Below the pieces are notes generated by a model. That model did no database searches. It was given only the letters and a program-made list of their open reading frames with translations, and had not been told where the DNA came from. From positions 1 to 64,000 of the forward strand of contig MCFE01000433.1 in assembly GCA_002104905.1 (NCBI GenBank): DNA of 64,000 bases, in the 5' to 3' direction. A program made the position numbers and the translations under genes. Below, in pieces: positions 1 to 64,000 of this stretch; within the stretch, counting starts at the first letter, position 1, and every line of letters starts with the position of its first letter. Origin of the DNA: Basidiobolus meristosporus CBS 931.73. Its lineage: Eukaryota; Fungi; Basidiobolomycota.

Positions 1-3000
1 GCTGGTGCTTCTCAAAACGATTGAGTAGTGGTGGATCTTCCGAATATACTGCGTCTTTATCCATCACAACAATACATCGAAATCTCGGGTGTACGTAGCA
101 CATTGGATTGGAATATTCTCCCAAAGCTACCCTGGTGAAATATCTAAGGTCGTCTTTTTTGCCAATAGCTATATAGTTCTGATTCCATAGATCGTACAAG
201 CTTCCTGGAGACAGTGTAGTGGATGTTATATATGCATTTCAATGTAACAGACGGATGTAGGATAACTCACCGTACACTGCTTTTAGATTTGTTAGGACAA
301 CGGGCTGTCCCTGTTCAACGCACATCAAGACCTTATTCAGAATGCTGTACGCATAGTCACTTGTATTATCTTCAGGATATTGGCTACCCCACAACACTAC
401 TGCCTCCATGTCATAACTCTTAAGGTGATAATTCAAAATATCCACCACTGAATTTTTGTCGCCAATTAACATCAGATGTCGTGAATTGGAATCCTGGAGG
501 TTGGCATCGATGATTTCCAATATGTTGTGATCGCTGGTATCTCGCTTTTGGCCATTTGTATGACACATTGCCAATACATTTTCAAATTCATGATAAACTT
601 CTGAATTTCGACAAGGTGCGCCGCCAAAGTTTCGGAGCAACCCATTCTGCATTGCCTCTCGTGACAGCCCTTGCTTACCGAGCGTCTTTACCAATGAGTA
701 ATAGTCACGTAAGCCGTGAAAATTCTTGTTGCTCTGAGACTTTTGGTAGTGAATGAAGGCGTCGGTTAATCTTACAAAGAGCTCCTTGGGCGGTGGGTCG
801 GCATTCCTGTTTGCGGCTTCCTTCTGATAAATTTTGATGCCCACATCTGCCAATTCGATATGATTCATTGAGGGCCGCTGCACTAGCAACGCTCTGGACA
901 GTTTGCTAGGCAGAATTGATACAAATCAGCTATTACTTTGTCGTTGTCAAGACGTTGCATGGGTGAGTACCTGTTATCCAAACGCCAGTTGCTTATACCT
1001 ACTACAGCGATCTTTGGCTTGTTTCTGGGATAGGCAGGTTCAAGTAGGGAGTGTAGCACCTTCAGTGGATTAAAGGGACTAACCTCAGCCAATCCAACTG
1101 GCAATGGATTTCATTAATTCATGTAAACCTACCCTCAACATCAAAGCTTACCCTCGTCCAATAGCACGACTGATTTGATAGGATGTTGCTTCGAGCTCAT
1201 CTCTTGATACTTCGTTGCCTTTTGAAACACTTTTAGTAGACCCGCAGACGTGGACGTAGTGGAACCTTGATATGGTACTATGTACACCTAAAGATTCTCT
1301 GCCGGTTAGAAAAATACAAAGATTCATTGAACTTTTCATTCACTTACTTGAGGCAGTGTGCGAAATATGGGTCGTTAGAGTCAGCACCTCGCAGATTTTG
1401 ATTGATTAACTTCAAGGCTAAGGACTTGGAACTTCCAGGAGCCCCAACTACAAAGATTGGAATGTTGGTTAAAATGCATGCAATAGTAGCGAGCATATTT
1501 TCCAGCAGTGCTTCACTAGGTGCGACATCATCACCACATATCATTCGGTTGAAATAGTCGATGGCATCATGATGAAATATCTCCAGAATCCCCTGAGTAG
1601 TGATTGGATTCTTGAACTTGGCAAATATATTCCCAAGGTTTTCCCGATATTTCCTTCGATCTTCATGACGATACAACCTACACTGATAAGAGACAACTAG
1701 TGCAAGGACCATAGAGCGCTGCGGGATATCGTCTGCTTGCGGATACGAAGCCCTCTTGGTTTTTAGGGCTGCCCTACTTTCAAGACTCTGGCGAAAGAAT
1801 CTTGCAAGTTCGATGGCTCGTTTAATATCTCGTAAGCTGACACTATGCTCCCCATCGATACTACGTATGTGTTCCTGAGACATGCATAGCATTTCTGCAA
1901 ACATTTGGGATTCAGCAAAATTCGACATAGAATGCGTGACCATATGTTGAGTGTATAGGTTTTCATCCAAAGGACTCAATACGCCGTAATCCCATATATA
2001 GTCTAGCAACGCCTCTGGGACGGGATGGACTTGATAGACCAACTTGCTTTGTTCTTCATAAAAATACTCCTTTGATGCGTAAGCATCGGCTGCGTCTGTT
2101 GGGATCTTACGGAGTCGATACGGATTGCAAGCAGCAAAGAATCTTAGATTGTCACTTAGCGATTGCCCATACAGCGAGCGATCGGTAATAATAGACGTTA
2201 ATAGGCCCATATGATTACAAGTATTAATTTCATCGAAGAACACCCACAGGGGGCCTGTTCTCGCAAGGGAATTTGCATTCTCAACAAAAGCTTTGGATTT
2301 CCCCTTCACTAACACCTGCATGGAGATTGAGGATTTGTAATTTAGCCTCCATCATAGAGGCGAGAAAGCCGATTAAGCTGCTCTAAAGTACCTTAAGATA
2401 AGATATTAATGAACCTGTGTGCTATTCTGGAAAACAATACCTTGCCACACCCAGCCTCGCCCCGGATGATAATGGGTATATTTGCATGAATACGCAAGAG
2501 CATTAGGACCATTTTTAGCACATTGTCTGCACTCAAGACATATGGTCTTTCAGGTCTCCATTCCGATAGGTTTGTCCTAACAAGTGATTGTAGCAACGCC
2601 ATCAGATTTTCTTGACTCATCTCATTGTAGTCGGGGAGATGGAACCGCGATCTTCCAAAGTGCTGACTCTCCAGTAGATTAATTACGCTTCTAGGTACTA
2701 AATCCCTGTTCCTATAGAGTGCGCATATCGATCCAGGGCTCTGGCTTAAGAAACTAATGATCAAGTGATTGGAATCACGATCTCTGAGATTTGATCAGCT
2801 GAAGGCGGCGTATTTTTCGTACTTCGCAAGCATCTCGATGCGAATTCTCTAGCAACACCAACTAGTTCCATCAGGAGCGTGACACGAATATCTTTTCGGA
2901 CCACCATAAATGCCAGGTTCTCTATGCTAAAGAAGGGGCTCTCAGTCAGATGTTGCAACTGTTTGCCAAGCACCGATATGAACATGTCAATGAATCGGAA

Positions 3001-6000
3001 TGTTCCAGTGTCTGTGTTACTCGTGAGCAAGCAGTACTTGTTTATTAGCTGCCTGCAGAGGAATCTTCTAGCCTCATATTTTCCTGAAGATTCCGAGTAT
3101 CGATACGTGTTGTTTTCGTTGGCATTGAGGTACTTGCACACAAGCTGGGTATAACTGTTTCTATCGACATCAAAATTACTGATATCAAATGCAACTTGTA
3201 ACTGATTCAGATAGGTTGCGAATGGCAGCATATCTCCAAAATCTGAAGAAAATTCTATGATATCTCTCCTGAAGGCAAGATAAGCGTTTCCGACTCCGAG
3301 CGTATTACACGAGTGGTACGCATTCGAAAGAACAAATGATCTCTTCGAGTTTGATATGGCGATATTAAGTGCAGAGCCCGTTATGAGTTAGAGAGCATTC
3401 CGGAGGTGCTTGATAAGGCTGGGGTATGTCGAGTCCCCGCTGATCATATTGTATGTTTCCTATTTTCACCGCAAATCTGATTGATTCTGGTGGTTTTCCC
3501 TTGACCCGAGTGAGCAGAAGTAACACACGTAACGTTTCGGAAATCTGAGTAAATTCTTTTCATCGACTTGTCAGCTAAGCCGCTGGAACGGACAACCAAC
3601 GAGGCAAACTGATCCAGGATATGGTGATTCTCGTTTTCGGATTGGCAGCATATCAATGCAAGCATGTAATCGCACAGAGTCCGGTGTTCTTGAATCATCT
3701 TGACCAAATAGTATTGGGTCTCACTAGATAGGATATCGACACCTGCAACGCAGAACAGCTTTGAACTGTGCCCTGCTGTTGATGCAAAAAAGGCTCTCGT
3801 TAGGAAACATCGGATCTCTTCTTCTGTAGTGCTGGAGCGGCAAATCATTATTTGCCATGGCTGTGGATACTGTTTACAGTTCACAAACAGCGATATTACG
3901 ATGTTTGGTATTAGGTATCGGCTGGCGCAGGCAACTACGAACAACTTTCCCGGCTGAACAATATCCAGTGTAGACTGTGGCAGTTGCGGGAATGTTGTAT
4001 GGACGGTTTTCGGAAGGTCGTCAAGGACATCCCTCAAACGACTCCCAATATACGAAAGGATAATTGAGTAATTTTCAGCCACGAGGGGTGCATGATCGAA
4101 AGATGGCGATGGCAATACTGCTTTCGGGTGGTAGAATCGAAGTAGATCGTGGCATTTAGTCGGAATATCAGCATCGCCTGGGTAACAATTTGATTCTGGA
4201 TAGAAGTACTGGTAAAAGATCAGGAAATCGCGTGGATTGTAGAATGTCAGGTAATAGTTTTCTCGCTGCGCATCACCGATGATAAACAACAGATCTTGCA
4301 AATCCTCCTTGAGTTCCGTAGCCAGGGCCACCAACTCGGACTTTCTGACAGCTTTCCGGACGAAATTGATATACTTCAGGTGGCCCAGTCGGATCAGCTT
4401 GGTAGCAATTGGTATCATGCCCTGTATAGTATCCACGATCTGCACAAACTCGTGCATGATGTCCGCCATATGCTCCTCGTCTTTTTCAGCTCCCAGCGAT
4501 AAGGACTTCGCTTCTGACATGGCGGACCTGGCATACAGTCTTGCCCTTCCACAAAGATCTTGAAGCTCAGCAAGTGACGTCTGCTTAGATTCTCCGCGGT
4601 AATTCAGCAAAACATCCACCCTTTCTTGGAAGACAAAGTCGTACGTCCCACGCTTAACAGCATTGGCTATTTTATCCTTCGTAGCTTCTCCACGATTTGC
4701 GATATTGTTGTATAGATTTTGAAGGGCAACATTGTTAGCCGCGCAGAGACTAATTCTTGAATGTAGCACCGGATTGTCCCTGGCAATTTCTTGGAGCATA
4801 TTGAGAAGTGGGGCCTCCCTCCAGGTATGGATTGCTTGAAGAACCGGTTTTAGTGATCTTTGGACTTCGATCATGGAAAAGATTGTTTCCTCCTGGATCA
4901 CACGCGCATCATCATAATCATCTACCCCGTTGATTATATTCCGCAAGTCATTCTCGACTACAGCAGTCAGGAATTGAAGAAAATCCTTCCCGGATACCAT
5001 CTCTTGCAACAGTTTCCAAAACCGGCGATCGTAGGAATTGAGGAGTTGCTGAATTCTTCCGAGTGCTTGCTGGTAGCTTCCCAAGGTATGCTCTGGTGAC
5101 TTCAGGTTGGTCAATATATCCTCGGTTGCAACCGATGAGGTGTAGCATTCTGGAGCACCATAGATTGCTTTGATTTCTTGAACCAGCATTACACGAGAGA
5201 TCCAGAGGGGGCGATCAATGAAGGACTTTACGGCAGACAGCATGTCCTTGAAGTCGTCTCTGCTCTCTTCCCTCAGGAATCGCAACTCCTTCTCCGCATC
5301 CTTTACGGGCACTCGTTCCCATACTTGTTCGATTTCTTTCAGGGAGATTTTTTGCCAATCATCATAGAGCTTGGCATGCTGAGAATATGCTTGAATAGCG
5401 GCAGGAAAAAAGGTGGCTGCTATATCCGCAACCAGTAGCATATCTTTTTTTGAGGACATGGATTTTAGTATATTTGTAAAAGTCCCTGCTTCATAGTATT
5501 TGGTCGCTACGTCAGCACACTTCAAGATATGCTTGTAATCGTCCCAGAAACAAGCACTTGAAATAGATGATAGTTTAGAGGCATCTATCGACTTCTCCAT
5601 GTCTTTTAACTGGCACAGCACCTCGCCAGCATCCATAGCATTAGTCGAAACACACACCCCGAGAAATCTGTTTAAGGTGCGCATCCGAGTTCTTGCGAGC
5701 CTACATTCCCTATAAAAATTTGCGAGCTCCTCTGTTGAGAGAGTGCATACGGGGAGATGAAGGATTTCTTGAGCGGCTTTCATAATCGGGATGATGTCGT
5801 GTTGCGGCAGAGCTTGCAGTTGTTCTATAGCCATTACAGATACTTCCCCCTCGGAGATGAGCTCTGTGCCAGTATGTATGATCTGTGCAACCCGCAATAA
5901 ACGGTGATTACCTCGCAACGTTTCACTGGATTTGGATATGCTGAGCAGAGCACGCCAAAAGGCTCCTTCCCTCAGGACCTCAATAAGACTCTTCTCAATC

Positions 6001-8311
6001 TTAGAACTGTGTGAATCGATTGTAATAGGCAGGTCAACGAGTTGAAGAATATCAACTAGCATAGCCTCTGTCAAACTAAACAAGCAAGCAACCTGGTCAA
6101 TGTCCTGTTGTTAAATTTCGGCAAAATGACAAACCAAACCTGTTTGTGACTAGTGGTGTTCTCCTTTCATACAAGGGACATAGTAGAGTAATCACATCAA
6201 GTAGATGGTTTCTCGGAACCAGCGTTAGTTTACGGTGCAGAACTTGTTGGACAGCCAATGCAACGTCGGTTGGGACACTAATGCTCCCCATTGACTGCAC
6301 TGAGGCGAACACTATATCGTAGCTCGTTCGCTGTACGTATCCGTCGAATATCATCAGAACTTCGTGAGTAATCTCCAATCGATCACATAACAGCCAAATC
6401 TGTGCAAGAGTACTATACATACTCCCCACGACATTTGGGTGCTCGTCTGCCTGCCTCGAAGTGAAAGACTTCTCTATGTGATATTGGCATACACGGTTGT
6501 ACCAGTCCGCACACACAAGAGCCAATTCTTTCTGAAGCCCACTACAGCTGCTTCTGGTGACATATAGCAAGGCCACCTCGGGAAACAGCTTGAATATTGC
6601 TTCAGTCTTAGCAGCAGCGATTTTTGGTATGACTTGGAATAGGTGCTGATTCGCTTTGTAAATAGAGCTATGAAACAAAACTCGAGAGACCGTTTCTGAA
6701 CTGATATCTTGGTACGTAGCTGTGGTGATTAACTTCACGAAACGGACCTGCAAGAAACCCAAAATAGATCCTTCTAAGCCACTTGGTATATTTTCCGAGA
6801 ATAACAGGATCTGATCGAATGATGCCTTGCTCACGTGAACTTGAACCTGGAATAGATATCGTTCTTGGGCTGACTGGCAACAGGTATCCAAAACCAATTC
6901 TTCCCAGATTCGCCTTAGAATACAAGGATTGCTACAGAGCTTTGCTAGTGCCTAAAGGAGGTAATTAGTATACGGCGCACTTTTTTAGTGTATCACCAAC
7001 CTCTATCACATCGCCACCCGTAAGTGCGTGACCCTTTAGATACCGGTCTGCATATGCAATTAACTTGTTGAAGTAGTCTTCGTTGGCCTGGTTTTCCTTG
7101 CAGTACTCCAGGGTAGAAAGAAACGATATACCTGGATCGACATCATCAGCGATCGTAAAGAGAATCATCCAGTCCAATGCTCCAACAACTCTAGAGTTGT
7201 GATAGGCGAGAAATTGGCAAACAGTGGGCAGATGGGCAATCAGATAGCTTGGGAATGCCAACTTGTCCATAGTCGTCAGCGCACGAAGCAATTTTCCCGA
7301 ATCAAATTCGATATGCGGTTGGGAGTGAGCCCACTCCATATTCGGACAGATGACCAGGAGAAGGCCCAGAAGGAAATACAGGCCTTCCTCACAGACTTCT
7401 TCGACCCTGCTCACAACAAATTCCATCCCGTTCTTCTTGCCAAGGTTTTTTGCGCTGGAGTCGAATATCTGGTTACAATTAGATATGGCGACCGTGAGCG
7501 AGAGCTGGCCAGATGTGTACGACTCATAGATTCTCGCTATGTAAGGGAGTATATTCTTTGGACTGCGGAAATGAATCCTACTATTTCCATACCATATATC
7601 ATGGGGGTATGGATTTACGCCAAGTTTACGATTGTCTCGCTCTGAGCAACCCTCATAAATTGTATCCTTTCCTAAAATGAACTCTTTGAATCTGTTGCGC
7701 TCTTTGAATGCCACATACTTGTACTCGATAGTCTGCGAGAGATCAATCTCCACTGGGCTTGACTTCCAAAAGCAGCCATCTTGCTTTTGAAGTGGCACTA
7801 CGGGCCTTTTCCATTGACCGAGCTCCTCGATATTTCCTGTCACAAAGATCTTATACTCCTTGTACTCGCGATTCAAGCAAGGGGGCGTCAGCAGATTGAA
7901 GATAACTCTACAGGTGTGTCGGGGATTTTGGCCATCATGAGACTTTTCTGCAGCAGGCGCCCCTGCCAACTGAGCATTTTTGACATTGCTGCTAGATGAA
8001 AACCCGTTTCCAGGTGTATCCACCTCTTCCACAGTTTTGTATCTCTTATCTTCTGCATTCTGGCCTACCCCTACTCCACCCTTCAATACACCCTGATGTT
8101 GAGAAGTCCCGCCAATCTGGCATGGGGTCGACGAGTTGGGTACCAAATCGAACGCTTGTTCCTGATGCTCAATTGATTCATGCAATACACAAGTGGGGGA
8201 GTTTGCTGGTGGACTTTCACTCCTGTCTGTGTTGCTATTCACATCGTGCGGGTGAGAGTGTTTTTTTAGTTTCCAATCTTTGCGGACGGTCTGTTTTCTA
8301 GTGGGCTTCAT
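1..8311 (-). CDS. RNF213: RNF213/mysterin-like giant AAA+ ATPase (putative E3 ligase), 5' ~2600 codons; 3' end lies beyond the left edge; contains several frameshifts in the current sequence
   Basis: Hand-spliced exons (minus strand): 8311-7001, 6951-6140, 6075-2441, 2382-1348, 1287-1152, 1097-971, 905-271, 204-<1, all GT-AG. RNF213-type motifs appear in order: SAHSGQGKT, IIRGEAGCGKS with WVFFDEINT and FFAACNPYR, VVGAPGSSKS with VVLLDEVGLAEVSPFNPLKVLHSLLE and VGISNWRLD, LRDYYSLVK, RHLMLI, GSLYDLWNQNY, PLLNRFEKH. Frame breaks near 3447, 3240-3390, 2778, 2290 and 1364. Confidence 0.9.
7583..7912 (-). other. CBM20 (starch/glycan-binding)-like domain at the N-terminus of the RNF213-like protein
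   Basis: Translation RVIFNL...KIFVTGNIEELGQWK...VPLQKQDGCFWKS...IEYKYV...YEG...DNRKL...HDIW matches the CBM20 pattern (V.G....LG.W, W, EYKY, E...NR). Boundaries are approximate. Confidence 0.75.
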
Positions 8312-10069
8312 ATATTATTGATATGGCTCGCAGGATGCTGAAGCTTGTAGATTCGCTAAATCTAGCGTAAGAGCAGGTAGAAGAGCCTTATATAGGCCAC
8401 GGCATCTCGTATGGAAACAGCAGTCAGATGGAAAGCTGGTTGGATTCTGATTGGCCGTTAGACGGAATACTTCGTTCGTACTACGTCAGTATCCAGGTAG
8501 AGCATGGCATACATGGGATAACTTGATTAGGCCACGCACCGGTTTTGGTGAGTCAAATTCAGATACAACCTGAGATTTGATATATTGGAAACCAGGATGT
8601 AGGTCCTTAAATGGAGACGTTTAAGGTAATCTCCAAGTTTAAAGAACGAAGGTATGAAACGGCGCGGTTCCATTCCGCAGATTACGATTCAGAATTGCGC
8701 TATAGTACTGTCGTTGGTATGGCATGGTGACCGTTGACTGTTTCATCTCTCATTTGGCACAGTTTAATGTTCATTGTGATCATGGAAGTCATTTATCAGA
8801 TCAACCTCCTACTTGATATTATGAGTGGTGCAACACAGCATCTCATAAACGTCAGTATTCCTTGCGTCCAAATTCAGGTAGATTCTTGTTTCTGCACTTC
8901 ATTTCATGTGATAGAGTGGATCTTCCAGTGAGCATGTATCACATGATTGCTCAGATCTGGCTAACCATTTGGGTTTCTATGTTCAGAGAGCACACACTCA
9001 AGCCTTGGACTTGTTGTACACTAATGTAGCATTCCATAGACGTTATAGTTGAGGTTGCGTCCATACCTCTACTGATACTAAAGCCTGACCTTCCGTCATT
9101 CAGTAATTACTGGTTCCATGATTTCCAAATGTCAACTTCATTGCTGGATGTCAAAATCATGTCATGTTTACCTTTGGGCAGATGGTATCGTATCCGTGAA
9201 CTCACTCTAGTGTGAAGAACTAGGCATTTTTAGGATCGCCCAAGTCAGCCCCAACCGAAACTCCTCGTTGTATCATTTCCCTATTTTGCATAGACATGTG
9301 GTAGTTCAATCCCTGGCTGCGACTTTAGCCTTGGAATATTTGTGTGGTTTCTGCGGAGATTCCTACCATGCTCCTATGTTGGCATGATAGTATTCCACCT
9401 CGCCTACTGCCAGAAATACTGGATTTGCCCGGAACTTATGAGAAAGCCAGTGGCCAGGATATTGCGTCTGGAATGGGTAAGATAACAGTTCTCATATAGC
9501 CTTCTAATCGCTTTTCTAATTTACATCACCGCCAGGTCCCAATTCCATTTTTTTCACTGTCAATCAACGAACGCCAAATTTCTCCTCCATAATGCCTGGA
9601 CCATTCCACTCGCACTCGGCCAGCGCCAGAAACGGATCGTGCCATAAATCTCAGGACCTACACCTGCCGCAGGCGCTAAATAATGCCCGATTTACACTGT
9701 TTGCCTAAACTTCGGTGGCGATTTCAATTTGGTGATAAACCCTCTACTCAACCATGGCGCACCCATTCATCTCAATGCCGTATCTCCATCCCCGTTTAAT
9801 CGGCGCTCATCTAGCTAGAGGGTATGATTTGTGTGGCTTTCGAAATGGCCGAAGCTTATCCAATGATGGAGTGGCGTTGAATGTGATTGGAGTGAAATCT
9901 CATTACTTGGTAATAAATGCAGATGATCGAAAACATAATTCCAGCCTAGACCGCCTCCAGATCTTAATAAAGCTATAATTTCAGGTCAATAAAAAGGAGA
10001 CTCGTACCATATCACAGAAAATACGAAGTCTGTTAGCGTTTAGTTGAGTTCACCCATTAGCTCAATAAC

Positions 10070-10950
10070 ATGGTTACCTTCTACAATGAAATCAGCAACA
10101 GCCATCAAAACTGGATAAAGAAACAAAAGATCTATTTCGTCGCCAGTGCTCCATTAGCTTCTGATGGCCACGTGAATGTTTCCCCGAAGGTATAGTGAAA
10201 ACTGAATCGAACTGGACGTTCGTAAACGGCCTTCTGCTTCGTGTGCCATGAGCTAACCGTGGTTCTTGTTAGGGATACGATAGTTTCCGTGTAATTACCC
10301 CGAATAAGGTCTGCTACTTGGAACTTTCAGGTATAGTGACTCATTCTAGCTTTCCTTTTCTTTTTCCCTCGCCTCCGATGCCTGCGTTTTTACTTCGGTT
10401 TTTTGCGCAGACTATCTCACTCGTTAAATGTTTTGTAGGTTCGGGTATCGAGACACAAAGTCACGTCAATGAGAACCAGAGATTGACATTTATGTTTACG
10501 GCCTTTGAGGGTGCACCAAGAGTATTGCGACTCTGGTCGTTGGCCAAGGTGCACCTCATTGGCACACCTGAATTCGAAGCCCTCCTCAAAGCGCACTTTG
10601 CAGATAGTGAACTTGCTGGAAAAAAAGGACTTCGGTCCATTGTGGTTGCTGAAGTATTCAAAGTTGGAACCAGCTGCGGTTTTGGAGTGCCTTTCTTTGA
10701 TTACAAAGAGCCCCGAAACACACTGATCGATTATTGGGGGAAGCGTTCAAATGAAGAGATCAGAAAATACTGGGTGGAGCATAACTCTACGAGCATTGAT
10801 GGATTGCCTGGTATCCAGCTTGACGGTAACTCGTCCGGTAAAAGGCGTCGTCATATCAAATTAGCAAAGGACTACGGTAGCCTTATGGCCGCCTTCAGTG
10901 CTGGTGTGGCAGCGACTTTGATTGCTGTTAAATATTTTGGCAGCCGCTGA
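10070..10950 (+). CDS. Pyridoxamine 5'-phosphate oxidase-like FMN-binding split-barrel protein with C-terminal hydrophobic tail
   Basis: Exons 10070-10189, 10273-10330, 10439-10950 give MVTFYNEI...KQKIYFVASAPLASDGHVNVSPKG|YDSFRV...YLELSGSGIETQSHVNENQRLTFMFTAFEGAPRVLRLW...VGTSCGFGVPFFDY, the typical signature of this family. Confidence 0.88.
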
Positions 10951-11893
10951 GCATGGTCAAGATAGTGAGCACTAGCTGGCATACATATGAATTATTAAAG
11001 TGTTTCGAGCAATAACTAGCTATATCGCTTTCTAGGCTGATCATTTTCTACCGGTGCCAGTCTGGTTATCAATGGAATAAGCGTACCTTCACTGTCAAAT
11101 CAATGGCATCTCAGTATCGTGCAAATGGTGTATGAATCAACACTCTGGCTCAGCAATTTTGCAGTCCCTAATGCACGTGGGATCATCAGGTATGCACCAT
11201 TTGCTCTTGACGGACGAGGTGGGCAGCCATTTGGCCTTTTTCAAGATAATAGTACAGCGACGTTGACATCTATGCTATCATGATATTTGGAAGTCTCTAC
11301 CATCGACGCCTTGATGCACATTGGATTGGGAACGGAGTTACGAACAGCTTTTCCGCGGATTCGGTGGGAATGGGAGCAAAGGTGCCTTCAGAGATATCCC
11401 CGGTGGCTTGGTGTATACCGTGAACCGAAAGAGGCTTTCAATGAAGATACATCCTGCCTATAGCAATATAGAAAATCACGTTTGCGTCTTTGTACTGCAC
11501 TGTTAGTGGTAGAGAATTATGCGAAAAGTATGCAGTGGTCTGCTGAAATCTTAGTGCTTCATTCTTCACAGCCAAGTTTCAACCAAAGTGCTTGAAATTT
11601 TGTGGCAATCAGAGAGAGCGTCTTTAAGAGATCCGAAACAAACTATGCTGGTTTCCAAATCTGGGATTGAAGGCCACCCTCTAAAGCACATGTATATTGC
11701 ATAAAGCAGCTTCAATCTCTCGATCCAACCATCATCCTCCCAGTGGATCTGCATTTGCTTATATCAGTGTTGACTTGATTGGTGCTAGAAGTGCACTACA
11801 ACAAAATACACGGACACTGTTTCTTCTTCTCTGTCGAACTTGCCTTCGACTTTATGAAGTAACAAGCTCATTAATTGATACGCTGCCGTTAAC

Positions 11894-12873
<980 letters not shown>

Positions 12874-14587
12874 CGCGCCATCCACAACCCCATCTGTTGA
12901 GTGATTAGAGTGATTGCCAGGGCTGTATTCTGTATTGTACGAATCAACGATGCCTCGCCTGTATTCGCCGGAGGCTTCGCTTGAATGCTACTATACTTCA
13001 TTGTGATTAAACCTTTGTTTGGCACCCCCAGTACGTGCAGCCATCTCCGGCCTCCCTTGATGTCCAGGCCATTTCAGTCATATCTTCTACCATTTTTCAT
13101 ATGACAAGTTAGGAACGCATTATCCTGCAAACCCTTCCTCTCTAGTAGTCATTTCCGACCATGTGTTTGTGACTTGAGGGCGACACAAATTCGAGAGTCC
13201 GGCTGGCTGCGAGTGAAAAGTCTAATCGTGCGGAAGGGTGAAGAGATCAATTGGATACTCATTTCTAAATACAGAACAAGTCAACCCGAAGATCCTGATA
13301 GCACCATCGCTTTGCCGAACAATCTACCCACCCCATTGGAGGCTCACCCGGTAGAATAGATGTTACTCAAGCAACGATGGGATCTCCTGTGCAAGAGAAG
13401 CATGTCCATCGACCAACCGCGACTGACAGTTGCACCACAGTCACAAACAAGGCCTCTTTGTGGCATCTACAGGATCAGCAGGATGTATAGATGCAACCCC
13501 ACCAAATTGCATTCCTAAACCGAATTAATGGTAGCTTCAAGCTGGCTGCACTGATGAGACAGAGGTGTGTCATGGATCCCCCGTTCTGGAGGTATAACCG
13601 TAGCAGGTTACGATTAGCGATGCACACGTACTTTCGAGTCTCACATTGGAGTGCAGCACCGCGCATAGCAGGTTCGCTCTCCTAAGACCGGTTGATTAAT
13701 TGATGTAACAAACATGATGCCTCAGCCTCAACAGATCCAAAACCTGAGGAATCCATTGGATACACGATTGTATCCGGGGATCCCAGGAACGCTCACCGTT
13801 ATCTTCAGCCTGCCATAAGCATGAGCAACGATTGGCATAGGGTAGATTGCAGTGAGCCTTCACATGGACGAGAGCCAGGTTGCAGACAATGACAGAGTCC
13901 AGATACTCGTGCATGACCAACGTAAGAGCCGAAACACCGCTGCATGTGCGGTGCAGTGAAGCCTCGCAAGCAATGCATCCCCATACTAATAGTCACATTG
14001 CTCGATCAGATGGGAATCTTCTTGGTTGTGTCATGTGGATCTGAAGACTGCGCGCTAATCTCGATGCATGCAGAACATAGCCATTCATTTGTATCATGAT
14101 ATATTAAGTGCCATGTTACGCACCCAATGTATTCTACCAAAGCCCCTTATCTAATCTGACAAATGCTCATGAGGCCATCAGTATTTACGTAAGCCAGCTG
14201 CATTCCCTACTCAGTCCTGGCCGTGAATGCAACAGTTGGAATATCGGCTCCAACAGCGATCCCCAGTTTGGGCCATCTCTTGCCTAGATCGATTTCTCTC
14301 TGGCTACTCGCCAAGAATCACCATTATCCGATCTGCAGCAGCTATGAAAAGGAAAATCACTGCATCTTACTAAAATGGGCGGTCGGCGACGATCAAGGTA
14401 GAGGCTCAGTGGAGGACTCTGGCCATGGTCGCTCAGGATGGGTGAATATTAAAGCAACTGGCGATGTTTATTCAGCAAAGTGGCCGTGTATTGGCCAGGA
14501 CCTCCGATGAGCATCCAATGATTAGACCACCCAAACGGATACGATATTAGGTGGAAAACAGTGATTAATTCTCGTAGAAAGAGGCTT

Positions 14588-15223
14588 CTAGTGATTAAGG
14601 ATGGTGTGAATATCCATAAGAGACCTGCTCTTTTGGCATGGGGAGGCAGAACAAAATGAAGGGAGCGACATGTCCACAAATGGTCGAAATATATACGTGG
14701 GCGGCATGTTCAGTGAACTGTATCCGCTGGGCTCCGGGGTGCCTGGCGTGGAGGAATCGCTGTCAGTGGCTGTGCTACCTGTACTTTCAAGCCCAACGGA
14801 AGTTTCACCTGCTACGCTTGGCGATGGGGTATTAATTACAAAAGATGGACTACAGCTAGGGTGTGTGGTAATGCGCGTACGCATTGAGGGGTAAGGGGAG
14901 AGAGGGCTGGTCTTTTCGGCTCTGAAAACCGTGGATTTTCGATTCCGTTTCTTCTCATGAACTTTGGCATGGCGAGATTGCTCGTCAGACCGGGAAAATT
15001 CACGTAGACAGCCAGGAAATGTGCACTTGTATGGCTTCTCCCCTGTATGGGTGCGAACATGCCTTTTCAGGTGTTCCGATCGGTTAAAGCGCTTGTAACA
15101 GACATGGCAGATGTGTTTGCGAGCTAGTACGTGGGTATCTCTTGCGCTGGGAATTTCAGGCGTTTCGAAGGTCTGTGGGTGCACGCGAAAGATAAATTGT
15201 TGGTCTTTACATATGTTCTTCAT
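14588..15223 (-). CDS. C2H2 zinc-finger transcription factor, CreA/Mig1-like finger pair
   Basis: Single 211-aa ORF with [51 protein letters not shown], an S/P-rich tail and a terminal LMDIHTILN motif. Confidence 0.85.
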
Positions 15224-18200
15224 GTTACTACAGCAAAGTTCGTTGCCAGATTGCAGGGATTGGATAGGCTGCGGAAGTACTATAATGGATGTATGCCGGA
15301 ATACAACTCGATGCTGGGAGGCTTCTGCTTCTTATATAACTCTTAAGGGCGTGTAGTCATGTACCTTAAATAGAAGTAAGCTCTCTCCAATCCGATTTTT
15401 TTGTACTGAAACTAATAGGTTGCCACTGAAATTAACCGGCAGAAGGGTGTTGGAGGATCAAAAGCCAGATCTCAGCAGGTATTAACTCTGCTCGTGGTCA
15501 CTTGACTAACCTCCAATTGCAGTGGCATATTGTCGCGATGGATCTCTGCCACACCAGCTGAATCTTGCGGTTATCAATTTGACACACAAAAGAGATTAAC
15601 CACTGATCGTGTGCACCTATTGTCTCCTGGAGACCCGTTTAGTGCTGATGCGTTTATTGGCTTACTTTGCTCCGACGAATGTTACAAGCAAACTCCAATG
15701 GGGCCATGTATGAGATAAGTGATGGAACAGCAGGGTAACCCTGGTCCACGCCCGAGTCCGAGTCAGCCGCGTCAATCCATCGAGAGCTATTATGCTACCC
15801 ATCAGCCTTGCCACCAATTACACTGTTTGAAGCTGGACATATAGTCGGCCACATTGGCATGAGCACTCGCTTCCGCCGCCAGAAAATGGAAAGCCCAACA
15901 CGAAGGTGACCCTAAAGTTGGCAGATTCAAGTCCGAATCAGAGGCGAATTTCTCCTTGATTCGCCTCCATACTGGTTTATGCGGAATAGCTTGCACTCTT
16001 TAGATGGTTATTATGGGCCTCTATGGAGGATTCCAAACTACAATCCAACTCATCTGTAAGTGATACATCTCTAATTAATTTACCCCACATTATATGCTCG
16101 AATTCGTTGGCTGGCCATCGCCATCGCCATGTCTCGTTTTTGGATTATGTAAGAGAACACAACAGGCCTCGATTGAGATAAACCCCTTGAAAATCAAGGA
16201 GATACCAATAGATGACATAATACCGACATGGGAGGATTCGTCACGGGTAGCTGAGGCATCTTTCGATAAGAATGAGAATGCCTACTGCAATAGATCTGGT
16301 GTACGCTTCTTGCCGCATATCCTCAACAAACGTATCATAGATCTGGCGTACCTGGGAAAAGGAAGCATACTATCTCCTCTACATGGCTAGCATTGCATCT
16401 GTATATCTCTGCCTTGGCTCTGTCAAGTCCGGCAATCGATTATTAAGTACATCCTCGATAGCGGGCTGGTATATCAATTCCGGACTGATGTGGAAATCTG
16501 TGCAAATGTTGTCAATATACGGTCAACGCTGTGGATGATTGAGGAACATTAAATTCAATATACCATCCCCTCGATTGATAGGCTTGGCGGCTGGTACTTG
16601 CTTCCTTACCCAATAAATACCTGAGTGGCTCCCCACAATGGCAATAATTACTCTACAACACTTGTCAGCCTTAATCGCTCATTTGTGTCAAGTATCCACT
16701 GTGTCTCTTCATCATGTGAGCTCAAGTGAGGGTCAAGTAGGTTGGGTTTGAGATTGGAAGCACAAAGAGCTGATATCCAACAAGATGCGATTTGGCTCCA
16801 AGCTGGTTGTGGCTTGCGTGATCTTTCTCGTAGCATATTAAGTAACTGGGATGAAGGCCTCGCCAATAAAGTGCCTTCTTACCAAAATGAAACTTCGTAC
16901 GAGTCATCTACAGGTCAAATCGTAGTGTCACTGTTTGTTTCGACGTCACCTCTACAGGTAACTCTCGAGTGGGAAGTATAGTTAGAGTAGCCATTCGTCC
17001 AGTTCGCACATGGTTGTCGAACCAACCTCAGGTCAGGGGCCGCTCTCAATATTACCCATCCTCCAATTGAAGGCATCACGTATTTGTCGTACACATACAC
17101 ACTACAAGATGCATTGCTTGGACTACCCATTGCTAGCCCAAGATATAGTAAGCATTCACTAGAGGGACAATATTGCGTAATTGCACTCGAATAATCCGAA
17201 ACCGGTACTGCGTGGTATTGTGGGAACTAGCCCTGTGGCCATTACTGATGAGGTGTATTGCAAAGTGCAGACTAATAAACCATAGAGACAAACAAAATAA
17301 GCACTGACTAAAGGGAATTGATCCTGGCGGAAGGCAGCACTCTAGAGGTGGAAGCATATTACCTGCACATGGCTAAATTGATGAACTAAAGATCAAATTG
17401 GAGTTCGTCAAAAGTTACGCGAGACGCACTATCGGTGTGCGCAGACGCCCTGACGAATCATGGTATCGCAGTATCCCGTGTTTCGCCTTCAGAATGTTGG
17501 TGAGCAATAAACTGGTTACGGCTTGCAGTAGGGTGTAGCTCAAGGCTTGTTATTGATTTCACAGATACGAGTAGTAAGAATATCGAAGGTATGGCAGATT
17601 AAGAGGATCTTAGGGGACTGTGTGGGATGGTACTGATGACTTCATAGCTCAATTGGCCGCTAACGCATTATTGGTAATTATTGAGGGCTTCTTCAGATCG
17701 GTATCATATTTTGACGCATCAAACGATTGACCCAACCCTCCATTTGCACCCCTGATTTTGACGATGGTGAATAGGGAGCGCACCTGGGGTTTTACACATT
17801 CGCCTTCACTGAGGTGAGGTCAAATGAGGCTCTCGGATGATAGCAGTGCATTAATATTTGACACTAGTACAGTTTCTAGTCTAACTGTGCTTCCCAGTTA
17901 ATATAGGTTTTACGGAGGTGGACCAAATCATCACCTACTACGAGACTATATAGCCTTCTCATTGGCCAAATCTTTCCTTATAAATTATAATACACCAGCG
18001 TGTTTGCTATGAATTATTTTAGATTCACACAAATCCTGACAGTTGATTTGCCACTTGGTTATAAACCTTATCTAGGATCATATTCTTGATATGGGTGGAG
18101 TTTACCTTACTCCCATCGAGATGTACCGGCAATGGGTAGAAATCAAATAGTGCGTAGAGCTAACGCTTGATTGATCGTAGATCTTTCATTGGCTGACTTC

Positions 18201-18688
18201 GATTGATCTTCAATTTGGCCATAAATCTCGTGGGTGTCAATCTAACAATCCATCAGTACTTGAGTGCTAGCGGTATGAAGTATGCATCACTGGAGTCCCA
18301 GAGGTTCCATACGTACAATAGGACTTCGCGGGAAGGATTATTATGGAGTATTAGAGATCGTTTGAACATCTGCTCCTCACTAGCATGACTTTGTGTGCAG
18401 GCTAATCGTCGATACTCAATCCCTGGTGGTTTTATCTGGGTGGCAGGATCTTGCCCCGAGCTCTAAGCATTGAACCTTTACACTAATGGTGGCATTTATA
18501 TTGGCATTTAGGCTTCATAAAATGGGGAAGCTACTCAAATACTTAAAGGGCATTCATTTATGCTAGTATAGCTGAATGTTTTGGTGTGCAGCCAATAGGA
18601 CAAACACTCACTAGAAACCATGCGCCCGCATTTATTGAAAGAACCTCAATGCTCAAGGCTTCTATAGAAGTGGCCATATCGAAATCAT

Positions 18689-19279
18689 CTACTTCCAGGC
18701 CTTAAAACGGCCATGATTCAGCCGATTGCTATACATTGGTGATGTCGCACTCTGGCGGTTACCTGGTGACGTTCGAAGACACAATCTAGCTTGTGGCTTA
18801 AGAAGCATACCGCGCTTGTATCGATGTTCCCCCATCGAGAAATCCCAGGTTGAGCCTGTCTCTTGAAAACAACAATATTTATTCATAGCTCTGAAATATT
18901 TAACGATTACATAAATCATTTACAGCACATCGATTATACGGCAATCGGTGTATTTGGTGACCTTGCCGGACTACTTCCTTGGAATGCTATCCCAGATGTT
19001 AACCTTGCTCTCTGCCAAGTCTGGGTTGAGGTCTTGCTTGCCAAGTAAAGTGACGAATGCTTTGTCCATGTCAGTGAAGTGCTGGACATTGATGACCTCG
19101 GAGGTTGATTCGGGAGAAACGACCTTTCTGATTGGCCGAATCTTGACAACGTTGGAGGTGGAAGCGTCCATTGGTGGCATGCTTGGGATGTCAAAGCTAC
19201 GCAATGCAGAGGTAGAGAAGAGTCGAGGTACCAAGGAGGATCTCTTCAATTGGTATGTTACGGAAGTTAGGCTTTTCAT
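18689..19279 (-). CDS. Putative small (~168 aa) protein with a mitochondrial-presequence-like N-terminus; unknown function
   Basis: ATG at 19279 gives MKSLTSVTYQLKRSSLVPRLFSTSALRS. An 84-nt intron at 18974-18891 (GTAGTC...TTTCAG) joins ORFs 18971-19318 and 18689-18919 in frame. The donor is weak and no family is recognised. Confidence 0.4.
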
Positions 19280-22161
19280 GACTAATTTAGGTTTGTGGTC
19301 TTCGGCACCCAAAAGCAATCTTTATATATTCTCTGGTTGTCACCTGAAGAGCTACTGACATCGCTTCATTCTGAAAGCCCCCACTCCCCAAAAATTCGCA
19401 TTGGATGATGCGCGAGGCACTGGCAGCGGTTTCAGCCAGCTGGTGGTCTTAGAAACAAACATACGTCTAGTCTTTGGTCAGTTGACCATCATCCATGATC
19501 ACTCACCACCAACACCATTACCTCGTCAGCATCGAGATACCCGTGCGTCAGGTTAAATATGGCTTTTCTTTTTGCTTGGGGCAGACTGTAGCTACCTCAC
19601 TGGTCAGCATCCCCCTCCCGTGCTAGATTGAAACCATCAGGTGTCAGTTTTAAGATCATACTTTACCCAGGTTGCCTCAGCAGAAGGATTTGGCATCACA
19701 GGCATAATGGTCCCAATTCCTCGCTGAGGATCGTAATTCGTCCAATCCTGAGGAAGCATTCTGGATGGCTGCATGCCGTGAACGTATCGCTGATCGCAAA
19801 ATGCACCGGAGTGCTACAAAACGATAGTTTACTTGGCCCATGTTGGCGAGGATTTCATGGGAATGCTGAAGAGTGATGCGGGCTCGGGGCGGTTCTAGCC
19901 ATTTGCGTGACAAGTGGTTCGACGAATCTTATTGCGAAGGTCATTTCAAGTGTGCCTCTGGTAATCAAGACGCTCGACAATCCGCTAATTTGATGAGACA
20001 TCTCGAGCCGCTTTCTCGTGTGCTTAGCTCGATAACCCCAAATTGGATCCGAGACTACGATACGCCACTGACCACCCAACTGCTATTGGTATCTTGAATT
20101 GCATGCTTAAGAATTTGCTAGATCAAACGTCACAGAGCATAGATCTCACGAAAATAGTGGCATTGGTAATCACCAGGTCAGACCAGTGTAAATGCCTGCC
20201 GAAGAAAACCCTGAATGCCGTATCCTAGCCAGTCCTCCACTCCCCAGCTTCAGAGGAACACAACAGCGATCTCCAGAAATACCCCATTCCACAAAGCCCC
20301 ACATTATTGTACAAAAATCCCTGCCCTTTCCAAAGCTATGCATCTCCCCGAAGCCAAAGTGTTGACACAGTGTGTACCGCATTTTGGACAGGGAAAAGGT
20401 AGGTCTTCAGGTGAATCACAAATCCTAAACAAAGAGCCACCGCGCCCATATTGCTCAGGATCATGAGGCCATCTAGCATCACATTGTTTGGCACTTGATA
20501 TATACTCAACAGTCAAAGAATGTGACCATCCCCACCACCTCCAAGGGGGGTCATTTCCCCGAACACAACCGGCACTCCACAAACTCGCATTCACCCACGG
20601 CCCTAACAGCTGCGTGACCTCCGATTTCTATCGCTTCGGAAGTCTTAGGTATTGTGTTGGTGGGCAAGATGATTGTTCCATTCTTTCGTGGTGGGGTGTG
20701 ACTGAGCTGAGAGACCTCGAGCGTCAGTTAGTCGGTGTCGAGGTGCCTCCTGGACAGAGATGCCTATCAATCTATGGGGCTACCTCCATCGCATATGAAG
20801 CAGATTATCAACCCTACCTCGCTACTTTCGAACCCGCCAATTTCCATATCAAGCCGCACTCCAAATGGGTATCAGTAATAGGCACACATTTGTGGGACGG
20901 GCCATCTCTCACATCTACAACAGGCACCGAAATCCTGTGGTTGCACACCGAACGATGTTAAGGCAAAGGCATGGGAAAATTCTCTAAACTAACTCGAATG
21001 CATGCCGCATCCAACGAAACACACACATACTCACACCTCATATATATATGTATACATTGCGTAAGATAGAGGCTGGCAATGCAGGATTGCCAGTAGAACT
21101 CCACTACTGTGACTAATTTGTTCCACCTCGATTCTCACATGGTTTCTGGACGGGTGATCCTTTTAGTCATCGAACCACCAATAAACATCAAGATATTGGA
21201 TCTTTGATGTTTCAATGCTGCAAGGGTTTGAGCTGAATCAGCGTTAACAACAGGGTCTGTTCCTTCCCAGCAGCTGCTTACTTGTAATATTCAACACTTC
21301 GCCTTGATCAGCCCGCTTCAAATGGGATCTTTTTGTAAGACCAGCCAGTTGGCAACCTGCCGACTCAATTCAGCCTGCCTTTTCTGGGCTAAAACCATCC
21401 TAGGTAGCCGGCATGTCGCTGTGCTTGTATTGTCCCTCACAAAGCAACAATGGTGTGAGGCGGGTAAGCTCAATCACCTAATAGGCGCACAACTTCAATC
21501 TTGTCGACAGATGGTGCGCATCTTGTGCAAGTATCAACAACTAGTTTGGCCTTGTGGCGAATGGGGCCAGTTAGCGGTCGAGATTTATATGCTTGGGCGG
21601 GTCATTGCAGAAATAGAGCATTGCCTGATGACATGGGCCGAGACACCTCTGTGGTGAAGATATCAGAGTTCAAATCACAACAATGGAACCCAATCCGAAT
21701 TAGCATTATTAATGGTGCTGAGGAATTTCATGTGCTATATGTCAGCATCGTGATTTTCGGCCAATCATCAGCTGATTTGCATGTTACACGCCAGCTTTTG
21801 TGAAATAGTGGGTTTTTAATTGTTGAGACGAATTCATATGATCATCTAGGTTTGCTCAAAAGGGAGACTTCAGCAGAGCCAGATGGGAAGAATTTCATGT
21901 AAGTTTGCATTGAATTTGGGCTAGTACGATTGTGATGAGAATCTGAAACCATTCTTGACCAGACGATTTCGGAATTTGATGGAATCATCAGTTAGGTTAT
22001 TCTACATCCGAAGGCTAGGATTCCTCCTGGTGTGCCTTTAAAAAGCGTTTGCTCGTGAAACTGGCCCCTTTACGAAAGACAACCGAGTCCCGATTTTCCA
22101 GTTGTGCTTCGAACTAGAGCTAGACAACCGCGCTTTGTACCCACGTTAAATACAAACCGAT

Positions 22162-22911
22162 ATGAAGGTAGTAGGGCTGACTGGTGGTGTTGCTTCAGGT
22201 AACATGCGGCTACTTAGAGCAGCCCTTTGATCTCCACTAAACTTTCTCGACAGGCAAGAAAACGGTGGCGAAACTGATTGCACAGGAAGGGTATCCGGTG
22301 CTAGATATAGATAGCCTGCTCAGCCTAGGCCCCTCAATTTCTTCGAAAAGTGGGTCGCTATATACCCTGCTCCTGAGTCTAATTGGATGGATAAAACCAA
22401 AAGCCCAAGTGCAACAGGACAAAACACCGAGCCCCAGCGAATCGCGTCGCATTCTTTTGAAATGGGTGCTGTGGAAATACATCACGGGCTACCGCATGGT
22501 TTTTGTGAAGTCCCGATTCCTCTACGAGCTGGGCTTGGCACGGTTCGTGAGTGCCGTGATAATGGTGTATTGGTAAGTGGATTTAGCAACGTCCCCGTCG
22601 TATGGTAGGAAAGCTAATCTCTTCGTCATAGCACAAAGCAGGTCATGATTCAGCGGCTCATGGAGCGTGACGGGTGCCACGAGAACCTCGCGGTCCTACG
22701 GGCGGAGCCAAATGGCTGGATGGAGAAAAAGCGCCAAATGGCGGACTACGTGATTCACAACTCCGACTCTTTTCGGAACACGGAAAGCCAGGTGCTGCTC
22801 GTTCTGGACAAGCTGCGGCCTACCTGGAGATCCTCTATCATCTCGTTGCTTTTACCCTCCTTGGTTACCATCTCATGTCTAGGCTTCTGGATAAAGCATC
22901 GTTCACAGTAG
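22162..22911 (+). CDS. Divergent dephospho-CoA kinase (CoaE/Cab5/DCAKD)-like protein with C-terminal membrane anchor
   Basis: Exons 22162-22198, 22254-22572, 22632-22911 (211 aa). MKVVGLTGGVASGKKTV P-loop, QRLMERDG, EKKRQMADYVIHN, hydrophobic tail IISLLLPSLVTISCLGFWI. Confidence 0.75.
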
Positions 22912-24622
22912 CGGATTGGCTCCTCGCTTAGTGACAACTTGCGTATGTATGTATCTAGCTGAGGCAAACTTGTTTTTTCTGTATAAAGTTTTTCAACATC
23001 ATATCGTGGATCGAATTTCTTTTTATCAGTGTTGATTGGAAAGAAACCATCAGTTATTTGGTGCACGGTAGGGCTGCGTGCAGTAGGTTACGTCGGTTGA
23101 TTGACGAAACAGAGAGGCATTCTAACACCATGGGCACGGTTTCGCTCATGGCGGCCTAGGGAAGGCAACTGCTTGGATTCAAAGTGGAAATGGAATACTG
23201 GATGGTGTAAAGGAGTTTATTCGTCTCCGTATATTTAGTATAGGATCCCACGGTGAGCAAGGGGAATGCTGCTTATTTACCACTCCATTGGGCTGATGTT
23301 GCCGTGGCTCTAGACCACCAAGACATGGATCGAGGAGATGATCCAGTGCATGCAGTGTCAGTAGAATGGACGGTGTGTATGTGCAAGGCGGACGATACTT
23401 AAATTTCATAACACTGCAACCGAATTTATCCCAACCCTGGATGTGGTCAGAAAGGGACTACAGGCACTGTGTGCAGGAAATTGTGGGAGTCCTGCATCGT
23501 TGCCGTTGCTGCTGCCGTGATTGTGACCAGAGGGAGTGAGCAAGGTGTCTTGGTGAGGGTCACAGTTACGTCGAGTTCTGATTGTAGGTCCAAGCGACTT
23601 GGTCCACTAGAGACTTGATATTACATTTCAAAACCATTGAACCGCCATCATCGCGTATTCTGGGTGCTGATCATTGTGTAGCCCTGATGATCTCAGTTGC
23701 CAGGGAAGCTTGGTGGTGGCGTTGAGTAGATCAGCAAGAATCAAGGAACGTTTCCAATTTTTCTACTCATCGTCAGGGCAATGGTTACCCAGTAGAGGAT
23801 TCATTTACGATCACTTGGGAAACAGTCACACATGTGTTACAAATTTTGCTAAACAAACACTCCGCAGATCTTGTCACGAAGATGCAGCCAAGGAATTTTC
23901 CCCACTTTTCACGAAGTCGAATAGCCCAGCCAGAGGAGCCACACAGTGATGTTGCGCGTAGCAACAATACGAGACAAGATAGGCACCAAGCAAGCAACAG
24001 CCTGGCGCGGTGATATACAATGCACTATGGATCGCGTTGGGTGCTAGTGATTTCATCATGATGGCAAGCTTTGGATGAATGATTGCCAAGCGGATTCAGG
24101 GCCTCCGATGCGATTGGCCTGGCTTGTTGATATAACTATAAATATGTTTTGCCATCGGAAACGGAGCATTACAAAAGCCCAAGAAGGACGCAACAATCAA
24201 CACTTGCTATCCGTAGGTTGGACCAGCTTGTTTAGTCCAGATTCTTGTTGACTAATCGGTAGGGCTGATATCCTGCAGTTCGACGCATCCACTTCGTCTC
24301 CTGTTATTTACTCAAAGGTAATCTTCCCCGCTTATTTTGATTCCTCCCACATAGTGCATATCGTCAGGTTATTTCCTAATCAAATCCCAGTTTAATCCCC
24401 TCGTCGATAGTGGATTTAGGAATTCAGTCGAGCGGATACTTAACTCGCAGCCGGCCCCTCACATCTGTGTTTTTGCTGTTTCCGAGTTTACTTGCCACTT
24501 CTCTGTGGTGATCCCTTTCGTTTGACTCTTCTGACTTTCCCTACTCCATTTCTAGTATTGGACGTCACGCAAGGTGACCTACAGACTCAGACGGTCGGCA
24601 ATTTACAGTAGCGTCCTTAGAA

Positions 24623-26347
24623 ATGCTTTCCTCTAGCAACGGCGAGAACCCACCCATCTACAAAACCATTGGTCTTATCCTAGCTGTATCTAGCGGTACG
24701 ACACAGTGCTTTGTCTAGCGAGGCCTCTTGTTCTAACCTGCGCCGAATCCTACAGGCTTTTTCATCGGATCGAGCTTTATCATCAAGAAGAAGGGGCTTT
24801 TGCAATCGTACGCCACCGGTATTTGGTCTTGCCAGCTGGTTGCTTTTTGCTCTGTTGTTTACCTGATTTACAGGTGGGATCCCTGGAGAAGGGCATCAGT
24901 ATCTTAAATCCAAGTTATGGTGGCTCGGGATGATCTTGAGTACGTCTATTCACCGCGTGTATATTGCGCGCCTTACTAACCTCCCTACTTCAGTGGTGGC
25001 GGGAGAAATTCTGAACTTCGTCGCATATGCGTTTACCCCCGCGATTCTTGTAACCCCTCTAGGGGCGTTGAGCGTCGTTGTGAGGTATACAGGACGATCT
25101 TCTGCGAAAGAGAACGCTCGACAATGTGATCTAACGTTTATTCACCACCAGTGCTGTTCTGTCCTCTATCTTCCTGAAAGAAAAGTTGACCTTCGTCGGG
25201 AAAATCGGGTGCGGTATCTGCGTCGTAGGGGCAATCATCATTGTTATCCACGCACCGGAGCAGAATGCTCCAGCAACGATTGCCGCGTTCATGAACTACA
25301 CCATATCACCAAGTAAGTGTTTCTTGAAAGATGAGTGGGGAGTGTGTTACTGATCGCAAGTGCCATTCCATAGTATTTCTCACTTACGCGGTAGTATTGA
25401 TATTGATCAGTCTGTTCCTGATTTTCAAGATTGCCCCCAAGCACGGCAAGAACAATATGTTGGTGTATATTAGTGTGTGCTCTCTTATAGGCTCACTGTC
25501 TGTCGTTTGCACCCAGGGGCTCGGGGCCTCGATCATATATTCGGTCACAACGGAGAGCCAATTCAAGCACCCATTTATCTACGCGCTGATTGTTTTTGTG
25601 GTGGTCACACTATTGGTCGAGGTGGACTACCTCAACAAAGCGTTGAACCTATTCAGTACCGCCCTGGTAACGCCCATCTATTATGTGATGTTCACCACAT
25701 GCACCATCGTCTCCACCGCCATCCTATTCCAAGGCTTTCACGCGGAGCCGTTGAGTATAGTCACCGCGGTGTGCGGGTTTCTTGTGATATGTGGCGGGGT
25801 ACTTTTGCTCCATATCTCCAAAGAGTCGGAGGAGATGGTAAGTGGAAAGAGCCACGAGCTGGACGCCGAGATGGGTCAGATCGAAAAATTCCCTTCCGCA
25901 GTGCTGGTGGACTCTGGAAGAATCCGATCAATCCATGGGAGTAGCCAGGAGCCGATGGTCGATCGTTCGAACACCACCATGGACCACCAACTAGACCGAG
26001 CCCTATCCTCCCCTACGGCTCGTAGAAACTCTAGTTCCGGAATAGTTAGGCGCACCGCCACCATTGGCCCTATGAGTGGCTTCGACTCTATTAAACGGAC
26101 GCGAGGTAGAAGGGCGTACACTCTGGAGAGTGGATATCCAGGCAATCTGATGAAGGTCTACGATTTCCAGCTCGCGCTGGTCCCCAGTGCAGCCCCAGGG
26201 CTGCTACCAGGCGTAACAGTCTCCCGAATTCACTCGCTATCCTCAAAATCCAACCGAAGTAGTCGTTCCGAGCGATCCAGGTCCGTGGTGTATCCACAGG
26301 ATGCAGCAGGGGGCGCGAGCCTGCCCGACCCTAATAGCAGCGGATGA
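24623..26347 (+). CDS. NIPA-family magnesium transporter
   Basis: Exons 24623-24695, 24756-24818, 24874-24939, 24994-25084, 25152-25312, 25374-26347. Motifs [100 protein letters not shown]. Confidence 0.93.
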
Positions 26348-26791
26348 CCTTGAAGCGATGAGCGGTGTGGTGGTCGAGGGAACTAATCTGTAGATAAAAC
26401 CAGCCAATATCCTACGCTCTGTAGTCCTAATAACTCTTACAGTCTAGGCCAACTAATCTTCTAACCCCAGACGATTCCAATGATAATCCCCCGGGAATCA
26501 CACTGCCTGACCTTAGTTCAGCCCAACTGAATAAGCCAAGATTTTGTCAGCTTGGAGAATTCTCTTACCATGCCTTCTTGTAACTAATTTTTGATATAAA
26601 CCCTCCTTCGATCCAATCCATTCCCTTGGCGGGGCTACGTCCGTGGTGGTTGGCGGGATGTCCGGGGATTTGACGTTTGACGGGTTCGTTTGCAATCTGG
26701 TGGATTTATTACATAGAAAAGGATATTGTGTACATATTTCTTGATGGGAGAGTGTGTGAGGCACACAGGGAGCCCATGAGTTGGGAAGGGT

Positions 26792-27910
26792 TTACTTGTC
26801 GTGGGGAAGTAGCCACTTCCGTACCGCCCAGCGGATAAGTTGCTGTCGTATTGAGGCCTTCTGGGTGATTGGGGTATCGGAGCAAACGGAAGGGGAGAGC
26901 AAGTGTTGGGTGGGGGTGAAGCCGGGTGAGATCGGGCTGAATGGTGGAGGCCCGGAATATTCACTGTGTTGAGAGAGAGTGCCGTACTCTTTCACCATGC
27001 CCTCGCAGATCTTCAGCCAAGCGTGCTTCAAGCTCGGATCGAATAGAAACACTATGGCCGTAATCGTTCCCGGGCTAGCGGCGGTGATGACACCACCGAC
27101 ATTGACCCAATAAGGAAACTCCCCTTGATGGTAGGTGTAGACGGCGTTGAGCAGTTCGAAGAATCGAGTGAATAAAGAGATGATTGGATACCAAGCTACT
27201 CTATAAGCGGCCTGTTTGATCGCTTCAAAGGCGTTTCTCTGGGCGATGCTGGAGAAGGCAACCTTCTTCCCGCCTTCGAACTCAAGCTCGATCTCCCTTG
27301 TGCGGGTGTAGATTTTTTTCAGTACGATAACGATGGTGAAGGTGGAATAGATCACCGACATCAGCACCCAGATATAATAACTCAGCCATTCCCACACGTA
27401 CCCGTCGAACAGTCCGTCGTTGAGGTACCAGCAGGTGTGTTCCCACTCGAGCCATCCATACATCCCGGCTAGTGCGGGGGCGGTTGCTGGGATAAATGAG
27501 CCGATGATGGCTCCAACAATGTACCATGCTTCGTAACGCTTGGTATCCTTAATCTGGTGCACAAATATCAGTTGCAAGCTGAAGGCTATCAGCCCCTTTA
27601 GATACACTGAGAGCAGAGAGAAATTCACGTAGCCCCACACCGAAAAAGAGCACCAGAAGCCGGGCTGCTCGATGACATAGCTGAATACTTGGAAGACCGA
27701 GTAGACCAGGTCCGCGATGCTGACGTAGAAGGTCAACCTCAAGGAGACCCGGTCGGCCAGCTTGGCGTCGTACATGTGTATCAGGGTGATCACCGCAATG
27801 ATACCCAATGAGCACGCTATGGAGGGGATGCTGAAGACGATATCCAGTTTCTTGAAGAAGTTGGTGTCATCCAGGCTCAATGGCATAAAGAAAACCTCGT
27901 CGTGAGACAT
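26792..27910 (-). CDS. 7-TM G-protein-coupled receptor, cAMP-receptor-like/Git3-type
   Basis: 372-aa intronless ORF with seven hydrophobic segments. ADRVSLRLTFYVSIADL, GFWCSFSVW, YGW..WEHTCWY, RVAWYPII, GTITAIVFLFDP. Confidence 0.82.
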   Translation of the reverse strand: MSHDEVFFMPLSLDDTNFFKKLDIVFSIPSIACSLGIIAVITLIHMYDAKLADRVSLRLTFYVSIADLVYSVFQVFSYVIEQPGFWCSFSVWGYVNFSLLSVYLKGLIAFSLQLIFVHQIKDTKRYEAWYIVGAIIGSFIPATAPALAGMYGWLEWEHTCWYLNDGLFDGYVWEWLSYYIWVLMSVIYSTFTIVIVLKKIYTRTREIELEFEGGKKVAFSSIAQRNAFEAIKQAAYRVAWYPIISLFTRFFELLNAVYTYHQGEFPYWVNVGGVITAASPGTITAIVFLFDPSLKHAWLKICEGMVKEYGTLSQHSEYSGPPPFSPISPGFTPTQHLLSPSVCSDTPITQKASIRQQLIRWAVRKWLLPHDK

Positions 27911-28547
27911 CCTTAGGATCGCTTGAGTAAGAAGCTGGCCCAGGCGGAGGCAATGGAGAGGAATTTAAATAACCACCCCGTGGTTTCAAATGGCCTTCAC
28001 TGATCGATGATCCTCTGGTAATGGGCATGCTGCTCCATAACTGGTCACCCGGACCCACGAGAATTCCGGCTGGGCGGTCGGTGGGGTGCCGCCCAGCGGC
28101 CATTTAGAGCCCACGTCTCTCTGGATCCTGGGTGTTTGAGCAGGTGCTGTATGTGACACGGTCTCCACCCTCTCTGTGACAACAATGACCTCAGCTTGCC
28201 TGCGGTGTGCAGCGAATCTACCGAATTGTCCTATCTGTTGCATCGCTGTACACACGAGGGGTCGAGTCCTCCTGACGCGAAGCTCGGGTGAATCTGAAAC
28301 CAATCAGGCGGCTCTACTTTCACGTTGTCCTAACCAACGAGGCGCGCACACACCAACCAACCATCCAACCATTTCAGAAATCACAACTCAGACATCAAAC
28401 GCGGAAACCAATGGTACCGTGATCTATATGGCACCAACAAAGCTCTGGCTGGGCAACGATAGTGGTCAACCTGGGCTTGCCCTGCCTCGCAGTCTTCTCG
28501 CTCGCAAACAGGCTCTGCAGCAGTTGAATCGATTTTAATCCATACGA

Positions 28548-30049
28548 TTAGTCTAAAGTTACATCCCGTTCCAATGTGGGGTTTAGGGTGCTGGGGGCCA
28601 CTTCGGGAGTGGGTGTGGGAGGGGGTGAGGCTGAGGTGGAGGTGGAGGTGGAGGGAAAGACATCGGTCCTACCCGAAGCTACGGGTGGCTCGGTAATATC
28701 CCGTTTACACAGCGGGCACGTTCTATTTAGCTTCAGCCACTCATCAACACAATCTATGTGGAAATGGTGGTGACAGTACAGCTGCCTCAATTTCTGGCCA
28801 TCTTCGTACTCAGATAGACAAATGCAACATATCGCATCCTCCTCCCGGATCCTGATCAGCGTCCCGGTGGTGTCCTCCATACACTCCGACTCTCTCCGGA
28901 CGGGAGGGACCCCCGATTTTCGGCAGAGCTTCTTTTTGACTCGGTCGAGGAAACGTTGCGGTGGGTTCGCGTGGCTGGGCCAGGGCTGATCAGACACCAG
29001 TTGGTGGGTGGCGGGAACGTTCTGTCCCATGTTGATAACATGCGGATGTTCCGGGCTGGCCTGTGGGGTTCGTCGGTAGGTCAGAACAGGGATTTTGGAA
29101 ATCACATCCTCCGTAGCACCAGCTCCGGTCACCTCACCGATGCCCAAGGTGCGCATGATCATCAGCACGCAAGGAAGACAAAAGATCACCGCCCCGCAGA
29201 GGAAAACCGGGATTGTGATCACGAAATACCCCAGGATCACCAGGGCCATGGACAAGCCAAACAGGCCGGGGGAGGTTTTCTGGCAGGTCGTCGTGGTGAA
29301 CAATAAATAGTTTCCCACCAGGAAGATGAACGTTCCTACAAGATCCAGCAGGGATTTCCCTCTGCAAAAGAAAGCTGGTCAGTATTCTGGCTTGTTGTGT
29401 GGGACGCCGCTAGCTCCCAAGGAGGCGTGTGTTTACCTGTCAATCCAGTTCAGCAGTATGCTCGACTGGTCATTGGAGCTGTGTCTCTCGGGATGGATGT
29501 GGTAGGCAGCCAACACTGGAGTGGCCAGGAAGATTCTCACGACGTAACAGATAAGATACAGTCGCAGTGGCTTGTCACATTCCTCATGCCGGGTCACTAG
29601 CAGAATCGCTATGATGGTCGCTGACTAATGGAAAAACTTAGCTTCTCTCACAAAAGGGGATTTGCCGCTTGCTTTACCTGGACGACGAAAGACATGAGCG
29701 ATAGGAGTAGCAGCAGTCTGGAGGTACGGGAGGCATTCCGATAGTACTCTAGTAGGTAACTTAGCCAATTCCGCCTAGCCAGGGTCACGGTACGGATGGA
29801 AGTGGTCCTGATTGAGCCAGAACGTGCGGTAGAGAGGTATATGGGTTGAGGGGTATGGGTATTTTCATGCTGGATATTCATCGAGATTGAGGAACTGGAG
29901 GGGTTGGAGCTTCGCGTGGAAAGTGCAGCGTTCAAGTGCCCTTCGGTTGTCGGCTCATCAGGTGTATTGCTAGAAACGGAAAGGGCTTCTATGGCCGTCT
30001 GGGGCGGGCCCTTCTCCGTACACGTGTGGACTGTGCCCGGCGAACTCAT
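28548..30049 (-). CDS. Multi-pass transmembrane RING-H2 E3 ubiquitin ligase
   Basis: Exons 30049-29678, 29624-29437, 29361-28548 (457 aa). TM block with [27 protein letters not shown] and FCLPC, then [11 protein letters not shown] and the RING-H2 [42 protein letters not shown]. Confidence 0.9.
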
Positions 30050-31849
30050 CAGAGCAGTTATTCCACTTTCTGAAAGGATGAAGTGATATCGTCTCAGTCG
30101 ACCGATAGCGAACTCAAATTGTGGGAAGAATTGGGTTGTAGGGGCGGCCACCAACCAAGTAGTCAAATAGGGAAAATTCGGACAAAAAGGAGACTCAGAA
30201 CGTTGGCTCGCTTCAACAGCGAGCTACATATGTAGGGGATGATTCTCAAGGTCAGCGTTTTATGAGGTGTTCGGGTTTGTTATTTGTCGGAGGATTATGC
30301 GAAATAACCGCATTCTACAAATCGTGTTTGCTCACCAACAATATATAAACTGGCTCCTAGGCGCTAGATCTACTGGTGGAGTGTTGTCGCATAGTTTGTA
30401 GATCTTGTGGATCGCCCTTGATATCCTCAACGATCTGCAACTGTTGGTTGAAAAGCAGCAAGAATGGCCCAAATCTAAACCCTGGTCCCCCCCATCGGCA
30501 AGCGTATGACAAGTGGCTGTGAGTTGGGCCCGAAGCGGTGGTTGCTTTTGATGCTTGTGGTCAGAAACTGCCTGTGTTTGTTGGTGATGATAGGCCTACA
30601 AGGTTGAGACTGGGTGATGAAATGCTAGACTATCTAATCTTATTGAAGATCCTGTATTCATGGAAAACGGAGCACCTGAGGCATGGTTTTAGACCTTCCT
30701 GCATGATATTCTATAAAAGGCCAATATCGTTTGCAACCAGACAAAACCCTGTGCATGCCCATTCCGATTAATACAGGTGGCCTGGGCTCTGGTAAACGAT
30801 TCCATCCCAACAGTAATTTCATGCACGCCATTCCTGAGATGAATTAGGGCAAACAATACATGGTTCCATTGGTTCTGCTGTTGCATTAACCCGCTAGTCA
30901 TTGGCCCACTTGGACTTTCACTCAATTGGAAATGCTGAGGATGGCCATCGCTGTATTGACCTTTTTATGTGTCAAGCTCCTCAAGCAAATAACTCGTATA
31001 GCCTGGCATATGCTTGAGTTTCTGAAACTACTACAAGTGGTTGTGTGGTGATTCCTCATCCCCAGAGCTTTATATATTACGGCTTAAAAACTGCCCATAA
31101 GCTCGAACACCTTATCAAAATCAACAGACCCTGTCTGTCAAGTAGTGTGCACCATCAAATGTAGAGGTTCCATAAGCAATTGACAAACTCATCCTGATTG
31201 TTAAAAAAGTTTGTTACGTGAAAACCAAAGGGTCGCGTTTCAAATGTGCACAAATGCGTCCGTATGAATTGTTTGTTTGAAGTAGTTTGGTCTTCTCCAC
31301 TAACCAGAATATACTCAATAAGCCAACTAGCATTTGCTCTAACCTGCAACTACCACAATTTCAGCTTCCGCCTTTTGAGCACTACTACTGTTGCAGGCAT
31401 ACAGGATTTCCTGACAGTGGCTATGTGCTCATTCCTTGCAACTACCACTGCAGAGCTTTGCCCAATTCAAACTACAGCAAGACCCTTTATTGGTAGGCTT
31501 CCATGTGATTTTTCCACATAGAAGTAGGAAGTAAATTAGGCTGTACCCCCTGCTGGTTCTTATTAAGTACATCTTGAATGAATGAAAATGCAGGAGGTTC
31601 TGGTACCAACAGATATTTGAGTGCATATTATTAGAATCAGACAATCTAGCCTTCTAGCACCAGCATAATTAGTGGATTGAGAGTGCAACAACATTGTAAC
31701 AGCCAGTCAATAGAATGAAATATAGGATCATGTTAAAGAAGTAACTTTTGTGCTCTGGGTATCTAATATATTGGTAAGAATATTACAGGTTTACCCCTAC
31801 AAGGAATTTTGGTAGATATCACCAAGATTTGAAGAAGGGTGAATCCTTG

Positions 31850-32110
31850 GGTGGATCTTCTATGTTCTAAATTTCATCCCCAATCTCCATCACAGTATCC
31901 CAAAAGCTTCTGTTCTTACATTTAAGCTTTATGCAGATACCAGCAGTTCCTTTTAAGTATCTAAATGTCTGCATTACTGTCATTATATGATCAGACTCAT
32001 AGTTCTCACAATGCTGGCTAGCAAATACCACTCAGTACAGAAAATCTGCTTGGATTCCTAGCATCATATGCATTGGACTGCCAACCGCTCACTAACAAAG
32101 GAACTGTACA
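31850..32110 (-). mobile_element. Degenerate Ty1/copia RT/RNase H fragment
   Basis: The minus strand reads ...MHMMLGI..DF...FASQHCEN...H...V..TFRYLKGT....GYCDGDWG..LEHRRSTQGF, the copia YLKGT / GY.DADW / RRSTSG region, with stops. Boundaries are approximate. Confidence 0.7.
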
Positions 32111-32419
32111 CTCCTATATATTTTTAAGCTCTCCTAATTTGGTTGATTTTTGACCAAGCTAAGGTTAATCTGCATAGGGATACCAGGAGGATACTGACTG
32201 AATAACATATGATATCCAGGTTTCAGATTTCTTATTGAAATACTACCTGGCCTTTAGTTTCTGTTTATCCCATGGTATTCTTGTAGTGAGAGTCTTGGAT
32301 ATATTGGAAGTGACTGGGAGAGCAAGTAGACTATGTGGTTTTCACTTAATGATTTATTGAATGCAAAAACAGTATTTATACTCAGCATATTCAAGGCATA
32401 ACAAGAATTACATATCAAT

Positions 32420-33173
32420 CACATGTAGATATATTGATCATAAGTATGGTATTTATACTTTTGATAAAGTAAACAAATATGTATAGTCTAATAAGGAAGG
32501 TCCCAAGAATGTGTGCAATGTTTGGGTTCTTTTGGACAACTTTGAGAGAAATCATAATCTGGGTACCTGACGTTTTGGTGAAAATATTACAAGTAAATCT
32601 CAGCCAGAAGTTTGGTCAGGATAGAATGCTTATCAAAAGAATAAGATCTTTATGATTAAGTTAGCATGAATATTTAGGTGACAACTTAATAATTACAACA
32701 TACAATTAGGTAGAAATCAAATTTTTGTGCTAGAACTAAGCACACAGATATTAGACATCATTTCATACACAATGCCATAAAGAATAGCTTAGTTTAGTTT
32801 GCTGTCCCACATATGAAGTGATTGCAGACATATTTACCAGACCATTAACTAGAAACAAACTTGAATATCTTAGGTCAAAATTAGGACTAGTCAGTATAAA
32901 CATTTAGTTGTGTCAGAGTGTTGTAGAAATTTCAAGTCACTTAGATTAGTACCTACAAATCTTAGAGAATACAGACCAAATTTCTGGTTGGGATTTACTT
33001 GGAATATTTTCACCAAAACATCAGGTACCCAGATTATGATTTCTCTCAAAGTTGTCCAAAAGACCCCAAGCTTTGCACACATATTCTTGGGACCTTCCTT
33101 ATCAGACTATACACATTTGTTTATTTTATCAAAAGTATAAATACCATACTTTTGATCAATAAATCTACAAGTG
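32420..33173. mobile_element. Non-autonomous TIR element (CACTA-like MITE), 754 bp, ~200-bp terminal inverted repeats, 3-bp TSD AAT
   Basis: 32420-32617 is the reverse complement of 32974-33173 with scattered mismatches. Termini CAC...GTG. AAT flanks both sides (32417-32419 and 33174-33176). No coding capacity inside. Confidence 0.8.
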
Positions 33174-33234
33174 AATGACATGCAATTCTCTAGTTCTCCA
33201 CATCACCTCCAATACTCCTCAGAATATTGCAATA

Positions 33235-33246
33235 GGTTATGAGCCC
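33235..33246 (+). promoter_or_regulatory. Copia-type primer-binding site (internal tRNA-iMet half-molecule type)
   Basis: GGTTATGAGCCC closely matches the GGTTATGGGCCC PBS of Drosophila-copia-type elements. A second copy at 57810 is followed by a recognisable copia gag. Confidence 0.5.
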
Positions 33247-36200
33247 CAAGCTCACTGTCCTCTTGGTGTCCACTTTGCCTTGGATCCTTTTCTGTTATTG
33301 TGGAGAGAGACTTTTTGCACTATTGCTCTGCTACAGTTAAAAATGGCTACCACTGCTCAAAGGACTATGTTCATGAGGATATTGCTCTGGAAAAGAAGGC
33401 CTTGCCTTTGGAAATCTCATTGAGTAACTACTCAAGCCAATTATAAAGGAAAGTCTATCAAGCTGGCATGTAAATATGTCCAGAAATATAGTACATTGGT
33501 GCTCAACCACTACTGAAGAAAATTGTGTAATTCCAACAATTGAGGGTACAGATCTACAATGCAATATATTGCTATATGTATTCATATGACTCCAATTTAC
33601 TTTTAGACAAGCTTTTGGGTAGGATATTACCCCAAATTGCAAGAAAAAAAAATAGATTATTATTGAATGATTGCCATAGGAAGATTTTACCACATCTGTT
33701 GCTGCACAAAATATAGGTGAGAATACAAATACAGGAGCTTTTAACCGCCATTTTGGACTACCTATTGAAGGAAGAAGATCTCAGAAACATGCTCCTGCAA
33801 CTGTTAGGATCCTATTGGTTTATAATATATACAATTTCACCTGTAGTATGGATATGTGCTACAAAGTTCATTGGAACAATGCTATAATTGTATCATGTAG
33901 TTTGATACCTGAACCAAGTTACCAGGAACTAAAAGTAGTGCTGTTAGATGTGCTTTCACTCTGTTTAAGTCTCAAAACAGCTGGAGAAAGTGCTTTACAA
34001 ACTTAGCAAAATCAACTCAATGAAATTCTGCTACCAGCCAAAAAGAGTGAAGCAGATGATTGCAAGCCGGATTGGAGTATTCTACCAAGCATCAGTTGGC
34101 CAGTATACAGCTAAGAGCCTCTCAGAAAATAGCATAGTACTTTATACTTGCAATATATATCACTTATGACAGTGAGAGAAAACACTTGGTGACATTTGAT
34201 TATCTGGATAAGATCAGTAGAATTTAATTGATGAAGTCACTACCAAGCTCTACATCCCAGAAATCTGATATGTTGGAGTCCAGCACCAAAGCACTGGTGA
34301 AGCTAGCTTGCAGATGCAGGTTATTTAATCAAATTTGGCCAACTCTATCAAAGGTTATGATTGATCTAAGTGGATGCCAATTTTGATTATATCACTCTCA
34401 AATAGTGATATATCTGGACCAATGATGTTGTGATTACTTCTATACTCCAACACACTGCGGCTCCACCTGTAAGGAAGTCCAGAACCATCCCATAAAAGGA
34501 ATATCCCCTGGGTCATCAGCAAAAAAAGAAAAAGAAGAAAAATGGTAAAGTACTACTACTGCAAATAGGTATTTCCCAAATGGAGACAAAAGCCTATGTA
34601 GGCTTCATTTGGACTATCTGGCAATGCAGACATGCTCAATGGAGCCACTTGTACAAAGGTCTGAAGCCCAAAACCCCAGAAGAGCCTTGAAACTTCAACA
34701 GGATTTGTAAGATATTGTAGTATATATTGGAGCAGATTATTCAATGCAGAAGTCTTGATGTCTGCTGCCTATGGAGCTGAAAGAAAAAGGTGCAAGGATC
34801 AACCATATGGTCTTTGTGGATTCTGAAGACACTGAAAGAATCATTTGGCCTTGCACACCAAGCTCAAGCTTGGAAACAACTATCAGGAGCACAAATATAA
34901 TCAAAGCTCTTGTTAAGAAGAATCTCACTTCTGGAAAGGTGCCAATCTCTACTCTACAAGTATATTCTGATAAGACAAAAGCAGATGCATCAATCCAAAT
35001 CAGTAGAAGTACTTGAAGAATAGCTACCAAACAACCTATGGTATTGTCTGATACCAAACTGGGTAAATCATGAAGCAAATGAACTTTGAATCAACCATAG
35101 ATGAAGTAATTAGTCCAAAGAATGTTACTCCTATGTAAGGAAGACAAAGATGACCACTCTAGATTGCTTTTTTGTGGATATGAGGTCAATAAACAGACAT
35201 GGCTCAAGCAGCGGCAGGCCATCCCAGCTCAGAGCTGAGCAAAAACCTTTTTTTTGGCCATGCTGTATGTGCTTTAGTGCCAGTAAATGAGGATAATCTG
35301 GATCAAGTGTAAATGACAAAGCTTTAACTTGGCCCAACAGAGGTTGTTTTTTCTCCTCATTTAGAGTCAATTTGATAGAAGTAGCTGTCTCTGAGCCCAA
35401 TATGGGCAAAAAGTGAGGTTGTCTAAATGAACTAGATTTTTGGCCAGAAATAAGGAAACTCATGATATGCCATAAATAAAAAAACCCTAACTTGACCAAA
35501 AGTGGGTCAATTCAGCTCAAATAATAAGCATTAGATAGCCCAGGGACTATATAACTTAGCTCATTCTGAGGTCATTGAGAAATCTATCAATCTCTGGTAC
35601 CTTCTGGAACACCATGATTAGTGATCACTTAGCCAGTGAGAAAAGTATATCAGGGAGGCAATCCCACAACAATACATCATCATCCCTTTCACCATTATAC
35701 CAACTTGATGTTTGGTGTAATCACTGCTACCTGCTGCTTCCTTGACTTCCAATCCCAGACCACAGAACACTCCCAGGAAACCACACTGACAGCCAACTGA
35801 CCTTGGAGGCACTACTTGTGAGGAATACTCAGAGTAGGTATTGTTTATTTTGTTCCATTCTTTCCCATGTTGATTCTTGTACAGGCAAAGATACTTTTCT
35901 GTCTTTGTAACTATTGACTACAGCTGCATTCTTATTAAGTCCCTGCTGATGGAGTTTACAGTTGTTGTGACTTTGGAAGCTTTAGTACATTGCCATCCCA
36001 AAGGACACTGAACCCAGCACATTCTGTTGCCAGGATGCTAACTAAGTTGGGGATTGTAGCTCAATGGTTTACCCTTGACAAGCTTGTGGCTTTATTCCCC
36101 TTCACATTAGAGTGGACACAGAACCCAAGTATTCATAGCAAAGCTACTGCTAGAAGTGCTCATTTAGCAGCTTGAAGACATGGATAAGCCACTCCCAAAG

Positions 36201-36505
36201 TCTCTAGCTATAACTGAGTTTACCATGACACCCTACCTTACTCAAGGACTTCCCTAGGGCTTGGCAAAGAGAGTTGACTTACATGCAGCCAAGGATGACA
36301 AGTCTGGAATTCTATGCTTTGCAGAGATGAAATGTGTTCTCCTAGAGACACAACAAACTTCCACCTTTATGAGCCTCTTGAAGTCAAATCTACCCAGCCA
36401 GTAAGCCAAGGAGCCAAGGAGTGCTGCTACTGAGAAGGAAACTTACACTACCAGCAGAATTGATCAACTTGCTGAACAGCTGCAAAAAGCTAGCCCTAAA
36501 GATAT

Positions 36506-37669
36506 ATGGCTCAGCTAAAGTGGCTACTGAGAGCCAGAGACCTTTGTCCAGACACTCTATCTATTGTGATTCTACTCAACATGCCAGAGGAGAATGCTAA
36601 GAGCTTAGTCAGCTATTTGGAGATGGAACTGTACAGTTTGCTGGAATGCTTGCTGACAAGGAAGCAAGGGGGATCTCCACCAATTTCCAAAGAGGAGGGA
36701 TCAGAGCCTTATTACAAGATTCCAACACAGCAGCCAGGAAGCTTACTGTTGATCCCCCTAATGGGACACATGCAGAGAGCACAAGTGTCAGGATCACATG
36801 ACATCCCTGGTCACCAATATTCAAGCTAAATCAAGTTGGTGAAAAATCTCAGTTCCTTCTGGAAAGTTCTGCCACATTCTAGCAACTTCTGGAAAGCTCC
36901 AAATCAACATTACACAATAGAAAGCCTTAGTGACTACTCCATTAACTCAATATATAATCTGTACTGTGGATATGACCAGATCCCCCGGATGAGATATCAA
37001 GATATATGTTTGCACTCCAGACACTATTTGGGCTGTCAAGGAAGACAAGACTCAGCCAAGGGGGTACAAACTCTGTGGCTCAGTTTCAGAGATGTATGGT
37101 GAGTGTGCTGTACCAGTTCATACCTGAGGAACTTGCTGTCATTGTTGATGATGCAGGCATCAAAAGACCAAAGCTCCTGGACACCACTGAGGTTATGCCT
37201 GGTGTAAGAAGGTTTGTCTGTAACCATATTCTGGACAATGATGCTATGTTAAGAGCTATTGAAGAAGCCAGACTCACCATCAGTGGTGAGAAGAGCATTT
37301 TTGTGTATCAGAGATATCTGTTGTTGGACAAAGATGCAACACTTATGGTTGTTTGCCTGGAGACTCCAAGACACAAAAGATAGGCAACTGGCCCACTTGC
37401 ACAAGCCTGACCCAAGCATGTGGCTTCTTTAGAATCTGAAAAACAAGATTTTCTGAAATTGCAGAACCAATTTATCAGTTACAAAGAAAGAATGCCCTCA
37501 TTTATCTGGGGAGAAGAATAAGAAGATGCAATGCTACTACTAGAAGTGGCCCTAGTATCCCTACCAGTTCTAAGACCTCTGCAATTGCAGAACACTGAAT
37601 GCCCACCTATAATGATGGTTGATACAAGCCCAATAGGAGCTAGAGCACTACTGGGCCAAGACAACCTAG
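36506..37669 (+). mobile_element. Degenerate Ty3/gypsy pol fragment (RT plus start of RNase H)
   Basis: ...NLYCGYDQIP..., FALQTLFGLSRKTRLSQGGTNSVAQFQR, VIVDDAGIK, LRAIEEARLTISGEKS, then FIWGEE*EDAM...LVSLPVLRP...MMVDTSPIGA. It is cut at 37670 by an LTR-like sequence. Confidence 0.8.
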
Positions 37670-38259
37670 TGTAATGAACAGACACAAGGCAGGAGAGTAG
37701 AACTAGGCAAGGCAGGACCCAGAAAGGACTTGGGTGTGGATCAACAAGGCAAGACGTGTTTTCAAGGCAAGGCTGATTTCCAAAGCAAGGCTATTTATTC
37801 AAGACCTGAGTTTATCAAACTGAGGAATACACCAGGGGGGGATAGGACTATGTATACTTTTTGGCAATATGGATGCCAAGAGATATTGGCTAATATTGAT
37901 GGGGTTCTGGGGTGAAGCACAGTAAGTGTGCCAAGATAGAATATACTAAAGAACAGACTGGAATATCACATTGAGATATGTCAGGGGTCAGTTGATTATG
38001 TGACTAGGTCATGTTGCATGTAGTTACCATATATGGCATGGGACTACATAAATTTTAATGGGAAGCTTCCATAAAATGTTCCATTGTGTAATGTTAACTT
38101 GGAGCTTTCAAGAAGTTGCTAGAGTGTAGTAGAACTTTCTAGATGGAATTGGGACTTCTTCAATGACTTAGCAGGAGCCCAACAGCTTTATGTCTCTGCT
38201 CATTCACTGGTTCCCATATGTCCAGGTCTTTGCCAAGCACCGCAAGGGCTAGCCCCTCA
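37670..38259 (-). repeat. Probable solo LTR interrupting the gypsy RNase H region
   Basis: Begins TGTAATG exactly where gypsy homology stops and ends ...CCCTCA where CACTA-copy homology begins. Non-coding, with AATAAA on the minus strand near 37795. No TSD is recoverable and the right end is uncertain. Confidence 0.4.
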
Positions 38260-41200
38260 TCTGCCAGTCTTTACATAGATTGTTGCAATATTCAAGTGTG
38301 TGTTCTTGAGCACTACTCCAAAAGTAGTGTTGTAATCTCTTTGTGTGCCTATTAATATTCCAAAATTTCACTGAGGATATTACAATAACCTTTTGAGTTC
38401 AAGACATTGTTACTTTGCTTGTGAGTTGGATCACCACTTTGTTAACAATGGTGGATGTGGAGACTGTGGTAGAAAAATTGCCTTTCTCTGCAAACTCATG
38501 TACCTCACTGAAGGGTAGCTCAACAGGCTGCACTTTCAACTCTTGCAAAAACAGCTATTTTCTTGTTGGTAATTCTTCTTGGCTTTGATGGGATTCAGTC
38601 TGTTCCAAGCTTACACTGTTAATTGGCAATAGCTGTAGCCTTTTTCTCATGCTTCCCTGTCTCTGACTTGGGTAGACTTTCTCCCTTTACCTTTTCCTTT
38701 GTCACTGCAAGGTCTTTCACTGCTACTTGTGTGAGTTCTTCTTGTATTCAACTACATTTTCTCCTTGAAGAATGCGACTATGATGCATCTGTTATGTCCA
38801 GCTTGTCCCTTGCTTGCACTCTGTTGGCAACCTGATGCTTCATTTATAATTGATTTAAGCTCTCAGTCTATGCTGTGATGAGATCCTGAGGTAGCTGCTT
38901 GTTTATATCACTGCCAGGTCCTTAACTGTTATGTTGATTGAGTGCTTTCCAAGTAGAACTACACATTTTCCTTGGTAAATTTTGTGCTGGTGCATCTGTA
39001 TCTGCCTGCTTTTACCTTATCAGCACTCTTTCAGCTACCTGATGTCTCTTTGAGGCTTACTTGGAGCTTTTGGCCCTGCTTTTAACAGGCTATTGAGGAC
39101 ACTGCTGGCTTATGGTCATTGCACCCTGGTTGTTCTGCCATTCTTGAGATACTTACTTAGCAAAGCAATAATGGCCCAGAATGTGTTTGCTTGCTTGGAT
39201 CCCAGATAATGCTCAAGGAGTAAGTCAAGCACATTTTGCTTGGCCTTAAGTTCCTGATGGTCCCATTGTATGCAGACCTTAAGGTGTTGGCTTGCTAGAA
39301 TTCTAATGGTCTCCTTAATATTAGCCCACTTCTGATCATTGCACTCATTAGCTTCACAGATCTTCAATGTCTTTTGATACTTAGGCTTTGGTGTTGAACA
39401 CTACATTTTTGCCCTCCCATACTACAATAGGTTTTCTGTGGGCTTTATCTTTGGGCACTGTTGTTATGTATCAATGACTGTACAGTGTTCCTCTGCTGTT
39501 AAATCAGGAAATGGCTCAACTCTTGGCTGTGACATTGAGATACTCAAGGTCCCTTTTTGCGGCAAAGAAACTGCTTTCTCTACCTGGGATATTGATTGCT
39601 CTACACCTTTTGTCTGCTCATCCTGTTTCCGTACTATTTCTTGATTTCTCTGGGCCATTGCATCTATCCTATCAGCCACTGCACCTAATTGCCTCATCAA
39701 TACTTAGGTATGAGCAGACAAAATACTGAGTAATATGGATGGTGATGATGTTAAGATGGCCTCTTGCTGGTCTTGAACCAAAGGTACTGCTTTTGCTACA
39801 TTCTCAACTACCTCAGCATTATGATCAGCTTGCAGCTCCACAGATATTCCCAATTGCCTACTTGACTGAGATCTTGAGGAGTCCATATTATTACCTCTGT
39901 GGGAACACTATCCACTGGGCCATTTTTAGTTGTAACCCTGCTTGTTGCACTAAATGTCAAAGCAAGCTGTTGTCCCACCTTTCTTCTGCTGCTGTCAACG
40001 GTGGGGTTTGGCCAGGAACCAGACAACTTTGCTTTTTTTTTGGCGGAATATATATGGCAGTAAGTCAAACTAAAGGGGAAATGGGGTTACATATACCTGT
40101 GTATGTGGTGCCACAGCTTTATTTATAATGCTTACTATGGCAGGTCATTATTGAATCTTACATTCATGTAGGTGCAATGTCTCAGATCAAAGATTGTACT
40201 AAGTTCACTTAAGTATTGACAAAAAAGTGATATAATAGCATGATGTTATTGAGTGTCAAGCTGTTTGCCCCCTGGACAAGACTACTTTGAATCTATGCAG
40301 TAAGAGAAGAGAAAAAAGACTATGTGGCTATTGTAGCAAGCCTCTCAGCCATGAAGCATACAGACAGCATAGGAAGTATTACAAGGATCATGACCAGTGT
40401 ATTGCCACCCAAGTCATATTAACCATTCACCTGTCACTACTATACCAACAATATCTTGCCAGCCATTTGATATATCTATTATGGCACCTAACCATACTTG
40501 TCACTTTGCACAAACAGAGTCAGGTGAGCTTGGGATGCTTTTAAGCTCACCTCAGCCTTCTTTATATGGCATGCAGAGTGATAGTTATGGAGAAGCAGGC
40601 TTGCTGGTAATTTGTGAGCCTACCTTCCCTAACAACTGTACTCTGCATGAGCCTGGCAAAATCCTATTATGCAATGAGACAACACCCATGGAAAAAAATG
40701 CCAAGGGTACTTTCTGGAGTTGGGTGTGCCTAGTAGTCCATTTACTGGTGAATGATGTAGTGTTGTGGGTAGAGATGTGGCATGTGTCCACCAATATCAG
40801 TATTGGGAGCTTGGAGGATTTACAACTACCTCTTGCCAAAGTCATCCCAGGATGCAACTTACAATGTACATGGTATAAGTGGACAACCATCATGCAGCTG
40901 GCAACATACAACCCAGAGACCATCTTGATACCAGCATGTGTTAACAGTTGCAGGGCATTCACATCAGATAGTGCCATCATTGCAAGGTGTCCAACTTGTC
41001 AGGAATCCACCAGCTTTGGGGGAAAAGATTAGTTACACTCTGTATATATTCCAGTGATGCCCTGTCCAAAGAAGCTCATGCAGTACAGCAAATATTGTAA
41101 AGCTATAAAGTACAACACTCAGTATCAATCAAGCACAAACATACCCAAAATTGATGGATTCTCATTGAACAAGTACACTACTGGCAAACCACTACCATAT

Positions 41201-42050
41201 CCCAGTCTCATCAGGAATATTACCTTTAAGTCCATTATGGATGTGATGAATTGGCATCTGGAGGACACCCAGGAAGAGTTGGAAAATACTGAGGACAAAA
41301 AAGCACATGGAGACACTTATGCCTATGGCATTAAGAAGCTAAGCAGCCATAATGTGTGGGTAATCAGGCAAGTAATGCAAAGTTGTGTTGGGTGCAACAA
41401 GCAACTAATTTTTATTAGGAGAACTCTACCAGGCTATGCCAGATTTCTCTTGTCAAAAGCCAATCTCTATACCATTCAATATGGAATTGAAACTAACAAG
41501 AGCCAGAATGCACCTATAAGGGGGACTGGAATCCAGCAGGGAGAAGGAATATATTGGCTAAATACCAACAAGCTCTTTGCAGATATTTTGGAGGTATTCA
41601 TGGCAGAAGTGGTGTCAACCAAGCATATGCTTTGAAGATGTATATGCTACCAGCACTACAGGGCATATAATAGCTTTGTAAATATGTCATTGGTGGCAGT
41701 TGTGCATATTTTCAGAGGTTAGTGAGCAGGAAGCTAAAGTATTTCTTGATTCAAACTATATGTGGAATACCCAAGGTTGTAGTGAGCAAGCAAACAAAGA
41801 GGGGCAATTCTACAGTGAACATATGAATTGCATAAGGGGAGATAGAGAAAGGAAATACCATTTGGTCAATTGGTATGGTAGCATTCTACAGAACTAGCTG
41901 TAAAATTAGCCAAACACTGTTGTGATCCCATTATAAGATTGTGTGGATAGCCATTAGTACTAAGCTGCTAGCACTATGGTGGTCTCTTTACAAGATCTTG
42001 ATGGCTAATCTGGATGAGATTCACCTGTGGGACCAAATTATTTTCATAGG
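38260..42050. mobile_element. Decayed CACTA/EnSpm-like element, copy A (accessory ORF relic on minus strand, transposase relic on plus strand, internally deleted)
   Basis: Collinear with 45135-49610. Fragments such as 39464-39700 (QLGAVADRIDAMAQRNQ) and 41054-41635 (LPYPSLIRNIT..MDVMNWHLEDTQEEL) match copy B. Many stops. Confidence 0.7.
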
Positions 42051-42059
42051 GATGGTAGT

Positions 42060-43890
42060 TTTGGCTATTTCTGGTCTAATTAGATCATGTGGCATTTGAT
42101 ACTGGGATGATCACATCTGTGACATTCTTGGGCACTGAATTAGGCTCAATCACTGCTTTAGGGTCCGCTGGACTCAAAAAGTTTTCATGAGTTTGCTGCA
42201 ACTTGATCCTGACAATTGGTGGACCTGTGAATAGTGTCTTGTTATCATGCAATGTCATTTTTTGTGATATTTTTAAATTTCATCAAACAACAACTCTCTG
42301 GACTTGCTCAGCTTTTTTGCTTTGGCATAGTTCAGTCTGTATGACTTCCTTTCATTGGAGCAGCCCAAAAGTATGCTTTTTACACTTTTTGGCTGAGATT
42401 TTGATGGAATTCCAGGCTGTTTCACGGCATACACTGTACACCCAAGTACTCTTTGATGTTCTTCACTTTGTCTATATCCATATCATGCCTCAAGTGGGGT
42501 AGATCCACTAGAGATTCCACTATAACTCCTATTTTTATAGTTTACAGCTGTGGTAACTAATTCTGCCCAAAAATCATAGAATAAATTTTGATCATGGACT
42601 ATAGATCTCACCATATCAATTATTGATCTGTTTGCACAGTCTGCTACTACACTTTGCTGTGGGGAGTATGGTACCACAGTCTGTTGCTTTATCCCATGAA
42701 TCTTGCAGAAGTGGATGAAGAGTTTTGAAGTATACTCTCTACCATTGTCAGCACATATTTTTGTGACTTTTTAACCAGTTTCACTTTCCACTATGGCTTT
42801 AAACTCCCTAAACTTAGACATAGCCTTTTCCTTTCTCTCCATGAAGTAGACCTATGTGTAACTTGTATCATTATCAATAAATGGGATTAAATACTTCATC
42901 CAACCAATGAATAAATTTTGCATAGGTCAACATAGATCTGAGTGAATTAGACGTGTTTTTTCTTAGCTTTGGCTAACTCAGAGCTCTTGAAATGTTGTAT
43001 GGCTTATTTCCCATATATACAGGCTTCATGGTGCTCTAAACTTGCTAGGCAATCAGTTTTTCATTTCAGCTACGTATATTGGCTTCCAGATATGACAGAA
43101 TATAAGTCAACTTTGATAGAATCTGATCCCTAATACCTTAAGTAAAATGAACACCATTTTGATCAGTGATCCTGCATCTAGAATTGTAAAATATGAAGCT
43201 GAGTCCTTCTGCAGTGGCTTTACTTACTGATGATAGGTTTTTGGCCATTGCTGGTACAAAGGGTACTTCCTTGAAGGTAGGAGTAACGCTTCCTTTAACA
43301 TTACTAAGGATTACTTTGATAATTCCTTCTCCTACCACAAACTGTTTCAATGTAACCCATGAATACATTCATAATTGAAATTTATTGATATTGGGCAAAA
43401 AGTCCTGTTTGATGTGTTAAATGTAGAGATGTGCCAGAGTAGTACACCACGTAGGAGAATCCTTTTTGTGGTCATAGTAAGTGCTGATATTAATAGTTAA
43501 TCCTTTGTTGTGCAACATTTCCATATTCAGGCTTCTTTTGCTGATTATCTCACTGTTTATAGCACTGGTCGGATGTGTGTCCTTTCTTTTGGCAGTGATT
43601 GCAAAACAGGTTGCTGTTGCCTTTGAAGGGTCTCAAGCACCTTCTTTAGTGATTATTGTTGCTTATTAAAGCATCTTGTACTTCCCTTTTATTGGCACTT
43701 GATTTTTTTAATTCCTCATCCAGAAGCCCTTCATATATGTAATTTAAGGTCAAATAAACAATGCTGAAATCTTATGCTGATACATGTCCCTGAAACATAA
43801 CTGCCAGGCAATTCAGGATGGAAACTATCACATCCTCTTGAGGAGCTAGTATGATCACAGATTCAATTGCATCCACCATCATGGTACTAC
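42060..43890 (-). mobile_element. Degenerate Ty1/copia element: gag zinc knuckle, protease/GAG-pre-integrase region, integrase
   Basis: CNHCQKKGHTSDQC near 43560-43610. 43138-43368 (EVPFVPAMAKNLSSVSK..RCRI). 42483-42677 (PYSPQQSVVADCANRSIIDMVRS..FWAELVTTA..KNRS). Confidence 0.85.
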
Positions 43891-43894
43891 TCTG

Positions 43895-44560
43895 TAATAA
43901 ATTATTGAGATGATCCCGTCAAAAGGCCATCACAAGTCAAAGTCCCATGACTAAGAGGTACTATTCCCATCAGGACACTGTCCAGATACTGTTGAAAAAT
44001 AATTGCACTCCAGATTTCTCAAAAAACTTAGTCAAAATCTTTCATCACTACAATGTATAAGTGGCATCTGATTGGTTCCCTGCCAATTTGCTCACTTTCT
44101 GATCCCAGACACTTTATTGCCTTCTACATTTGTGTGACTTCATTGGCTATTGCTTCTTTTTCACACTTCTTACTTCCTGACTCAACCATTTCTCTTACTC
44201 TTCACACATATAATTTAATTTATTTCCATTGAAACTTCAGTTGTACCTCAATTCCAACTCTTGTGCAAACAGCAGTTTTCTAGTTGCTAATTTTTCTTGG
44301 CTCTGATGGGATTCAGTCTGTTCCTGGCTTGTGGAATCAATTGGCAAGAACTGGGGTTTTTTTTTCATGCCTCCCGGTCTCAGGCTTGGGTAGACATCTT
44401 TCCCTTTCCCTTTTTCTTTATCACTACCAGGTCTTTCACTGCTAATTTGTCTGAGTGCTTCTTGTAAAGAACTACGTTTTCTCCCGGATAGATTCTGCTC
44501 TGACACATCTGTTTTGGCCTGCTTGTTGCTTGCTGGCACTCTTCTGGCAATCTGGCGCCC
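43895..44560 (-). repeat. Partial, internally deleted duplicate of the CACTA-like accessory-ORF 3' region
   Basis: 43895-44255 matches 44565-44920 (e.g. GATGATCC.GTCAAAAGGCCATCAC), then jumps to sequence matching ~45420-45670. Confidence 0.7.
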
Positions 44561-46970
44561 ATGAAATATTATTAAGATGATCCTGTCAAAAGGCCATCAC
44601 AAAGTCAAAGTCCTATGACTAAGTGGTACTGATCTTGTCAGGACACCATCCAGAGACCATTGAGAAAAGTTGCACCGCAGATTTCACACAAAACTTAGTC
44701 AAAATTTTTCATCACAACAATGTATAAGTGGCTTTTGATTGGTTCCCTGTCAATTTGCTCACTTTCTAATCCTGGACACTCTGTTGCCTCCTATGTTGGT
44801 GTGACATTATTGGCTATTGCCTCTTTTTAACACTCCTTACTTCCTAACTCAACCATTTCTCTTACTTTCATGCATACAAATTGATTTATTTCTGTTGAAA
44901 CTTCAGGTGTACCTCAATTGCCAACTGTACTGACCTATACAAGTCTCTATACCCTACACTAATATTAAGCCCAACCCCAAACTCAACAAGTAACTCCATT
45001 AAAATCCACCTCTCAATAAGTATTTCTGCAGTAACGCTCTGGTTCCACAACTTTGGCGGGAACTCACCAGCTTTATGCCACTGTTCATTCAATGGCTCTC
45101 ACACATCCTGGCATTCAGTCAGCACTGCAAGGTCTAGATCTTCATCTGCCAGTCTTTGCAATAAATCCTTGCAATATTCCAGTGAAATTTCTTGAGCACT
45201 GCTCTTGAAGAAGTGCTGCAACCTCTTGGTGTGCCTATTAATGTACCAAAACTCCACTGAAGGCATTGTGATAGTCTCTTGAGCTCTTGATATTGTAGCC
45301 TTTTCTGTCAGTAGGATCTCCATCCTGTCAATAATGGAGCCTGTGGAGGCTGTGGTAGACAAATTGCCTTTTTCAGCAAACTCATCTACCTTGCTGGAGT
45401 GTAGCTCAACTGGCTGCGCTTCCAACTCTTGTGAAAGCAGCTGTTTTCTTGTTGGTAATTCTTCTTGGCTATGATGGGATTCAGTCTATTGCTGGCTTGT
45501 GGCATTAACTGGGTAGACATTTTTCCCTTTACCTTTTCCTTTATCACTGCCAGGTCTTTCACTGCTACTTTGTCTGAGTACTTCTTGTAAAGAACCATGT
45601 TCTCTCCCGGATAAATTCTGCTCTGACGCTGCTATTTTGTCCTGCTTGCACTTGCTGGCACTGGTCTGGCAACCTGCTATTTTTTTCAGCTTGTTTTGAG
45701 CTCTCAACTGTAGTTGTGACAGGCTCCTGTAATAGTAGCTGGTTTTTATCACTGCCAGGTCCTTTGCTGCTACTTTGACTGGGTGCTTTGTGAGTGGTAC
45801 TACACTTTTTCCTTGATAAGTGTTGTGCTGGTGCATCCATGTCTGCCTGCTTGTCCCTAATTGGCACTCTTCCAGCTGCCTGATGGTGTTCCCCTGCTGT
45901 TACATTGGGAAATGGCTCAATTCTTGGCTGTGACATTGAGCTACTTGAGATCCTTCTTTGCAGCAAAGATTATGCTGTTTCTACCTGGGATATTGATTGC
46001 TCTACATGTAATATCTGCTCATCCTGTTTCTGCACTATTACCTGATTTCTCCGGGCCATTGCATCTATCCTATCAGCCACTGCACCTAATTGCTTCATTA
46101 ATGCTCTGGTACAAGCGGACAACATACTTGCTAATATGGGTGGCAGTGATGTTATTATGGCCACTTGCTGATCTTCAACTGAGGGTACTGCGTTTGCTAC
46201 AATCTCATCTGCCTGAGCATAGTGGTCTGCTTGTGGCTCTGCATAGGTTCTCAATTGCCAACTTGACTGAGAGCCTGAGGAGTCTGCATTATTACCTTCA
46301 ATGGGCACACTTTCCACAGGGCCTTTTTTGGATGTAGCCCCACTTGTTGCACTAGATATTGAAGCAAGCTGTTGTCCAACCATTCTTCTGTTGCCATCAG
46401 TGGTGGGGTTCAGTTGAGAACCAGACAACTTTGCTTTATTTTTTGGCGGCATATATATGGGAGTGAGTCAAACCAAAGGGGAAATAGTGTTACATACACA
46501 TGTCTATGTGGTGCCATAACTTTATTCATAATGCCTACTATGGCAGGTTATCATTGAATCTTACATTCATGTAGGTGCAATGTCTCAAATACAAGACTGT
46601 CTTAAGCTCACATGAGTATTGACCAAAACTTGACATAATAGCGTTATGTTGTTGAAGTTCAAACCGTTTGCCTCATGGACAAGACTGCCTCAATTCTATG
46701 CAGTAAGAGAAGAGAAAAAAGACCATGTGGCTATTGTGGCAAGCCTCTCAGCCATGAAGCACACAGACATCATAGGAAATATTACAAGAACCATGGCCAG
46801 TGTTTTGCTGCCAAAGTCATATTTGACCATTCATTGGTCACTATTGTACCAATATTACCTTGCTGGCCAGTTGATACTTCTATACTGACACCTGCCCATC
46901 TTTGTCACCTTGCGCAAATTGAGTCAGGTGAGTCTGTGACGCCGTTAGGCTTACCTCAAACTTCTGAACT

Positions 46971-47583
46971 AGATGCAAGTCTTCAGTCCCTCTGTGCTCT
47001 TATACATCCTGCATAACATTGATCCACAGAAAAAGGTCATAAAATGGATTTTCTCCTGCATAATAAGTGAACCACAGGGGCTGCTTTGCATGAAGATGCA
47101 GAGCTATGTTTCACACTCTGTGGCCAAGTATAGGCTCACCTGGCCTCCCTGGCACACTGTGGCATCATTTGGCAATCATGGCTCAATGTGGTGTTATGAT
47201 CTGCTGCTTGAATGTTTAAGTTAGATCAGTTTTTAGTCAAATCAGTTTGTATATGTTTATGTTATCAGTAAATCAGTATTATCTATCAGATCAGTAGCAT
47301 TAGTCAGCAAATGAATCAGCAGATCCTTATCAGACAGAATTTGATATATTAAGTGGGATCTTATTGGGTGATGATGATGCAATCAAATGAGTCATCAGCC
47401 ACAACCTACATAGGAAATACAATTAGTCAGTATTTGATCTGGCAAATTCATATAAGGAGCTGCTGGAAACTCAATAAAGATCAGTTCAGGTCTTAGTGAA
47501 TACAATACTAGCCAAACTCCCTATTCCTCTACAACTCTTATACCAAGACTTGTAACAGTGGCACTATCCAATTGAGCAAGTCT
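46971..47583. mobile_element. Older, one-armed copy of the Harbinger foldback MITE (right arm plus TIR), split by a solo LTR
   Basis: 46971-47191 aligns to 58857-59077. After the LTR it resumes GTGGCACTATCCAATTGAGCAAGTCT (47558-47583), a degenerate right TIR, followed by AAT. Confidence 0.8.
47192..47557 (+). repeat. Solo LTR, 366 bp, with 4-bp TSD GTGG
   Basis: Starts TGTTA and ends TAACA. GTGG is duplicated at 47188-47191 and 47558-47561. Removing it restores AATGTGGCACTATCC of the MITE. AATAAA near 47474. Confidence 0.85.
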
Positions 47584-47746
47584 AATAATATGCGCATTTA
47601 CATGACAGCCATTTATCCAAAGGAACAAGTCTTTTATCTGCATTGGAGAAACCCCAGCCATTAGCAAGAAAGCAGGTTTTTCTGGGCACAATGGATGGTT
47701 TTACTGTTGAATGTGTGAGATCCAGGGGATTTAGTCCATAACTCAT

Positions 47747-48637
47747 ATGCATTATCATTACCCAAACACTAGCACTAAGTGCATTATCTTCCCACTAAGA
47801 GAATGTACAGAAGTAAGCATGCAATTGCAGCATAGTTGGCAAGCTATAAGCCATCAGCCAGAATATGGAATCAATTGGAAACCGGAGATACTTGAGATAG
47901 AGGGTGTATGTTGGAGCAAAAGCTTTCCACTGGGAGCAATGCATTTGCTTTTCAACAATATCCCTATACTGCTGACCAAGTTGTATATAGGGCATTTCAA
48001 ACTAAATGTGCCCTTCAAGATACTGGAGAAATTTGAAAGAATTGGCAAGATACTACAGAATATCTGCTACACCAAGTACTTCTCATGGGCTCCAATTAAT
48101 ATTCATACACATATGCCATAATACATATGCAATGACTGGATGAGCTGGATATCTATTTATTTAGGTGGTGTTCTGAGACCATTCCTACCAAGAATACATT
48201 GGAAGCATTGGGAGTCATATGTGGCCATTGTAGGAATATTTATCCAGATGCAGATCACCAATGCCAACTTTGCACATCTTCAGCTGTTGTATGAGGAGTT
48301 TGTGACAGGATTTGAGCGGCTATACTACAAGCATAAAGCTGAACGCGTAGATCTCTGCTGCTACTGTATCCATTCTCTACCCCACCTTGAACAGCATGTG
48401 GAGAATATTGGGCTTTGCTTCACCTTTTGGAAGTTTCCTATGGAGTGGATGCGTGGGGAGATAGGAAGACAAGTCAAGTTGCAGGTATTACCATATCCCA
48501 ATCTCATCAAGATTATTACCTACAACTCCCTCATGGATCTGATGAGATGGCACATGGAGGACAGCCAGAAAGAGTTGGAGAATACTCAGGACAAATGTGC
48601 AAATGAGACACCTATGCCTATGACATTAAGAAGCTAA
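47747..48637 (+). pseudogene. CACTA (Tnp2/Transposase_21-type) transposase relic
   Basis: KSFPLGAMHLLFNNI..L..LYIGHFK...FERIG; HWKHWESYV..., GFERLYY...RVDLC..CIHSLPHL...IG..FTFWKFPME...GEIGR...PYPNL. This is the conserved core of fungal CACTA transposases, with stops and frameshifts. Confidence 0.75.
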
Positions 48638-49619
48638 GCAGCGCCAATGCATGGGTAATCAGTTAAGTAATGCAAAGTTCAGTTTAGTGCAACAACCAAC
48701 TAATTTTTATCAGGAAAACTCTACAAAGATATGCCAAAATTTTCACGGTCAGAAATCCACTTCTACACCATTCAATATGGACTCACACAAACAAAAGCCA
48801 GGATGCACCTATAATGGGGACTAGAATCCAGAAGGGAGAGTGAACATATTGGCTAAATACCAACAAGCTCTTTGCAGATATTTTGGAGGTATTCATGGCA
48901 GAAGTGGCAACAACCAAGCATATGTTTGTAAGATGTATATGTTACCAGCAGTACGTGGTATACAGAAACTTTGCAAGTATCACACTAAAAAGCCATAGAG
49001 CTGAGGTGATAGAAGTATGACAATTGTGGCAGGTGTGTGTGTTTATAGAGGTTAGTAAGCAGGAGGCCATAGTTTTTTTGATTCAGACTATATGTGGAAA
49101 ACCCAAGGTATTAGTGATTAAGCAAATAAAGAGGGGTGATTCTACAGTGGAATAAATGAATTGCACAAGGGGAGGTAGATAAAGGAAATACCATTTAGTA
49201 AATTGGTACAATAGCATTATACAAAACCAGTGGTAGGCTGTCATACTGCCAATATAATGCCATCAGAGTCTTGCTGTGAGGCCATCAAAATACCCTCAAG
49301 TGTCTTATGTTATAAGGCAATTGGGTGTGCTGGCCAGCTGGATCCACTTAAAGTAGTTATAGAGCCCTAAAAGACTGCAACAATACCATGCAAATATTGT
49401 TACCGCACCAACAAAGTATTATCAAGTTTTATCCGTTTATTTGGTTGTAAATTAGCAAAACACCATTGTAATCCCATCATAAGATTGTTAGGAGGGTCAC
49501 TAATTCCAGGTTGCTAGTATTATGATTGTCTCTAAATGGGATCCTGATGGCTGATCCTGATGAGATCCACCATGGGACCAAGTTATATCTCATAGGGCTA
49601 CTGCTAATTAGGTTCCTCA

Positions 49620-50030
49620 TTTCTTCTCCTGGCGCAATCTTTATAGTAAAGAATCTTATCTAAGATACACTTTCTTAGCAGCTGAACATGACTGGTATAT
49701 GTCTTCTAATGCCTTCTAGGCATTTCTTGCAGTTTTTGCTCCAAGGCACTCAATTAGCAATTTGTATTTGGCAATAAGGCAAATGCATTTAAAGGCACTC
49801 TGTTCTTTCTTCTGGTACTTTAAAGCTTCCTCTCACATATTTTTTAGGAGGGCATTCTGCTCCCATAATAGTATTCCAAAGCCCTTTTAATTTTAGCAGC
49901 ATCTGCATCTTCACCTTCAACACTTGGTAGTTGAATCTATCCAACTTTTCAGCAGAGGGAGAAATTACTGTGATAGCAGTGCTACTACTAGTTGATAAGC
50001 AAAGTCAGGGCTTTCCAATGGCACCAAGCT
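49620..50030 (-). mobile_element. Ty1/copia gag fragment
   Basis: ...SAFKCICLIAKYKLLIECLGAKTARNA*KALEDIYQSCSAK...RFFTIKIAPGEEMRN; similar to the gag at 57850-58365. Confidence 0.65.
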
Positions 50031-50036
50031 CCCTTA

Positions 50037-51960
50037 CTATGGTAGGGTTTTGACAAAGTTAATGTTTGTATCCATTGTGGTAATAATCAATTTACAGTCT
50101 TCCATTTTGTACTTCTTTAGTATATCTTGAGTATACTTGGGTTGACTTAGGACATTAATCTGTGTACCTCTGTCTATGGACAACATCATCCCTAAGTAGT
50201 AACTGAGTTCTCTTAGATCAGACATTGCAAGCTTTTCAGATGGGCTGGATTTAGTCTCTCCCAATGTTTCAGGGTTATTGGTGGCACTAATAAGTTCATC
50301 CACATATAGATCTAATGCAACTGGATTGGCCATATCTGGCTTATAGTACAAACAATAGTCAGCATTACTTCTTTGGAAACTCAAAGATTCCAAAAAAATC
50401 TATGTTGCAATTGCATGCCCTTGATCATTATGCGGGACCATACAGAGATTTTTTAAGCATGCAGGCCAAATAAGGACCTTCCTGGTCAGGAAACCTGTCA
50501 GGCTGGTTCATATACACATTGTCATTAAGCTCTTTATTCAACAAAGCTGTTTTGCATTCATTTGATATATCAAGAACTTAATATTGGCTGCAATAGCAAA
50601 TAGTAATCTGATGGAAATAAGCATGGCTACTGGTGCAAAGGGCCCAGTATAGCAGGTTCTTTTGATTGGGAGTATCCTTTGGCCGCAAGTCCAGCCTTGT
50701 GCCTTTCAATTGTATGAATATCCTTGTATCTTGCCATTTAAGACCTATCTGTACTTGGCTGATTTTTGGTTGACTTGTAATTTGACTAACTATCAAGTTT
50801 GATTTTCCATCAAGGCCTGACACTGCTCAGTGATTGCAGTTTGCCAAGATTTTGTCTGAGGGCTATATAGGGCCTCTCTAGCAGTCTGGAGCCTATTAAT
50901 ATGGACCAAATAGGCATAGGCTAATTTGAAACCTCATTGATGTAGTAATTTGGGCTATTTCTGGTCCACTTGGAGCTCCTTGCTTGTAATACTGGAGTGA
51001 TCACTTCCGGGATATTCCAGGTACTGATTTGGGCTGTACCTTTGTGGTAAGGTGTTCCAGGGTGACAAAATATATATTGTTTTGCTATAATGCAATCCTG
51101 CCTATTGGTGGATTTGAGAACAGATTCTTGTCATTGACTGATGTCTTCTTTTGTGAATATCTTGAATTTTCATCAACCATCACATCCCTGGACTGGATTA
51201 GCTTCTTTGCTTTGGTATTTTAGGGTTTGTATATTTTACTCTCATCTGAATAACACATTCCTGGCTGTGATCTTGTTCTTTACATTGTTATAGCAAAGTC
51301 TTTATGCTTTGCAATTATTGCAGTTGCCCCAAAATATGCATTTCACACTTTTGGCTCAAATTCTTACTGATGTCTGAGGAGTTTCTTGGCTTATGCTATA
51401 CACCCGGATATTCTTATACACTCCGCACTTGATCTATATTCATACCGTGCATCAAATGGAGCACAATCACAAAGTACTCTGTTATAATTCCTATTTTTAA
51501 GGTACAGAGTGGTGGCAAATGATTCTGTTCATAAATCACAAGATAATATTGGTCCATAGAGATGTGAGTCAATCAGATTTAATTCTTTGTTAGTTCTGAT
51601 TAGCCCAGAGTTCATGAATGGCTGCCTGGCTTGTTTCTCATTTATATAGACTTTACAGTGCTCTACACTAGCAGGGGGATCCGCTTTTTCTCTGAATATA
51701 AGCTGATCTTTGACAATTTTGCACATATAATCAGATTTGATGTGTAGAAATCTCCTGTGCCAAAACCTTAGTATTTCTTTTTTAAGTTGACTTAATTGGC
51801 TTCCAAATGTGAAGGAATATAAGTCAACTTGTACAAATACTGACTTCTGCAACACAAAGAAATATGTGCATTATTTGTATTGGTAATCCTGCATCCAGAT
51901 TTGTCAAGCCTAAAACTAAGTCCTTCTGCTGTGACCATGCCTACAGATAGTAGGTACTTA
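50037..51960 (-). mobile_element. Degenerate Ty1/copia pol (integrase to RT)
   Basis: 50037-50393 reads FQRSNADYCLY...LDLYVDELI...MSDLRELSYYLG...LSQPKYTQDILKKYKMEDCK. 51529-51855 is GAG-pre-integrase/integrase start (WHRRFLH, HCKVY...KQARQPF, LNLIDSHLYGP). Confidence 0.85.
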
Positions 51961-54191
51961 GCTAGTTATGGAACATAAGACTTGTTCTATTGGATAGTGC
52001 CACATAGTACCAGCCTGTTTATAGTGCCAGACCAATCTGGCACCCTATGGCACCATCTGGCACTATAATTTCTACCATGATGCCAGTGGTATGATACAGT
52101 TACTGATAATTTTACTCAATCTTACTTATGTTGCTCAGAATAGTGCATTGCTTGCTTTATTTTCTCCTCATAATGCTCCAGATACATTTCTCTCAGTGGA
52201 TGTATTCTTGTATGAAAATACTATGCGTTAATAAGTATCTTAACTATTTTACCTATTCTGCTATGTTCTCTTATATATGACTTTCCTCTGTATTTACCTG
52301 CAAATATGCTGAATATCTGCAGATATCCAAATGTGTGCTCTACCCTTACTCTGGAATAATTAAATATCTCATTTTAGAGCTGGTGCTTCCTGCTAAGCAC
52401 ACCAGTCCTTGGCTTCCTATATGCTGTAATACTCCCTAATTGCTGACAATTCTCTCCTATATAAGCTAAGTCTGCCATACATTTCTCCCCTCTACTGAAT
52501 TCTGGATGATTCTCTACCCAGAGTGCTTTGTCATGCCTACTTCCAGCAAATGGCCCACTAAACCAGATGATGTTACCCTTGATGTCAGACAGTGCTTGAA
52601 ACTTCTCACAGAGTACCTTGTACTTGCCAGAATAAAAGTGCCTCTGCCCTCTAGATGGTCTGTTAATCTTGACTAGGAAGGTATCCAAAATACTCCTAAA
52701 ATGGCACCTACTGCTGAGCACTCTAGGAAATGGAAGTCTACTGGAGCTTCTCAACCTAGTATTCCAAGCTTGCTCTAAGTCATTAATACCCTCTGCAAGG
52801 TGGTTTGCCATTGCTGTTAGCTGGGAATGGAAGCTTCTAGGACTTTTGTTGCCATGGATGGTGTGATGAAACCTTGTAGGGCTATACTTCTTTTAATAGC
52901 AGAGAAGCTTAACATGGGATCTCCTTGAGTAGATTGGGGCAGATGGTCCACAGTACTTGGAATAGATCTCCTCTAGTGTGTCAAAAGGAAATCATGTGGT
53001 AGTGATGGGATTGATGAGGGAAGGCCATTCAGATGAGTAAGTCATATTAAAATTGGTAAAGGATTGAGTCAAAGTGATTTGAGTTGATTTGGCACAATCC
53101 GCATTGTTTATCTGATTTTCCATGCATTATGATTAAATCTCCATCAATTGCCATGTATCTTGCCATTGTTCTACAAAAGTCATCCTTTGAGCTCAGCTAA
53201 GGGCTATGCTAATGCATCAATTTGCACCTGCATGTGCCAATTTGCCTAACCATCAGCAATTTTCTTCTGGTGAACTGACTGATGATGACCCACATGAAGT
53301 GCCTCAACCACCAGAGCCCTTGGCAAGTAGAAGCACACATCAGCACATGGCACTTCAGGCCGGTTCAGTAGGCTCAATTGGAGCAACTCAGCATGGCCAG
53401 CTGCAGCATTGCACTCATCAACTAGGAGGCAAAATACTGACAACAAATACACAAGTAGCCAAGTTGACAGTCAACAAGAAAGTAGTATAGGAGTGCAAAG
53501 TGAGTCACTACCAAATGCTGCAGTAGTATTCCCTGTGAGAAGAAAACCCAGGAGATGATGATGCAATTGCTTTGAATTGCTATCATTTGTAATGATCCCA
53601 ACAACACATTTTTTTTGCAATCCCAATTGAGCCATTGCTAATCAGCGATCAGCAAATTCTTGATATAATTGATTTCAAGGTTGTTTCATATTTGAGACAG
53701 AACCTCTTTAAATAAACACCCTGTATAAAAACACATAATCTGTAATACCAATGAGGCTATTGGATCTGTTTGGCACCTACCCAATCACTAGCATGCTAGC
53801 TATGACACCTTGTCCAATCACTAGGATCAAGGATTTACTTGCCCAATAGGCAAAATGAGATATTTGAGGGCAAACCAGGTAGCTTGTTTAATAGTCAATG
53901 AGCCAATTGGGGGCTGCCAGCGTCAGGATACTTTTGGACCAATTAACCTGACATACCGTCTAGTTGAAGTGATGGTAACCGAAACAATAAGTATCAGTGT
54001 AGTTTATAAGACTTGTTCCGTTGGATAGTGCCACATAGTGCCAGCCAGTTTATAGTGCCAGATCGATCTGGCACTCTACGGCACTATCTGGCACTATAAT
54101 TTCTACCATGATGCCAGTGGTATGATACAGTTACTGGTAATTTTACTCAATCTTACTTATGTTGCTCAGAATAGTGCTTTCCTTGCTTTAT

Positions 54192-55076
54192 TTACTCTTC
54201 ATAATGCTCCAGACACATTTCTCTCAGTGGATGTCTTCTTGTATGAACATACTGTGTATTGATAAGTATCTTAACTATTTTACCTATTCTGCTGTTTTCT
54301 CCTATATATGACTTTCCTCTGTATTTACCTGCCAATATGCTGAATCTCTTCAGATATCCAAATGCGTGCTCTACCCTTACTCTGAAATGATTAAATATCT
54401 CATTGTAGAGCTTCTGCTTCCTGCTAAGCACACCATTCCTTGGCTTCCTATAAGCTGTAATACATCCTAATCTCTGACAATCCTCTCCTATATAGGCCAA
54501 GTCTGCCATACATTTCTCCCCTCTACTGAATTCAGGATGATTCTCTACCCAGAGTGCTTTGTCATGCCTACTTCCAGCAAATGGCCCACTAAACCAGATG
54601 ATGTTACCCTCAATGTCAGACAGTGCTTGAAACTTCACACAGTGTGCCTTGTACTTGCCAGAATAAAAGTGCCTCTGCCCTCTAGAAGGTCTGTTAATCC
54701 TCACTGGGAAGGTATCCAAAATACTCCTGATATGGAACCTGTTGCTGAACACTCTGGGATATGGAAGTCTAATGGAGCTTCTGAACCTAGTATTCCAAGC
54801 TTGCTCTAAGTCATTCATACCCTCTGCAAGGTGGTTCTCCATTGCTGTCAGCTGGGAATGAAAGCTTCTAGGACTTTTGTTGCCATGGATGGTGGGATGA
54901 AACCTTGTAGGGCAATAGTTCTTGTAATAGCAGAGAAGCTTAACAAGGGATCTCCTTGAGTAGATTGGGGTTGATGGTCCACAGTACTTGGAATAGATCT
55001 CCTCCAGTGTGTCAAAAGGAAATCCAGTGGTAGTGATGGGATTGATGAGAAAAGACCATTCAGATGAGTAAGTCAT
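54192..55076 (-). CDS. PIF/Harbinger-type (DDE_Tnp_4) transposase, 294 aa, intact
   Basis: HTH-like LVKLLCYYKNY, ILDTFPV (D), FYSGKYKAH, GSRHDKAL (D), MADLAYIG (D), RVRVEHAFGYLKRFSIL (E). Confidence 0.9.
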   Translation of the reverse strand: MTYSSEWSFLINPITTTGFPFDTLEEIYSKYCGPSTPIYSRRSLVKLLCYYKNYCPTRFHPTIHGNKSPRSFHSQLTAMENHLAEGMNDLEQAWNTRFRSSIRLPYPRVFSNRFHIRSILDTFPVRINRPSRGQRHFYSGKYKAHCVKFQALSDIEGNIIWFSGPFAGSRHDKALWVENHPEFSRGEKCMADLAYIGEDCQRLGCITAYRKPRNGVLSRKQKLYNEIFNHFRVRVEHAFGYLKRFSILAGKYRGKSYIGENSRIGKIVKILINTQYVHTRRHPLREMCLEHYEE

Positions 55077-55435
55077 ATTAAAATTGATGGATGATTGTAT
55101 GGAGGCGGTTTGAATCGATTCGGCGCAATCTGCGTTATTTATCTGATTTTTAACACATTATGGTTAAATCTCCATCAATTGCCATGTATCCCATCATTAT
55201 GTTGCAAAAATCATCCGCAAACAATGCCTTGGTACTTTTATTGATGCTTTATTCATAGGTCTATAATCAAATAGGAAATCTGCGATTGATGTGATCTGAT
55301 CCGTGTCAACGCGATCCGAGATGCATCATGCCTAATATATGGAAAATTCAACAATCACTTTAGTTTTCATATATATTTCATATAAGACCAGGTTGATGCC
55401 AATATACTGCTGTATAAGTATCCAAATCCGTTGCT

Positions 55436-56707
55436 ATGGTCCCCATACCAAGCCTCAACTCATCTTTAGTACAACCCAGACAAAACCCATCCCCCAGCTC
55501 TCTAGCGCGGTCCGGACTGCAAAAGTTGATGTTGGATCCGTTCGAGTTCTTGCCAAATGATTTTAGTATGGCCCAAGTGTCTATGATGAGCCTTCATACA
55601 GATATTTGGGCACTACTGATTAATCTAGCAGAACTAGATACCTCAGAGAGTCGACAAAGATGGAAGAATTTGAGTAGAAAGCTGTGGCATGAGTTCTACA
55701 TCAAGATGCCAGCCGATGTATGTAAAAAGATATATAACAAGACAAGTATTGAAATCAAGAATGAGCTGAGAGTGAGGGGATTTGACGAGGAAGCCGCGCG
55801 GGAACAATTTTGCGCGCAATTTGCACAGTACGGGCCGGATGCGTCCGTTCGTGCCTCAACTTTGGGAACCAAAGAGATTTTGAATGAGTTTTTGCCTCAA
55901 ATGACTAATGTACTACGTGATATATTAGTAGAGCTAAGTGGCTTCCGAGAGCAATATACACAGGACTCATCCAGGCAACAGCTCCAAAGTATCAGACAGA
56001 GGGTAAGTGAATACCTTGAGGAATCAGATGGTGAGCTTCAGGAGGAAGAATACAGACCGCGAGCAACATCGTCCAGATCGCGCCAGCACGCCTTGCTGGA
56101 TTCCCTACCATCTCTTGCAACCACAGCGCGCCGGCGCACGTCAGTCCAGACCACGCCAACATCCTTTACCAGAACGCCCCGCGTCGAGTCAACGCGCATT
56201 GAGTCAACGCGCATCGGGTCAACGCGCGCGCTTCAGAGCAAAACTACCATAACTCGCCAAACTGCTCATTTAGACACAAGTCTATTGGAGCGGACCGAGT
56301 CGCGTCAACATGCGGCATCACATCAAACTCAGCCAAGGGCCATCTCAACGCGTCAAGGTGCGCCTGCGCGTGCCGTTTTGCCTGACCATCAGCGAGTTAC
56401 TTCTGGTGAACTGACTGATGATGACCAACATGAAGTGACTCAACCACCGGAGCCCTTGGCAAGTAAAAGAACGCGTCAGCGCGTGGCACTACAGGCCGGT
56501 TCAGTTGGTTCAGTTGGTTCAGTCGGAGCAATTCAGCGCGGCCAAGCTGCAGCATCGCACTCATCAACTAGGAGGCAAAATACTGACTACGAATACACAA
56601 GTAGCCAAGATGATCGTCAGCCAGGAAGTAGTATAGGTGTGCAAAGTGAGTCACTACCAAATGCTTCAGTAGTAATCCCTGTGAGAAAAAAACCCAGGAG
56701 AAGATGA
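55436..56707 (+). CDS. Harbinger ORF2: probable Myb/SANT/trihelix-like DNA-binding protein with disordered R/S/T-rich tail and C-terminal NLS-like RKKPRR
   Basis: 423-aa open frame inside the TIRs. IWALL...RWKNLSRKLWHEF....CKKIYN resembles the trihelix tryptophan pattern. The true start may be ATG 55568 or nearby. Confidence 0.7.
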   Translation: MVPIPSLNSSLVQPRQNPSPSSLARSGLQKLMLDPFEFLPNDFSMAQVSMMSLHTDIWALLINLAELDTSESRQRWKNLSRKLWHEFYIKMPADVCKKIYNKTSIEIKNELRVRGFDEEAAREQFCAQFAQYGPDASVRASTLGTKEILNEFLPQMTNVLRDILVELSGFREQYTQDSSRQQLQSIRQRVSEYLEESDGELQEEEYRPRATSSRSRQHALLDSLPSLATTARRRTSVQTTPTSFTRTPRVESTRIESTRIGSTRALQSKTTITRQTAHLDTSLLERTESRQHAASHQTQPRAISTRQGAPARAVLPDHQRVTSGELTDDDQHEVTQPPEPLASKRTRQRVALQAGSVGSVGSVGAIQRGQAAASHSSTRRQNTDYEYTSSQDDRQPGSSIGVQSESLPNASVVIPVRKKPRRR

Positions 56708-57809
56708 TGCGATCGCTTTGAATTGCTGACATTTGTAATGATCCGGACAACTCTTTTTTTTTGCGATCCGAAACAAGCCATCGCAAATCAGTGATCATCA
56801 AATTTTTGATATAAGTAATATCAAGGTCGTCTCACATTTGAGACAGAACCCCTATAAATAAACACCCTGCATATATATACGTCATCTGTAATACCAGTGC
56901 AGCTATTGGATCTGTTTTGCACCTACACAATTGCTTGCGTGCTAGCTATGACACCTTGCCCAATCACTAGGATCAGGGATTTACTTGCTCAATGGGCAAA
57001 ATGGGATATTTGATGGCAAATCAGGTAGCTTTTTCAGTAGTCAATGAGCCAATTGGGGGCTGCCAGCTTCAGGATACTTTTGGACCAATTAACCACTGAG
57101 ATACCGTACAATTGGAGTGAGGGTAACCAAAATGGTAAGTATCAGTGTAGTTTATAGTGTGATACACATTTATTTCCATTTACATTAAAGAAACATATCC
57201 AAATAGCGGATTTTACCTGCCATTATAGCGGTATCCGATCACGCACGTGATGCAAGCATTACGACTTGGCGCAATCATCCGCGCCAACCTCATTGTGTCA
57301 GATTGTGCCATAGTGTGCGAGATTGTCCTGCATAGTGCAAAATCGTCCAAGAACAATCCTGCCTTCTGGTAGCTATAATATCGCGCCCAATCGTTCTTTG
57401 CAACCGCGGATTGTGCCGCGCGCCCTGGCACGGTACAATGGAACAAGTCTATAGTGTGATACACATTTATTTCCATTTAAATTGAAGAAACATATCCAAG
57501 TGCCATATTTTACTTGCCATATTAGCAGTATGCAATTGCGCACATGATGTAGACAATAGGGGTTGGCACAGTCACCCATGCCATAATATCAGGTACCCTG
57601 GACATGAAAATTCTCAGAGTTGTTCAAACAGCCCTAAACTTTGCACACATGTACTTGGGACCATCTTAAATCTATTCTGTTTGTTTTTTATGCCAAGACC
57701 ATGCAAAAGTATAATTACTACTTTTACATTAAATAAGTCATCAAGTGAAAACCCCATAATCTACTAGTCCTCCCATATCATTTCAGATATCTCCAAGACT
57801 TTTACAACA

Positions 57810-58365
57810 GGTCATGAGCCCCAAGCTGTCACCCTCTGCAATGTCTACTACTGCTATGACTGAAAATCTCCCTCTGCTAGAAAGTTGGATGGATCTAACT
57901 AACTAGTGTGGAAGGTGAAGATGAAGATACTGATAAAAGAAAGAGTCCATTGGGATATTGTCCAAAAGAAATGTGGGATAGAAATCCTCAAAGTGCTAGA
58001 TGTAAGAACAAAGTGCATTTAACTGCATTTGCCTTAATGTCAAAGACAAATTGCTAATTCAATGCTTAAGAGCAAAAATGGCAGAGAATACCTGGAAGGT
58101 ATTTGAAAAACCTACCAGTCATGTTCAGCTGCCAAGAAATGCATCTTGGATGAAAATTCTTTACTACAAAGATGCCAACTGGAGACAAAATGAAAAATAT
58201 AATTAACAGAATTACCCTGCTGGTGGATGAGATGGAATCTATGGGTGTAACAACTACTGATGAGGATGTGATAGCAATCACCCTGAAGAGCCTGAAAGAC
58301 AGGTTCCAGGGCCTTGTAGCAGCCCTAGAGTCCAGAACCAAAGATTTGGCCTTAAACTACATATT
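57810..58365 (+). mobile_element. Ty1/copia 5' region: PBS plus gag relic, interrupted by the foldback MITE
   Basis: GGTCATGAGCCC at 57810-57821, then KLDGSN*LVWK and 58172-58365 (MKNIINRI..LVDEMESMG....EDVIAITLKSL..RFQGLVAALESR..DL). Confidence 0.75.
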
Positions 58366-59099
58366 AGACTTGTTCCGTTGGATAGTGCCACATTGAGCCA
58401 TGAGTACCAAATAGTGCCATAGTGTGCCTGAGAGTCAGAGCAGACCTAAACTTGGCCATAGAGTGTGACATATAGTTCTGCATGTTCATGCAAAGCAGCC
58501 CCTGTGTTTCACCTATGGTGCAGGAGAAAATCAGTTTTTTAACCTTTTTTTTGGGATCAAAATTGTGCATGACATACAAGAGCACAGACAGACTGAAGAT
58601 ATGCATCTGGTACACAATACCCATGGCACTCTAAATCTAGCCCCACAGGCTTGTAGCATGTCACAAAAATGCATGGCACTATCTTGGTCCACTGGTACTA
58701 TCTGGCACTATATTTAAATATTAGCCCTAAAGTAGAACCTATACAAAGCACTTATAGTGCCAGATAGTACTAGTGGACCAAGATAGTGCCATGCATTTTT
58801 GTGACATGCTACAGGCCTGTGGGGCTAGATTTAGAGTGCCATGGGTATTGTGTACCAGATGCATATCTTCAGTCTGCCTGTGCTCTTTTATGTCATGCGC
58901 AATTTTGATCCCAAAAAAAAGATTAAAAAACTGATTTTCTCCTGCACCATGGGTGAAACACAGGGGCTGCTTTGCATGAATATGCAGAACTATATGTCAC
59001 ACTCTGTGGCCAAGTTTAGGTTTGCTCTGACTCTCAGGCACACTATGGCACTATTTGGCACTCATGGCTCAATGTGGCACTATCCAACGGAACAAGTCT
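58366..59099. mobile_element. Foldback MITE of the Harbinger family, 734 bp: two 347-bp inverted arms and a 40-bp spacer, TSD ATT
   Basis: 58366-58712 is the reverse complement of 58753-59099 (11 substitutions by eye). It shares the TIR AGACTTGTTCCGTTGGATAGTGCCACAT with copy 2. ATT at 58363-58365 and 59100-59102. Confidence 0.93.
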
Positions 59100-59218
59100 A
59101 TTATCTATCACTTAAGCCCCTCTTGGTGAGATCTATGTATTGATCCAACTGAGACAAGTTGGGGGGGCAAATATTTTGAGGTAATAAACATAAGCCTTTA
59201 TTACCTTGCTACCTTCTA

Positions 59219-62200
59219 TTGGAAGCTATTCTTAGCCATGTGGTACTAACTGGACCTAGAAGCTCTCCCAGCTACCAAGTACAGTCAGTAATTACCCACA
59301 GATTTGGTTTCATCTCTGAGGAAATAAGCACAAGTGAGGTAATGTCTACTACAATGAAGCTGAGAGCATACAGAGGAAAGAGAGAGAAAGCCCTTGAGTG
59401 GTTTGATAAGCTTGAGAGAGTTGTGGTTGAAGCAGGATGGGACAACAATAAGAAAGTAAGGGGGTTTGCAAGACATGCAGAGTGGTCAGCATAGCAATGG
59501 TGTTATGGGTTGGAAGCCACTGCAGTGGGGTCACAGTGACACCCACTGACAGTTGTGCTCATTCTCATATTAGACTTGTTCCATTGAATAGTGCCACATA
59601 GTTCCAGCCTATTTATAGTGCTGGATCAATCTGGCACCCTACAGCACTATCTGGCAATATAATTTCTACCATGATGCCAGTGGTATGATACAGTTACTGG
59701 TAATTTTACTCAATCTTACTTATATTACTCAGAATAGTGCTTTCCTTGCTTTATTTACTTCTCATAATGCTCCAGACACATTTCTCTCAGTGGATGTGTT
59801 CTTGTATGAACATACTGTGCATTAATAAGTATCTTAACTATTTTACCTATTCCGCTGTGTTCTCTTATATATGACTTTACTCTTTATTTACCTGTTAATA
59901 TGCTGAATCTCTTCAGATATTGAAATGTGTGCTCTACCCTCACTCTGAAATGATTAAATATCTCATTGTAGAGCTTCTGCTTCCTGCTAAGCACACCATT
60001 CCTTGGCTTCCTATAAGCTGTAATACATCCTAATCTGTGACAATCCTCTTCTATATAGGCCAAGTCTGCCATACATTTCTCCCCTCTACTGAATTCAGGA
60101 AGATTCTCTACTCAGAGTACTTTGTCATGCCTACTTCCAGAAAATGGCCCACTAAACCAGATGATGTTACCCTCAATGTCAGACAGTGCTTGAAACCTCA
60201 CACAGTGTGCCTTGTACTTGCCAAAATAAAAGTGCCTCTGCCCTCTAGAAGGTCAGTTAATCCTCACTGGGAAGGTATCCAAAATACTCCTGATATGGAA
60301 CCTGTTGCTGAACACTCTGGGATATGGAAGTCTATTGGAGCTTCTGAACCTAGTATTCCAAGCTTGCTCTAAGTCATTCATACCCTCTGCAAGGTGGTTC
60401 TCCATTGCTGTTAGCTGGGAATAGAAGCTTCTAGGACTTTTGTTGCCATGGATGGTGGGATGAAACCTTGTAGGGCAATAGTTCTTGTAATAGCAGAGAA
60501 GCTTAACAAGGGATCTCCTTGAGTAGAATGGGGTAGATGGTCCACAGTACTTGGAATACATCTCCTCTAGTGCGTCAAAATGAAATCCAGTGGTAGTGAT
60601 GGGATTGATGAGAAAAGACCATTCAGATGAGTAAGTCATATTAAAATTGGTGGATGATTGTATGGAGTTGGCATGAGTTGATTCAGCACAATCTGCATTA
60701 TTTATCTGATTTTTAATGCATTATGATTAAACCTCCATCAATTGCCATGTATCCCATCATTATGTTGCAAAAATCATCCGCAAACAATGCCTTAGTACTT
60801 TTAGTGACGCTTTACTCATAGGTCTATAATCAAATAGGAAGTCTGCAATTGATGTGACCTAATCCGTGTCAATGCAATCCAAGATGCATCATGCATAATA
60901 TATGGAAAATTCAACAGTCACATTAGTTTTCATATATATTTCATATAAGACCAGGTTGATGCCAATATACTGCTGTATAAGTATCCAAATCTGTTGCTAT
61001 GGTCCCCATACCAAGTCTGAGCTCATCTTTAGTACAACCCAGACAAAACCCATCCCCCAGCTCACAAGCTTGGTCTGGACCGGAAAGGTTGATGTTGGAT
61101 CTGTTTGAGTTCTTGCCAAATGATTTTAGTATGGCCTGAGTATCAACAATGAGCCTTCATACAGATATTTGGGCACTACTGATTAATCTAGCAGAACTAG
61201 ATACCTCAGAGAGCCAAGAAAGATGGAAGAACTTGAGTAGAAAGCTGTGGCATGAGTTCTACATCAAGATGCCATCCAATGTATGTAAGAAGATATATAA
61301 CAAGACAAGTATTGAAATCAAGAATGAGCTGAGAGTGAGGGGATTTGATGAAGAAGCTGCATGGGAACAATTTTGCGCGCAATATGCACAGTATGGGCTG
61401 GATGTGTCCATTTGTGCCTTAACTTTGGGAACCAAAGATATTTTGAATGAGTTTTTGCCTCAAATGACTAATGTACTATGTGATATATTAGTAGAGCTAA
61501 GTGGCTTCCAAGAGCAATATACACAGGACTCATCCAGGCAACAGTTGCAAAGTAGTAGACAGAGAGTAAGTGAATACCTTGAGGAATCAGATGGTGAGCT
61601 TCAGGAGGAAGAATACAGACTGTGAGTAACATTGTCCAGATTGCGCCAGCATGCCTTGCTGAATTCCTTACCATCTATTGCAACCATAGCGTGCCAGTGC
61701 ACATCAGTCAGACTATGCCAACAACCTTTTAGCAGAACACCCTGCATCAAGTCAATATGCATTGGGTCAACACGCACGCTTCAGAGCAAAGCTACCAGAA
61801 CTTGCCAAACTGCTCATTTAGACACAAGTCCATTGGAGCGGACCAAGTCACGTCAACATGCAGCATCACATTGAACTCAGCCAAGGGCCATCTCAACGTG
61901 TCAAGTTGTGCCTGTGCATGCCATTTTGCCTGACCATCAGCAAGTTACTTCTGGTGAACTGACTGATGATGACCAACATGAAGTGCCTCAACCACCAGAG
62001 CCCTTGGCAAGTAAAAGAATGCATCAGCATGTGGCACTCCAGGCTGGTTCAGTTGGTTCAGTCAAAGCAATTTAGTGTGGCCAAGCTGCAACATTGCAAT
62101 CATCAACTAGGAGGCAAAATACTGACTACAAATACACAAGTAGCCAAGATGATAGTCAGCCAGGAAGTAGTGTAGGTGTGCAAAATGAGTCACTACCAAA

Positions 62201-64000
62201 TGCTTCAGTAGTAATCCCTGTGAGAAAAAAACCCAGGAGAAGATGATGCAATTGCTTTGAATTACTATTATTTGTAATGATCCCAACCCATTTTTTTGCA
62301 ATCCAAATCAAGCCATTGCAATTCAGTGATCATCAAATATTTGATTTAAGTAATATCAAGTTTGTCTCACATTTGAGACAGAACCCCTATAACTAAACAC
62401 CCTGCATATATATACATCATATGTAATACCAGTGCAGCTACTGGATCTGTTTGGCACCTACCCAATCACCAGCATGCTAGCTATGACACCTTGTACAATC
62501 ACTAGGATCAGGGATTTACTTGCTCAATGGGCAAAATGAGATATTTGATGGCAAATCAGGTAGCTTGTTTAGTAGGCAATGAGCCAATTGGGGGCTGCCA
62601 GTCTCAAGATACTTTTGGACCAATTAACCACTGAGATATAGTCCAATTGGAGTGATGGTAACTAAAATGGTAGGTATCAGTGTAGCTTATAGTATGATAC
62701 ACATTTATTTCCATTTAGATTAAAGAAACATATTGAAATACCGGATTTTACCTGCCATAATAGCGGTATCCAATTGCGCACGTGATGCAAACATTATAAG
62801 TTGGTGCAATCATCCATGCCAACCCCATTGTGTCAGATTGTGCCATAGTGTCCAAGATTGTCTCACATTGTGCAAAATTGTTCAAGAACAATCCTGCCTA
62901 CTGGTAGCTATAATATTGCCCCCAATTGTTCTTTACAACCGTGGATTGTGCCACATGCCCTGGCACAGTATGATAGAACAAGTCTATTTTCCACTTCCCT
63001 ATTTCTCTGCTACACTAGTTTTAGTTTTATCCCACTTGTTGTACTTGATTAATACTATCCCTTATACTGGCTGACTATTGCACATGCTTACCTTATTGCA
63101 TAAATTATCCCTCACTTTATGTAAGGTTACTTGGTGTAAGTGCTTCTATATTAGGCAAGTACCTGTGCCAGTACCTGTGACACATGATCCAACTGTGTCA
63201 GGGAGGCAAAGGAACCTGTAGTAGAGGTTCTGTCAAAGGGAAACAATGCAGAAGTGAGTGAAGAAGTACAGGATGAATCCTGGGCTGAAGTATTGAACAG
63301 AACTAGGAATACTAATATGTCCTCCCACAGTCTATCCCCCATAGTGAAGGTACTAGAGCAAACCAAGGCAACCCTCCCAACACCAATTTACTGGGACTTG
63401 CCCCAGCTGCAGTCAAAGAATTGTTGGAGGGATTGAAGGAGATAACAATCCTTCATGTCAACCAGTTGGTCCTACAAAAGCCAAGTAAGGGTACATATGT
63501 AAAGCTATGTATAGAGAATAAGGAAATTCTTGCCTCTTTGACACAGGATCCTTTACATTAATCATGTCAGAGTCATTAGCAAAATGTCTAAAATTAGACA
63601 TAGTCCCCAATGGCACCATTCAAGTACAGCTAGCAAATTAACAGGTGAAACAACCACAGTCACCAATCTTCACTCAAAAGGTGATAAAAATACCATCTGC
63701 CAGCAAGATGGTGATCTCATTAGATACACCAACAGCATATTTGACAATGGGAGTAATGATAACTGCAACAAAGGTATTCCATCATCTGGAAGGAATCTTT
63801 ATCCCTAAATATGGATTCCATCAAAATTCAAAGCGCAAAATGTGAAATTCTTAGTGGTCAACAACTGACAACATATGGCGGTACTGGCTTTTGGAGTGAT
63901 GTTGTTAAGCAAAGAGGAAGTTGACAGAAACAACCAAGGACAACCTACAATCAAGGAGCCAGAAGAGGGGCTCCCCAAACTGGATGTGGGCCCCAGTCTA
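59219..64000 (+). mobile_element. Degenerate Ty3/gypsy-like gag-protease region, interrupted by Harbinger copy 3
   Basis: KLRAYRGKREKALEWFDKLERVVVEAGWDNNKKV (gag-like, ~59350-59460) and the aspartic protease motif CLFDTGSFTLIMS at ~63531-63570. That both parts belong to one element is inferred. Confidence 0.6.
59572..62985. mobile_element. PIF/Harbinger-type element copy 3, 3414 bp, full length but inactivated
   Basis: TIRs at both ends; TSD ATT (59569-59571 / 62986-62988); collinear with copy 2. The transposase has a nonsense codon at 60253-60255 and ORF2 is stopped at 61623-61625. Confidence 0.92.

Follow-up and report, generated by a model that had tools for sequence, protein, structure and literature searches.

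The human gene RNF213, associated with moyamoya disease, encodes an unusual immune E3 ligase that ubiquitylates bacterial lipopolysaccharide (LPS). Intact members of its family are giant E3 proteins, in which an N-terminal CBM20 domain and a stalk are set on six AAA units arranged in a dynein-like ring. ATP is hydrolyzed by AAA3 and AAA4, and the transfer of ubiquitin falls to a C-terminal E3 shell that bears an RZ zinc finger. In animals, the RING is reportedly dispensable for LPS ubiquitylation. In human RNF213 the CBM20 domain spans aa 378-515, and point mutations in this domain leave the recruitment to pathogens unchanged (PMC11549300).

Here we describe a counterpart in the fungus Basidiobolus meristosporus CBS 931.73, found in a window of 64,000 nucleotides (contig MCFE01000433.1, positions 1 to 64,000). 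A multi-exon RNF213/mysterin-like gene lies on its minus strand, starting at an ATG at 8311 and running off the window at position 1 (Table 1). Open segments in the list of reading frames cover 8311 down to position 2, and the exon model adds up to about 7,800 coding bases, i.e., about 2,600 codons. In tblastn searches, relatives from Ambispora (4,670 aa) and Endogone (4,685 aa) are collinear with the window from about aa 57 and 113 to 2698 and 2793, respectively. Judged by its sequence, the gene is a true member of the RNF213 family, present with its first ~2,600 codons, and the best explanation for the window part is that it represents the 5' 60% of the RNF213-family gene of this strain. An earlier note, made from the letters alone, had proposed a fungal gene of more than 2,600 codons with a CBM20-like domain, a stalk, and an RNF213-type AAA core; all of these were recovered on the minus strand, and both the source organism and the clade are indeed fungal. 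The note had also advised to retrieve the adjacent upstream window, but since the contig (75.9 kb) ends at window position 1, there is none to retrieve. This contig end and the interruptions of the reading frame had both been missed.

Table 1. Positions of the features of the RNF213-like gene in the window (position numbers alone) and on the overlapping contig (accession given)
Feature	Position	Strand	Basis
N-terminal ~2,600 codons of RNF213-family gene	1..8311	-	ORF segments, tblastn collinearity
CBM20-type carbohydrate-binding domain	7547..7924	-	Pfam, AF2 model, Foldseek
Uninterrupted 879-codon exon, stalk/N-arm up to AAA2 P-loop	3447..6083	-	homology and profile
SGQGKT P-loop (AAA2 position)	3492..3509	-	read from sequence; invariant in eight fungal relatives
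Lesion a: TGA stop (3444-3446), AAA2 core loss	3342..3446	-	intron enumeration, alignment with eight relatives
Lesion b: ~10-nt frameshifting loss	2774..2775	-	relatives' alignment
AAA3 Walker A: GEAGCGK (2461-2441), 58-nt GT..AG intron (2440-2383), Ser codon (2382-2380)	2383..2461	-	sequence and relatives
Lesion c: extra A (AAA vs AA in second copy), +1 frameshift	2292..2294	-	tblastn, second copy, read-derived contigs
AAA3 Walker B FFDEIN	2223..2240	-	sequence, homology
AAA4 Walker A GAPGSSKS	1422..1445	-	sequence, homology
Lesion d: 60-nt intron, out-of-phase donor	1288..1347	-	splice-phase analysis
AAA4 Walker B: LLDE (1163-1152), 54-nt intron (1151-1098), VG (1097-1092)	1092..1163	-	sequence
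Two well-formed introns flanking post-AAA4 exons: 970-906 (65 nt), 270-205 (66 nt)	205..970	-	intron model
Exact 22-nt overlap with MCFE01001067.1 positions 8595-8616	1..22	-	contig comparison
RZ finger	MCFE01001067.1 11605-11865		Pfam PF20173, E 1.9e-10
RNF213-like C-terminal domain	MCFE01001067.1 12549-13661		human RNF213 residues 4957-5191 (construct numbering), E 8e-5

The CBM20 domain, as had been proposed, is supported both by Pfam and by a fold search. PF00686 (CBM_20) matches the first exon at residues 152-206 (nt 7694-7858) with an E-value of 2.2e-7 and a score of 31 bits (cutoff 23.3). An AlphaFold (AF2) model of the domain has a pLDDT of 83, and Foldseek searches with this model returned CBM20 domains, namely those of STBD1, laforin, glucoamylase, and CGTase (best E 7.9e-6), as well as mouse RNF213. 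The beta-sandwich fold is shared with STBD1, laforin, and fungal glucoamylase (E 8e-6 to 4e-5), and the G..LG.W, W.S.P, and YKY motifs of CBM20 domains are kept. Going by the alignment, however, the second site-1 tryptophan of glucoamylase appears to be replaced. The context differs as well, as the Basidiobolus domain is joined to an ATPase/E3 giant, whereas CBM20 in STBD1, laforin, and glucoamylase occurs in a glycogen or starch enzyme context. In an alignment, the domain is kept in 11 fungal relatives.

The long exon that follows is homologous to fungal relatives (E 1e-132 to 1e-66) and to amphioxus and mollusc proteins (E 5e-57 to 1e-32). Searches of the PDB with single sequences, namely exon 1 and the 879-aa exon, gave no match, and for the stalk the profile search alone succeeded: a profile of this exon and nine relatives matched residues 1062-1908 of mouse RNF213 (E 6e-29). 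Further downstream, phmmer aligned the exon at 1344-2321 with nine human/mouse RNF213 chains (E 2e-29), the matched stretch reaching from the AAA3 Walker B to the AAA4 Walker A. The window gene and human/mouse RNF213 (PDB 8S24, 6TAX, and 7OIK) thus share the order of CBM20, stalk, and dynein-like AAA core, and all three are collinear. Common to both, too, are the catalytic Walker A/B pairs of AAA3 and AAA4. All five P-loop and Walker B motifs reported before (GEAGCGKS/FFDEIN, GAPGSSKS/LLDEVG, and the SGQGKT P-loop) could be located in the window. A reading of the AAA3 Walker A as GEAGCGK-V was rejected, as the relatives reveal a 58-nt intron and GEAGCGKS is correct.

The nearest relatives are proteins of 4,100-4,700 aa from Glomeromycotina and Endogonales that combine CBM20, AAA, and RZ, for example those of Ambispora leptoticha (CAG8481554.1), Endogone (RUS21593.1), Jimgerdemannia (RUS33191.1), and Gigaspora margarita (KAF0488046.1). 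They share 42-50% identity with the window over AAA3-4, as well as the clade and the CBM20-AAA-RZ layout. In the tree, the window falls in a set of 28 rows with Glomeromycotina, Endogone, and Jimgerdemannia (SH-aLRT 100%). A separate set of 69 rows (97% support) comprises every one of the five named animal proteins, together with 64 unnamed rows. The RNF213-like proteins of Branchiostoma, Argopecten, Haliotis, and Mercenaria are homologous to the window gene in stalk and AAA core but form a clade apart from the fungal set, and Pfam found no CBM20, RZ, or RING in the two invertebrate proteins scanned. Foreign DNA, either contamination from an animal or protist or an animal RNF213 acquired recently by horizontal transfer, might come to mind because RNF213 is best known from animals and members of the family are found in stramenopiles and alveolates too. 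This fully supported placement with Glomeromycotina and Endogonales, apart from animals, speaks against such an origin, as do the short introns (54-66 nt), the further called genes on the 75.9-kb Basidiobolus contig, and the depth of ~200x or more in the DNA runs that hold it; we regard it as next to negligible. There is also a difference within the clade: the relatives are annotated as continuous proteins, multi-copy in arbuscular mycorrhizal (AM) fungi, whereas the Basidiobolus gene has a long branch and is interrupted.

The C-terminal half of an RNF213-like gene, together with a second, more degraded copy, was found on contig MCFE01001067.1, which overlaps the end of the window. It provides counterparts of the RZ finger and the C-terminal domain of RNF213. 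The earlier note had suggested looking beyond the window for RING and RZ modules, the lack of any E3 module being held against its proposal. An E3 part is present there in the shape of the RZ finger and the C-terminal domain, but no RING was found among the reading frames of this contig scanned with Pfam. The same holds for the relatives: their RZ fingers are recognized (Pfam E-values of 7e-15, 7e-16, 1e-14, and 3e-13), whereas the C3HC4 RING of RNF213 went undetected, with no RING-family Pfam match in four full-length fungal proteins and, at E-values up to 5, none either when the 900 residues preceding the RZ finger were scanned in five relatives. The fungal RZ finger reads C-x-C-G-Y instead of the C-x2-G-H of RNF213, and the Basidiobolus loop is six residues shorter. 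With roughly 4,200-4,700 residues, the fungal protein is also smaller than RNF213 (~5,200), and the window copy is broken. The Basidiobolus gene belongs to a fungal branch with Glomeromycotina and Endogonales that has kept the CBM20, stalk, AAA, RZ, and C-terminal domains and in which no RING can be recognized.

As assembled, the window copy lacks a single continuous spliceable reading frame, which is broken by at least four lesions. In lesion a, the AAA2 core has lost about 40 residues (including the conserved LHLNI..VNLFLFELL block) while the P-loop is kept, so that with the stop a complete AAA2 nucleotide-binding module is missing from this copy; intron enumeration gave no GT-AG or GC-AG intron that joins the frame to the next homologous one. 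At lesion b, the stretches ..DQISEIV and SNHLIISF.. are separated by just 2 nt; the relatives have four residues (QWDD) at this place, and an intron cannot fit. At lesion c, the tblastn frame switches without a gap between ..GEIQSF and VENANS... Lesion d concerns splicing: the GTAAGT donor (1347-1342) is in phase 2 and the acceptor before VYIVPYQGS needs phase 0, so that splicing leads to a stop. Rescue of each lesion by GT-AG, GC-AG, very short, or long introns was tried and rejected, as none keeps the homologous sequence in frame. The continuation does not fare better, for the C-terminal half on MCFE01001067.1 has three frame changes with 0-6 nt between the aligned blocks.

Taken together, the lesions and the frameshifted continuation point most likely to a recently inactivated pseudogene family and not to a working immune system in this strain; we put the probability that the window locus is a young pseudogene, as one of a family of copies, at roughly 0.7. 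Inactivation would have come about through the AAA2 core deletion with its stop, a pair of frameshifts, and a splice donor that is out of phase in the window copy, accompanied by the frameshifts on the continuation contig. Near-identical copies number at least two or three in this genome, and the one in the window is the best preserved. In the second copy, the long exon carries 13 short deletions, and there are further deletions of 113, 454, and ~1,300 nt. These were reproduced in independent DNA runs, so the assembly is accurate there. Public DNA runs also contain further decayed variants, and all additional copies seen are decayed. Between the two copies, 22 synonymous and 29 non-synonymous differences were counted (pN/pS = 0.38), which fits a recent loss of constraint.

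The same data can be read in another way, namely as a functional gene coding for an intact CBM20-AAA-RZ protein of ~4,200 residues, the breaks being assembly or consensus artefacts from collapsing two or three near-identical copies. Several observations count for this and against a pseudogene. Every catalytic motif, the 879-codon exon, and four clean introns are intact, and pN/pS stays under 1. Of the four lesions, three coincide with or adjoin indel differences from the second copy, where a mixed-copy consensus could err, and the contig ends precisely at the point where the copies become alike again. Lesions c and d each amount to a change of one base within a short homopolymer run, and at c the reading frame on MCFE01001067.1 is in frame and read-derived contigs are one base shorter at 2292. 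The read-derived contigs (window 1-6000) mostly represent the other copy and do not confirm the window's bases at the lesions. Moreover, Basidiobolus may be polyploid, and an intact allele could hide in a collapsed assembly.

Against an artefact stands, first of all, the nature of lesions a and b: a deletion of ~40 residues and a ~10-nt loss of the conserved QW motif are not base-caller-type (homopolymer) errors. In addition, the indels of the second copy are confirmed by independent runs, frame changes without introns recur in the C-terminal continuation, and the window is not matched by the read-derived variants over 1-1345, which show a 57-nt deletion relative to it as well as further gaps whose lengths (10 and 20 nt) are not divisible by three. 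We presume the lesions to be real and consider a functional gene unlikely, though a serious contender.

The public annotation has only two separate models at the locus, of 585 and 584 aa. Since long open segments persist, these could be taken as a truncated but expressed neo-gene with separate products, e.g., a CBM20-stalk part and an AAA3-AAA4 part. Both models, however, start at internal Met codons and have odd introns that cut conserved sequence, a search for RNA runs found none, and, going by RNF213 structures, an AAA ring could not form from such fragments, which makes this option highly improbable. Returning to the pseudogene reading, at least four frame-breaking lesions and the decay of the further copies make a working system in CBS 931.73 unlikely, and the probably dead Basidiobolus locus is thus a poor candidate for experiments.

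The wider clade deserves attention in its own right, since it bears on the origin of RNF213 and on the role of its CBM20 domain. The full CBM20-stalk-AAA-RZ layout in a coherent fungal clade suggests that this layout is older than animals, and the clade indicates that the RZ finger can be retained where the RING is missing. Any function of the intact fungal relatives is something we infer, and the antibacterial role and the link to endobacteria that the earlier note had put forward are hypothetical. In its boldest form, which we rate as rather improbable, this would be a pre-animal, RING-less CBM20-AAA-RZ machine, multi-copy in the endobacteria-housing Glomeromycotina and Endogonales and predicted to sense endobacteria or other intruders cell-autonomously and to ubiquitylate in response to them, with Basidiobolus either losing it or hiding an intact allele. 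Rhizophagus and Gigaspora can be grown with and without endobacteria and could serve as test beds for the ancestral function. Among the papers open to our search, none dealt with a fungal RNF213. The fungal sequences themselves are already public, as uncharacterized entries named “RZ-type domain-containing” or “E3 ubiquitin-protein ligase” proteins.

Every long open segment between positions 8311 and 2 lies on the minus strand, and the reading frame changes at short intervals, as a gene with short introns would show. The exon model totals ~7,800 coding bases, corresponding to ~2,600 codons. All five P-loop and Walker motifs quoted in the earlier note are found in the sequence, including GEAGCGKS, which had been read correctly: the first Walker A is encoded as GEAGCGK, followed by a 58-nt GT..AG intron and then the S. 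The N-terminal CBM20 domain claimed there also holds, as the first exon matches Pfam CBM_20 (E 2.2e-7) with 31 bits, exceeding the curated cutoff of 23.3. A structural model of the residues from 7547-7924 (input alignment of eleven relatives; pLDDT 83) matches in Foldseek the CBM20 domains of STBD1, laforin, fungal glucoamylase, and cyclodextrin glycosyltransferase (best E 7.9e-6), with mouse RNF213 ranking further down the list. The RNF213-type AAA core is likewise borne out by solved chains, whose match starts at the AAA3 Walker B and ends at the AAA4 Walker A. The 879-codon exon matched nothing in the PDB as a single query; a profile combining it with nine relatives matched mouse RNF213 residues 1062-1908 (E 6e-29).

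Features of the RNF213-like gene and of other genes in the window (lesions a-d are the frame-breaking sites; L002 is contig MCFE01001067.1)
Feature	Position	Strand	Remark
First exon	ATG 8311 to ~7001	-	carries CBM_20 match
879-codon exon	3447-6083	-	profile match to mouse RNF213
AAA3-4 exon	1344-2321	-	nine solved RNF213 chains, E 2e-29
Clean in-phase introns (n = 4)	2440-2383; 1151-1098; 970-906; 270-205	-	relatives as guide
Lesion a	3446-3342	-	TGA 3446-3444 ends frame after SGQGKTTRINQICGENRK
Lesion b	2775-2774	-	two bases between ..DQISEIV and SNHLIISF..; relatives Q-W-D-D
Lesion c	2294-2292	-	AAA in window, AA in second copy
Lesion d	donor GTAAGT at 1347	-	codon split; acceptor before VYIVPYQGS needs phase 0
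RZ-type zinc finger	L002 11605-11865		Pfam E 1.9e-10, 40.7 bits
Small RING-H2 protein ORF	28548-29318	-	E 1e-14
PIF/Harbinger-type DDE_Tnp_4 transposase ORF	54192-55076	-	E 1e-23

We regard the window copy as a real, recently inactivated gene, with a probability of about 0.7. At lesion a, homology resumes at 3342 (RSFVLSN..) in a different frame, none of the candidate GT-AG or GC-AG introns bridges the two frames, and ~40 residues common to all eight relatives, including the AAA2 core strand, are absent. Lesion b is a ~10-base frameshifting loss that an intron would not fit. The frame shift of lesion c falls between ..GEIQSF and VENANS.., and splicing at lesion d gives an immediate stop; there, the five residues AHCLK fit the relatives' spacing, so one base was apparently lost at the exon edge. 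On the other side, three of the four lesions adjoin indel differences between copies, two affect one base each in a short run, the read-derived contigs did not show the window's own version at these sites, and a search for RNA runs found none. We nevertheless consider it less likely that the gene is intact and the assembly misrepresents it (minor alternatives take up the remainder), since lesions a and b remove multiple bases of conserved sequence, the assembly agrees with independent reads wherever testable, and damage affects all copies observed.

The annotated protein K493DRAFT_410326 of Basidiobolus meristosporus CBS 931.73 is identical to the long exon over the aligned part and maps to MCFE01000433.1 (75,870 bp) at the window's own coordinates, and window position 1 is thus the contig end, beyond which there is no upstream window of the kind that the earlier note proposed to retrieve. 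Public annotation covers the gene with two fragments only, of 585 aa (5459-3444) and 584 aa (2321-239). A second copy is represented by K493DRAFT_309277, a fragment 94-97% identical, on MCFE01001067.1 (L002; 18,197 bp). The gene strand's final 22 bases in the window (1-22) are exactly identical to L002 8595-8616, and past 8616 L002 runs collinear with the relatives up to ~25 residues short of their C-terminus. This continuation holds the RZ finger and a domain matching the human RNF213 C-terminal domain (E 8e-5). Of the RING and RZ modules that the earlier note had named for the E3 end, the RZ finger is therefore present in this genome, although assembled onto the second, more degraded copy; RING-family models matched none of the scanned fungal relatives, even at E 5 across the 900 residues preceding the RZ finger. 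MCFE01000433.1 stops 22 nt past the point where both gene copies regain identity. The assembly is thus broken at the edge of a repeat, and L002 sequence beyond 8617 may in part represent two collapsed loci.

The match between L002 and the window is limited to window 7011-1318, leaving the L002 copy without its N-terminus. Its larger deletions measure ~490, 113, 454, and ~1,300 bases, its long exon has thirteen deletions of 2-23 bases each, and its AAA4 Walker A is destroyed by a 22-base deletion. The C-terminal half shows three frame changes (0-6 bases between aligned blocks) and lacks ~90 residues beside a minisatellite. This minisatellite-like repeat (L002 9631-9925) lies within the gene, and AVIRDQS.. 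and KLWSLITAN.. peptides recur there on two strands. Between L002 4307-7132 and window 6243-3405, thirteen short deletions in 2.6 kb accompany only ~1.4% substitutions, an unusually high ratio; lesion b, with its ~10 nt lost, looks like a product of the same process. L002-type indels and joints recur in contigs from two public DNA runs (X1 and X2) of one sample, where depth is ~400-450x on shared stretches, whereas stretches found only in the window copy reach ~180-290x. Over window 1-1345, absent from L002, these contigs give an additional variant with ~1% substitutions, a 57-base deletion (757-815), and other gaps, so the copies or alleles number at least three. Comparison of the window copy with L002 gives 22 synonymous and 29 non-synonymous differences (pS 0.027, pN 0.010); judging from this ratio of 0.38, the loss of constraint appears to be recent.

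An exhaustive protein search with the AAA3-4 exon returned 2,184 proteins with E <=0.001, of which 323 reached E <=1e-30. Behind the two fragments from the organism itself, the top named matches, many of them 4,100-4,700 residues long, belong to Glomeromycotina (Diversispora, Gigaspora, Rhizophagus, Racocetra, Cetraspora, Ambispora, and Funneliformis) and Endogonales (Endogone and Jimgerdemannia). Invertebrates (amphioxus, scallop, abalone, clam, and nemertean) and unnamed environmental proteins rank next, and Amoebophrya, Orpinomyces, and a chrysophyte have members as well. A maximum-likelihood tree built from 137 sequences places the window within a 28-row set (SH-aLRT 100%) whose named rows are all Glomeromycotina or Endogonales, while a 69-row set (97%) unites all five named animal proteins with 64 unnamed rows. 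The window's terminal branch is long (0.8; median 0.39). Gigaspora, Cetraspora, Dentiscutata, Funneliformis, Rhizophagus, and Glomus each have many distinct family fragments and paralogues, which suggests a lineage-specific expansion in AM fungi.

RZ fingers occur in the Ambispora, Endogone, Cetraspora, and Jimgerdemannia proteins (E 7e-15 to 3e-13), and a CBM20-like N-terminal domain is discernible in eleven fungal relatives. The fungal RZ finger reads C-x-C-G-Y, in contrast to the human C-x2-G-H, and its loop in Basidiobolus is six residues shorter than in Gigaspora. Pfam CBM20, RZ, and RING models matched neither of two animal relatives, from Branchiostoma and Argopecten. These two proteins are 4,700-4,900 aa long; it is the fungal clade instead that has kept CBM20 and RZ. 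Within the family, the E3 module seems more variable than the ATPase core.

By homology to the animal protein, ATP binding and hydrolysis at AAA3 and AAA4 would control RZ-finger-dependent ubiquitin transfer in an intact member, and the CBM20 domain together with the stalk would be a candidate surface for target binding. Human RNF213 carries its CBM20 at residues 378-515, with strong positive selection around it, and point mutants of the predicted sugar site left recruitment to Salmonella, Listeria, and Toxoplasma unchanged (PMC11549300). Basidiobolus is the sole named member of the fungal clade outside Glomeromycotina and Endogonales. These two lineages harbor Mollicutes-related or Burkholderia-related endobacteria. 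The apparent overlap between clade membership and endobacterial carriage is suggestive but fully confounded with phylogeny.

Fungal members are already public as uncharacterised "RZ-type domain-containing" entries, and our literature search found no paper on fungal RNF213. The Basidiobolus locus adds a new, probably dead member to a known family, and the RING-less CBM20-AAA-RZ fungal clade is a more interesting by-product than the locus itself. Elsewhere, the window encodes a transposase and a small RING-H2 protein, the latter unrelated to the RNF213-like gene and outside it.
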